Source: the human T2T-CHM13v2.0 reference genome, Homo sapiens. Taken from it: DNA of 64,000 bases. A program made the translations under genes and the position numbers. How positions within the stretch are numbered: the stretch's first letter is position 1; each line of letters begins with the position of its first letter. The stretch lies in NCBI RefSeq assembly GCF_009914755.1, contig NC_060933.1, one strand, 5' to 3'. Below, one piece after another: positions 1 to 64,000 of the stretch. The notes beneath the pieces were generated by a model. That model had not been told where the DNA came from. It saw nothing but the letters and a program-made list of their open reading frames with translations, and did not search any database.

Positions 1-2960
1 CTGGGCACATACACCCTCCCAAGACTGAACCAGGAAGAAATTGAATCCCTAAACAGATCAATAATAAGCTCCAAAATTGAATGAGTAATAAATGGCCTAC
101 CAACCAAAAAAAAAAAAAAAAAACCCCAAAAAACCAAAAACTCAGGACCAGATGGATTCACAGCTGAACTCTACCAGATGTACAAAGGAGAGTTGGTACC
201 ATTTCTACTGAAACTATCCCAAAACATTGAGGAGGAAGGACTCCTCCCTAACTCATTCTATGAGGGCCAGCATCATCCTGATACCTAAATCTGGTAGAGA
301 TACAACATACAAGAAAACTTCATGCCAATATCCTTGATGAACACTAATGCAAAAATCCTCAACAAATTACTAGCAAACCAAATCCAGCAGTAAATCAAAA
401 TGCTAACCCACCATGATCAAGTAGGCTTTATGCCTGGGATGCAAGGTTGGTTCAACATACACAAATTAATAAATGTCATTTATCACATAAACAGAAGTAA
501 AGACAAAAACCACGTGATCATCTCAATAGATGCAGAAAAGGCTTTTGATAGAATTCAACATCCCTTCATGTTAAAACTCTCAACAAACTAAGTATTGGAT
601 GAACATACCTCAAAATAATGAGAGCCATATATGACAAACCCACAGACAACATTATACTGAACGGGAAAAAGCTCAAAGCATCGCCCTTGAAAACTGGCAC
701 AAGACAAAGATGTCCTCTTTCATCACTCTTATTCAAAATAGTATTGCAAGTCCTGGCCAGAGCAAGAGAAGGAAATAAAGGACATCCAAATGGAAATAGA
801 GGAAGTTGCACTATCCCTGTTTGCAGATGAAATGATTCTATATCTAGAAAATCCCATAGTCTTGGCCCCAAAGCTCCATAAGCTGATAAGTCACTTCAGC
901 AAAGTCTCAGGATACAAAATCAATGTAGAAAAATCACTAGCATTCCTATACACCAACAACAGTCAAGCCAAAATCCAAATTGGGAATGCAATCCCGTGCA
1001 CATTTGCCACAAAAAAATAAAATACACAGGAATACAGCTAATAAGGGAGGTGAAAAATCTCTACAACAAGAACTATAAAACACTGCTCAAAGAAATCAAA
1101 GAAGACACAAATGGAATAAATAGGAAAAATCAATTTTGTTAAAATGGCCATACTGCCCAAAGCAACGTACAGATTCAATGGTATTCCTATCAAACCACCA
1201 ATGACATTCTTCACGGAACTAGAAAAAAGTATTTTAAAATTCATATGGAACCAGAAAAGAGCCCAAACAGCGAAGGCAATCCTAAGCAAAAAGAACAAAG
1301 CCGGAAGCATCACAGTACCCGACTTCAAATTATACTACAGGGCTAGAGTAACCAAAACAGCATGGTAGTGGTACAAAAACAGGCATATACCCAATGGAAC
1401 AGAATAGAAAGCCTAGAAAAAATGGTGCTAGGATAACTGGTTAGCTATATGCCAAAGATTGAAGCTGGACCCCTTCCTTATACCATATACAAAAATCAAC
1501 TGAAGATGGATTAAAGACAAATGTAAAACCCCAAACTATAAAATCTCTGGAAGGCAACCTAGGAGTACCATCCTGGTTGTAGGAACAGGCAATGGTTTCA
1601 TGACAAAGGCACCAAAAACAATCACAACAAAAGCAAAAATTGACAAGTGGGATCTAATTAAACTTAAGAGCTGCACAACAAAAGAAAACTATCAATAGAG
1701 GGAACAGACAACCTACGGGATGGGAGACAATTTTTGCAAACCATCCATCTGACAAAGGTCTAATATCCAGCATCTATAAGAAACTTAAACAAATTTACAA
1801 GAAAAAAACAATCCAATTAAAAAGTGGGCAAAGGGGCCAGGCACTGTGGCTCACACCTATAATCCCAGCACTTCGGGAGGCCGAGGCAGACAGATCACAA
1901 AGTCAAGAGATCGAGGCCATCCTGGCCAACATGGTGAAACCCTGTCTCTACTAAAAATCAAAAATTAGCTGGGCGTGGTGGCACTCACCTGTAGTCCCAG
2001 CTACTCAAGAGGCTGAGGCAGGAGAATAGCTTGAACCCAAGGAGCAGAGATTGCAGTGAGTCAAGATCGCGCCACTGCACTCCAGCCTGGTGGCAGAGCG
2101 AGACTCGGTCTCAAAAGAAAAAAAAAAAAGGGTGGGCAAAGGACATGAAGAGACACGTTTCAAAAGAAGACATGCATACAGCCAACAAGCATATTTTAAA
2201 AAAAACTCACTATCACTGATCATTAGATAGATGCAAATCCAAACCACAATGAGATACTATCTCATGCCAGTCAGATTGGCTCTTATTAAAAAGTCAAAAA
2301 GTAACAGATGCTGGCGTGGTTGCAAAGAAAAGAGAATGCTAATACACTGTTTGTGGGAATGTAAATTATTTCAACCACTGTGGAAAGCAGTGTAGCAATT
2401 TCTCAAAGAGCTAAAAACAGAACTACCATTGGATTACTGAGTATATACCAAATAAATATGAATCATTCTACCATAAAGACAGACGCATGTGTATGTTCAT
2501 TGCAGCACCATTCACAATGGCAAAGACATGGAATCAATCTGAAGGCCTATCAATGATAGACTGGATAAAGCAAATGTGGTACATATACCCCATGAAATAT
2601 TTTGCAGCCATAAAAAAGAATGGGATCATGTCCTTTGCAGGAACATGGATGAGAATGGAGGTCATTATCCTTAGCAAACTATTGCAGGAACAAAAAAACA
2701 AATACTGCATGTTCTCACTTATAAATGGGAGCTAAGTGATGCGAACACATGGACACAGAGAGGGGAGCAACACACACTGGCGCCTAAAAGAGGGTGGAGG
2801 AGGGAGGAGGGAGAGGAGCAGAAAAGAAAAACAACTAACGGGTACTAGGCTTAAGACTTGGGCGATGAAATAATCTGTACGTCAAACCTTTGTGACAAGA
2901 GTTTATATATATAACAAAACTGTACATGTCCCCCTGAACCTAAAAGTTTAAAAGAAAAAA
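1..2960 (+). mobile_element. LINE-1 (older L1PA, about L1PA13-16-like): decayed ORF2 plus 3' UTR, runs off window start, interrupted by an Alu at 1835-2129
   Basis: ORF fragments contain L1 ORF2 RT motifs ([50 protein letters not shown]). The 3' UTR ends in an A-rich tail near 2942-2960. Several frameshifts and internal deletions. Confidence 0.95.
1835..2129 (+). mobile_element. Alu (AluSc-like)
   Basis: Full dimer with GTCAAGAGATCGAG..CCATCCTGGCCAACATGG and an A tail. TSD GTGGGCAAAGG on both sides. Confidence 0.95.
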
Positions 2961-2969
2961 CATAGGCAG

Positions 2970-3760
2970 TAATGGATGCTGCAAGGATGTGAAGAAAGAG
3001 GAACACCTTTATACTACTGGTGGGCATGTAAATTAGTAAAGCCACTGTGGAAAACAGTATGCAGTTTCCTCAAAAAACTAAAAATAGAGCTACCCTATTA
3101 TCTAGCAATTTCACTGCTGGTTATATCTGAAATAAATCCATCAGCATATCAGAGAGATATCTGCACTCTCATGTTATCACAGCACTCTTCATAATAACCA
3201 AGATACGGAACCAACCTAAGTGTCTATCAATGGCTGAATAGAGTAAAAAAATACAGTGTGTATACACAATGGATTATTATTGAGCTATAATAAAAGGATG
3301 AAGTCCCGTCATTTGCAACAGCATGGATAGAACTGGAGGACATTATGTTAAGTGAAATAAGCCAAGCACAGAAAGATAAATATTGCATGTTCTCATGCAT
3401 ATGTGGGAGCTAAAGAAAAAAAAAAAAAACTGATCTCATGGAGGTAGAGAGTAAAATGATAGTTACCAGAGGCTGGGAAAGGTCGTGCGAAGGGGAGGGA
3501 AAAGAGAGGTTGGTTAATCATTAGACAAATCTAGTGTTCGGTAGCACAATAGGGTGACCGTAGTTAACAATAATATACATTTCAAAATAACTCGAAGAGT
3601 GAAATTGGAATGTTCCTAACACAAAGAAATAATAAATGCTTGAGGTAATGGATATCCGATTACCCTAATTTTATCATTATATATTCTTTGCTTATGTCAA
3701 AATATCACATGCATCCCATAAATATGTACCACTATTATGTATTCATAAATAAAAACAAAC
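2970..3760 (+). mobile_element. LINE-1 3' end (L1MA-like)
   Basis: L1 ORF2 C-terminal fragment (VKPLWKTV..FLKKLKIELPY) followed by an L1MA-type 3' UTR ending AATAAA plus A-rich tail. Confidence 0.85.
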
Positions 3761-3764
3761 AAAA

Positions 3765-6350
3765 TGATTGCCATAACAAAGCAAATGCTTACAGAACTAA
3801 GAAGATGTATAGGCAAAGATAAAATAATAATAGAATATTCCAACTTCTTTCAGTAAATGATAAAAATGGAGGGGTACAAAAATCAATAAGGATATGGATG
3901 ATCCAGGCAGCATTATGACTGTTACACCAAACAACTGCAGAATGTATGTTCTTTTTCATTGACTATTGAAAATAGTCATGCACCGTTTACCAAGAAAGAT
4001 TATATACAAGGTCAAAAGAAAGTTGCGACACATTTCTATGTAATTCTAGTATAAAATATTTCAATATGAACAACAATAAAAATAAAAGACACCAAAATGT
4101 GGAGATTGCAAGCAAATAGTGCTTATGGGAAAATTTATAAACTTAAATTTAGATATTAGAATAGAATCAACTCAATTATGTTAATCTGAAGAAATAAGAG
4201 CAGATTAAACTCAAAAGAAGCTAGAAGGAAGTAAATAATAAAAGAACAGAAATAAATGTGAACAGGTATAAAATAAAGGATCTCAACAAAGCCAAAAGTT
4301 CATTTGATGAAAAGAGTGATATAAATTAATCTGTATTAATAAGCCCTCAGGAAGACATATATTACTACAAGGAATAGAGAAAATACAAACTAACCAATAC
4401 GAAAAATGAAAGAGGGAACATCACCATAGATTCTGCAGATACTAAAAGGGATGAAAATGTGCTACTATAAATAACTTGATGCCAATACATTTAACAACTT
4501 AAAATGACATTAATTTTTTGAAAAGCACAACTTCTAAACCAGCACAATTGAAAATAAAAATTAAAATAGTGCTATACCTGTTAAAGAAATGAAATGTGTC
4601 ATGAGAAATCGTCCCACAAGGAAAATTCCAGGCCAAGCTTCGTTTATTAACAAACTCTTCCAAACATTTAAGGAAGAAATAATACCAATGTTACCAAAAC
4701 TCCTTTAGAAAAGAGAAAAGAGGGAACATGTCCCAACTCATTTTATGATGCCTTAATACTGATGCCTTATGTGAACACTAATTAAAATGAAAATTATAAA
4801 TCAATATTCCCCATGAAGACAGATACAAAAGATTGGAAAATTGAGCCCAGTGATGTATAAGAAGCATAATACATCATGCTCAATGGGATTTATCCCAGAT
4901 ATAAATGGTTGATTTAGCATTTGAAACCAATCGTGTAATTTGCCACATTAATATAAGAGAAAAAACTTTATATGTTGGAATTACCATTTCTAGAGATGAA
5001 AAAATTTTGGCAAAATATAGTACCTGTTCATAATATATTTATTACCTGTTCATAATAAATATGTTAGCAAATTAAAAATAGAAGAGACTTTTTTCAATCT
5101 GTGAAGGATTTCTATTAAAAATTTATAGATAACATCATAATGTAAGATATTAAATGTTCTCTCCCCTTTGGGAACAAGGCAAGGATCTCCACTTTTACTG
5201 CTTTTATTCGAATATTGCTCTAGGTCCTAGTCAGTAGTCAGTACAATATGGCATGAAAAAATTAAATAAAGATTGAAAAGAAAGACATAAAACTTTTGTA
5301 CTTTTAACAAAGTACAAAACAATCTATAAACCATTAGGATAAAAAACTTAGCAATATTGTTAGATACAAGGTTATAATAAAAACTAAATTATATTTCTGT
5401 ATAATAGGAACATAAAGCAGAACATAAAATTGTAAATAAGACCTTTTATAAGAGCATTGAACACACTTTTGAATACTTAGGAATGAGTTTAACAACCTGT
5501 TTAAATCTACTTTTAGATTTAAAAGCTTCTACAATAAAAATAAAACATAGTAGGAAAAAATTATAAAAGACCTAAATAAATAGAATAAGATACCATATTA
5601 ATGGATAGGCAGATTCTATATTATTAAAATGTTAATTCTTCCAAATTAAACTACAGCATCAATACAATCAAGCCAGAATGCCAGCGGGTTTGAGTGTGTA
5701 TGTAAATTGATGAATTGATCCTAAAATTTATATGGAGATGCAGAAAACCTAGAGTAATAGCCAAGACAATCTTGGCATAGAAAAGGAAAGTTTTAGACCT
5801 TCTGCTACACCATTATAGGATTTACTACAAAGATTTACTATAGTAGTAAGACAATATGGTAGTGGCACAAGGGCAAATATTTCGGTGGAATAGAATAGAG
5901 TCCAGAAAGAGGCCCACAGTTAAATGGTAACTTGATTTATGAGGAAGGCACTAGTGGAATTTATTGAGGAAATGTTAGTCTTTTCAATAAATGAAGTATG
6001 GGAACCTGTATGGAAAAAATAAACCTTGACTCCTCATATAGTCACAAAAAATCAATTCAAGATGGATCATAGACAGAAATGTAAAAGCAAAAACTGTAAG
6101 GTTCTAGAAGAAAAACATAGGAAAATATTTTCATAAGCTTGGGTAGCCAAAAATTACTTAAATGGCATACATAAAAGCACTAATTAGAAAAATAACAAAT
6201 AATGAATTCGATTTTATAAATATTAAAAACTGTCATTGAAAGACTTCAATGAGAAAATGAAAAGGCAGCCAACAGACTGCAAGAAGATATTAGCAACAGA
6301 TGCAACTGACAAAGGAGTTGACTCCAGAATATATGACTTCTATATGTCAG
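3765..6350 (+). mobile_element. Ancient LINE-1 (L1M) ORF2 remnant
   Basis: A-rich degraded ORF2 collinear with L1 from EN through RT to the C-terminus (e.g. MKRQPTDCKKILA). Confidence 0.8.
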
Positions 6351-6362
6351 TGAGAAACAGAC

Positions 6363-6740
6363 TTGAGGAGATTATCATGAATTATCTAGGTGGACCCAAG
6401 GTAATCATGAGGATCCTTGTAAGTGGAAGAGGGAGGCAGGACAGTCAGAAGATGCAACATCAGAAGCAGACTTCAGAGGGATTCAATCTCTGGCTTTACA
6501 GATGGAATGGGGCTGCAAGCCAAGGAATGTGGGCTGCCTGTAAACTGGAAAAGACAAGAAAATAGATTTATCCTTGGAGCTTCTGGAAGGAATCAGCCTT
6601 GCCAATATCTTAATTTTATTCCCATGAGACCCATTTTAAATAAAATGAAAAATTCTATTTACAAAATAAACGTAATGTGCTGCATTAAACCACTAAGTTT
6701 GTGGTGCTTTGTTACACAGGAAGAGAAAACTGCTATGACT
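6363..6740 (+). mobile_element. MaLR LTR (MLT1D-like)
   Basis: GAGATTATC..GATCCTTGTAAGTGGAAGAGGGAGGCAG and terminal AAACCACTAAGTTTGTGGTG..TTTGTTACA motifs of MLT1. Confidence 0.8.
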
Positions 6741-6949
6741 TAGAATTTCAGTTTCTAGACGGCTACCTTAAAGTAGCTGAAGGCATATACAAGAATGTTC
6801 TTGCAAGTATGATAATAGTAAAAACTTGGAAACAAACTGTCTTTCAATAGGAAAACAAAACAATTGCAGTTTATATTTTGGACTATTGACAGTTAAAAGA
6901 ATGAACTAGGTGTACATTTTTATCATTAAAAGACCTCAAAAGTATATTC

Positions 6950-7803
<854 letters not shown>

Positions 7804-8079
7804 TGTCATATAATTTAGATAATTTAATGCATTGCAGGAGGTGCTTCATTCAGTACTGTATAGCAAGAACCACCAACTCCCCAGCCTATAATGGAATCCC
7901 TCTTCATTTTCTAATTCTACCCAATCAGTCAATTCTACACCTGTCACTTAACAACTTACCTATTTGCAGCTATAACTCTCCATATTGGAGTTCAATCATT
8001 AAATAAAAACTGATGACTTTTTTTCCCCAAATGTAGCTTATAAACTTGAAGGAAAAAATAAAAAGTAAGATTTTGAAGA

Positions 8080-8900
8080 GAACGGAAAACAGAGCAATTT
8101 CAGAAAACGAAATGGAAGGACTGATGGTCTGTTTTAGGGGAGCTAACATTTGGATCAATTAAGAGTGTAGGGAAGTTTGAGGAGGGTGAAAAAGGTATGA
8201 GAATGGGAAATATCACACCAAAAAAACATTGCAACATTAGTAATGTTGAGCACACAATTCAGGTTGGTGGCTATGTATTTGTGAGTCATATCAATTAGCC
8301 ATGTTGTATGATTTGTTTTTCTAACAACATTCAGTATTAAGGTAAAGAAATAGAGAGTAATTGCTTGGTTCATCCAAGGCTGAGCTGTCACCAAGGAATG
8401 CAACAAAAGCAAGGGACAAGAGAGTAGAGAATATATGTGTGAGTGATTTTTAATGGTAATTGAACCCAATAATGTGAGAAGTGACGAGAGCAGTAGGCAG
8501 ATAGAATTGGTTGAACTGATATATTGGAGGCCACCATGAGGTAAAACTGTTTAGTAAATAAGACAAAAGAATAGGACAGTGGAATGTTGGGCTTCTGACT
8601 TTCAAAGATGGACCAATTTCAAATGATGACAATGTCTAGAATATGACCATGGAAGGAGATATGTTTTCTGAATTGAGGGAAAAGCTCATGGAAGATGAAA
8701 ATGCAAAGAATCATGTAAGGACGTGGTATTGACTAGCTCATCAGCATGGGCATTTAGTTCATTCTTATAATATTAGGAGCTTGTATGGAGAATAAAAGTA
8801 TTACCCAAGTATTAAAAATCTTCATTCATGGGGCTGAATAATCAGAACAATATGTTGAGCAATTAAATAGGCTATGATGTCATTCATTGACATAGGGAAT
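8080..8900 (-). mobile_element. LINE-2 ORF2 remnant
   Basis: Reverse complement of ~8625-8652 reads HGHILDIVI, matching the L2 endonuclease GHTLDLVI motif. The surrounding + strand is purine-rich as expected for antisense L2. Ends approximate. Confidence 0.65.
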
Positions 8901-9211
8901 AGATACAGGATAGAAAGCGGGTATGTTGGAGAGTAAGACTGTCAATCTAATTTTGAATACATTGAGTTTGCACTTCCTGTGCAGCAGCAAAATAAATCTC
9001 TCCACTAGGCAGCAGGCCATATAGGTTGGAAAGTAAGAAGAATAAACAAGATATTGAGAACTTATAGATTGTAATTTAAATAAGAAAACTAAATTGAGGT
9101 AAGCCAAATAGATTGTGTAGATTATTTAAATTTTGTCAGTAAACTGATAATGTGTCAATGATTGTCCTTGTTAATGCCTGTTTTATTTTTATTGCTTATA
9201 ATTTTATGTGA

Positions 9212-9504
<293 letters not shown>

Positions 9505-9524
9505 TGTTCCTTACATTTTATATG

Positions 9525-9550
9525 CACACACACACACACACACACACACA
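9525..9550. repeat. (CA)13 microsatellite
   Basis: Perfect CA run. Confidence 0.95.
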
Positions 9551-9914
9551 GTTTCTTCAACTTGTTCATTAACTTTTTTGATTTCCAGGTGATGTTTTAT
9601 AATTGATTTTGTTACTATAGTACTTAATAGAAAACTACCAATATAATAGGTAACATATATTTCTTTTTACTAAATATGCAAATATTCTACTGTTTTTTGA
9701 TTTTTGGTTCTGAATTTTTTAAAAAAGAACTCAGATAACATAGTTGGCTGTGACATACCTTGATGGAATTGAACTATTTCACCTCACTTTAGGAAGTAGA
9801 CTTTGACACAGTTAACATTTAGCTCTCCTCTATAATATGTCATCTTTTTACCTCTTGTTAGGGTAACTTCAGTATATTCTGTTAGTGAGTGATTACAAGC
9901 TCGTAAGAGGGTAC

Positions 9915-11982
9915 TATGAAAATTACATACCAAAAATTTCAATAACCTAGAAGAAATGGATAATTTTCTATAAACATACAATCTAAGACTGAATCACAAA
10001 GAAATAGAAAATAAGAACAAACCAATAATGAATAAGGAGAATTAATCAATAATCAAAAACTTTCCAACATTCTACCAAACATTTAAAGAAGAATTAATGC
10101 CACTCTTTCTCAAACTCTTCCAAAAAACTTAAAAGGTGGGAACACTTTCAGACTCATTTTATGAGGCCAACATTACCATGATATCAAAGCCAGAAAAGGA
10201 TACTATAAGAGAAAAAATATTTAGGCTAACATCTCTGATGAACATAAATGCAAAAATCCTCAAGAAACTACTAGCAATCAAAATCCAACAATACATTAAA
10301 AGTATGACACATGATCATCAAGTGGTATTTATTCCTGAAATGCAAGGAAGTTTTAACATATTAAAGTCATTGATGTGGCTGGGTAAATTGGCTCATGCCT
10401 ATAATTGCAGCACTTTGGGAAGCCAAGGCATGAGGATTGCTTGAGCCCAGGAGTTCAAGAGCAGGTTGGGGAACATGGTGAGACTCCATCTATACACAAA
10501 ATTTAAACATTAGGCATGGTGGCATGTGCCTGTGGTCCCAGCTAAGTCGGGGGACTGCAGTGAGCTGTAATTGCACCACTGCACTCCAGCCTGGATGACA
10601 GAGTAAGACTCTGTCTCAAAAAAATTTTTTTAAAAAGTCATGAATGTATCAATGTGATATACCACATCAACAAAATGAAGGATAAAAATCATGACCGTCT
10701 CAATAAATGCAAAAAAAATTTGACAGAATTCAACACCCTTTCATAATAAAAACATTCAACAAATTAGGTATAGAAGGAATGTACCTTAACCTAATAAAAG
10801 CCATATGTAATAAACCCAGGGCTAACTTCAACTCGATGTCACAAAGCTGAAAACTTTTTCTCTGAGGTCAGGAACAAGATAAGGATACCTACTCCTCACC
10901 ACTTCCATACCATATTGTACTAGAAGGGCATAGTCAGAGAAATTAGGCAAAAAAAAAAAAAAAATCAGAAAAATGCAAATTAAAACAACAATGTTACCTC
11001 TTACCTGTTAGAATGACTATTACAAAAAAAGAAAAGATAACAAGTGTTGGTGAAGATATGGAAAAAAGGGAGCCCTTGAACACTGTTGGTTGGAATGTAA
11101 ATTAGTACAGCTATTATGAAAAACATGATGGAAATTCCTTTAAAATATTTAGAATTACCATATGATCCAGCAATCTCACTGCTGGGTACATTTCCAAAGA
11201 AATGAGACAAGTATGTTGAAGAGATACATGCAGTCTCATGTTCATCACAGCTTTGTTTATAACAGCCAAGATATGGAGTCAACATAAGCACCCATGGATG
11301 AATGAATGGATAAAGAAAATGTGGCATGCATATATATATACACACACACATATATGTATATGTATATTCCATTGCACATATATACACACATATATAATGG
11401 AATACTATTCAGCCTTATGAAAGAAGGAAATCCTGACATTTGTAACAACATGGATGAACACGGAGGATGTTATGTTGAGAGAAATAAGCCAGGAACAGAA
11501 AGAAAAATTTTCTATATATTACATATATATAACATTATATATATTACATACATATTACATGTATATATTACATTATACATAAAATACATATATATATAAA
11601 ACACACACACATATAATCTAAAAAAGGTAAACTCTGAGAAGTAGAGAGTAGAATGGTGGTTGCCAGGAGTTGGGGGTACAGGGTGGGGATTCGTTTGTCA
11701 GAGGGCACAAACTTTCCATTAAATAGAATGAGTAAATTCTGGAGATCTATTATACAGCGTGGTGACTGTAGTTAATATGTATTGTATACCTGAAAATTGC
11801 TAAGAGAGTAGATCTTAAATCCTCCCACCAAAAAATGTACGTGAGTCGATACACATGTTAATTAACTTCATTTAACCATCTCACAATGTATATGTGATTC
11901 AAAACATCATGTCATATGCTATAAATATATACAATTTTGATATGTCCATTATGCCTTAATAAAGCTGTAGGAAAAAAATAAA
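9915..11982 (+). mobile_element. LINE-1 (L1MA-like) with internal deletions, an Alu insertion and TA/CA-rich expansions
   Basis: ORF2 fragment (SFYEANITMISKPEKD..SLMNINAKILKK). Jumps from RT to C-terminus at the A-run near 10949-10963. 3' UTR ends AATAAAGCTG..AAAAAAATAAA. TA/CA low-complexity tracts at 11328-11396 and 11510-11615. Confidence 0.88.
10377..10624 (+). mobile_element. AluJ with deletion in the right monomer
   Basis: GGATTGCTTGAGCCCAGGAGTTC J-type motif. Imperfect TSD AAAGTCAT..ATGT. Confidence 0.88.
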
Positions 11983-12234
11983 GTCAGGAAGTCGGGCAAA
12001 AATAAGGAATAATAAGCAAGGAGTTGATTATGTTTTTGTTTAGAAATTTATTCTCAAAACTAATTGCTTCTTTATGTATGAAGCTGAGTCCTAACCATAC
12101 ACTGAGTAAATAAAAGCAAGTTTGAATTTCTACAAGCATGATGGAATTAATATAATCAATTTTCACGCTGTATCCAAAAGTCATGGACATGGAATGTACT
12201 TAAAATCTGAAAAACCTGCTGAAAGTTTTACTAT

Positions 12235-12320
12235 TCTGTAGTTGTATGACTTTTGGCAAATCCCTGTTTCTCTGACCCTTAGTTTATTCATTTAGAAAAT
12301 GTAGATAATGAAGTGAAAGA
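12235..12320 (+). mobile_element. MIR fragment
   Basis: TGAC..TTGGCAAATC..TCTCTGA.CCTTAGTTT..TCATTT..AAAATG..GATAAT core. Confidence 0.55.
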
Positions 12321-14124
12321 TATTAAGATACGCTGTTTATGAAAGTTTTCTACAAGGACATAAAAATGAGTAGAACTAACATAAAACTATAACTTAATTC
12401 AGTGTCATTATAGTTGCATGGCAATCTCTACCAAGGTACCAATTCCTTAAGGAAGATGTTAATTCCTTCCAGGGATGCTACAAATGTGGTACAAATGGGC
12501 TAATTAACCTACCAGTTTTGTTTCTTCATTTTAGAGCAAACCAAGAAAAAAAACTAAAGTGCAACAACTCAAGTGATCAAATTATATGAGAAAAGTACAG
12601 TTCATGGTGCTGTTCTTTGGAGTTACGGTGTTTAGTTTTCATTTGCTCTATAGTCCCCAAATTATTCACCATTTTCAGAATCTTTCACGAGTTTTTATGA
12701 AAACCCCTAAAACCTTAATAAACAAGTTCCAGTGCAAGAAAAAATTCCAGGTCAGTCAAGAAGCCAGAGGGAGAGAGCTCAGTAAACCTCTCTTCTAATT
12801 AGTGCTTGAAAGAAGCCAGTGCCTCAGAACAATGGGTACACGACGGGTGCTGCTAGTGATAGAAGTAATTGTTGACCTAGCTGTTCTTACAAAATATTGC
12901 TTTCCCATAGGCCCTAATTATTAGTCCTGTTATTTCTCCACTGTTTGACCAAGACTGGATCTGTTCTTAGTTTGGGGTCTGCTGCATGGCAGTGCTTAGC
13001 TTTGCTAATTTTGGAATAAATTATTTTAGGTGGAACCTTTAACAAAAGCTAAATTTCAACACCTTAACTCCTAGGTAAGTTATCTGTATTTTGCTACCTT
13101 ATATTTTTCTAAATCAAGATGTTCTCACAGGCATGTTGGTCCCCTTGAATCTGTGTCAGATGAACAGATGTTAAAATGCACAACCATATCTAACACAATT
13201 TCACCAGCAATGGGTATGTATAAAAATGATGATATTTAATGACATTAATACTTAGCAAAAAAAAAAAAAACTGAATATGACTAAAACTGAAATTCAAAGC
13301 AATTCAGAGTGTGAGTTTGGAATAGAAAGCCTGTACATTTAAATGAAGACTTTCAGTTGATTTTATCAGAAAGTTTTGACTGGTTAGGGTACCCATAGGG
13401 ACAGAGGTTTTTAGTCTTCCTACTTAGATGATGGGAGCATGTCTGCTTTTTTCCTCACTGATGTACTCCAGATACAGTAAGTGTTCTGTGTTCTAGGGGT
13501 AAGAGCAGGATGGAAGGAACCCAGCTTTGAGCCTTTTGATAGTGTGGATTTAATTAAGCTACACATTGCATCGAGGTTGCAGCAGTACAAATATGTTTAT
13601 TCCTTACTTTTAACACAAGAAATTGTCATCCAAGTAGAAGAAAAAATATATTTTTTTCATTTAAAAACCAATGTTATTCATTAAATTGGAAAAATGTACA
13701 GACTCCTATGCGTTAACCACTGGATTAAACATTATTAATGTGAAGCATACTTCTGATTGAATTTAAGAAGGGTCTACATTATAGTTTATAACTAATATTA
13801 GTTTCTAGTTTACTAAAACATTTACAAGTTGAGACTTTGGGCTCCTGAGATTTCATCTTTTGCCTCCATATCAGCTTTTGGGACCATTTACTTTTTATGC
13901 TGCAGTAGAAACGTGGATATACAAAGTGTGAAATAGAAGGAATACTGGGCAAAAATTCAAAGGGCATGGGTGCCATTCTCAGTTGTTCTGCTAACTAATC
14001 ATATGAGCAGAAACCACCCTGGTAACCCCACACGATTTAATTTCTTGCCTGTAAAACTCTAACAGTTGTAACAGCTCTGCAAGACCAGTTGTGGGGCTTC
14101 CAACAAGTCAAGTGACCGTCTACT

Positions 14125-14250
14125 CACAGTTATAAAATGAAAACCACGATACCCACCTCAGAGAGTTGTGTGAGGATTAAATCAGCAAATATACATAAAG
14201 AACCTCTCAGAAGAATATGAAACAGAGTAGCTACCATTATGAACATTATT
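14125..14250 (+). mobile_element. MIR fragment
   Basis: TAAAATG..ATACCCACCTCAGAGAGTTGTGTGAGGATTAAAT core. Confidence 0.6.
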
Positions 14251-16815
14251 AATCCTCAGAATACACAATGCAATATGAGTTTTATTTTAATGAAATCCAT
14301 GTGTTTATAGCCATTTCAGATTTGCAGTAAAGTATTTGCAGGTCACAGAAACATTTACAGTAAAATGTCACTTCAGTATGTGTCTGCCTAATTTAACTCT
14401 TTACCATATCAGACTTTTCTTTCTCAAATTAAAGTGGTTAAGAGTGATTTAAATGTAGAAATAGAAAACATTAATACTAAGTGATTATGGCATCTCTGTT
14501 ATTGTACTTTCTTTTTAGCACAAGTTCTGGGTTTAGCACAGAATCAGAGAATTTGTTACAAACAGGATTTAATTAAGTGATTCACTAGCGCATTTGCAGA
14601 CAGCCTTTCTGCTTCTCCTGTTGCATATTGAGAGAGAACATGCTAGCATGAGAACAATCCTCTTCAGGGGATATACTAAAAATAAGGAAGTTCTTGTGTT
14701 TAAGTTAAATGTAAACAGCACCTTTGCACACTATTCAGTGGAAGAAGTAATTTTAACTCCTACCCCATTTCTTGGCCTTAAGGATTTAATTTTTTAGTTA
14801 GGTTGTTTTTTTTTTCTCTTTTATTTTATCACATGTGCATCGGCACATGAAAGGAAGCCGATAGAAAGATGTTTAATTTTTCTAAAGCTGAGAAGCTATA
14901 TGTCTTAAGGGTAATTAAATTATGATTTTGTGATTTTTCAATATGGATTATCAAACTTGAGGCCTTTAGAGCCTGCAGTAGATCCTTGGAAAGCCACAGC
15001 TAACATTTCGCTATTTTCCCACCCAGAGACCTACCTATTTCAAAAAGGAAAAATTATGCTTTTCTGCTTCAATTGTTGAATAGCCTCCTCATATGTTTTA
15101 TTTGTAAAACAAAATATACACATTGTGAAAATGACAAAAACTGCACAGTGTGAAAAGAAACCATCTAGCTTGCATAGGCACATATTTTTACATATTTGTT
15201 TCTAAATGTACAAACAGGATCTGCTCTACAAAATGCTCCAGGATAGTATTTGTTTCAAATTTATGTAATCAGCCATGTTGCAAGATGGTATTCAAAGAAA
15301 AGCTCAAAGATGTGTTATCCTGGTCTCATCTCTAACATCCCCCCGCTCCCTGTAAATAACAGAGATGAAAATATACTTATTGTCAAATGATACACTAAAA
15401 TATGGAAATGTCTTTATGTTATAAAACATAGTCATATCTAAAATATGAGCTCCAGCCTGGAGAGAATTTTTGTGTGAGGGGAGAACTCAGTTAAAGATCA
15501 GGGCTTTCTGCCTGTTTTGTAGATCTTAAAGTTTATAAGTAGATTTCCAGATGTTATACTATCAAACTATAACTTGAGTTCAGTTCATTAAAATTTCGTT
15601 GTTGATCAGGACCCTCAACTGAATTTCCAAATTATCTCTCTCTTACATATTCATTTTAATGGCCTTTTGGCAGCCTGCGTCTTGCACTTGCAGTTTTATT
15701 GACAGACATCATCCTTTAACACAAGATTTTTTGAACCCTGAACCAGCACATGCAAAACAAGACATGTGCCTTTCTGGAAAACCAGGGCTCGCCAAAAGAA
15801 TGGCTGGCATAGCCTCCCAATCGCAATCAAACCCAAGAATCTTTTAATTATGCAACAGATATGTTAAAAAATAAAAAGAAAAGGAAAGAAAAAAATTTAA
15901 AATACTCTGGAAAACTGGATCGTTACTGGACTCTAATTCTTTCAGTTTATTGCAAAGGGTTCCAGCAATGCTTACCCTAAACATAAATGTGTCTCTTAAA
16001 TGTGATTTAGAGTTTACAAAATATAGAGATTATTCCAAAATAATAAAACTCTATGGCCTGGCTGAGGAAGACTGAATCATCTTTTATTAGGACACTTTAT
16101 TTTTTCCTGAGTTATTAAAGATGTTACATAAGGGCACAATTAGCACATTTGCTGGCCCTAATCTCAGAGAGATAAGATCAAACACCCCATAGAGCAAGAT
16201 AGATGGTATGTACTGATAGAACAAATTATCCTTCAGTGAATTTATAGCTAGGGTGGGAATGCACTGCCTTGCTACCTGTGCTGACCAATTTTTTTGGCAG
16301 ACATAAACCACAGTTTTAATAGGCTTCCTGCTCAAGTTTTGGAAAAACCTTCTTGCCAGTATAACTACTGGAAGAAATTGCAAAGATTTCTTCAAATCAA
16401 AGGCCAACGCAATGTGGAGGATCTTTCAGAAAGACTAATTGATAAAATAAACTAAGAAAGGCAGAAACTAATTATGAGAATAAATATATTAATCACCCAA
16501 ATTTCTTTTAAATCCATTTCAGTGTTTATGAGAATTTGAGTCTATTCTTGTGTGCCTTCTGACTACATCCTGTTTCCCAAATTCTATTAGAAAGTAGTAT
16601 AATTATTCATACTTTAGAGAACTTTTTCATGCTGGCTTAGCTTATACAATTTCCTAGGAATTAACTTTGTGAAGTAGGAATATAAATTTTATTTGCTCTT
16701 TATAAACTTGTATTTGGGAAGAGAATAAAGCAAGTTTTAACTGAATTACAAAAAAAAAAAAAAGCAGATGATAATCATTCTATGGGAAAATAGGTAAATA
16801 AGCAGCACTCCAAAC

Positions 16816-16951
16816 TAGAGACTGGCAAACTACAGGCATAGTCTATTGCATTCAGCCCGTGAGCAGAGAGAATGCAACAGAGACTATGTGGCCCATAAAC
16901 CCTAAAATATTTGCTATCTATTCCTTTATAGAAAAAATTTGTCAACTCCTG
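16816..16951 (+). mobile_element. MER58A-like hAT MITE (internally deleted)
   Basis: Terminal inverted repeats (..GGCAAAC / TTTGTCAACTCCTG) and CAGAGACTATGTGGCCC..CCTAAAATATTT.CTATCT motif. Confidence 0.75.
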
Positions 16952-17089
16952 TTCTAAAACTAAGGACATCCTGCTGTACATTTTTGTTATTTCTTACCTA
17001 TACTTTGTTATTGCAAATAGGAATGACAAAACTGGAAATCAAGAAAAACTAAGAATAATTTTTCAAAAGTTAACAGTAATATGCTACTC

Positions 17090-17930
17090 ATTAGTATAAA
17101 TACTGTAGGATTCCATCTATGTGAAGTTCAAAAACAAGCAAAACTAAACTATCATGATAGAAATCAGATCACTGGTGACCTCTGGAGATGACTGACAAGG
17201 AAGCTGCATGAGTGAACGTCTCAGAGTGATGAAAATGTCCTATATCTTTACTAGGGTAGTGGTTACAAAATGGTATATACAGATATAAGATTTCATTGAA
17301 TTGTTCAGTTGAAATATGCAATTTACTGTCAATAAGTTATAATAAAAATGTAAATCAATCGAGAAAAGCATAGATATGTTTATACTATCTATGTATCTGC
17401 ACATTTTGTAGTATAACGTAAAGAAAAAAAATTTAACAGCATCCAGAAAAAGAAAAAAAAATCATATTATCTACAAAGTAACATCATTTAGACAAAAAAC
17501 AGATTTATCAACAACAATGGAGGCCAAAATACAATGGAATACAATCTTTAAAATGCTGGGAGAAAATAAATATCAGCCTAAAATTCTCTAACTGGCTACC
17601 CTGTCATTCAAAAGTAAAAGTAAAGTAAAATAATTTGTAGGAAACAGATTAAGAAAGTTTTTCACATATAGACCCTCAATGAGAAAACTACTAAAGAATG
17701 TGCTTCAGGAAGAAGACAATGGAATCTAAAAGGAAGAAATGGAGTGAAAAATGTGATATAGAACAAGGAGATAGATAGATATAAATAAGCATTTACTGTA
17801 AAGAAAAAGTTAGCTCTAATACAAATTATTAATTTAGGAGTGTTTGAAAAACAAGGTAGAATTGAAATACCAAACAAAAATTCATTGTGCTATATACTTA
17901 ATATTTGTACATTTTACTGCACATAGACTA
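17090..17930 (+). mobile_element. Ancient L1M fragments (a 3' UTR piece followed by an ORF1-region piece)
   Basis: ATACTGTA.GATTCCAT.TATGTGAAGTTCAAAAACAAGCAAAACTAA L1ME-type 3' motif, then A-rich ORF1-like sequence. Confidence 0.65.
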
Positions 17931-18038
17931 CATTCGCTTTTTGAAATGTTACTAGAATAACAACCATCCTATTCCATTATTGTTAACACAAAGATAAGTA
18001 CCATCATCATTTTAATTGCCTCCTATTCACTCCATTGG

Positions 18039-18509
18039 TGATGGAGGGTTTCCTGCCCTAGGGTTGTGGAGGTGGCTGAAACTATACATGACACTGGACA
18101 GATAAAATCAATAGGAGTTTATTGGTCACATATACTCACAGCCTGGGGGAGGAGCATATACCTCCCCAATGTAGGGAGGCACAGGGGCACACTCTGGAAT
18201 GGAGTGAACAAGTAGGGGCTGTGAAAGGCAGGTGTTGTAGTATCAAGAGTTTGAGGTACTCCCTGGGCCACGGGAGGCTGTGATTGACTGAATCATTCTG
18301 TGGATTGGCAGGGAACCAAAACTCACTACTCAGGGCTAATCAGGAACTGCATCTAGTCCTTCTGATAAAGAGGGCTGTTTGGCTAGGGGAGGTTAGCAAC
18401 GAGAACAGAGTGGAGAGCAGAACTTGCAGTTAGGCCATTTGAATTCCTCCTCCTTCCTCCCAGATGTTGAGGCAGCACATAATATTGGGCCTTAATCGCA
18501 GGCCTTACA
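18039..18509 (-). mobile_element. Solo ERV LTR (ERV1-class; family uncertain)
   Basis: About 470 bp. Minus strand begins TGTAAGGCC..ATTAAGGCCCAATATTATGTGCTGCC, has AATAAA near its 3' end and ends in CA. Confidence 0.65.
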
Positions 18510-19985
18510 CTGTAATTATTACCTTGCCCAAGAACTGAATTAAACCCTGGAAGTGTTGATGTCCAAGCTTTTGCACCATATGGGGGAGTTATGAAGGAGT
18601 ATATTACTCAGTAGTGTGCCTAATTCTTATTTCTAGTAGTCTTAGAGAGTACAATTTTAATAAAAGAAGGTGGAAAAGAAAAAACATTGTAATGCATAAT
18701 GGTAGTTATATTGTTGAAGACCATTAGAAAAATATGGTATAGTTGTTAAGGATTGTTCAAGAAGTGTATGTGTGTGTGCCTGTGTGCATCTGAGAACAAT
18801 GATCCACACTCAGTAGACTTTGATCTGTCTCCAACCATTGAGAAGGCCCCAAGAGAAGGAAACTGCACTGTGTATACCAAAGCCCCAGATAGACTCTGCT
18901 GCTTATTATCAACATGTCAGACTTAGAGGAATGTATTGATGTAGGGAGATGGAGAAATCCTGAAAAATTCTTTAGGTGGAGATTCCCAAAAAGGTGAATA
19001 GAAAATCCCATTATGTATGTCTAAAGAAGGTGCGCAAGAAGGGGAAGAGGTAGATCTCAGGTTAAGTAAGGAAGTTTAGGAACTATTATGTTATAGAAGT
19101 ATGCTTTTGGTAAAAGGGACAGAGCCCTGCTTATGAATATTCCACTCCTATTTCTCTCTTATCTCCTGTATTCGCTCATGTCTTAAAAGTTGTTCATGTT
19201 CAGTGTGAAAAAAAATATTTTTCAAACCTTAGAAAATGATATCAAAAGCATATTTTTGGTTTATGATGTTATTACCAGACTCTTCTGAAAAGTATCTAGC
19301 ATTTCTGATAGATTTTGATGAGTTTGAGTTTTTTTTTTTTTTTTTCCAAAAGGGTGGGGGTTGTTAGGAAGCTAGATTTTACCTATCCTGCTAATTATCC
19401 ATATTTAATGAGCCAAATGATTTTTAACTAGACATTTCCTTCTTACCTTTAGCTAATAATATTGTCTGTTCACCTGCAGTTTTCTATAATATCCACCCAA
19501 AGAGAAGTCTAACCCATCTCTATTGAAGGCAGGTTAGTTTGAAATCAAAATTTGACATGTGTTTGCAATCAATTCATCTGAGAAGATGCTTTAAAAACAG
19601 ACAAGGATCTATATTTCATAATAAAGAAAACATATGGTAGAGTTTATTTCATGATTACAACCATTTTCCAACAGTCAAATACAACTCTCGAATTAGAAAA
19701 TGTAGCAGAATTGGTGAAGTAGGAGGGAATACATGGTGAAACCTACAACTGCTGAAGATTAGGGAAAGTTGCTCCTTGCAGATACATGTAATAGCATTTA
19801 AATCTCAGCCTGTCCATTTCTAAGCACATGCAGAGAAATCCTGTATCCAATTTGGTGACTGGAAGCTTCTTATGGTCCTCAGAGAATGAGGAGAGCTGAT
19901 AAAGGATTTCCTAAAATCTTTCAGGATTTTAAAAGTTTCACCTAAAACATATTCTCTAGGTGTATGGAATGGAGTTCATCAGCTA

Positions 19986-21203
19986 CAATGGTTTTCAACT
20001 GGAAGTAATTTTGCCACTTGGGGACATCATTTGGCAACGTCTGGAGAGTTGGGGTTTTTTTTTTATGTCTATACTTTAAGTTCTGGGACACATGTACAGA
20101 ATGTGCAGGTTTGTTACATAGGTATACATGTGCCATGGTGGTTTGCTGTACCCTTCAACCTGTCATCCACATTAGGTATTTCTCCTAATGCTATCCCTCC
20201 CCTTGCCTCCCACCCCCTTGACAGGCTCCAGCATGTGATGTTCCTCTCCGTGTGTCCATATGTTCTCAATGTTCAACTGCCACTTATGAGTGAGAACATG
20301 TGGTGTTTGGTTTTCTGTTCCTGTGTTAGTTTGCTGAGAATGATGGTTTTCAGCTTCATCCATGTCCCTGCAAAGGACATGAACTCATCCTTTTTTATGG
20401 CTACATAGTATTCCATGGTGTATATGTGCCACATTTTTCTTTATTCAGTCTAACATTAATGGGCATTTGGGTTGGTTCCAAGTCTTGCTATTGTGAATAG
20501 TGCTGCAGTAAACATAGGTGTGCATGTGTCTTTATAGTAGAATGATTTATAATCCTTTGGGTATATACCGAGTAATGGGATTGTTGGGTCAAATGGTATT
20601 TCTAGTTCTAGATCCTTGAGGAACCCCCACTGTCTTCTACAGTGGTTGAACTAATTTACACGCCCACCAACAGTGTAAAAGTGTTCCTATTTCTGCACAT
20701 CCTCTCCGGCATCTATCGTTTCCTAACTTTTTAATGAAGGCCATTGGAAAAGCATAGTATCTGGCCCGGATAGCTCCATACCTCATGGCACGGTCCCTCA
20801 CGGCTTCCCTTGGCTAGGGGAGGGAGTTTCCCGACCCCTTCTGCTTCCCTGGTGAGGCGACACCCCACCCTGCTTCAGCTCCCCCTCCGTGGGCTGCACC
20901 CACTGTCTAACTAGTCCCAGTGAGATGAACTGGCTACCTCAGTTGGAAATGCAGACATCACCTGCCTTCTGCGTTGATCTCACTGGGAGCTGCAGACTGG
21001 AGCTGTTCCCATTTAGCCATCTTTCCTGGGAATCTTTTTGTTTTAATTGTCAAGACTTGAGGACAGGAGTCGCCACTGATATCCAGTTGGTCAGTCCAGC
21101 CAGGGACGCTGTTAAATATTTTGCCGTGTATGAGACAGCCTCCCACAGCAAAGAATTATGCAGCCCCAAGTGCTGACAATAGCGGTAAGGTTGAGAAACC
21201 CCG
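19986..21203 (+). mobile_element. MER20 (hAT) split in two by an L1 insertion
   Basis: 5' half at 19986-20050 (..GGGACA..TTTGGCAACGTCTGGAGA) and 3' half at ~21040-21203 (..CAAAGAATTAT.CAGCCCC..GGTTGAGAAACCC). Confidence 0.8.
20056..21032 (-). mobile_element. Internally deleted L1PA (about L1PA7/8-like): ~290 bp of 5' UTR fused to ~690 bp of 3' end
   Basis: The minus strand starts AAGATGGCTAAATGGGAACAGCTCCAGTCTGCAGCTCCCAG (L1 5' UTR start). At ~20736-20745 it switches to CATTAAAAAGTTAGGAAAC (ORF2 C-terminal region), then the 3' UTR and A tail. Confidence 0.9.
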
Positions 21204-21732
21204 AGCTGAGCTATCAGGGGTCACACTTCACGATGACAGTGTCAGGGCTCCCCTGGTTAAGTGTGTGATGTGGGGAAGAGTCTCTACGAGGAACAAACGA
21301 TCCAAGAAGAACTAACTGGTAAGATTTTTCTTGCTAAAGTCTTGAGAAAAAAAATCAATGTTATCCTAACTCAGACTGAATTTTAAAAGAAATAATAAAA
21401 GGTCAAATGGTAAACAATCTCTTAAGGAGTTAACAGGATCCAAAGAGTTAATTTGAATAGGAATGGAAGTGAGCATAATTACGGTTGAAGCAGAGAGACA
21501 GTAAAAAGAGAGGCTCTAGCAGTTAATATCCAACAGAGAAAAGTTAGCTCGGTTAAGACTCTGGTTATGGCTGCCTGGGAAAAGGGCCTTTCTTTCAGGG
21601 AGGAAACCAGTGAATGAGTTCATGATTAGTGTCAAATTAAGGCTGTATTCTCATAGAGGAGCTATGAGTAGAAGCCAGGGAATCAGATTATTGGGGAAGT
21701 TGGAGTGCAGGAGCACCATGATAACCAGCTGA

Positions 21733-21736
<4 letters not shown>

Positions 21737-21767
<31 letters not shown>
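21737..21767. repeat. Poly(A)31 tract
   Basis: Pure A run with no recognisable retroelement body upstream. Confidence 0.9.
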
Positions 21768-21768
<1 letters not shown>

Positions 21769-22997
21769 CAACTAGAAGTAAAGCCAGGATAAGCAGAAAG
21801 TCACATAGAGAGACAGGAATTGAGTGGTAAACTTGGCAGCAGGTTTGAGAATCCCAGGAGTAAACGCTCTGTGGATAAGTCTGTGGGCATAGCCACATTA
21901 TGAAGCCTGTGCCCAAGGCCCTCAATCGCACTCTTCTGGCTCATGATACCCAGTCTAATTTTATCCCAATGAAAACTAAAAGATCTCATTTGACATTTCC
22001 TTGGATGTCCTTGTGTAGTATGTAATGAACCCAGACAGAAATAAACCGTGTTAAGGCTCAATTCTCAATGGAGGCAGCTACCTGCTATATTCATTCTAGA
22101 TCCCAGAATCTCGATGTAAAAGTTTAGTGAGTCCAGATAGTGAAGACATTTTTCTAAAATAGTATCTCGAGAGCTATTTTATTCAGATAGTTATTAAGGC
22201 AACAAGAAGATTGATTGAAGACGACTGAACTATAGAATTTTACGCTTTAATAATTTTACTACCAGAATCATCGTGATACCCTTGCAACAAAGAGGAAAAA
22301 CTCCAAGAAAGTGTAGTAAAACAACTTTGCCTCAGTAAACAAGAAAAATAAACAGGATTATAGAAATTGTGAATATAACACACCTTGAACAAATAATAAT
22401 AATGAACTGAACCAGTGACATTGGCATCATGTCACGCACATTATCTTCCCACCTGCAAGGTCAATGTTACTTTATTTTATACATGATGACACTTAGCTAT
22501 AAATTTTGTAAGTGGGCCCTAAAGCAGCAAAATTTGTAGAAGCAGTACTTTAGTGTTTTGGGGTTTTTTTGTGTGTGTTTTGGTCAGTAGAAGAACTACA
22601 GAGGGAGTTGAGATTTTTAAAAAGCATAGTTATTTTGCTGTTACAGTGAGAGAATTGGGCAGTGGCATTAAATTTCCACTTCAGTACTGAAAGACATACT
22701 CATCGAATACATGCCATCTCAATACAGACAGTGAACACATTTCCTGATCTCAGGATGAGAACGTGATCCTATTTATGTAGATGTGTTACGTGGAGGGCAC
22801 TGGGGGTAATCAATACACAATATCTATGGGCAAAAAACAGATTTATATAGACTTTTTATTTTCAGTTAAAGACTAAGGAAAAACAATATATAGGGCATGA
22901 AAAATTTGAACCAGACGTGGAAAAGAGACCTCTGAAGACACAGACGATGAGAATATTTCTGAACATTGTTAAGTACAAGAATAAAGATATAATAAGC

Positions 22998-23370
22998 TGT
23001 ATTATATGAGGCAACAAACAATTCTTAAATATTAGTGGCTTACAACAAATAAGTGTAGTTCTTGCTTAAATTCTATGTCTGTCATAAGTAAGCTTTACGG
23101 CTCTACTTATCTTTGTCTCCGAAGGACTCAGGCTGATGGAGCTTTGTCTTTTCCTTCTGTGACTGTCAAATCAGAGGAAGAGAGCATGGAAAACTAAGCA
23201 TTGACTCTTAGAGTTTCCACTCAGAAATAACTTGCATCACTTATATGCACATTGCATTTGCTTAAGCATCACAGAGCCAGGCCTGATATCGAGATGGAGA
23301 ACAGTCTTACTTTGTGCTCAAACTGAGAGAACAAACTGCTGTGAAACTCTATTTTCTAACAGCTATCACA
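22998..23370 (-). mobile_element. Old MaLR LTR (MLT1J/K-like), probably followed by internal sequence
   Basis: AACAAAC..AAAT.TTAGTGGCTTACAACAA and GGACTCAGGCTGATGGAGC motifs. Confidence 0.55.
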
Positions 23371-23687
23371 ATCAACTCTTCTGGTCACAAATATATCATT
23401 GACTTTTTCTTCTGCCAGCAAATTATACTTACTCCCTTCCTAAGTTCTATCCAATCACAACACTGAGCTGAACTTCTATATGTGGTTCCTTGTGGTCTAC
23501 AAACCTGTGAAGCAAAATGAAAAGTTATCTGTCTCCCATACTGCTGATATGCAACTTCAGAAAAGGAAAGAAATTCAAAAAGGAAAGAAAGAGTTCTACA
23601 TTCACTTGTTTAAAGCAATTCTGAAATCCCATTAGATAGTTATTGCAAGGGTACTCTACCCTGGAGGTGGGAAATGTTCTATCATGA

Positions 23688-24047
<360 letters not shown>

Positions 24048-24877
24048 CATTCATTTTATCTTATCCTCGGCCACATCTGGAGAGGTTTTGGAAGCTCCTT
24101 CTTCAAGTCTTGCCAGCTTCCTCACACTGCTTCATGGATGTGGAATTGTGGGGGCCTAAAGGATCTTACTTACTATAGCCACAAATAATAAAAAATTAGA
24201 AGTGACTGAACAAGAAATGTGCAGGAACTATAATCTATCTAAATCTAGACCTATTTATATAGATCATCAATAAAATTGTGATCTTCTTTATGAAAGAAAA
24301 GACTACATTCACTGATTCGAATAAAGTAACAACCAGAAAAACATACTGGAACATTTAATGGAAAATGAAGAAATATCAAGGCCATATAATATTTCTCACA
24401 AATCAGTAAAAAGAAAAAACAACAATGTAAGGCAGGCAAATGATAAAAACAGACAGTTGAGAATAAAGGAATATAAACAGTAAGTAAATATCTCAACTTT
24501 GCTGGTAACCAGAAAAAAAAAGAAAAGCCACTATTAATATCACTTTTGTCTTTTATATTGGCAAGAATAGCAAAGGTTACAAAACACAAGGAAGTGAATA
24601 CTTTGCACTGTTGATTTGAGTGGAAATGTTTAAAATTTTTTCAAAAGCAATTTGGCAATATTAATACAAAATTAACATGAAAGCATCCTTTGGTAGCAAA
24701 CCAGAGAAATAACTATTCATGAATATTTTATATCTGTATCATTATATTGGTATCTCTATATCTTTTTCCCTCTCTATATGCACTACAGTTTTGTGATAGT
24801 AAAACAATGTAGTTAATTACCTCAATAAGTGAAGTTATAGAAGAAATTAAGGTATACCCATAATATAAAACACTTGG

Positions 24878-25271
<394 letters not shown>

Positions 25272-26489
25272 TCAGCGAAAATAAAAAGGTGTAATTATTT
25301 ATTTACAAATTGAAATTTTAATACAAAAATATCTGTTCATGTATACCAATATATAGTAAGGGAAATAGTAGTACACATTCTGAATTCCTGACAGAAGATA
25401 CTATAGGAAGGGCAGTTGGAATTAAAAGTGGGAGAATGATTAAGGAGATTTTTCTAATTTTACCTCGTTGACTATGTTTGGATGTTTTATCATAAAATTA
25501 AAAATGAATTGATGAGACTTGGACTTCTATCCAAGACGGAATTTCAGCAAATGGAGTTACATTCCAGCCTAAAACAAACAAAAATGGAAAAAATATCTGA
25601 AACAATGGTTTCAATATGCTGGACTTGAGACAATGAATGATAGTGATGCTTGGGAGATGGCCCAAGTGAGGGAAGCACTACAACTATCCCAGATCACTGC
25701 CTTGGCAGGTTTTCCAGTCCATGTCGAAGGGAGGCAGGTGGAGCCCAGGAGAATCCCTGAGTTGAGGAGACAGAGGTGAGAGACTAGACAGATCACGTGG
25801 CTTGAGTTTGCAGGATAGAGTACTGGAGAACAGAGAGCTACACAGAGACAGAACTCCTGACATTGAATTGGGGGCCTCTTTAAGTATTCAGCTGAGCACT
25901 AGTAAGGGCAAGCATTGAGAAAATTACAATAGGTTAGGGAAAGAACCACCTGAAAGACGAGCAGTAATAGTACCCAGTGCTCACACAGGACTGAAATAGT
26001 GCATGTTCTCACCAAACAGAGTGGAAAAGCTCAAGACTCATGGGGAACTAGGTAGAGTGCACATAAGAATCTTGCCTCGGTGGTGGGAATCATTACCCCT
26101 ACACTGAGCACTACTCTAGCTCCTCCCAACATATCTGAAAAGCAAGCTCCAAAAGGATAAAACTGTTTTTAAGTAACTTAACCTCGTCCTGAGAACAAAA
26201 CTCAAGAATATAAGAATACAAACATATCCCATATCCCAAAAGGTAAAATTCACTAAATCTGACATTTAATCAAAATCAAACATTATCAGACATGCAAAGA
26301 AGCAAGAAAATACAACCCACAGTGAGGAGAAATATCTGTCAGTCAAATTCAACACAGAACTGACAGATGTTAAAACTAACAAAGACATTAAAACAGTAAT
26401 TAAAACTATTCCATATGTTCAAAACCTTGAGCAGAAACGTGGAAATATAACAAAAGAGCCAATAATTTGTGATTTTAAAAATACACTGA

Positions 26490-26782
26490 GGCTGGGCCCA
26501 GTAGCTCATGCCTGTAATCTCAGCAGTTTGGGAGGCCGAGGCAGGTGGATCCCTTGAGGTCAGGACTTCAAGACCAGCCTGGCCAACATGGTGAAACCCT
26601 GGGTCTACTAAAAATACAAAAATTAACCAGGCGTGGTGGCTCACACCTGTAGTCCCGGCTACTCAGGAGGCTGAGGCAGGAGAATCGCTTGAACCCAGAG
26701 GCAGAGGTTGTAGTGTGTGAGATTGAGCCACTGCACTCTAGCCTGGGCAACAGAGCAAGACTCTGTCTCAGAAAAAAAAAAA
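26490..26782 (+). mobile_element. Alu (AluSx/Sz-like)
   Basis: Full dimer with A tail. TSD-like AAAAATACA. Confidence 0.95.
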
Positions 26783-27166
26783 TACAGTTGGAGGAATCAA
26801 TGAACTTGGAGACATAAAATATGAATTACCAAAAAGGATCATAGAGAAAAAAATAAAATTAATGAAACATCAACGAGCTATAGGAAAGCTAAGATGTGTT
26901 CTATTATATGTGAAAGTGGTATCCCTGAAGGGGGGTGGGTTAATGAATGTAAATTTTGTTTAAAGAGCAGACAGGAAAAATGAAACAGAGAAAAGATGGG
27001 GCAAATAGGAAAGATGTAACAAGATGATGTAACTAACTCTAAACATATCAATAGCCACATTAAATATAAATGGTCTAAATATCCTCATTAAAAGATAGAA
27101 ATTGGTTGGACACAAAAGACCCCATTATACCTGAGTACAATAAATGCACTTTAAAATAGAGATAAA

Positions 27167-27460
<294 letters not shown>

Positions 27461-28931
27461 AAGAGACAAAACAGGTTAAAAGTAAAAGAATGGAGAAAGA
27501 TATGTTATGCTAATTAAAAGTACTACTATGCTAACACTAATTAAAACAAAGTCAGAGTAGCTATATTAATATCACACAAAGCAGATTTCAGAACAAAAAC
27601 TATTTTCAGGGGTAAAGAAGGCAATTCACAATAACAAAAGGCACAATTCATCAAGAAGGCATAGTAATCCTAAAATTTTATTCACTTCATAATATAGCTT
27701 CAAAATGCATGAAACAAAGAGTGATAAGATTGCTTAGAAAAATAGGTAAATCCACAATTATAGTCAAAGATTTCAATATTCCTCTCACAATAACTGAGAG
27801 AAGAAGTACACAGAATTCAGTAAGGATACTGAAGTTCTGGACAATACTCTTAACCAACTTGACCATTGACAATCAGAGAACACTCCACCCAACAATAGCA
27901 GAACATGCATTATTTTAAAGTGCACATAAAACTACTTACCAATGTAAACCATATTTTGTGACATAAAACAAGGGTCAATAAATTTAAAACGATTCAAGTC
28001 ACACCAAATAGTTCATTAAGCACAATGGAATTAAGTTAGAAATCAAAACAGAAAGGTATCTGGAAAACCCCCAAATACATGAAAACAAAATATTAAGATT
28101 ATGTGAAATAATAAAAAGAAATACAACTATCAAAGCATTATTTAATACTGCTCAAACATAAGACTAAAGAATAGAATAAACATAGAAAATTAAACGATAA
28201 AGAGAAAACCATTTTCTAATTTTCAAAGAATGCTGAGAAAAAGGAAAATTAGCAGAAATAATGACAGATAATGTAGCATGTGAATGACTGAGAGCTAAGT
28301 TTCAACTTAAAAATAAGTATTTCTGGAAAAACAAAACTAGCACGAATCTAGAAATATATTTTAATATTAAAAGAAAACAATCTCCTGAGTGGAAAAATAT
28401 ATCAGGATTTTAAAGAAAATATTTTTCCAAAAATTTGCCAGCCTACTAATTATGCTGTAAAAAGCCATGATATCTATATATTAAAACCACTTCAAATGAA
28501 GTAATAGAGGTGTGAAATGAAAGCATCACGTCAAATTACTTTATGATAGAAGATACTATATACAGGTCCAGATCACCTCCTCCATGTATAGTAGAAACAT
28601 TGTTTTTGGGAAACTTGTGTTACTACCTCTCAAATATGGAGCATGTCCAGATGGAAAATAATTTATCCCTTAAGCTGTGAGTTAAAACCTATGTAATGAA
28701 ATCTGGATGTTGTAATGTTATATAAGGTTGTTTTGAGCAGAGGATAAGAGGGTAATAGGAAAACCACTTTTAAGTAGTCTATGGTTCTCTTGGAGTATTT
28801 CAAAATTAATCTCACTTTTAAATGAAAAGAATTAAACTTTAGTCTGACCTAGAGACGACAGCCACCTACAAGATTTTAGAAATCGTACAATGGAAATGGC
28901 AGAATGGTGGAGGGATTGCAAGTTGCTAGAT

Positions 28932-29142
28932 CAGTGATTTTTAAGTGGGGTGATTTTGTCCCCCAAGGGACATTTGGCAATATCTAGAGACATTTTTGGC
29001 TATCACAATTGAGGGACAGGGATATTATTACTATCCAGAGGTCACAACCCGGGATGCTGCAAAATATAACACAAAAGACTCTCTCCTCACAGCAAAGAAT
29101 TATACAGCCTCATGTCAATATTGTTACTGTTGAGAAACTCTG
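28932..29142 (+). mobile_element. MER20 (hAT MITE)
   Basis: CAGTG..GGGACATTTGGCAATATCTAGAGACATTTTTGG..GTTGAGAAACTCTG. 8-bp TSD TGCTAGAT/TGCTAGGT. Confidence 0.9.
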
Positions 29143-31427
29143 TGCTAGGTATTTCATTTGAAATAGAACACAGTTAAAAGATAATTCTGATAAAAATAGA
29201 TGTTATCAATTATTTGTATAGCTTCAAATAAGTATGTTTTATAATCGAACATATCTATCTATCTATACCAGAGAACTAGGATCAGAGAGTAAAAGTAAAC
29301 AGCAGAAGTGTAAATGTGAAAAGCATGAAAGTAAAGGCAAAGGTAAGAATAAACATATTAGTTAAGAACAAAAGATCATTATGAAACAGGTAAATGTATT
29401 AAATAACGAGAAGCTAGATTTAAAAATACTTGTAAAATATACGAAATACCAGCAGGCTCATAATAGTTTTTAGATTAAAGTAGAAAATCAGAAAGAAAAA
29501 AAACACAAACAACATTAACAACAAAAGAAAAGTGAAGAGTCACAGATACAGAAGAAATTAAAATTTGTAAGTGAATGTTATATAAAAATCTGTAACAATT
29601 AGATAAAAATTTTATAACACACAGTAATATACATTTTTATGGATGCACGTATAGGTAGTCAAATATAAAGCGATGTTACCCACATCTTCAGAATAGTCAT
29701 TTCTAGGGTTATTTCTAGGGAACAAGAGAGGGGAAAGATGAAGTTGGGGCTTTCATTCCATGTGAAATATTTTATTTTTATTTTTAAAAATAGGCTCCGA
29801 AGCAAATTTAATAAATGTTAACAGCTGTTAAATCTGGGTGGTCAATATTTGGGTGTCTGTTATCTCCTGGTCTGACCTTTTCAGAAACATGTGAAATGTT
29901 TCATAATTCAAAATAGAGGAAAAGAAAAGTAAAATAATTCTTGTCATAGAATTTTGGCAAAGTTCTTTTAAATAGCTAAATAAATTAAATTTACTGACTT
30001 TTTTCCCACGCTTATTTTCCTAGTCAAATAATTCAAATGGATTAATCATTGATAATTTCTATTTTTAAAAGTATATTTCCTCTGATTTTACTTTGTTGTA
30101 GGAGTAGCCTAAGCATTTTCTGGGAACACTCATGTACAATAAACATCATATATCTAAATTCTGATTCCCACCCAAGATAGTTGAGGCATCCCATTGCGAT
30201 CACAGTAAGACAACCAAAACTAAAGTCATGAGCCAAACTCTTAATTCATAGCAGTTACCACTGGGGCTGTGTCTCCTCTGATCAGCTGATGTTTCCACCA
30301 ATTCTGCCCCCCACCATCTTTTAGGCATGGTGCCATGTGTGGAATTGGAGTTTTCTGACTCCTGTTCTCCAACCCCAGGCCTAATAAATGAAATGTTCAC
30401 TACTGTTGCCAACACCTCGTGGTTCAACAGTTAACCTACTTCTGTATCCTGCAGCCAGTTTCCCTCTTCTCTTCCCATTCGGGAGTCCTGTCTGCCATTT
30501 GTAGAAACCATCCAGCTCATCTTCCTACTCTTAGTGTTGGGGATTTTTGCCCCTCTTCTTCCTTCAATTTTCATCTCCTTTCACTTAGGGACCACTCAGT
30601 TCAACCTACACCCAATGAGCCTACGTCGTCCTCAAACATAAGTTTGGGTCAGAGCATGGTTTGAGTTCCACTTTCATTTTTACTTCTGACTTGCAAAAGC
30701 TGTTAATAACTCTCTGGGGCAAAATGCTGAGAACTGAAAAGACCAAAACTTGACTCCCTTCTTGTTATACCTAGGAGAAAGAAACAGCATTGCTTATACT
30801 AGCCCTCTATAGTAGCTTGAACAAAATTCTCAATTGATAATTCTACCATATTTGCACAAATACTGCATGATTCCACACTTTCATAAAGTTTCTGTCAACT
30901 CTCCAGATATAAAATCAAATGCTCTTCCAGGAGAGAGTCCTCTAATACAGTTGCACATTTGGTTGGGAAGAGCTCTCCTTACCCTTCAATTTCTTCACAA
31001 TACCTGATTGCTGCCAGGCAGCAATATACAAACATTCTACCTTCTGTTTGCCAGTTCATCACAGCACACCTTATGCTTTTAGCATTATTTGCTCTCTCAC
31101 CTCTGACTTGTCTCTGTTAAAAGACAATTTTAGAGTGAGAAACTCCCGAAGGTCTTCCTATGGAATGAGTGAAGCAAAGAATTAATTGAATCTCTCTGCT
31201 ATCTCCTTTCTCATTTTTTTGATAGCCCTTTTGTCCTGTATCCATCTCATTGTTTTTCTTTGGCTGGGTCCCTTCCTCTAATTTATTTAAAGAACTGTGT
31301 ATTATGGGTTGTGCTGTTGTTTGCAATGGCTCTTAAAATGCTTTTGGATCTGTTTACCTTTGAGTTTACATCTGACCATCCATGTTGCCTGGGTTTCCCT
31401 ATTGCTTCACTTGGATAAACATTTTGC

Positions 31428-31431
<4 letters not shown>

Positions 31432-31466
<35 letters not shown>

Positions 31467-34400
31467 ACTTTAAATTCTGGGATACATATGCAGAATGTGC
31501 AGATTTGTTACATAGGTATACACGTGCCATGGTGGTTTGCTGCACCCATCAACCCATGATCTACACTAGGTATTTCTCCTAATGCTATCCCTGCCCTAGC
31601 CCCCCAAACCCCTACAGGCCCCAGTGTGTGATGTTCTACTCCCTGTGTCCATGTGTTCTCATTGTTCAACTCCCACTTATGAGTGAGAACATATGGTGTT
31701 TGATTTTCTGTTGCTGTGTTAGCTTGCTGAGAATGATGGTTTCCAGCATCATCCATGTCCCTGCAAAGGACATGAACTCATCTATTTTTATGGCTGCATA
31801 GTATTCCATGGTGTATTTGTGCCACATTTTCTTTATCCAGTCTGTCACTGATGGGCATTTGGGTTGCTTCCAAGTCTTTGATATTGTGAATAGTGCTACA
31901 ATAAACATACATGTGCATGTGTCTTAATAGTAGAGTGATTTATAATCCTTTGGCTATATACCCAGTAATGGGATTGCTGGGTCAAATGGTAATTCTAATT
32001 CTAGATCCTTGAGGAATCACCACACTGTCTTCCACAATGGTTGAACCAATCTACACTCCCACCAACAGTGTAAAAGTGTTCCTACTTCTCCACATTCTCT
32101 CCAGCATCCGTTGTTTCCTGACTTTTTAATGATCGCCATTCTAACTGGCGTGAGATGGAATCTCATTGTGGTTTTGATTTACATTTCTCTAATGACCAGT
32201 GATGATGAGCTTTTTTTCATATGTTTATTGGCCACATAAGTGTCTTCTTTTGAGAAGTGTCTATCCTTCACCCACTTTTTGATGGGGTTGTGTTTTTTTC
32301 TTGTAAATGTGTTTAAGTTCCTTGTAGACTCTGGATATTAGCCCTTTGTCAGATGAATAGATTGCAAAAATTTTCCCTCATTTTCTAGGTTGCCTGTTCA
32401 CACAGATGATAGTTTCTTTTGCTCTGCAGAAGCTCTTTAGTTTAATTAGATCCCATTTGTCAATTTTGGCTTTTGTTGCCATTGCTTGTGGTGTTTTAGT
32501 CATGAAGTCTATGCCTATGCCTATGTCCTGAATGGTATTGCCTAGGTTTTCTTCTAGGGTTCTTATGGTTTTCAGTCTTATGTTTAAGTCTTTAATACAT
32601 CTTGAATTAATTTTTGTATAAGGTGTAAGGAAGGGGTTCAGTCAACACCCTAATATCACAATTAAAAGAACTAGAGAGGTGAGAGCAAACAAATTCAAAA
32701 GCTAGTGGAAGACAAGATATAACTAAGATCAGAGCAGAACTAAGGAGATAGAGACATGAAAAACCCTTTAAAAGATCAATGAATCCAGGAGTTGGTTTTT
32801 TGAAAAGATTAACAAAATAGATAGACCACTAGCTGGACTAACGAATAAAAGAGAGAAGAATCAAATAGACACAATAAAAAATGATAAAGGGGAGTTCACC
32901 ACTGATCCCACAGAAATACAAACTACCATCAGAGTATACTATAAACACCTCTATGCAAATAAACTAGAAAATCTAGAAGAAATGGATAAATTTCTGGACA
33001 CATACACCCTCCCAAGACTAAACCAGGAAGAAGTTGAATCCCTGAATAGACCAATAACAAGTTCTGAAATTGAGGCAGTAATTAATAGCCTACCAACCAA
33101 AAGAAAGTCCAGGACCAGACCGATTCACAGCCAAATTCTACCAGAGGTACAAAGAGGAGCTGGTACCATTCCTTCTGAAACTATTTCAATCAATAGAAAA
33201 AGAGGGACTCCTCTTTAACTCATTTTATGAGGCCAGCATCATCCAGATACCAAAACCCAGCAGAGACGAAAAAAAAAAAAAAAAGAAAGAAAATTTCAGG
33301 CCAATATCGCTGATGAACATTGATGCAAAAATCCTCTATAAAATACTGGCAAACTGAATCCAGCAGCACATCAAAAAGCTTATCCACCACGATCAAGTCA
33401 GCTGCATCCCTGAGATGCAAGGCTGGTTCAACATACACTGATCAATAAATGTAATCCATCACATAAACACAACCAATGACAAAAACCTCATGATTATCTC
33501 AATAGATGCAGAAAAGGCCATCGATAAAATTCAACACCCCTTCATGCTAAAAACCCTTGATAAACTAGGTATTGATGGAAAGTATATCAAAATAATAAGA
33601 GCTATTTATGACAAACCCACAGCCATTATCATACTGAATGGGCAAAAGCTGGAAGCATTCCCTTTGAAAACTGGCACAAGACAAGAATACCCTCTCTCAC
33701 CACTCCTATTCAACACAGTATTGGAAGTTCTGGTCAGAGCAGTCAGGCAAGAGAAAGAAATCGTATTCACATAGAAAGAGAGGAAGTCAAATTGTCTCTG
33801 TTTGCAGATGACATGATTGTATATTTAGAAAACCCCATCGTCTCAGCCCAAAATCTCCTTAAGCTGATAAGCAACGTCAGTCAAATCTCAGAATATAAAA
33901 TCAGTGTGTAAAAATCACAAGCATTCCTCTACACCAATAACAGACAAACAGAGAGCCAAATCGTGAGTGAGCTCCCATTCACAGTTGCTACAAAGAGAAT
34001 AAAATACCTAGGAATACAAGTTAGAAAGGGATGTGAAGGACCTCTTCAAGGAGAACTACAAACCACTGCTCAAGGCAATAAGAGAGGACACAAACAAATG
34101 GAAAAACATTTTATGCTCATGGATAGGAAGAATCAATATCGTGAAAGTGGCCATACTGACCAAAGTGATTTATAGATTCAATGCTATTCCCATCAAGCTA
34201 CCATTGACTTTCTTCACAGAATTAGAAAAAACTACTTTAAAGTTCATATGGAACCAAAAAAGAGCCCATATAGCCAAGACAATCCTAAGCAAAAAGAACA
34301 AAGCAGGAGGTGGGAGGCATCATGCTACCTGACTTCAAACTATACTACAAGGCTACAGTAACCAAAGCAGCATGGTACTGGTATCAAAACAGAGATATAG

Positions 34401-34540
34401 ACCAATGGAACAGAACACAGGCCTCAGAAATAACACCACACATCTTCAGCCACCTGATCTTTGACAAACCAGACAAAAACAAGCAATGGGGAAAGGATTC
34501 CCTATTTAATGAAAACTGGCTAGCCATATGCAGAAAACTG
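31432..34540 (-). mobile_element. L1PA (about L1PA7-like), 5'-truncated with twin-priming 5' inversion
   Basis: (ATT)n tail at 31432-31465; 3' part on minus strand to ~32642; ORF2 segment on plus strand 32642-34544. 15-bp TSD AAACATTTTGCTTTT at 31417-31431 and 34541-34555. Confidence 0.95.
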
Positions 34541-34924
34541 AAACATTTTGCTTTTTTAAATGATGCTTTTCTCTAGAATAACTTTTTGGATTTTGCTAGT
34601 AATGCAGGCAGAATTTTGTTTGAATGTCTAACTTTTAGCTGTATGGTGTACACCTTTCTTGGCCTTCTAACTTCTGATAGGTATTGGTAGAGGTCTCTAG
34701 GCTTTCTGTAGGTATACTGCAGACACAGACACACATACACTCTTTTAATTTTTTCCCAAATGCTTTTTTGGTTCCTTTTTTTCTAAAATTGAGTAATCTA
34801 GCAATTTTATTTTGCTTTACTTTCTCTCTGAAATGTTGAACTTAATCCTTTTGTGATCATCATTTAAAACATACCTCATTACTTCCTGAACAAACTCCTA
34901 ATCTAGTTGATATACCAATTCCTT

Positions 34925-35612
34925 ATTGTTGTACTACAAGCCAACCCCAAAATCAGTGGCTTAAAAAAAAACAAGCCTTTATTACTGTTCATGAGACTAA
35001 GTGTCAACTGAGGAGTTATTCTGTTCTTGTTGAGCTTACCCACATCTCTGTGGTCAGTCGTAGATTGGTGTAGGCAGCTGTAAGTCAGCTGGCTATCAGC
35101 TGGTCAAAAACAGTTTCTGGAACTACTGAATTTCCTTACATGGTCTCTTAATCTTCCAGCAGGCTAGTCCTAACTTAGCAAAATGGTGGTGACAGAATTC
35201 CAGCAGAGTATGGAAGCAGAATATGCTTCTTGAAATTTAGACTCAGAGCTGACACATCATTACTTCAGCCACATTCTATTGGTCAAAGCAAATCATAAGG
35301 CCAGCTCAGTTGCCATGGATAGAGAAAGAAACTCCAGTTCTTAAAGGAGGGGTGCAAAGTCATGTTTTGGTTTTGGTTTCGGTTTTGAGACAGAGTCTCA
35401 CTCTGTCATCCAGGCTGCAGTGGAGTGGTGCAATCTCAGCTCACTGTAACCTCCGCCTCCTGAGTTCAAGCAATTCTTCTGCCTCAGCCTCCTGAGTAGC
35501 TGGGAATACAAGCGCATGCCACCATGCCCAGCTAGCAAAGTCATGTTATAAGTGACGTAGGTACAGGGAGAGGACTAACTGGGGCAATCGTTACACTCAA
35601 TCTGCCTGCTGC
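34925..35612 (-). mobile_element. Old MaLR LTR (MLT1), interrupted by an Alu half
   Basis: CCCCAAAATCAGTGGCTTAAAA and CCACATTCTATTGGTCAAAGCAAATCATAAGGCCAGC motifs. Confidence 0.7.
35367..35534 (-). mobile_element. 5'-truncated Alu (right monomer only)
   Basis: Reverse Alu right arm with (TTTTGG)n tail. 13-bp TSD GCAAAGTCATGTT at 35354-35366 and 35535-35547. Confidence 0.92.
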
Positions 35613-35667
35613 AGTTGACTTCCGTTAACTTTATATTCAGAAAATGACAGTAAATTTAAAATATTTA

Positions 35668-37170
<1,503 letters not shown>

Positions 37171-37341
37171 AAAAATAATATTAATTTGAAATAAGACAGA
37201 GTGGCTGACTACATTAAAAAACACGGCTATATATTCTGAAAGCACACACACAGAGAGAGAGAGAAAGAGGAGATTAATACTTCTACAAACTGATGGCTGG
37301 ATGTGGAATCCCTCCCTTGGAAATAACTCTCTCTCTCTCTA

Positions 37342-37600
37342 GTAGTTAAAGGAAGCTGCTCTGGAATATGGTGGCTTAGTTCAAAACTGGGCTGCCCCCT
37401 CACCAGCTTTGCCACTTTAGGAAAGCTGCTGCCTCTACCTGTGACACAGTTTCTCCTTCTGTAAAATGGGGATAATGGCATTTTCCCACAGGGCTGCTGT
37501 GAGGATTTGATGAGACAATATGTGTTAAGAGCTTTGCACAGTGCCGGGAACACAATAAGAGCTCCGTAAATAAATGTGAGCTCATAGTATGGTTGTCATC
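37342..37600 (+). mobile_element. MIR
   Basis: CAGTTTCTCCTTCTGTAAAATGGGGATAAT..GTGAGGATT..GCACAGTGCC.GG.ACACAATAAG core. Confidence 0.85.
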
Positions 37601-37739
37601 ATTGTTGCCATTACCTCCCTCAGAGGGATGCTCAAGTCCCCCACGCTCCCCAAACCTTCAGGGAGAAAATGGGGACACTGTGCTGAAATGCCCCAGCCTC
37701 CTTAGAGTTTCTAACTGAAAATCTTAAAAGCGACAAACA

Positions 37740-39650
37740 ATTCATTTTGTGAGACCAGTATTATAAGGACATTACAGTAATAGAATATTACAGATCAATA
37801 TTCCTGATGAATGCAAATGTAAAAATTTTCAAGCAGCAAATCAAATTCAATGCCACATTGAAAGGATCATACACTTCGTCCAACTGGGTTTTACCCCTGG
37901 GATGCAAGGATAGTTCAACATACAAAAATCAATCAACGTGATACATCATATCAATAGAACAGAATGAATAATGAAAATCACATGAACACTCAACAAACTA
38001 GGAATAGAATAAAATACCTTAACATAATAAAGGCCAAATATGAAAAGCCCACAGCTAACGTCATACTCAGTGGTGAAAAAATGAAATTTTTTCATTTAAG
38101 ATCAGGACCAAGTCAAAAAACCCACCCACACCACTTCTATTCAACATATTATTGAAATTCCTGGCCAGAACAATTAGGCAAGAAAAAATAAACAGAAGGC
38201 ATCCAAATTGGAATGGAATAAGTAAAATTATGTTTTTAGAATACATTATCCTACATGGAGAAAACCTTAAGAATTTCATAAATCTGTTTGAACTAATAAA
38301 CAAATTCAGTAAACTTTCAGGATACAAAATTAATGTATGAAAATCAGTTACATTTCTATACATTAACAATAAACAATACAAAAAAGAAATTGAGAAAAAA
38401 ATTTCATTTATAATATTCTAAAGAGAATAAAATACTTAGGAATAAACTTAACCAAAGAGGCATAAACTTGTACACTGAAAACCATAAAACATGGCTGAAA
38501 GAAATAAAATAATACACCAATAAATGAAAATAAATTCTGTGTTGATGAATAGGAAGATTTAATATTATTAAAATGATCCTATTACTCCATGTAATGTACA
38601 GATTCCATACAATCTTTATCAAAATTCCAATGACATTTTTTAAAGAAATAAAAAAATCTAAAATTCAAATGGAAGCACAAAGGACCTGAACAGCCAAAAT
38701 GATCTTCAAGAAAAAGATGAAAGCTGGGAGTCTCATACGTCTTCATTTCAAAACATATTACAAAGCTACAGTAATCAAACCAGTATGGTACTAACATAAA
38801 GTCAGACATATAAACCAACAGAAAAGAATAGAGGGCCCATAAATCTGTGCATATATGGTCAACTAATATTTGAAAGGGGATCAAGAACACACAATGGGTA
38901 AAGAATAGTCTCTTCAACCAGTGGTCTTGGGGAAACTGTATATCCACATGCAAATGAATAAAATTGGAACCTAGTCTTTCACCATCTACAAAAATCAATT
39001 CAAAATGGATTCAAGATTTAAGCCTGAGGTCTGGAAATATAAAACTCCTAGAAGACAACATATGGGGGGAAAAGCTTCATGATATTGGTCTTGGCAATTA
39101 TTTCTTGGATATGAACCCAAATGCACAGGCAGCAAAAGTAAAAACAGACAAGTGAGAAAACATAAAACTAACACTGTGCACTTCTGCACAACAAAGAACA
39201 CAATCAACAGAGTGAAAAAATGAGAGAAAATATGTATGGACCTAAATGTCCATCAAAGGATAAATGGATAAAGAAAATGTGGTATGTACATACAAAGGAA
39301 CATTATTTGGTCTTAAGAAGGGAACCCAGCATATGAAGTAACAGGAATGAACCTGGAGGACATTATGCTGAGTGAAATAAGCCCATCTCTGAAGGACACA
39401 TGCTACATGATTCCGCTTATATGAGATATCTAAAGTAGTCCAGCTTATCGAAGCACGAAGGGGCAGAGGCAGAGGAAGAAATAGAAAGTTGCTGTTCAAT
39501 AGGTATTAAATTTCTGTTATGCAAGATGAAAAAGTTCTGGAGACCTACTGTACAACATGGTGCCTATAGCTAACAATACTGTATTGTACATTTAAAATGT
39601 TGTTAAGAGGTTAAATTTCATGTTTGTGTCTTTTACCACAATAAAAAAAA
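37740..39650 (+). mobile_element. LINE-1 (L1MA9/L1MB-like) ORF2 remnant plus 3' UTR
   Basis: ORF2 fragments (KAKYEKPTANVILSGEK, LINKFSKLSGYKINV). 3' end TTTTACCACAATAAAAAAAA. Confidence 0.88.
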
Positions 39651-39844
39651 GAACATGTAAGAAAGTTCATGTCTATCATATGATAGTGCCCATGCTATCT
39701 GGAAAAGAACCATATTGAGAAAAGCATGATATAATCCAGTAGCAAAGATTTTTTTCTTAGTGACCCTAGGCACAAATGTTTTTGGAATTTAGAGCCTTGT
39801 GTTTTATTACCTTGAAATAGTATCGCCCAGTTTAAGCTTTTTAG

Positions 39845-39980
39845 TTTCTTTATGCCTCAGTTTCCTCATATGTAAAATAGAGTTTTACATATTTTATGGA
39901 AGTTTTTAGGCAAATTTAATGGGATTAATTCATATAAATGCATTACAGAAACGTATCACTCAATAAATGATAGCTATATT
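39845..39980 (+). mobile_element. MIR fragment
   Basis: GCCTCAGTTTCCTCATATGTAAAAT..CTCAATAAATGATAGCTAT. Confidence 0.7.
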
Positions 39981-40347
39981 TATACTTCCCAAAAGCTACA
40001 GTGTGATTAAATCAGGTTTCTTTGACCCGATAGGGAACACTACATACTAAGCCAGTGTGGAAGCCTGAGTTGTCTTTTATACTCTGTCCATAGATAACTT
40101 GACTTTGGCTCATGCTCTGATCAATACATGGCCTGATCTGTTGTGACTCAGTAGCAAAGTTGGCAATATCACTTAGGAGGATTTCCTTGGCAAAACTATC
40201 TTTTTAAAGAAATCAAGCAATTTATTATGTCACATAAAAAGAAATAAGAAGTAGAGTAATTTTTCAGGTTTATTTAGCAATTCAATGAAGTCAGCAAGGA
40301 CATGTGTCTTTCTATCTTTGTGTTCAACTATGTTTTGTCCATCATCA

Positions 40348-40683
<336 letters not shown>

Positions 40684-42108
40684 TAACGATCGTAAGACAT
40701 CTGCAAGAAGCAGATGGAGAAATAAATACATGATAATTTGTGATCTGCAGAATCGCAAGCTAAAGCTAGAGAGAGAAGAGAAAGAGAAACTTGTGTCCCA
40801 GAAACTTGTGTAAGTATGCCTTTCTCTTCAGTCTGATTGGGCCATTTTAAATGAATCCACTCCTGGATAACAGGAAAATATATCTCAATTAAATTGCTCC
40901 AATCAGAATTTCTTCTGAAACTGAAAAAGGAATGAATATCTGAACAAAACTGTGAGAGTTAGAAACAGGAAGTGGAGGTGAATGTTGGGTAGTCTGCCAA
41001 CCATGTTGACTAAACTCAATTTCCCGAAATGTACACAGCATACACTAAAGCAATCTGTGTCCGAAAGATTCACTTCAGGTTAAATTCTGAGAAGGGTCAA
41101 TTATCAGGTATGTGAGCTTTCATTGACTTCAGGAACTGCAGTGTATATCTTACAAGGATATTTAAAATTTTTTCACCCCAAAATATAACTTATATGCTAA
41201 GTTATATCGATATTAAAATATAACCATAAATGTGGGTCAAAATAATTCAATTTTATTTATTGGATTTATTCTATTTCTTTTGTGTTTTTTTAATGCTAAT
41301 ATCTAGAATCTAGAATTTCGATGCTGACAGGAAGTATTATAAATTGGGTTTCCTGATACTGTGTTTTAAAAATTTTTATTAGCAGATTTGAAACTGCACT
41401 GACACTAATTTAAATTTTACAAGTAATTTTCTGCATTTTACGAAATGTCTAAAGTATATTTAGAACTAGCTATGTAGCCACTAGGAAGAAAGTGTGAAAG
41501 AACAGTAGAGAGTGGAGGTGGTTAGCTAATGTCTTTTAGTGCATGATTGGACTCTGAGTATATTTTAACATGTCGTGAGTGTACCAGTTAAAAGACTAAT
41601 TGTTAACATGAGAAAAGAAATGGAGCTAAGTTTAAAAACAGAATGAGGAGAATCATTGATTAGTTCTCTATTTTTACAGCAGAAAATGTGACTTAGGTGT
41701 TTAAATTGTGAAGTCATTTGCAGAGAACACACATAAATAGTTCTCAGTAGATATTCTTTTACCTATATTTAGTATAAAGGCAGTCACTATTCTTAGCATA
41801 ATTATTCCATTTTTCTTCATATAGTTTCATTGCTCTTGGTCAGAACAATGACACACTCATTATTTCTGTCCAGATTTTCAAGGATTATTGACGCAGTTGA
41901 TGATATTTTCCTACAACCTACGTTAACAGCACCCATTGTTCAGAATATAGACTCTCACAGGATTGAGGTACGAGCACAGTTTAGATCTTAAGCCACGCCG
42001 GCTTGTGGGTAAAACTTGGAGTAAAATTAACCTCTAGGCCTAAATCTCACAGGCTTATTTAGATTTACCTTTATAATCCCAGGACATTGACTACTGTCTG
42101 AAGTACTC

Positions 42109-42546
42109 TGTGTTAGTTTCCTAGAGTTGCTGTAACAAAGTGCCACAAAAATGGGTGGTTTAGAACAAGTGACAGTTATTGTCTCACAGATTTGGAGGCT
42201 GGAAGTTCAAAATCACGGCGGGCAGGGCCATGTTCCTTCTGAAGGCAGGATCTGCTCCAGGGCTCTCTCCTACTTTATGGTAGCCTCGGGCATGCTGTGG
42301 CTTGTGCATAGCTCTCTTCTCCCCATGTCTCTTCACATCCTCTTCTCTCCATGTACGCCTCTGTGTCCAGCTTTCCACTTCTCTTAAGGATACAGTCGTA
42401 TTGGATTAAATCCCATCTTCATCACCTCATTTAATTTAGTTACCTTTGTAAAAACCCTATTTCCACATAAGGTCACATTCTGAGGTACTGGGGGTTATGA
42501 TTTTAACTTATCTTTTGGGAGGGGGTACACAATTCAGCCCGTGACA
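42109..42546 (-). mobile_element. MaLR solo LTR (MLT1A-C-like)
   Basis: TG..CA termini; TTAGTTTCCTAG..GCTGTAACAAAGTGCCACAAA and GGTCACATTCTGAGGTACTGGGGGTTA motifs. Confidence 0.85.
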
Positions 42547-42779
42547 TGTGCCTCCTTACCTTAGACCAGTGAAGGTCCCCGGCTCATATCTGGCATGGGC
42601 TGCCTTGGGTCACCACCCAGATGCTACTCCCCACATATTCCGGGCCATAGGGTTCAACATACTGCTTAGGCTGCAGCTCTAGTCAAACAATTGTTAGTTG
42701 AATGACTACTGCTTGCTAGCCTTGGGGATACATTAGAAATGGTTGTTGTCTACAAATAAATAAATAACAGTATAATTAG

Positions 42780-43875
42780 AAATGATGTTCTATGTTTTGG
42801 AGTATATGAGTAGGGTGGAGGGAAAAAGAATAATAATAAGGGGAGGGTACCCACCTACCTAGGTTAGTCACAGAAAGCTACTCTGAGTAGGTGACCTTTT
42901 GACCTAGGCCGGAAGGATGAGAAAAGATCAGCAGAAGATGAAAAACAGATAATTTCTTATTCCAGGCAGAAAAAATAGCATGTGCAAAGGCCCTGAGGCA
43001 GGAAAGAGGTGAGCCTATTTTAAGATCTGAAAGGCAGATAAGATATCTAGACTTTGCTATTACCCATTTTATAGAGCAATAGAGTAATATTTCCTAACGT
43101 ATATAATAAAGGCAGAATTGGGATTGGATCTACTTTACTTTGTCCTCACCAATGCGTATTCTTCCCCTAAACAGATTAATTACTGAGTCCTGCTGGTTGT
43201 ATCTGCCTTCCTCTCTATCCTTACTCCTACTTATATAGGAGTGGACACTTGCCACCTTCTATGAGATTCCTATATCAGCCTTCCCTAATGACAGCAGACC
43301 TGTCCTCTTAAAATTCATTCTTCACACTCCAGCCAGAGAGGACAGATAGCTGAGTTTCTGTTTGGCTTAACACCCACTGCTGAACCCACACCCTCTACAG
43401 CATGCCCCTAGGAGGCTCACTGTGATCTCTGAGGACTGCCATGCTGTGGCCTCTGTTCCTAATTCAGGCCAACTGTCTGCCATCCTGCTGTCAGCCCCGA
43501 GCACCATGGACTGTTTTTGCAGTCCTCCTCTTTATTATGCTGTTTTGCACCCCTAGCCTGTGCTGATGCTGTGCCTTGCTATAGGTAAGTTTTGGTGAAG
43601 TCTATTAAATACTTTAACATCTAGCTGATGGCCTTCCTCCTCTAAGATGCGTTCCCAGAACTTTTGACTAAGCTACATGGCCTTCCTTGGTGCTTCCATG
43701 TGCACATCCCTATCATTGCCCTCAGCACATTGCTCTTCAATGGTCTGTTGATGGGTTTTTTCATTGAGAACAATTTCAGGCAGACACTGTGCTTTCATCT
43801 TTGTACATACCCAGTACAGTGCCTGGAACATAGTGGATATTCAACAGTTTTCTGCTGAGTATGTGGATGAATGAC
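42780..43875. mobile_element. L2 and MIR fragments (L2 minus ~42780-43040, MIR ~43055-43160, L2 plus 3' end ~43180-43875)
   Basis: TTCCAGGCAGA..AGCATGTGCAAAGGCCCTGAGGCAGGAAAGAG and ACAGTGCCTGGAACATAGT..GAATGA L2 motifs. Confidence 0.7.
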
Positions 43876-44252
43876 AATTTCCAAGACATAGTTGAGAAAA
43901 AAACTTCGTAAGTTTGAAGCTACCTTGGATGTTTTAGAGAATCCAACAACCACTTTCTTCTAATTTATTCCTTCCCTCCTTGTTCAAAAATTCCCTTTAT
44001 GCCAGTTTCTGGGCCTCAGAAGCCTCACCATACTCATACACCCTGCTGGAAGCCACAACTGTATTTGAATTGTCAGTCATAACACCTTATTCCCACCACT
44101 TCACACTCAATGTGAACCCAAGTACAATATCCTACAAGGAAATCATAACCTCTCTCTGCTTCTGGATTATGGTGCTCTACACAATAGTACCTCTAAGACT
44201 CGCCCTAAGATGTCTAAGTGCATCTCCATGAACTGCCACAATAGTCTCCAGG

Positions 44253-44274
44253 TGCCCTTCCACGTGGAAGGGCA
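44253..44274. repeat. Perfect 22-bp palindrome TGCCCTTCCACGTGGAAGGGCA
   Basis: Self-reverse-complementary with a central CACGTG. Overlaps the start of the inverted-repeat left arm. Confidence 0.97.
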
Positions 44275-44539
44275 TTTCACTCAAAGCATGACTGGCAGCT
44301 CAAGTAGAGCAACAAGATGAGTGTGGGCAGCCCTGTGTCTTGCCAGGTCAGTGCTGGCGGCTGTGAGAGAGGCGATGACCCATGCAGGCGCTGCAGCAGC
44401 AATACAGAGGCTATGCAGGAAATGGGGAGTGGGAGAATTGCTGCAGCAGCAGAACTGCCACCCACTGGGAGATATCAACTACCCAGGGCTCGACCTGGCA
44501 AAGGGAACATTCCTGTGATTCTGCGGGGTAAAATTCAGA
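44272..44539 (+). repeat. Inverted repeat, left arm (268 bp)
   Basis: Ungapped reverse complement of 45299-45566 with 5 mismatches (44304, 44319, 44362, 44388, 44389). Near-identical ORFs appear on opposite strands in the ORF track. Confidence 0.98.
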
Positions 44540-45298
44540 ACAAAAGGGCATTGTTATGTTCCAGAATTATGGTTCCTGATTCTATCTCCAATATTTAAAA
44601 TGAGTCATCTATCCATTGCACATCTCAACATCTTTCTATGTAGTTCAGGACAAGCATGACATGAGGAATGTATAATTAGAGTCAGTCAAACTTAAAGGCT
44701 CAGAGATCTATTAATGCTTATGAAGTTTGTTAGAGAATATTTCTTTTCAGCGCAGCATATGCACAGGTTATGTGCTTGGAGGGGGAAGCAGCTCCATAGG
44801 CAAAAGTGGAAGGCCTTGAAGCTTTGTTCTTTTCTGAGACAGCACCCAGCAAGGTGTACCATTGCTGTGCTACATTCTGTGAATATTTTGGGGACAAGTG
44901 TCAGGACACGTTTCATGAGCACAGGTGCATTCTATTTGTGTCAGCATCTGTAGAGTACGGGAGGGTGTTGAAAGAAAAAGAACAGACTTTTCTCCCAACT
45001 CCAGTAAGGCTGCCGTTGGAAAAGGCTTTTCTTGGCATTTTTCTGAACACAGCTCAGTAATGCTTCTAGGTGGGGTATACTGAGAACAAGGGATTCCAAA
45101 TCCAAAACTGTCCTACTCAAGCCCCTACTTAACTTGGAATGAGGTTGTGCAAGAAGTTGGTCTTCTGGTTACTTGTTCAACACAGCTGGAACCTTCCCTA
45201 CCAAGGCAACTGTTACTTGGGTTCAGGGTTAGGGGAAGGTCATGATAGCCTTTAAAGGATGTGAGAACAAACAGCCATGGTACTGACAAGTCATTGGC

Positions 45299-45566
45299 TC
45301 TGAATTTTACCCCGCAGAATCACAGGAATGTTCCCTTTGCCAGGTCGAGCCCTGGGTAGTTGATATCTCCCAGTGGGTGGCAGTTCTGCTGCTGCAGCAA
45401 TTCTCCCACTCCCCATTTCCTGCATAGCCTCTGTATTGCTGCTGCAGCATCTGCATGGGTCATCGCCTCTCTCACGGCCGCCAGCACTGACCTGGCAAGA
45501 CACAGGGCTGCCCACACTGATCTTGTTGCTCTAATTGAGCTGCCAGTCATGCTTTGAGTGAAATGC
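45299..45566 (-). repeat. Inverted repeat, right arm (268 bp)
   Basis: Partner of 44272-44539; spacer 759 bp. Confidence 0.98.
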
Positions 45567-46144
45567 GGAAAGCCGTGGTCCCCACAGAAGTTATAAATTT
45601 TAATTCTACTTGGACTTGAGAAAGAGTAGCCTTGATTGTCATTATCCCATTTTATGGAGTCCTTTTGCCTAGGAATCTGAGACAAATTTCCCAATGGGTA
45701 CACTAGAGAACAGTTTAATGGTACTACAAAATGTCATATGTAGAAACACCCCTCCCAGTCCGCAGTCAAATTGTGTCCAAGAGTTGAGACTAGACATCTT
45801 TTTCTTTTGTTTCTCAGGAAGCTCCCTACCTAGTTGTGATACTTTGGGAGAAATGAGTCTCTCTTTTTAAAATATTGAGTCTGGAGAATATCATTTTGAC
45901 AATTTTCTCTATAGTATCTCCTGCAAGGTTTATAAAGTCCCATTTATGCTAGTGTTACCCTCCCTTCTGAAATCCTAAGTGTTTATAATATCTTTATATG
46001 TAGCATAAATACTAACAAATATGATAAAGCAACTGGTGATAACTTTTTTTAACTTTAAAAAATATGGAAATGTTTTCGAAGTTACATTTGTTCATTTTTT
46101 TATATCCAAAATTGTTTCAGAATTGATTTACCTATCATAAGAAT

Positions 46145-47720
46145 ACTTGCAAGAATAAGAATAATGCAAAGAACACCCGTATACTCTTTAACCTATATTC
46201 ACCCATGATTAATATCTTACTCCATTACCTTATTGATTGCTCGAGAGATAGATAGGTAGATAATGAGGGATAGATGGATAGATAGATAGATGTATAATAT
46301 TTTTCCTGAATCACTGGTAGATAAGTTACATACACCACTGCCCTTTACTTCTAAGTACCTTAGTAGGAATTTCATTAAGAATAATCATAATAGTTATCAA
46401 GCTCAGTTAAAGTAGTATTGATATCTCTAATAAATCTAAGATATATTTACTTTAGATATAATCTGTCATCTGTATTTCAGTTTTTCAGTTGACCTAATAA
46501 TAACCTTCACAGTAATTTCCCCCCTCTCCAATACTGGATCTGGTCTAGATTTACATATCACATTTAGTTGTCATGTCTTTTGCATCTCCCTTAATCTGAA
46601 ATATCCCAAGATTCTTTGTCTTTCATGACCCTTTCATTTTTGAAGAATACAATCATGTTCCTTTTTTTAAAAAATAGGGATTGTTTCTTATTTGGGGTTT
46701 GATGTTTTCTTATGATTACATTCTATTTTCAGCAAGATGACAGCACAGGTGATCAATCTGGATATACACAATGGCCTTCTGCCTTTCATTGATATTAATT
46801 TTGATCACCCAAAGTGTTACCTGATTTCTCCACTGTATAATTTTTTTTCTCTTGAAACTCATCAGCAGTTTGTAGGGGAAATCCTTCAAGATGATTCAAG
46901 TATCTGGCTCTTCATCATAATTTGGCAGTCATCAATGTTTGCAAAATGCTAATCTTTCAAGACTAGCTCATCCTACACATTTGCCGGTTGACTCTCAGCA
47001 ACATACCATAAGCAAGGACTCTGCTTTCTTTCCCACTTATTTAGTTATTTATCTATTTATTATTGGTATGGACTAAGGAATTTCTATTTTTAATAGTTTA
47101 TAATTCATTCAAGTACTAAATAGTTGATGATCAAATTGCTCCAGATTTGGCAAGAAGGAGCCTATTCATATGGCTCTGTCCTTTTGGTATCCATCTCTTA
47201 GTTTTTGAGCCCTAGTCTAACTTTTAAAAGAACAAAATGTTCTAGGATCATCCATACCTACCCTGCCTGAGCCCTGGAATTAGCCAAGGAGTTGGAGTCC
47301 TTTTAGTGGTGAATAGTATTAGAGACCAAAGTTTGGGACTAGGCATGCCCAACTGGAATGTCTTTGCTTCTTGATGCTTTCAGAAGACAGAGCTAGGAAA
47401 TATGCACATGTATATATACAAATTCATTCAGAAACGTACAAATATGCATACATATATGCACCCACACATGCACAGACATATGCATACATTCATGCTATAT
47501 ATTATACATTTATATCCACACTTTAGAAATTATGAGTTCACATCAGCATGTCCAATTCCAATTCACCACCACAGAGTACTTCATTGCCTTTGCTCCTCCA
47601 CATTTTTATTTCTCTTCTCAGTGGCAAGGCTGAATCCCAACAACATCAACACATGTATTTATTGGCTCATTCATTTGTTCATATATTTCTATCCAAAATT
47701 GTTTCCAAATTGATTTACTT
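46145..47720 (-). mobile_element. Old LINE-1 3' UTR (L1MC/L1MD-like), includes a GATA tract at ~46245-46291
   Basis: TTGCAAGAAT..AAAGAACACCCGTATAC, CATTTAGTTGTCATGTCT and TCAAATTG..CCAGATTTGGC motifs typical of antisense L1MC. Confidence 0.75.
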
Positions 47721-48524
47721 ATCATAAAATTGCTTTAATTAGAAAAAATGAGATACTTCTTCTCAAGTACAGCTTCACTCCTTTCTTACACAATAGTCTT
47801 ATTTCCATAGTCATAGGAGACACAAAAAGGCTTAAATTCAATTGAGTTCCAAAACTTATACTCTTCTTCTTAACAATATTGTTGTATAATCTTAGCTCTG
47901 GAATATTTATTTTATTACCAGGGAGGGAATTGGGAATGAAGATCACTCTGTCTCCTATGCTAGGTATGAACGTTAATTTTGAAGGTGAGTTTGGAGTTGG
48001 TTTGAAAATAATGGGTTGTAGAGAAGGCTTCCTGTACCCTTCAAGAGCCCAGCAGTGAGGTCTTGAGATTGCACACACCGGTTTATAATTTTATAAGCAC
48101 TTAAAATTTTTAATTTACCCATAGATTTTCCCTCTATCTAAATATTTTTTGCTTAATATTTAGATTGCCAGAGAAGCTAGAGATTTTCTCGCAGGTAAAT
48201 GAGGATGGAATACTTTAAATACAAATCACCAGGCTTTTGTACCTATAAGGGGCAGTAATAATTTAATAGTATCACAAAGGAAGTTACCACGCAGTAACAT
48301 TTTCTAAAGTATGATTCTTGGGATACTATAATTATGTGGCAGCATTATTATGAGTATTTGAAAATAACATTCATAGATAAGTTTGGAAAATTTGTGGTAA
48401 AATACACTAAATATTTCAAAATTTTCTCCAATAATTCTTAGGGTTTTAATTTTGATAATGTACATTGCGTATTGCCAACAGGAAATAAAATTCAGGTCTC
48501 TGCACCATATTTTAAAACTGATTA

Positions 48525-48735
48525 CAGGCATACTTCAAAGATATTTCAGGTTCATTTCCAGACCACCACAATAATGTATTGCAATAATGAAAGTCACATG
48601 AATTTTTTGACTTCCCAGTGCATGTAATGACAACAGTGAAGTTTGCTGTACCCATTGACTTTTCTTTTAAAAACGATTTTACTGTAGCATGTGATGCTCA
48701 CTGATAGCATTTTACCTACAGAACTAACTTCTTTC

Positions 48736-48767
<32 letters not shown>

Positions 48768-50966
48768 AGACAGAGTCTCACTCTGTGTCCCAGGCTGGAG
48801 TGAAGTGGCACAATCTCGGCTCACTCTAACCTCCGCCCCCTGGGTTCAAGCGATTCTCCTGCCTCAGCCTCCCAAGTAGCTGATATCACAGGCACCCATC
48901 ACCATGTCCAGCTAATTTCTTTTTATTTTTTTGTAGAGACGGGGTTTTGCCATGATGGCCAGGCTGGTCTCGAACTCTTGACCTCAGGTGATCCACCCGC
49001 CTTGGCCTCCCAACGAAACTTCTTTCAAAATTGGAGTCAGTCCTCTCAAATGCTGCCACTGCATTATCAACTAAGTTTATGTAATATATTGTCATTTCAA
49101 CAATGTTTATAGCATCTTCACCAGGGGTAGATTCTATCTCAAGAAACCACTTTCTTTGCTCATTTGTAAGAAGCACCTCCTCACCTGTTCAAGCTTTATC
49201 ATTAGAGAGCAGCAACTCAGTCACATCTTTGGGCTCCACTTCTAATTGTAGTTCTCATGCTGTTTCCACCACATCAGCAGTTAATTCCACCACTGAAGTA
49301 TTGAACCCCCTCAAAGTTATCCAGGAGGTTTGGAATTAACTTCTTCCAAATTCCTGTTAATAATATTTTAGCGTCTTCTTATGAATCATGAATTTTCTCA
49401 GTGGCATATAGAATGGTGAACACTTTCCAGAAGGTTTTCCATTTTCTTTGCCCAGGTCCATTACAGGAGTTACTATTCATGGCAGCTATAGACTTATAAA
49501 ACGTATTTCTTAAATTCTAAGACTTGAAAGTTTAAGTAATTCCTTGATCCCTGGGCTACAGAATAAATGCTGTATTACTGGACATGAAAAAAACATTAAT
49601 TTCCTTGTGCATCTCCATCAGAGCTCTTGGTTGATGAGGTACACTGTCGACAAGGAGTAATGTTTTGAAGGAATCTTTTTCTCCTAACAGTAGGCCTTAG
49701 TAGTGGGCTAAAAATATGTAGCAAATCATATTATAAACATATATGCTGTCATCCAGGCTTTGTTGTTCCATTTATAGAGCACAGGCAAAGTAGATTTAGC
49801 ATACTTCTTAAGGACTCTAGAATTTTCAGAATGGTAAATAAGTACTGGCTTCAACTTAAAGTCACCAGCTACATTAGCTCCTAATAAGAGAGTCAGCCCG
49901 TCCTTTGAAGCTTTGAAGTCAGGCATTGACTTCTCCTCTCTAGCTATGGAAGTCCTAGATGGCATTTTCTTCCAATAGAAGGCTGTTTCATCTACATTAA
50001 AAACCTGCTTAGTGTAACCTCCTTCATCAATAATGTTAGCAAGATCTTCTGGATAACTTGCTGTAGCTTCTACACCAGCACTTGCTGCTTCACCTTGTAC
50101 TTTTATGTTATGAAAATAGCTTCTTTCCTTAAACCAGCTTCTTTCGTTAAACCTCATGAACCAATCTGCTAGCTTCCAACTTTTCTTCTGCAGCTTCCTT
50201 ACCTCTCTTAGCCTTCATAGAATTGAAGAAAGTTAGGGTCTTGCTCTCGATTGGTTTGTCTTAAGAGAATGTTACGGCTGATTTGATCTTCTACCCAGAT
50301 TACTGCAACTTTCTCCATGTCAGCAATGAGGCTGCTTTGCTTTCTTATCATCCATGTATTCACTGGAGTAGCACTTCTAATTTCCTCCAAGAACTTTTTC
50401 TTTGCATTCAAAAGTTATGTTACTGTTGGGTACAAGAGACCTAACTTTCATCCTATCTTGGCTTTTGACACGCTTTCCTCAATAAGAGTAATCATTTCTA
50501 GGTTTTAATTAAAAGTGACAGAAATGCCAGTCTTCCTTTCATTTGAACGCTTAACAGGGCATTGTAAAGTTACTAATTCGTTTAATATCAGTATTTTTGT
50601 GTCCTGGGGAATAAGAAGACCCAAGGAAAGGGAGAGAGATGAGAGAATGGCTGGTTAGTGGAGCACTCAAACCACACACAGCATTTATTAAGTTAATCAT
50701 CTTAATTAGGGGTGTTCATGGAGCCCCAAAACAATTACTAGAGTAACATCAAAGATCAATGATCACAGATCACCATAACAGATATAATAATAACAAGTTT
50801 GAAATATTGTGAGAATTACCAAAATGTTACACAGAGATAGGAAGTGAACATGTGCTGTTGGAAAAATGGTGCCTATGGACACAATATTGTCACAAATCTT
50901 CATTTTGTAAAAAAACACGGTATCTGCAAAGCACAATAAAGTTTATCTCAAAACAAGGCATGACTA
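48525..50966 (-). mobile_element. Tigger1 (pogo/TcMar DNA transposon), near full length, transposase decayed
   Basis: TA|CAGGCATAC left TIR and degenerate right TIR followed by TA. Minus-strand ORF pieces 50208-50411, 49726-50157 ([18 protein letters not shown] motif) and 48886-49176 are Tigger transposase fragments. Confidence 0.95.
48736..49013 (-). mobile_element. 5'-truncated AluS inserted in Tigger1
   Basis: Reverse Alu. AACTTCTTTC duplicated on both sides. Confidence 0.93.
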
Positions 50967-52599
50967 TAAACACAGGTGTGACACATGTCTATGGATTATA
51001 TTATGATGCAGTACTAGTAGTCAAAATAATATACTTTGGGAAATGCCAGAAAGCAATATAGGAAAAGGTTTTGTTTTATTTTTTCTGGTGGAGAAATAGG
51101 TTATAGTGCTGGTCAAACTGTCCCATTTTTGAGAATTCCTGGGATCAGGATAACATGGGCTGGTTATCTGAAGTAGCTGAAACATAGACAGGAGGTGAAT
51201 CTTGTCCAAGAAAGAGGGCCAAAGCTGAAAGCCAGAGAAGCCCAATTATGTTTTGTGTCCCAGGGCGAGGGACATGAAACTGAAGGACAAAGAGTTAGTG
51301 AAAATAGGAGCAGAATGAGAAGTAAGTGGAAATTAATTGAATAGGTCATAGGCTTCAACCATAGGCAAGGAAAGAAGTAAAAAGCTCTTTATATTATGTC
51401 ACAGCCACTTGGTACATGAATGGTTTGGCCTGAATTAAAAGAAAAAGATTATGAAAGTATTTCTTGATGTTCTATCAGACCAGAAGCTTTGCTCTACTGA
51501 CACCAGTAGTTGTTTTCTACACACTGAAATCCAGGGTGGTAAATAAGATCTCACCCACCACAGCCTTCCACAAGCCACTCTATGGCATTAGCAGGCACCT
51601 GCAGTCTACATTGGCAATAAAACACACTTCATTAAGTTCTAGAGCGCATGGATCTGAGCTCAAGCAATAGGAATAGGAACAGATATAGCCAAAGTTACAT
51701 AAACACAGAAATTGTACTTTAAAATACGAACTGCAAGCACTGCAGTCGGGGAATACAAACCCCCTGCTCCTGGTTGCGTAGGACCACAGATTACAACACA
51801 AGGGAAGCAGGACCCAGAAAGGAGCATGTCCCTTTGTCATTTGTGGTGAAACCTTATACTAGTTCTCAAGTAATGAGGGCCTGGGGTTAATAACAGAATC
51901 ATTCTCTAGTCATATGAGTTTATGTTTAATTACTTAATAAAGAGTATAGAGATTGTTCTAGAGAGTGAGACCAGTCATTTTTAAGTAACTCTACCATTTT
52001 ATAAGATCCAAAAACATTACCATGCCTGGTGAAGTCAAGTAAAAATTATCCACCTTCCACTGCCATTGGGAATCTAGTGACCAGAACAGAGAAGCCACAC
52101 TAGCCATTTTTCTTATATACAGAAGCCTGAACAAGGTTTCCTTCTCTCTACACATCACAAGTGCTCCCTAGGCTTTTCTGAGACACCCCCTCACCTTACT
52201 GGCTACAAAAGCAGACTCCTTCTAGATTCATTCTTACAATAGTGGCACACACTGAGGCATCAAAAACCAAGTCATCTAGGAAGCGGGCAAACAAGACTTA
52301 AGACTTCTAGAAGTAACTTGTTAGTTGACTGTGTCCAACCCATGGCTATACCTTCAAAAAGCTAGAGCAATTTGCAAAAACCTGGATTAGCCTTTTAAAG
52401 TTTAAAATTGTGAAAAAGCAGGAAAAAACAAATCGTTTAAACTAGTTTCTATATATGAGTGTCTATCTACCGTGGCAGGATGGCAGGAGAGATGGAGTGG
52501 TGGAACCAGGCAGGCTGCCTTCCATTCTTGGCTGGCCTGTTTCCTAGCTGGGTGAATATGGAATATTTGCCTTTTCTGAGCCTGTGTTCCCTGTCTAGC

Positions 52600-53415
52600 A
52601 CCACCCTACTCCTTCTCACTTAGTGTGTTCTTACTACACAGGTATTCTTTGAGTGACTTAAAGTGTGCTCTTTCCCACCCTGTGGCCTTTGCATGTTTTT
52701 TTTCTACAGGAACACATGTTTGTAGCTGGTCACATGGCTGGCCACTTCTCATCTTTCAGCTCTTACCTTTTCAAGAGGCCTCTGATCACTGATCCTAGAT
52801 CATCTCCCACTATTGCCCTCTGTCACGGTACTCTTTCATATTTTCTTTGCAGGAGGTATAACAATTTATAGCAGTGTATTTATTTTGTTGATTTACTTGC
52901 TTATAGATTATCTTCCCTACTATGCTTTTAGCATCCGTGAAGGCAGGGACTTTATTGTTCACTGCTATGTACCTGTTGTCTTTGTTTTAGCTTGTTCAGG
53001 CTGCTATAACAAAATATCACACTAGTCATTTCCACAACTGGCTGGCTTATAAACAACAGAAAATTATTGCTTACAGCTCTAGAGGCTGGGGAAATCCAAG
53101 ATCAAGACATCGCAGGTTCAGTGTCTGGTGAGGGCCCACTTCCTGGTTGATAGATGGCTTTCTGTTTTCTGTGTCGTCACATGGCAGAAGGGATGGGGCA
53201 GTTTTTGGGGCCTCTTTTATAAGGACACTAATCCCATTCACGAGTGCTCCACCCTCATGACTTAATCACTTCCCAAAGGTCCCACCTCCAAACACCATCA
53301 CATTAGGAATTAGGTTTCAACATATGAATTTGGGGGTGGGGACATACATTCAGTCCACAGCACCTTGCATCGTTCTTGACACACATGGATGTTCAATATG
53401 TATTTGTTGAATACA
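52600..53415 (+). mobile_element. L2 3' end interrupted by an MLT1A LTR
   Basis: CCGTGAAGGCAGGGACTTT..TTGTTCACTGCTAT before the LTR; TCAATATGTATTTGTTGAAT after it. Confidence 0.7.
52983..53362 (-). mobile_element. MaLR solo LTR (MLT1A-like)
   Basis: GGCTGCTATAACAAAAT..GGCTTATAAACAACAGAAA..GTGTCTGGTGAGGGCCC..TTTCAACATATGAATTTGGGG. Confidence 0.88.
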
Positions 53416-54263
53416 TGAGAATAATATGTATCTCCCAGACATGTTTTGGGAGTAAAATGAATGAAATGTATATGAAAGGTCTAACTCAATTCCTGGCCCA
53501 TATCAGGCATCAGTAGGTATAGAGGCCTTTCTTCATTCTGTCTTCCCCAAGTGCAGCACTCACAGAATTAAAACTTACAAGACACTGAATTCCTAGGAAT
53601 AAAATTTGAATGGAGTAGTAAAAAGATTAACTTGATGTTTAGAAGCTTCCTGAAAGAAGGAGAATATTATTTGTAAATACATATTTAAAAAAAAACTTCA
53701 AAATACTCCAATATCCAAAGTTGGTACAATTACCTTTCCCTGTTTACATTCTTATTTTTTAATGGCAGATTAGTAACAGAAAGCTAGTAATCCAGGATAT
53801 ATTGAGCTAAAAAAAAGTTAACCATGCTATTTGACGAGCTATGAATTGGAGCTAGACTTCTTGACCTCCAGCCTGAGCTAATTATTGTTTTTTCCAATGA
53901 ATATATACAATTCGTTTTGCAAAGATTGAGTTATATTTCATCAAGGCTAAAACATATAAATTCTATCTTCTTTGCCTCCTTTCAAGAAGCTTGCTATAAA
54001 AGGGTCTCCTCTGCTTTAAGTCCCCATCAACAAAATTTCTGCCTTTAGAAAAAAGCAACCCTAAACTCATCAAATTAGGGACAAACCTATTGTTATTCTA
54101 TCAGCTATAGGAATTGCAGGATTACCTATTAAACAGTACTTCCTTCCTTTGTCACTTTCCACAGATAAAGGAGAGTCATTTTATCTTAGGGAAAAAGAAA
54201 TTGGTGAAAATAAACCACAATATTTGTTAATTACGTGGTCTTGAATCCTCGGGGAAAAAAGCA

Positions 54264-54602
54264 CAGTAGTCCCCCTTATCTCTGGTTTCACTTTCAGTGG
54301 TGTCAGTTACCCACAGTCAACTGCAGTCCAAAAATGTTAAATGGAAAATCCCAGAAATAAACAATTGATAAGTTTTAAATTGTATGCTGCTCTGAGTGGC
54401 ATGATGAAGTCTCATGCTGTTCTGCTCTGTCCCATCAGGGATGTGCATCATCCTTTTGTCCAGTATATCCACACTCTGTGTGCTTCCCACCCTATACAGT
54501 GTGACTGTATAGGAAAAAACATAGTTCAATACTATCCATGGTTTCAGGCATCTGCTGGGGGTCTTGGAATTAATCCCCTGTGGGTATGGGGGGGCACTAC
54601 TG
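54264..54602 (+). mobile_element. Tigger3a/MER7A-like MITE
   Basis: TIRs CAGTAGTCCCCC / GGGGGCACTACTG followed by TA; AAATGGAAAATCCCAGAAATAAACAATT internal motif. Confidence 0.85.
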
Positions 54603-55676
54603 TAAACAACATAGAATCAGAGATTTTTCTGTTTCAAAGTGAAAATAGACCAAACAGATTATTGTACAATCCTTTAATCTACAAGTAAGGAGACTGAGGC
54701 CTCAAGAAATTTGATGAATTCCCAGGCAGAAGTGAGCAATAGACTTGAGTCCAACACTTGTCATTGAAGTTGCCACATCCACTAGTCTTCTACTTCCATG
54801 ATTTCTTTTCTTCCCCTTGGCCTAGTTTTCCATTCCAATGACTTTCCCCACCCTTTTTGTCACTCAGTTTTTCTCTGGGACGAGAGTTTTCCCAGATGGC
54901 CCAGAGAGTGAAAACTAAAATAAATTAAAATCATTCTTGTAAAATTTGCTTTGTTTATTTCCATTATTGCTAATAATATGTGCTTCTTTTGTTTTTGTTT
55001 TTGTTTTTCTCACTCACTTGATGTGGAAACATTCACCCCAAAATAAATTCTCAATCAAGACTATTCTCTCAGTGTCCAGGAGTAAGCAGTCTTTAGGCAC
55101 AAAGAGACAAAGAGTCTTCTCATCTCTGTCTACAGATTTCTTTTTGCCAAGGCATTAAAGTTAGTAAATAATGAGCTGGTGGTGCCTTGGGCTGCCTACT
55201 GAGCGCCCATTTCCTGGTACACATGCTTTTCCCATATTTATTCTTCAACAGAAGGTTAAACCATCCTTGGGTCGGGGGAGGGCATGCCACTGTGGCAGAG
55301 ATTACTAACCCCAGTTGGCAGGTACTCATTGGGGTCCCCTGTTCTTTCCATTTATTTAGAAGGCAGAATAGGGAGCAGCAGAGACATATCCTTCAAGGAA
55401 ATATGCTCAGTGATAGCATGGCAAGTTTTTCCAGCCCAGTTTCCAGAATTAGAAAAACTACTCACACACCATCCAACTGAGACAGTAGTAGATATGAAAA
55501 GGCTTCTTCAGTTAAGCAGATATATATTTAAGTCCATAAAGAACATATATACAAAGTGCCAGGCCCTGTACCAGAGACTAGAGCACCAGGGACAAACAGG
55601 ACAGACAGCTTTTGATCTCTACCTGAGGGCTGCACAAAGTGCTCTGGGTCAGCACTGGGACTTAGCCATCTCCTTC

Positions 55677-56026
55677 TGTATTAGTCCATTTTCACACTGA
55701 TGATAAAGACATACCCAAGACTGGGCAATTTACAAAAGAAAAAGGTTTAATTGGAGTTACAGTTCCATGTGGCTGGGGAAGCCTCACAATCATGGCAGAA
55801 GGCAAGGAGGAGCAAGTCACATCTTACATGGATGGCAGCAACCAAAAAGAGCTTGTGCAGGAAAACGCCCCCTTATAATAACCATCAGATCTTGTGATAC
55901 TTACTGTCATGAGAACAGCATGAAAAAGAACTGCTCCCATGATTCAATTACCTCCCATCAGGTCCCTCCCACAATACGTGTGAATTCAAGATGAGATTTG
56001 AGTGGGAATACAGCCAAACCATATCT
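55677..56026 (-). mobile_element. THE1 solo LTR (THE1B/C-like)
   Basis: TGTATTAGTCCATTTTCAC..GATAAAGACATACCCAAGACTGGG..CAGCCAAACCATATC. 5-bp TSD CCTTC/CCTTT. Confidence 0.93.
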
Positions 56027-56627
56027 CCTTTTTTTGGAACAAGTCCTTTCCTTCAGTCAATAACTACATCCTGATTACCTACTATGCTCCAGAAACCCTA
56101 TTAGGCTCTCTGCAGGGTACAAATAGCTACAGTCTTATCCTCAAACAATATTCAGAATAGCTGTGGAGCCAAGATACACAGAGTCACATGAAAAGATAAG
56201 TTAATAATGAAAGGAACTGGTACTTTCTGGCACTCTGGAATGTTCTATGTCTTGATCTAGGTGGTGCTTACACAGGTATCTACATATGTAAAAATTCAAT
56301 CTACATATTTAAGATTTCTGTACATTTTAAGATTAAAAAGTAAGGCAAGGAATTATTTGTTTTACATGTATATATATCCTCATACAATTCCAAAAATGAT
56401 TTGAACCTTTTTACAAAGATATGCACAATTACCAGATTGTAAAATAAATAAGGGAGAAAACTGGAGGAAAGAAAAATAAAGACAGGAAATAAAAATAAGC
56501 CAAAGTTAATGCTATTACTGCACCCAAGCACCGCCCCCCCAACCCCCGCCAAATACATGACATTAAGTGTCACTTGTTACTTGTGGTGGGCTACAATTCT
56601 GGCTCTGAGTCTATGAAAAGAGGGAGA

Positions 56628-57064
<437 letters not shown>

Positions 57065-57688
57065 TCATGTCCCCAATAACATCCATACAATATATTTCAC
57101 AGTGCTTTTTGCTGGGTTGTTTCTCATAAAGTTTTTTTTTTTTTTTTTAATGTGGGATAGTGGTATAATAGCAGACCACAGTTCAACAAAAGCAATTATA
57201 CAGGGACTAAAAGGACACAGGCCAGAATATGAAGTGTTATTTGAGTAAAATAGATATTCTCTTAGTTTCAAAGCAGGGGAGTAGAGATGCAATGTAGAGA
57301 AATTGAGAAAGCCTTCATTGAAAAGGAGATATTCAGCTGGACCTTGAACAAACATCGGAAGATATCAGATAAACTAACAGGAATGAAGAGGTCACTCAAA
57401 GAGGGACAGGTGCAACCAAGAGGTGGAAGAAAGAATATGAAAGAAAATAAGTCATCCAGGCTGGTTTATAATGAAAAAATGGGCAAGAAGACTGAGAAGG
57501 TAAGTTGAGACCAGACATTGGAGGTACCATAGGTCAGGCTAAGCAGTTAATTCATCATCTTAGAGATAAACGGTAGAGGGGAGCTGAAGTATTTCAGGCT
57601 TCTGGACAGAATAGTATTATGATAAAAGCTATTAATATTTAGGAAGATTCCTCTGACTGTCTTTGGCCAAATAAATTAGAAAAGCAAG

Positions 57689-57723
57689 TTTTGGGGGGGG
57701 GGGGGGTGCAAAACAAAAAAGAA
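57689..57723 (+). other. 35-bp T4-G14-TGC-A-rich insert between perfect 16-bp direct repeats
   Basis: AAATTAGAAAAGCAAG at 57673-57688 and 57724-57739. Confidence 0.85.
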
Positions 57724-58829
57724 AAATTAGAAAAGCAAGAAGGACCCAAGTTAGAAAGCTCTTCCCTAAATTCTCTAGACAATGCCTCTGTGATAGAACT
57801 TAGAGGTATCCTATATTTACCTGCACACAGGTTAAGACTGGCTGAAGGTAATTGTTTCTAAGGCCACAATGAAGCCACACCCATAACCACCAGTTAGTTG
57901 CCTCTCCTGAGCCATGGTTTAAATTTAGGCTGTGGTTTGAAACAACAACAAAAAACAGCTAAAGAAACCAAGGAGGAAGTTTTGGATCTTTCTCAAAGCA
58001 ACATGGAAAAGAAGGGAGAGATGGAAAACAAAATATTTTGGAAGGGAGTGGAAAAGATGACCTACTCATGGCACTAAAGGCATACAGGGCAAAGGAATGT
58101 GTATGTCTAGAACCAAAGAGCAGGGCTGCTTCTCTGGCGTCTCCAGGGGAAAGGAAAGATGTTATGCAAACCTGTATGAAAGGGGAATCACTTCCTCACA
58201 TGGCTCAGGCTGTTGTTTACCAGAGTAACATTCGGGCTCCAACTGTCCTTTCTTATAGAGAAAGGCTGTCTCCTGCTGTTTGTGGATCCAAGGCCTGCTG
58301 AAAGCTGTTTAGAAGTGCATACCACTCCATGTGCAGCTCCTTCATTCCTTTGCTGTGTTTGCATGCCTCACCGAGCATATTCACTGTCCTATGCCTTGCA
58401 CAAAACCCTCACGTTCCTTTTTGGAATGCCTCTGTGTCTCTGTGTGTACTTGAATCTCCAGGCCAATGAACATGAGCTTCCTCCTTCTCAGCACCTGAGG
58501 AAAGTTTAAACAAATGTAAAGGCATAAAAACCTTTCTTCTGTCCTGATCTAGTTGACTAATAATGTATATATTGTTTTCTGTTTTTGAAAAAACAAGAAA
58601 AAAAAAATCTCTCCCTGCCTTTGGAAAAAAGCATGACAAGAGGCTCCACCTGCTGGCCTAGGGGCTTCCAGAAGTTTCAGACCTATTATCTCAGATTGGA
58701 AATAACATCCATTCCTACTCTTCCCATTGGTAGTTTTGAAATATAGTGCCATGTCATAGTGTCCATGGACATCACTTGGTTTATGCAGTTCTCCAGCTAT
58801 TCAAACAGTCTGTAAGCCAAATACTTCTG

Positions 58830-59040
58830 GTGCCATGAAAAGAGCATTAGACTAAGAGTCAAAAACTCTACAACTCCACCACTTACTATGACAATGACAT
58901 TGGGAAAATGCTTTTCTCTAATTTTTCAGGTTTTTTTCAACTGTACAACGGGAATTACAAGCCTTTTCCTCTCCATCTTACAGGTTGGTGTTGAGAATCA
59001 AATTGAGAACATTAAGGACATGAACAACTTTGTAACTGAA
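58830..59040 (+). mobile_element. MIR
   Basis: GAAAAGAGCATTAGACT..GAGTCA..CCACTTACTA..TGAC.TTGGG.AA..CTGTA.AA.GGGAAT core. Confidence 0.7.
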
Positions 59041-59819
59041 ACACCCTGTAGGAACAAACAAGAGCCATGGCTTTTAGCCTAGTGGAGCTTTGCTGTGAAG
59101 AACTTTAGGAAATCTCTTCTTGAAAGAAACTTTTCATGTTAGGGTAATTTCTACAAGGTCTTGGATCTTTGCTGACAGAAGGAAATTCTTCAAGTTGCAT
59201 CCTTAATGTGATTTGCTCTCAATTCATCCTTAGATTGTGATGTTCCTCTACCTCTCCCAGTGTGGGAGTTGGTGGGGATGAAGAAGCCAGGAACTTTGGT
59301 AATAAATCAACCCAGAGGGCAGTTCTCCCTCTAAACTTCACATCTCACGTAAGGTAAATGATGAAAAAAAGCCCTTTCGCTTACTTTTGTAATTGGCCCT
59401 TTTCCATCCTACTAGCCACATAAATAAGTGGACTGGAAGGGCACCTAGAGATAACATAAAGCAATTCTCACACATGAAGGGCATGGTCTGAGCCTAAGGG
59501 ACTCATGCAAAGTTAGCCAGCTAGCCAACTGGGCTTACACAGTTTTCAAGCTCACAGATGTCTAGGTCTAAACTTAGCAGAACTTATGAGACTCTGAGTA
59601 GCTCTGAGATCGTTACTCACCTTCCTATGACTTTGTTTACTCATTTAAAAATAGATATGGAAAATGATCCTACCTCAAAGGGCCCTAGGGTAGTGTGGGC
59701 ACAAAAAGTACCTTGCCAAGTTATGACTCTTTATAAATGCGTTTAATTATTATCATTTAATTAGAATTTAGAAGTCTGTATTAAAGCCTAAGTTTTAGGA
59801 TAGTTTTACATAAATGCAA

Positions 59820-59995
59820 TTAGCTTATTTATATGCATTATGTAAAAAATATATTCATATATATTATAAATACCATATATTATAGAACATATGATATAGA
59901 TAACATAATATATAACCCATATATATCATATTATAAATATATGTTATATAATATATAATGCATATAATTGTATGCACGTGTATTATAAAATTTTA
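59820..59995. repeat. AT-rich (TA)n-like low-complexity tract
   Basis: Degenerate TATA/ATAA repeats. Confidence 0.85.
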
Positions 59996-60074
59996 TAGAC
60001 ACTGAAGATATGATTACTATTATGAATATTCTGCTAAAAATTTGAAATAGGAAGCATCTAAATTATTTAAACAT

Positions 60075-61261
60075 TTTAATTAATAAATTTCATTTTGTAG
60101 AGCAGTTTTAGGTTCACAGCAAAATTGAGCACAAAGTACAGGGTTTGCATTTACCCTGTCTCCACACTCACACAACTTCCCCTACTGTTACTCTCCTCAT
60201 AGCACCATCATAATACATTTGTTATGATTGATGAGCCTACATTGACTCATCATCACCCAAAGTCCATGGTTTATATTAGAATTCACTGTTGGTATTGCTC
60301 ATTCTGTGGGTTTTTGACAACTGTAGAATGACATGTATCTACCATTTTAGTAGCATATCGGATAGTTTCATTGTCCTAAAAATCTGCTGTGCTCTGCCTA
60401 TTTATCTCTTCCTTCCTCCTAACCTGTGACAACTGCTGATCTTGTTACTGTTTCCAAAGTTTTGCTCTTTCCAAAATTTCATATAGTTGGAATCATACAG
60501 TATATGGTCTTTCCAGATTAGTTTCTTTCACTTAGTAATAATCATTTAAGTTTTCTCCATGTCTTTTCAAGGCTTGAAAACTCAATCTTTTTGGTGCATA
60601 ATATGTCATTGTCTAGATGTACCATCATTTATTGATCTACTCACATACTAAAGGACATCTTGGTTGCTTCCAGCTTTTGACAATTATGAATAAATCTGTT
60701 ATAATCATCTTGTGCAGGTTTTTGTATGGACAAATCTTTAATTGATTTGGATAAATATCAAGGAGCAAAATTGCTGCATCATGTGGTAAAAGCATGTTTA
60801 GTTCTGTAAAATACTGCCAAACTCTCTTTCTAGGTAGCTGTACCATTTTGCATTCCCACCATCAATGAATGCACATTCCTGTTGCTCCACATCTTCACCA
60901 GCATTTGATGTTGTCAGTGTTTTGAATTTTGGCCATTCTATTGGGTGTGTATCTCATTGATGTTTTAATCTGCAATTCTCTAATAATAAATGATATTAAG
61001 CATCTTTTCACATGCTTACTTACCATCTGTATATCTTCTTCCGTGAGGTGGCTTTTCAGGTCTTTTGCCCATTTTTATTTGGGTTGCTTACTTTCTTATT
61101 GTTGAGTTTTAAGAGTTCTTTGTGTATTTTGGATAATAGTCCTTTATCAGAAATGTCTTTTGCAAATATTTCCTTCCAGTCTGTGGCTTGTCTTCTCATG
61201 CTCCTGACATTGAGTTTCACAGATCAGAAATTTCCATTTTAATGAAGTCCATATTATCAAT
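60075..61261 (-). mobile_element. LINE-1 3' region (L1MC1-like)
   Basis: AGAGCAGTTTTAGGTTCACAGCAAAATTGAGC antisense 3' end. Minus-strand ORF2 C-terminal fragment 60637-60846. Confidence 0.85.
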
Positions 61262-64000
61262 TCTTTCTTTTTTTAATTTAATTTTTAAGTTCAGGGGTAC
61301 ATGTATAAGTTTGTGCAGGTACATGTGCAAGTTTGTTTGACTTGTGTCATGGGTTTTTTTTTTGTACAGATTATTTTGTCATGGAGGTATTAAGCCTAGT
61401 ACCCATTAGTTATTTTTCCTGAACTTTTCCCTTCTCCCGTCCTCCTCCCTCCAATAGGCCCCAGTATGTGTTGTTCCCCTCTAAGTGTCCACGTGTTCTC
61501 ATCATTTAGCCCCCACTTATATGTAAGAACACCATGGTATTTGGTTTTCTGTTGCTGCATCAGTTTCATAAGGATAATAGCCTCCAACTTCATCAGTGTT
61601 TCTGTAAAAAACATAATGTTCTTTTTATGGCTGCATAGTATTCCATGGTGTATATGTACCATATGTTCTTTATCCAGTCTGCCATTGATAGGCATTTAGG
61701 TTGATTCCATGTCTTTGGTATTGTGAATAGTGCTGCAATGAACATACACATTCATGGGTCTTTATAATATAATAATTTGTTTTGGGGTGGGTATGTGACC
61801 AGTAATAGGATTACCAAGTCAAATGGTATTTCTGAGGAATTGCCACAGTGCTTTCCACAATAGTTGAAGTAATTTACACTTTCACCAACAGTGTATAAGT
61901 GTTCCTTTTTCTCTACAACTTCACCAGCATCTGTTATTTTTTACTTTTTAATAATAGTCATTTTGACTGGTGTGAGATGGTTATCTCATTGTGGTTTCAA
62001 TTTGCATTTCTCTAATGATCAGTGATGTTGAGCTATGTTCCATATGATCACTGGTCACATGTATATATTCTTTTGAAAAGTGTCTATGTCCTTTGCCTGC
62101 TTTTTAATAAAGTTGTTTTTTTCTTGTAAATTTATTTAAGTTCCTTATATATTACTGGATATGAGACCTTGTCAGATGCATAGTTTGCAAAAGTTTTCTC
62201 CTATTCTGTAGGTTGTCTATTCACTCTGTTGATAGTTTTATTTGCTGTGCAGAAGCTCTTTCATTAAATTAGATCCCATTTGTCATTTTTTTCTTTTGTT
62301 GCAATTGCTTTTGGTATCTTTGTCATGAAGCGTTTGCCCATTACTATGTCTAGAATGGTATTGTCCAGGTTGTCTTCCAGGGTTTTATAGTTTTGGGTTT
62401 TACATTTAAGCCTTTAATCCATTTTGAGTTGATTTTTGTATATGGTATAAGGAAGGGGTCCAGCTTCAAACTTCCACATATGGCTAGCTAGTTATCCAGG
62501 TGCCATTTATTGAATAGGGAGTCTTTTCCCCATTGCTTGTTTTTGTCAGCATTGTTCAAGACCAGGTGGTTGTAGGTATGTGGCCTTAATTCTGGGCTCT
62601 CTATTCTGACTATTGCCGTTGATTTATGTGCCGTTTTTGTACCAGTACAATGCTGTTTTGGTTGCTGTAGCTCTGTATTATAGTTTGAAGTTAGGTAACA
62701 TGATACCTCCAGCTTTGTTTTTTGCTTAGCAGTGCCTTGGCTATTTAGGCTCTTTTTTGGATCCCTATGAATTTTAAAGTAGTTTTTTTTTAGTTCTGTA
62801 AAGAATGTCATTGGTAGTTTGATAGGAACAGCATTGAATCTATAAATTGCTTTGGGCAGTATCATCATTCCAATAATATTGTTTCTTCCTATCCATGATC
62901 ATGGAAGGTTTTTCCATTTGTTTATGTCATTGCTGATTTCTTTGAGCAATGTTTTGTAGTTCTCATTGTAGCAATGTTTCACCTCCCTGGTTAGCTGTAT
63001 TCCTAGGTGTTTTATTTTTAGGGGGGTGGGGGGCAATTGTGGATGGGATTGCATTCCTAATATGGCTCTCATCTTGACTATTGTTGGTGTATAGGAATGC
63101 CAGTGATACGTTGATTTTGTATCCTAAGACTTTGCTGAAGTTGTTTATCAGCTTAAGGGGCTTTTGGACTGAGACTATGGGGTTTTCTAGATATAGAATC
63201 ATGTCCTCTGGAAACAGGGATAATTTGACTTCCCCTCTTCTTAATTGGATGCCCTTTATTTCTTTCTCTTGCCTGATTGCCCTGGCCAGGACTTCCAATA
63301 CTGTGTTGAATAGGAGTGGTGAGAGAAAGCATCCTTGCCTTGTGCCGGTTTTCAAGGGGAATGCCTCCAGCTTTTGCCCATTCATTACGATGTTGGCTGT
63401 GGGTTTCCCTTAGATGGCTCTTATTATTTTGAGGTGTGTTTCCTCGATATCTAGTTTATGGAGAGTTTTTAACATGAAGGGGTGTTGAATTTTATTGAAA
63501 GCTTTTTCTGCATATATTGAGATAATCATATGGTTTTTGTCTTCAGTTCTGGTTATGTGAAGAATCATGTTTATTGATTTATGTTTGTTGAACCAACCTT
63601 GAATCCCAGGGATAAAGTTTACCTGATTTAGTGGATAAGCTTTTTGGTGTGTTGCTGGATTCAGTTTGCTAGCATTTTGTGGAGGATTTTTTCACTGATG
63701 TTCATGAATGATATTGGGATTTGTTGTTGTTGTTATATCTCTGCTAGGTTTTGGCATTAAGATGATGCTGGCCTCATAAAATGGGTTAGGGAGGAGTCCT
63801 TCCTCATTAATGTTTTGGAATAGTTTCAGTAGAAATTGTCCCGGCTCTCCTTTGTACATCTGGTAGAGTTCAGCTGTAAATGCATCTGGTGCTGGTACTG
63901 GACTTTTTGGTTGGTAGGCTATTTATTACTGAATCAATTTCAGAGTTTGTTATTGGTCTGATCAGGGATTAAATTTCTTCCTGGTTCAGTCTTGGGCAGG
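61262..64000 (-). mobile_element. LINE-1 (older L1PA, about L1PA13-like), ORF2 plus 3' UTR, runs off window end
   Basis: Minus-strand ORF2 fragments ([42 protein letters not shown]). T-rich tail at 61262-61287. Confidence 0.95.

What the first reader, a model, noticed from the sequence alone, without database searches (positions are those of the whole stretch)
44272..45566. Near-perfect non-transposon inverted repeat (2 x 268 bp, 98%) around a 759-bp loop: candidate recurrently invertible segment kept homogeneous by gene conversion
Seen: the arms align without gaps and with only 5 mismatches. All five lie in the outer 118 bp, while the inner 150 bp (44390-44539) are identical. The arms are about 55% GC (147/268 counted) in an AT-rich region and match no repeat family I recognise. 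Faint similarity continues beyond both boundaries (inner TTGTTATGTTCCA vs TTGTCAGTACCA; outer CCCTTCC vs CTTTCC). Established: close, highly identical inverted repeats mediate NAHR inversions and arm-to-arm gene conversion. Inference: the duplication may be older than 98% identity implies, the arms may evolve in concert, and the loop may exist in both orientations in the population.
Basis: partly seen in the sequence, partly recalled or inferred. Interest (0 to 1): 0.85.

Follow-up and report, generated by a model that had tools for sequence, protein, structure and literature searches.

The report
Small single-copy inverted duplication, chr9p
A 268-base stretch of unique human DNA is present twice in opposite orientation about 760 bases apart in a gene desert; it is real and not a mobile element, but nothing available here shows that the middle piece flips or that the two copies correct each other.

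Summary
The inverted repeat is real: arms 44272-44539 and 45299-45566 (268 nt, ungapped, 5 mismatches, 98.1%) around a 759-nt loop. The edges are sharp. The arm has only these two copies in T2T-CHM13, lies in 8 kb with no masked repeat of 100 bp or more, and has no Rfam or Pfam signal. It is therefore not a transposon family. New here: the only 22-bp perfect palindrome in 234 kb examined sits on the outer edge of the left arm and overlaps it by 3 nt. That points to a replication template-switch origin. The 1.9% divergence fits a simple duplication about 9-19 My old (interval 3-45) with no gene conversion. The clustering of mismatches is marginal (P 0.016 to 0.18, depending on the test). Loop orientation in other people and arm trees in apes cannot be tested here. 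Published surveys suggest a low prior: only 6 of 319 untested inverted duplication pairs were polymorphic. RefSeq hESC enhancer elements overlap the loop and right arm. Verdict: a real, ordinary small inverted duplication with an informative breakpoint. The inversion and conversion reading is untested.

The parts
44272..44539 (+). Left arm of the inverted repeat (268 nt, 54.9% GC, 5 CpG)
   Evidence: Ungapped reverse-complement match to 45299-45566 with 5 mismatches. The only other genomic copy is the right arm.
44540..45298 (.). Unique loop or spacer (759 nt, 42.6% GC), with no internal mirror symmetry and no convincing ORF
   Evidence: 3-8 of 20 matches per window in mirror register; composition; longest ORFs carry no Pfam family above cut-off; no other genomic copy.
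45299..45566 (-). Right arm of the inverted repeat (268 nt, 54.1% GC, 5 CpG)
44253..44274 (.). Perfect 22-bp palindrome TGCCCTTCCACGTGGAAGGGCA (CACGTG centre). It straddles the outer edge of the left arm and shares the arm's first 3 nt. It folds as a 9-bp stem with a 4-nt loop.
   Evidence: (last row). It is the only perfect palindrome with a half-length of 11 or more in 234 kb examined, apart from (AT)n runs. Shuffles of the window give a mean of 0.03 per 64 kb.
44266..44271 (+). Hexamer directly before the left arm. It is a near-copy (5 of 6) of the hexamer directly after the right arm. This is a target-site-duplication-like feature that remains unexplained.
   Evidence: empirical chance 0.008 (6-mer, at most 1 mismatch) to 0.019 (any k from 4 to 10).
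45567..45572 (+). Hexamer directly after the right arm, partner of 44266-44271
44909..45910 (.). Two abutting RefSeq functional elements, 'OCT4-NANOG-H3K27ac hESC enhancer' (44909-45410 and 45411-45910). Together they cover the right half of the loop, the whole right arm and 344 nt beyond it.
   Evidence: RefSeq annotation table. The source type is a ChIP-STARR-seq study in human ES cells (PMC6084406, search listing only).

Best explanation
This is a single-copy, lineage-specific local inverted duplication. One 268-nt piece of unique, non-coding DNA was copied in reverse complement about 0.76 kb from its source, giving arm-loop-arm. The most likely mechanism is a replication or repair template switch, in which a nascent strand leaves its template, copies the other strand nearby and returns. 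The duplication edge coincides with a hairpin-forming perfect palindrome. There are two variants. (A) The right arm is the copy. Synthesis ran leftwards along the left arm, stopped 3 nt into a pre-existing hairpin, and returned to where it had left with a 2-nt GC overlap. (B) The left arm is the copy. A 3' end at 44263 folded back, copied 11 nt of itself (creating the palindrome), then switched with a 3-nt overlap onto the right arm. Since then the arms have diverged by 1.9%, which needs no gene conversion. The structure is probably fixed in one orientation, or flips only very rarely. Shown: the structure, its uniqueness, its sharp edges and the palindrome at the edge. Inferred: the mechanism, the age, and stability of orientation.
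For: Structure and sharp edges. Only two copies in the genome, both here: (2 of 2 scored candidates). In one search a 2.9-kb query gave 56 matches at E<=10: the query itself, the two arm cross-matches, one 64-nt local match, the palindrome's match to itself, and 51 in the GATA-type simple repeat at 46140-46304. No masked repeat of 100 bp or more lies between 40637 and 48680. No RNA family was found in the repeat (0 of 3 weak hits lie in it). No protein family was above cut-off in the 5 longest ORFs. The palindrome at the edge is the only non-(AT)n perfect palindrome with half-length of 11 or more in 234 kb. Shuffles give 0.03 per 64 kb. The chance that such a rare element overlaps one of four arm edges is about 4e-4 to 8e-4 (my arithmetic). 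It folds as a hairpin. Junction overlaps are 2 nt in scenario A and 3 nt in scenario B. Template switching is documented to create reverse-complement copies and hairpins in human and ape genomes (PMC5453318, passages). Age: JC distance 0.0189 (Poisson 95% interval 0.006-0.045). At recalled rates of 1.0 and 0.5e-9 per site per year this gives 9-19 My (extremes 3-45 My).
Against: No outgroup sequence was available, so which arm is the copy, and the age, are not shown. Overlaps of 2-3 nt are expected by chance at 1/16 to 1/64. Scenario B has no overlap at its return junction. The template-switch events described in the paper read are short, tens of bases; 268 nt copied over about 1 kb is larger. 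The near-identical hexamers abutting the whole unit (P about 0.008-0.019) are explained by neither scenario. The absence of mismatches in the inner 150 nt (P 0.016-0.18) could reflect a conversion tract. Matches in closed regions of the reference are not shown, so 'two copies' is a lower bound.
Confidence: 0.6

Rival explanations
1. One reading: the loop inverts recurrently by homologous exchange between the arms, and the arms are kept alike by arm-to-arm gene conversion, so the duplication is older than 98% identity suggests.
For: The geometry is right: close, 98% identical inverted arms. All 5 mismatches lie in the outer 118 nt (P 0.016 one-sided). Validated human inversions exist with repeats as short as 140 bp and inverted segments as short as 197 bp (PMC13629690, section 4). 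Most repeat-mediated inversions studied are recurrent (PMC6748972, passages). Arms are GC-richer (55%) than the loop (43%), as GC-biased conversion would give; however, the neighbouring unduplicated DNA reaches 50% as well.
Against: There is no homology beyond the arm edges. The clustering loses significance once the choice of end and the adjacent mismatch pair are allowed for (0.07-0.18). The longest identical tract is only 150 nt. The 24 homologous-exchange inversions genotyped in PMC6748972 had repeats of 654 bp to 24.2 kb. Only 6 of 319 (1.9%) inverted duplicate pairs without prior evidence were polymorphic in 54 people. The two RefSeq enhancer elements projected from the older reference abut exactly across the right arm (45410|45411). 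I take this as weak evidence that GRCh38 and T2T-CHM13 share one orientation.
Confidence: 0.08
2. The 1,295-bp unit is a non-autonomous DNA transposon with 268-bp terminal inverted repeats and a 6-bp target-site duplication.
For: Near-identical hexamers abut both ends (5 of 6; empirical chance 0.008-0.019). The unit has terminal inverted repeats with sharp ends.
Against: There is no other copy of the arm or loop anywhere in the genome. No transposase-like ORF was found. The stretch is not soft-masked as a repeat. From recall, no DNA transposon has been active in the anthropoid lineage within the time that 1.9% arm divergence allows, and 6 bp is not the duplication length of the superfamilies present in primates. 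The left hexamer is simply half of the palindrome.
Confidence: 0.02
3. The symmetry is functional: a regulatory module (hESC enhancer) in which two mirrored copies of a binding-site cluster are maintained by selection.
For: RefSeq places two 'OCT4-NANOG-H3K27ac hESC enhancer' elements over the loop's right half and the right arm. The locus lies in an 8-kb stretch free of masked repeats inside the MPDZ-NFIB gene desert.
Against: There is no SOX-OCT composite site in the repeat: 0 of the 24 window matches with 3 or fewer mismatches fall in 44272-45566, and the window total is below the shuffle mean of 30.1 (the consensus was recalled). The annotation does not cover the left arm. No conservation data were available. 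Enhancer activity on a plasmid says nothing about a need for symmetry.
Confidence: 0.05
4. Assembly artefact: a fold-back error created one arm.
For: None from the sequence.
Against: The arms differ at 5 sites, whereas a fold-back chimera would be identical. The 1.3-kb unit is far shorter than the long reads behind this assembly (recall). RefSeq elements defined on the older reference map contiguously, at their expected lengths of about 500 bp, across the loop/right-arm junction.
Confidence: 0.01

Closest known systems
[quoted passage not shown]
   Same: Two inverted copies with more than 90% identity flank a unique segment. This is the substrate for non-allelic homologous recombination, and the size range overlaps the catalogue (repeats 140 bp-190 kb, segments 197 bp-4.4 Mb).
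   Different: No second orientation has been observed here. The arms (268 nt, longest perfect tract 150 nt) are shorter than the 654 bp-24.2 kb repeats of the 24 well-studied cases. The only chr9 inversion in the main-text tables I read (HsInv0114, chr9:125.78 Mb in hg18) is elsewhere.
Template-switch mutations (four-point model, PMC5453318; great-ape survey PMC7954356 seen in listing only)
   Same: A reverse-complement copy of nearby sequence is inserted with sharp edges, creating an inverted repeat or hairpin. A short palindrome sits at the switch point.
   Different: Described events are tens of bases long and very local. Here 268 nt were copied over about 0.8-1.0 kb, closer to the FoSTeS/MMBIR scale.
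Large sex-chromosome palindromes with arm-to-arm gene conversion (recalled; PMC11168930 seen in listing only)
   Different: Those arms are kilobases to megabases long, more than 99.9% identical and carry genes (recall). These arms are 268 nt, 98.1% identical and non-coding.
Genome-wide maps of intrachromosomal repeat pairs of at least 200 bp and 80% identity (PMC11794170)
   Same: This pair meets the thresholds, so it is probably already an entry in that public map of T2T-CHM13 (627,791 inverted pairs).
   Different: Most mapped pairs are SINEs (73%) with median identity 84%. Pairs outside SINE, LINE, LTR, segmental-duplication and satellite classes number only 4,418 (1.6%). This pair is single-copy DNA at 98% identity. 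I could not check the map itself.
Segmental duplication (at least 1 kb, at least 90% identity)
   Same: A duplicated unique sequence of high identity.
   Different: It fails the 1-kb length criterion, so it is absent from the tracks that inversion surveys draw candidates from.

Membership tests
Inverted-repeat-mediated (NAHR) polymorphic inversion | Pair of inverted repeats with more than 90% identity at the two ends of the segment | tested here: met
   268 nt, 98.1% identity, ungapped.
Inverted-repeat-mediated (NAHR) polymorphic inversion | Both orientations of the segment observed among individuals | not testable with these tools
   Reads, other assemblies and supplementary tables are closed. 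Weak indirect hint of the same orientation in GRCh38: RefSeq elements abut at 45410|45411.
Inverted-repeat-mediated (NAHR) polymorphic inversion | Recurrence (the same inversion on unrelated haplotypes or in other apes) | not testable with these tools
   No population or ape data are available.
Palindrome evolving in concert (arm-to-arm gene conversion) | Arms more alike within a species than orthologous arms are between species | not testable with these tools
   No other primate genome is reachable.
Palindrome evolving in concert (arm-to-arm gene conversion) | Non-random distribution of arm differences (conversion tract) | tested here: inconclusive
   All 5 of 5 mismatches lie in the outer 118 nt. 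Permutation P ranges from 0.016 (inner end) to 0.095 (any run), or 0.036 to 0.18 if the adjacent pair counts as one event.
Palindrome evolving in concert (arm-to-arm gene conversion) | Older, more diverged homology continuing beyond the homogenised core | tested here: not met
   Flank alignments are at chance: 114-323 of 500 shuffles reach the observed score.
DNA transposon / MITE with terminal inverted repeats | Multiple copies in the genome | tested here: not met
   The arm has 2 places, both at this locus. The loop and flanks have none. Closed regions are not shown.
DNA transposon / MITE with terminal inverted repeats | Target-site duplication abutting both ends | tested here: inconclusive
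   Hexamers match at 5 of 6 positions; chance 0.008-0.019. The length is atypical for primate superfamilies (recall).
DNA transposon / MITE with terminal inverted repeats | Transposase gene or a match to a known family | tested here: not met
   No Pfam family above cut-off in the 5 longest ORFs. Not masked as a repeat. Dfam and RepeatMasker are not available.
Template-switch (replicative) inverted duplication | Reverse-complement copy of nearby sequence with sharp edges | tested here: met
Template-switch (replicative) inverted duplication | Microhomology or secondary-structure element at a switch point | tested here: met
   A 22-bp perfect palindrome overlaps the arm edge by 3 nt. A 2-nt GC overlap is present at the scenario-A return junction. 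The overlaps alone are weak; the palindrome coincidence has a chance of about 4e-4 to 8e-4.
Template-switch (replicative) inverted duplication | Ancestral state lacking one arm in an outgroup | not testable with these tools
   No outgroup genome is available.
Segmental duplication | Length of at least 1 kb at 90% identity or more | tested here: not met
   Arms are 268-273 nt.

The most novel reading that the evidence does not exclude
The 759-bp loop is a natural flip-flop inside an embryonic-stem-cell enhancer of the MPDZ-NFIB gene desert. Under this reading it exists in both orientations in people and apes through recurrent exchange between arms only 268 nt long, and the inner 150 nt of the arms are kept identical by conversion. 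That would be among the shortest repeat pairs known to drive recurrent inversion in humans. It would also be a case where orientation could alter enhancer architecture.
Probability: 0.05. Interest if true: 0.55.

Novelty: new member of a known kind. Interest (0 to 1): 0.25.

Why it matters
Small, high-identity inverted duplications of unique DNA fall below the 1-kb threshold for segmental duplications. Inversion surveys that draw candidates from duplication tracks therefore skip them (PMC13629690, methods). This one is a clean example with single-copy arms, exact edges and a perfect hairpin-forming palindrome on one edge. With ape genomes it could show, base by base, how a template switch of several hundred bases builds a spaced palindrome. 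If the loop proved to flip, it would lower the known repeat-length limit for recurrent human inversions and would sit inside an annotated stem-cell enhancer. As it stands it is a tidy but ordinary structural feature of non-coding DNA.

Tried and rejected
Transposon reading: rejected on copy number, the lack of an ORF family and the lack of masking. The hexamer pair remains unexplained.

Structured RNA: a permissive Rfam scan of 42000-48000 gave 3 weak hits, all at 47332-47509 and far below gathering scores. None lies in the repeat.

Coding origin (for example a pseudogene fragment): there are 29 ORFs of 30 aa or more across the region, the longest 127 aa. The five longest gave only two sub-threshold Pfam hits: Gemini_AL2 at 15.7 bits against a cut-off of 26.8, and NinB at 13.9 against 23.8. 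I treat these as noise.

Homology beyond the arms: at chance.

SOX-OCT composite site near the left arm's inner edge: the recalled consensus has no match with 3 or fewer mismatches inside 44272-45566 (0 of 24 window matches; shuffle mean 30.1).

Literature search for this locus. A search by coordinate fragments returned only irrelevant papers. The 'HsInv' papers mention chr9 only for HsInv0114 at 125.78 Mb in hg18. PMC6748972 and PMC13629690 have no 'chr9' in the main text. PMC8755829 covers microinversions of 17-33 nt and has no chr9 mention. That this locus is not in print as an inversion rests on those searches only.

Genomic baseline. I asked for 2.4 Mb of chr9 and received 200 kb. In 264 kb scanned (234 kb without overlap) there were 54 inverted pairs of 100 nt or more. 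This locus (seen twice, in the window and in L017) is the only one at 95% or above, and the next best is 83.3%. Within the window, 12 of the 13 pairs of 80 nt or more are 72-84% complementary. The sample is too small for a genome-wide rate, so I used the published map instead.
Full report
1. THE OBSERVATION

The window carries one strong inverted repeat at the stated place. The repeat finder on 43000-47000 returns a single inverted pair: 44272-44544 and 45294-45566, 273 nt, 97% complementary, 749 nt apart. Read in ungapped register, the 268-nt core (44272-44539 against 45299-45566) has five mismatches, at left-arm positions 44304, 44319, 44362, 44388 and 44389. The inner 150 nt are identical. 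The extra five bases that the tool added hold two more mismatches.

Inside the arms, 18-20 of every 20 bases pair. Directly outside, on both sides, the figure drops to 2-8 of 20, which is the random level. The arm GC content of 147/268 is correct. As single-stranded DNA the unit folds into one long stem.

The 'faint similarity' beyond the edges is no better than shuffled sequence. The observed local-alignment score was reached by 117, 323 and 114 of 500 shuffles for inner flanks of 40, 100 and 370 nt, and by 246, 239 and 245 of 500 for outer flanks of 40, 100 and 400 nt.

The surroundings are also only partly AT-rich. The arms close a GC-richer block of roughly 3.5 kb (about 42.1-45.6 kb). DNA at 27-35% GC starts further out.

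2. WHAT IT IS NOT

- Not a repeat family. A search of the whole T2T-CHM13 genome with one arm finds two places, the arm itself and its partner.
- The wider locus is unique too. A 2.9-kb query around the locus gave 56 matches at E<=10: the query itself, the two arm cross-matches, one 64-nt local match, the 22-nt match of the palindrome to itself, and 51 in a GATA-type simple repeat at 46140-46304. Matches in closed regions are not shown, so these counts are lower bounds.
- Not masked. RefSeq's soft-masking lists no repeat of 100 bp or more between 40637 and 48680. Only 14,217 of the window's 64,000 bases are masked.
- Not an RNA family. A permissive Rfam scan gives nothing in the repeat.
- Not coding. 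The ORFs are short (29 of 30 aa or more, the longest 127 aa), and the five longest match no Pfam family above cut-off.
- Unusual for its neighbourhood. Other inverted pairs nearby are of the old-repeat type. In the window, the other 12 of 13 pairs of 80 nt or more are 72-84% complementary. In 264 kb scanned (234 kb non-overlapping), this is the only pair of 100 nt or more at 95% identity or above; the next best is 83.3%.

3. A NEW DETAIL: A PALINDROME ON THE EDGE

Positions 44253-44274 form a perfect 22-bp palindrome with a CACGTG centre. Its last three bases are the first three bases of the left arm. It is the only perfect palindrome with a half-length of 10 or more in the window, where shuffles give a mean of 0.03 per 64 kb for a half-length of 11. 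In 234 kb of real neighbouring sequence, leaving (AT)n runs aside, only one other reaches a half-length of 10 and none reaches 11.

With one or two such elements per 234 kb, the chance that one overlaps any of the four arm edges is about 4e-4 to 8e-4 (my arithmetic). On its own the palindrome folds into a 9-bp stem with a 4-nt loop. I take the coincidence as mechanistic.

4. MOST LIKELY HISTORY

The best fit is a local, replicative inverted duplication produced by template switching. This process is documented to create reverse-complement copies and hairpins in human and ape DNA, though mostly on a scale of tens of bases (PMC5453318, passages read). Two variants fit.

- Scenario A. The right arm is the copy. 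The strand left its template after 45298 and copied the left arm from 44539 down to 44272. It stopped three bases into the hairpin and returned to where it had left. The last two bases before the insertion and the last two bases of the insertion are both GC.
- Scenario B. The left arm is the copy. A 3' end at 44263 folded back and copied 11 nt of itself, which created the palindrome. It then moved with a 3-nt overlap onto the right arm. This variant has no overlap at the return junction.

The two scenarios make different predictions for ape and monkey orthologues, which I could not obtain.

The arms differ by a Jukes-Cantor distance of 0.0189 (Poisson 95% interval 0.006-0.045). With recalled rates of 1.0 and 0.5e-9 per site per year, this is 9-19 My, with extremes of 3-45 My. 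Two of the five differences are at CpG sites (44362 and 44389). So 98% identity is what an unconverted duplication of roughly great-ape age would show.

One feature fits neither scenario. The hexamers directly before the left arm and directly after the right arm match at 5 of 6 positions. The empirical chance in this window is 0.008 for that case, or 0.019 allowing any duplication-like length from 4 to 10. It looks like a target-site duplication, but copy number rules out a transposon family, and the left hexamer is simply half of the palindrome. I leave it unexplained.

Close, highly similar inverted repeats can mediate inversion and conversion, so the idea is legitimate. Its internal support is thin.

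- Homology beyond the arms is absent.
- The clustering of mismatches has a permutation P of 0.016 if only the inner end is considered, 0.032 for either end, and 0.095 for a clean run of 150 nt or more anywhere. Counting the adjacent pair 44388/44389 as one event gives 0.036, 0.073 and 0.18.
- The longest perfect tract is 150 nt.

From the literature read:

- The 24 homologous-exchange inversions genotyped by Giner-Delgado et al. had repeats of 654 bp-24.2 kb (PMC6748972, passages).
- The 2026 long-read survey covers 612 candidates, with repeats of 140 bp-190 kb and segments of 197 bp-4.4 Mb, and found both orientations for 155 (PMC13629690; abstract and sections 4, 7, 10 and 13 read).
- In that survey, among inverted duplicate pairs chosen only because they exist, just 6 of 319 were polymorphic.
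- That survey drew such pairs from the segmental-duplication track (1 kb or more), so a 268-nt pair would enter only if an earlier study had called an inversion there. Its table is supplementary and closed.

One weak hint comes from annotation. The two RefSeq enhancer elements defined on the older reference map to T2T as exactly abutting pieces of 502 and 500 bp across the loop/right-arm junction. This is what I would expect if both references have the same orientation. It is my inference, not a test. I put the full reading (recurrent inversion plus concerted evolution) at about 5-8%.

6. CONTEXT

The locus lies in the MPDZ-NFIB gene desert. The nearest protein-coding genes are 406 kb (NFIB) and 570 kb (MPDZ) away, and the nearest annotated gene of any kind is a lncRNA at 141 kb.

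RefSeq lists two 'OCT4-NANOG-H3K27ac hESC enhancer' elements at 44909-45410 and 45411-45910. They cover the right half of the loop, the right arm and 344 nt beyond it. Labels of this kind derive from a ChIP-STARR-seq study of human ES cells (PMC6084406; I saw only the search listing). The left arm, being 98% identical, would carry nearly the same sites in mirror orientation, but it is not annotated. Whether that reflects biology or ambiguous read mapping cannot be told here. A recalled SOX-OCT composite consensus has no match with 3 or fewer mismatches in the repeat.

A spacer of 759 nt makes hairpin or cruciform extrusion unlikely in normal replication. This rests on the review passages read, in which even 52 bp between inverted Alu elements abolished fork stalling in eukaryotic cells (PMC7999016).

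7. COMPARISON AND NOVELTY

The structure belongs to known kinds. It is a spaced palindrome, or small inverted duplication, that could serve as a substrate for homologous exchange. It fails the segmental-duplication definition by length.

A published genome-wide map of intrachromosomal pairs of at least 200 bp and 80% identity lists 627,791 inverted pairs in T2T-CHM13. Their median identity is 84% and 73% overlap SINEs. Only 4,418 (1.6%) fall outside the SINE, LINE, LTR, segmental-duplication and satellite classes (PMC11794170; abstract and sections 6-7 read). This pair meets that map's thresholds, so it is probably already an unremarked row in it. It would belong to the small 'other' class, at unusually high identity.

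I file it as a new member of a known kind. The breakpoint palindrome is the most informative new point.

8. VERDICT

The finding is real, single-copy and cleanly bounded. It most likely arose as a template-switch inverted duplication of about great-ape age (confidence 0.6). The inversion and conversion story is neither excluded nor supported. Interest is 0.25.

Noticed in passing
window 44253-44274: A perfect 22-bp palindrome with a CACGTG (E-box-like; motif name recalled) centre lies exactly on the outer edge of the left arm. It is the only one of its length in 234 kb examined.
   Followed up: yes
window 44909-45910 and 57984-58524: RefSeq functional elements labelled as hESC enhancers (OCT4-NANOG-H3K27ac at 44909-45410 and 45411-45910; OCT4-NANOG at 57984-58524). 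The first two overlap the loop and right arm but not the nearly identical left arm.
   Followed up: partly
window 44266-44271 and 45567-45572: Near-identical direct hexamers (5 of 6) abut the whole arm-loop-arm unit like a target-site duplication. The empirical chance is 0.008-0.019. This is not explained by the favoured mechanism.
   Followed up: partly
window 40637-48680: An 8-kb stretch without any masked repeat of 100 bp or more, in a window that is only 22% masked. Together with the GC-richer block at about 42.1-45.6 kb, this looks like regulatory gene-desert DNA. No conservation data were available.
   Followed up: no
window 44390-44401 and 44440-44451 (mirrored in the right arm): Each arm contains two exact copies of a 12-nt CAG-rich, partly self-complementary motif 50 nt apart. 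There are also two 10-nt inverted matches at an equal spacing of 142 nt (44329-44349 against 44481-44501).
   Followed up: no
window 46140-46304: A GATA-type microsatellite accounts for 51 of the 56 genome-wide matches of the 2.9-kb query.
   Followed up: no
window 46085-46148 and 47672-47735: A local direct match of 64 nt at 86% identity, 1.6 kb apart, right of the inverted repeat. Weak sub-threshold Rfam miRNA-like hits lie nearby at 47401-47509.
   Followed up: no
window 44508-44514 (mirrored at 45324-45330): Each arm carries a heptamer that matches the recalled M-CAT/TEAD core consensus. This is a lead from memory only and was not tested.
   Followed up: no
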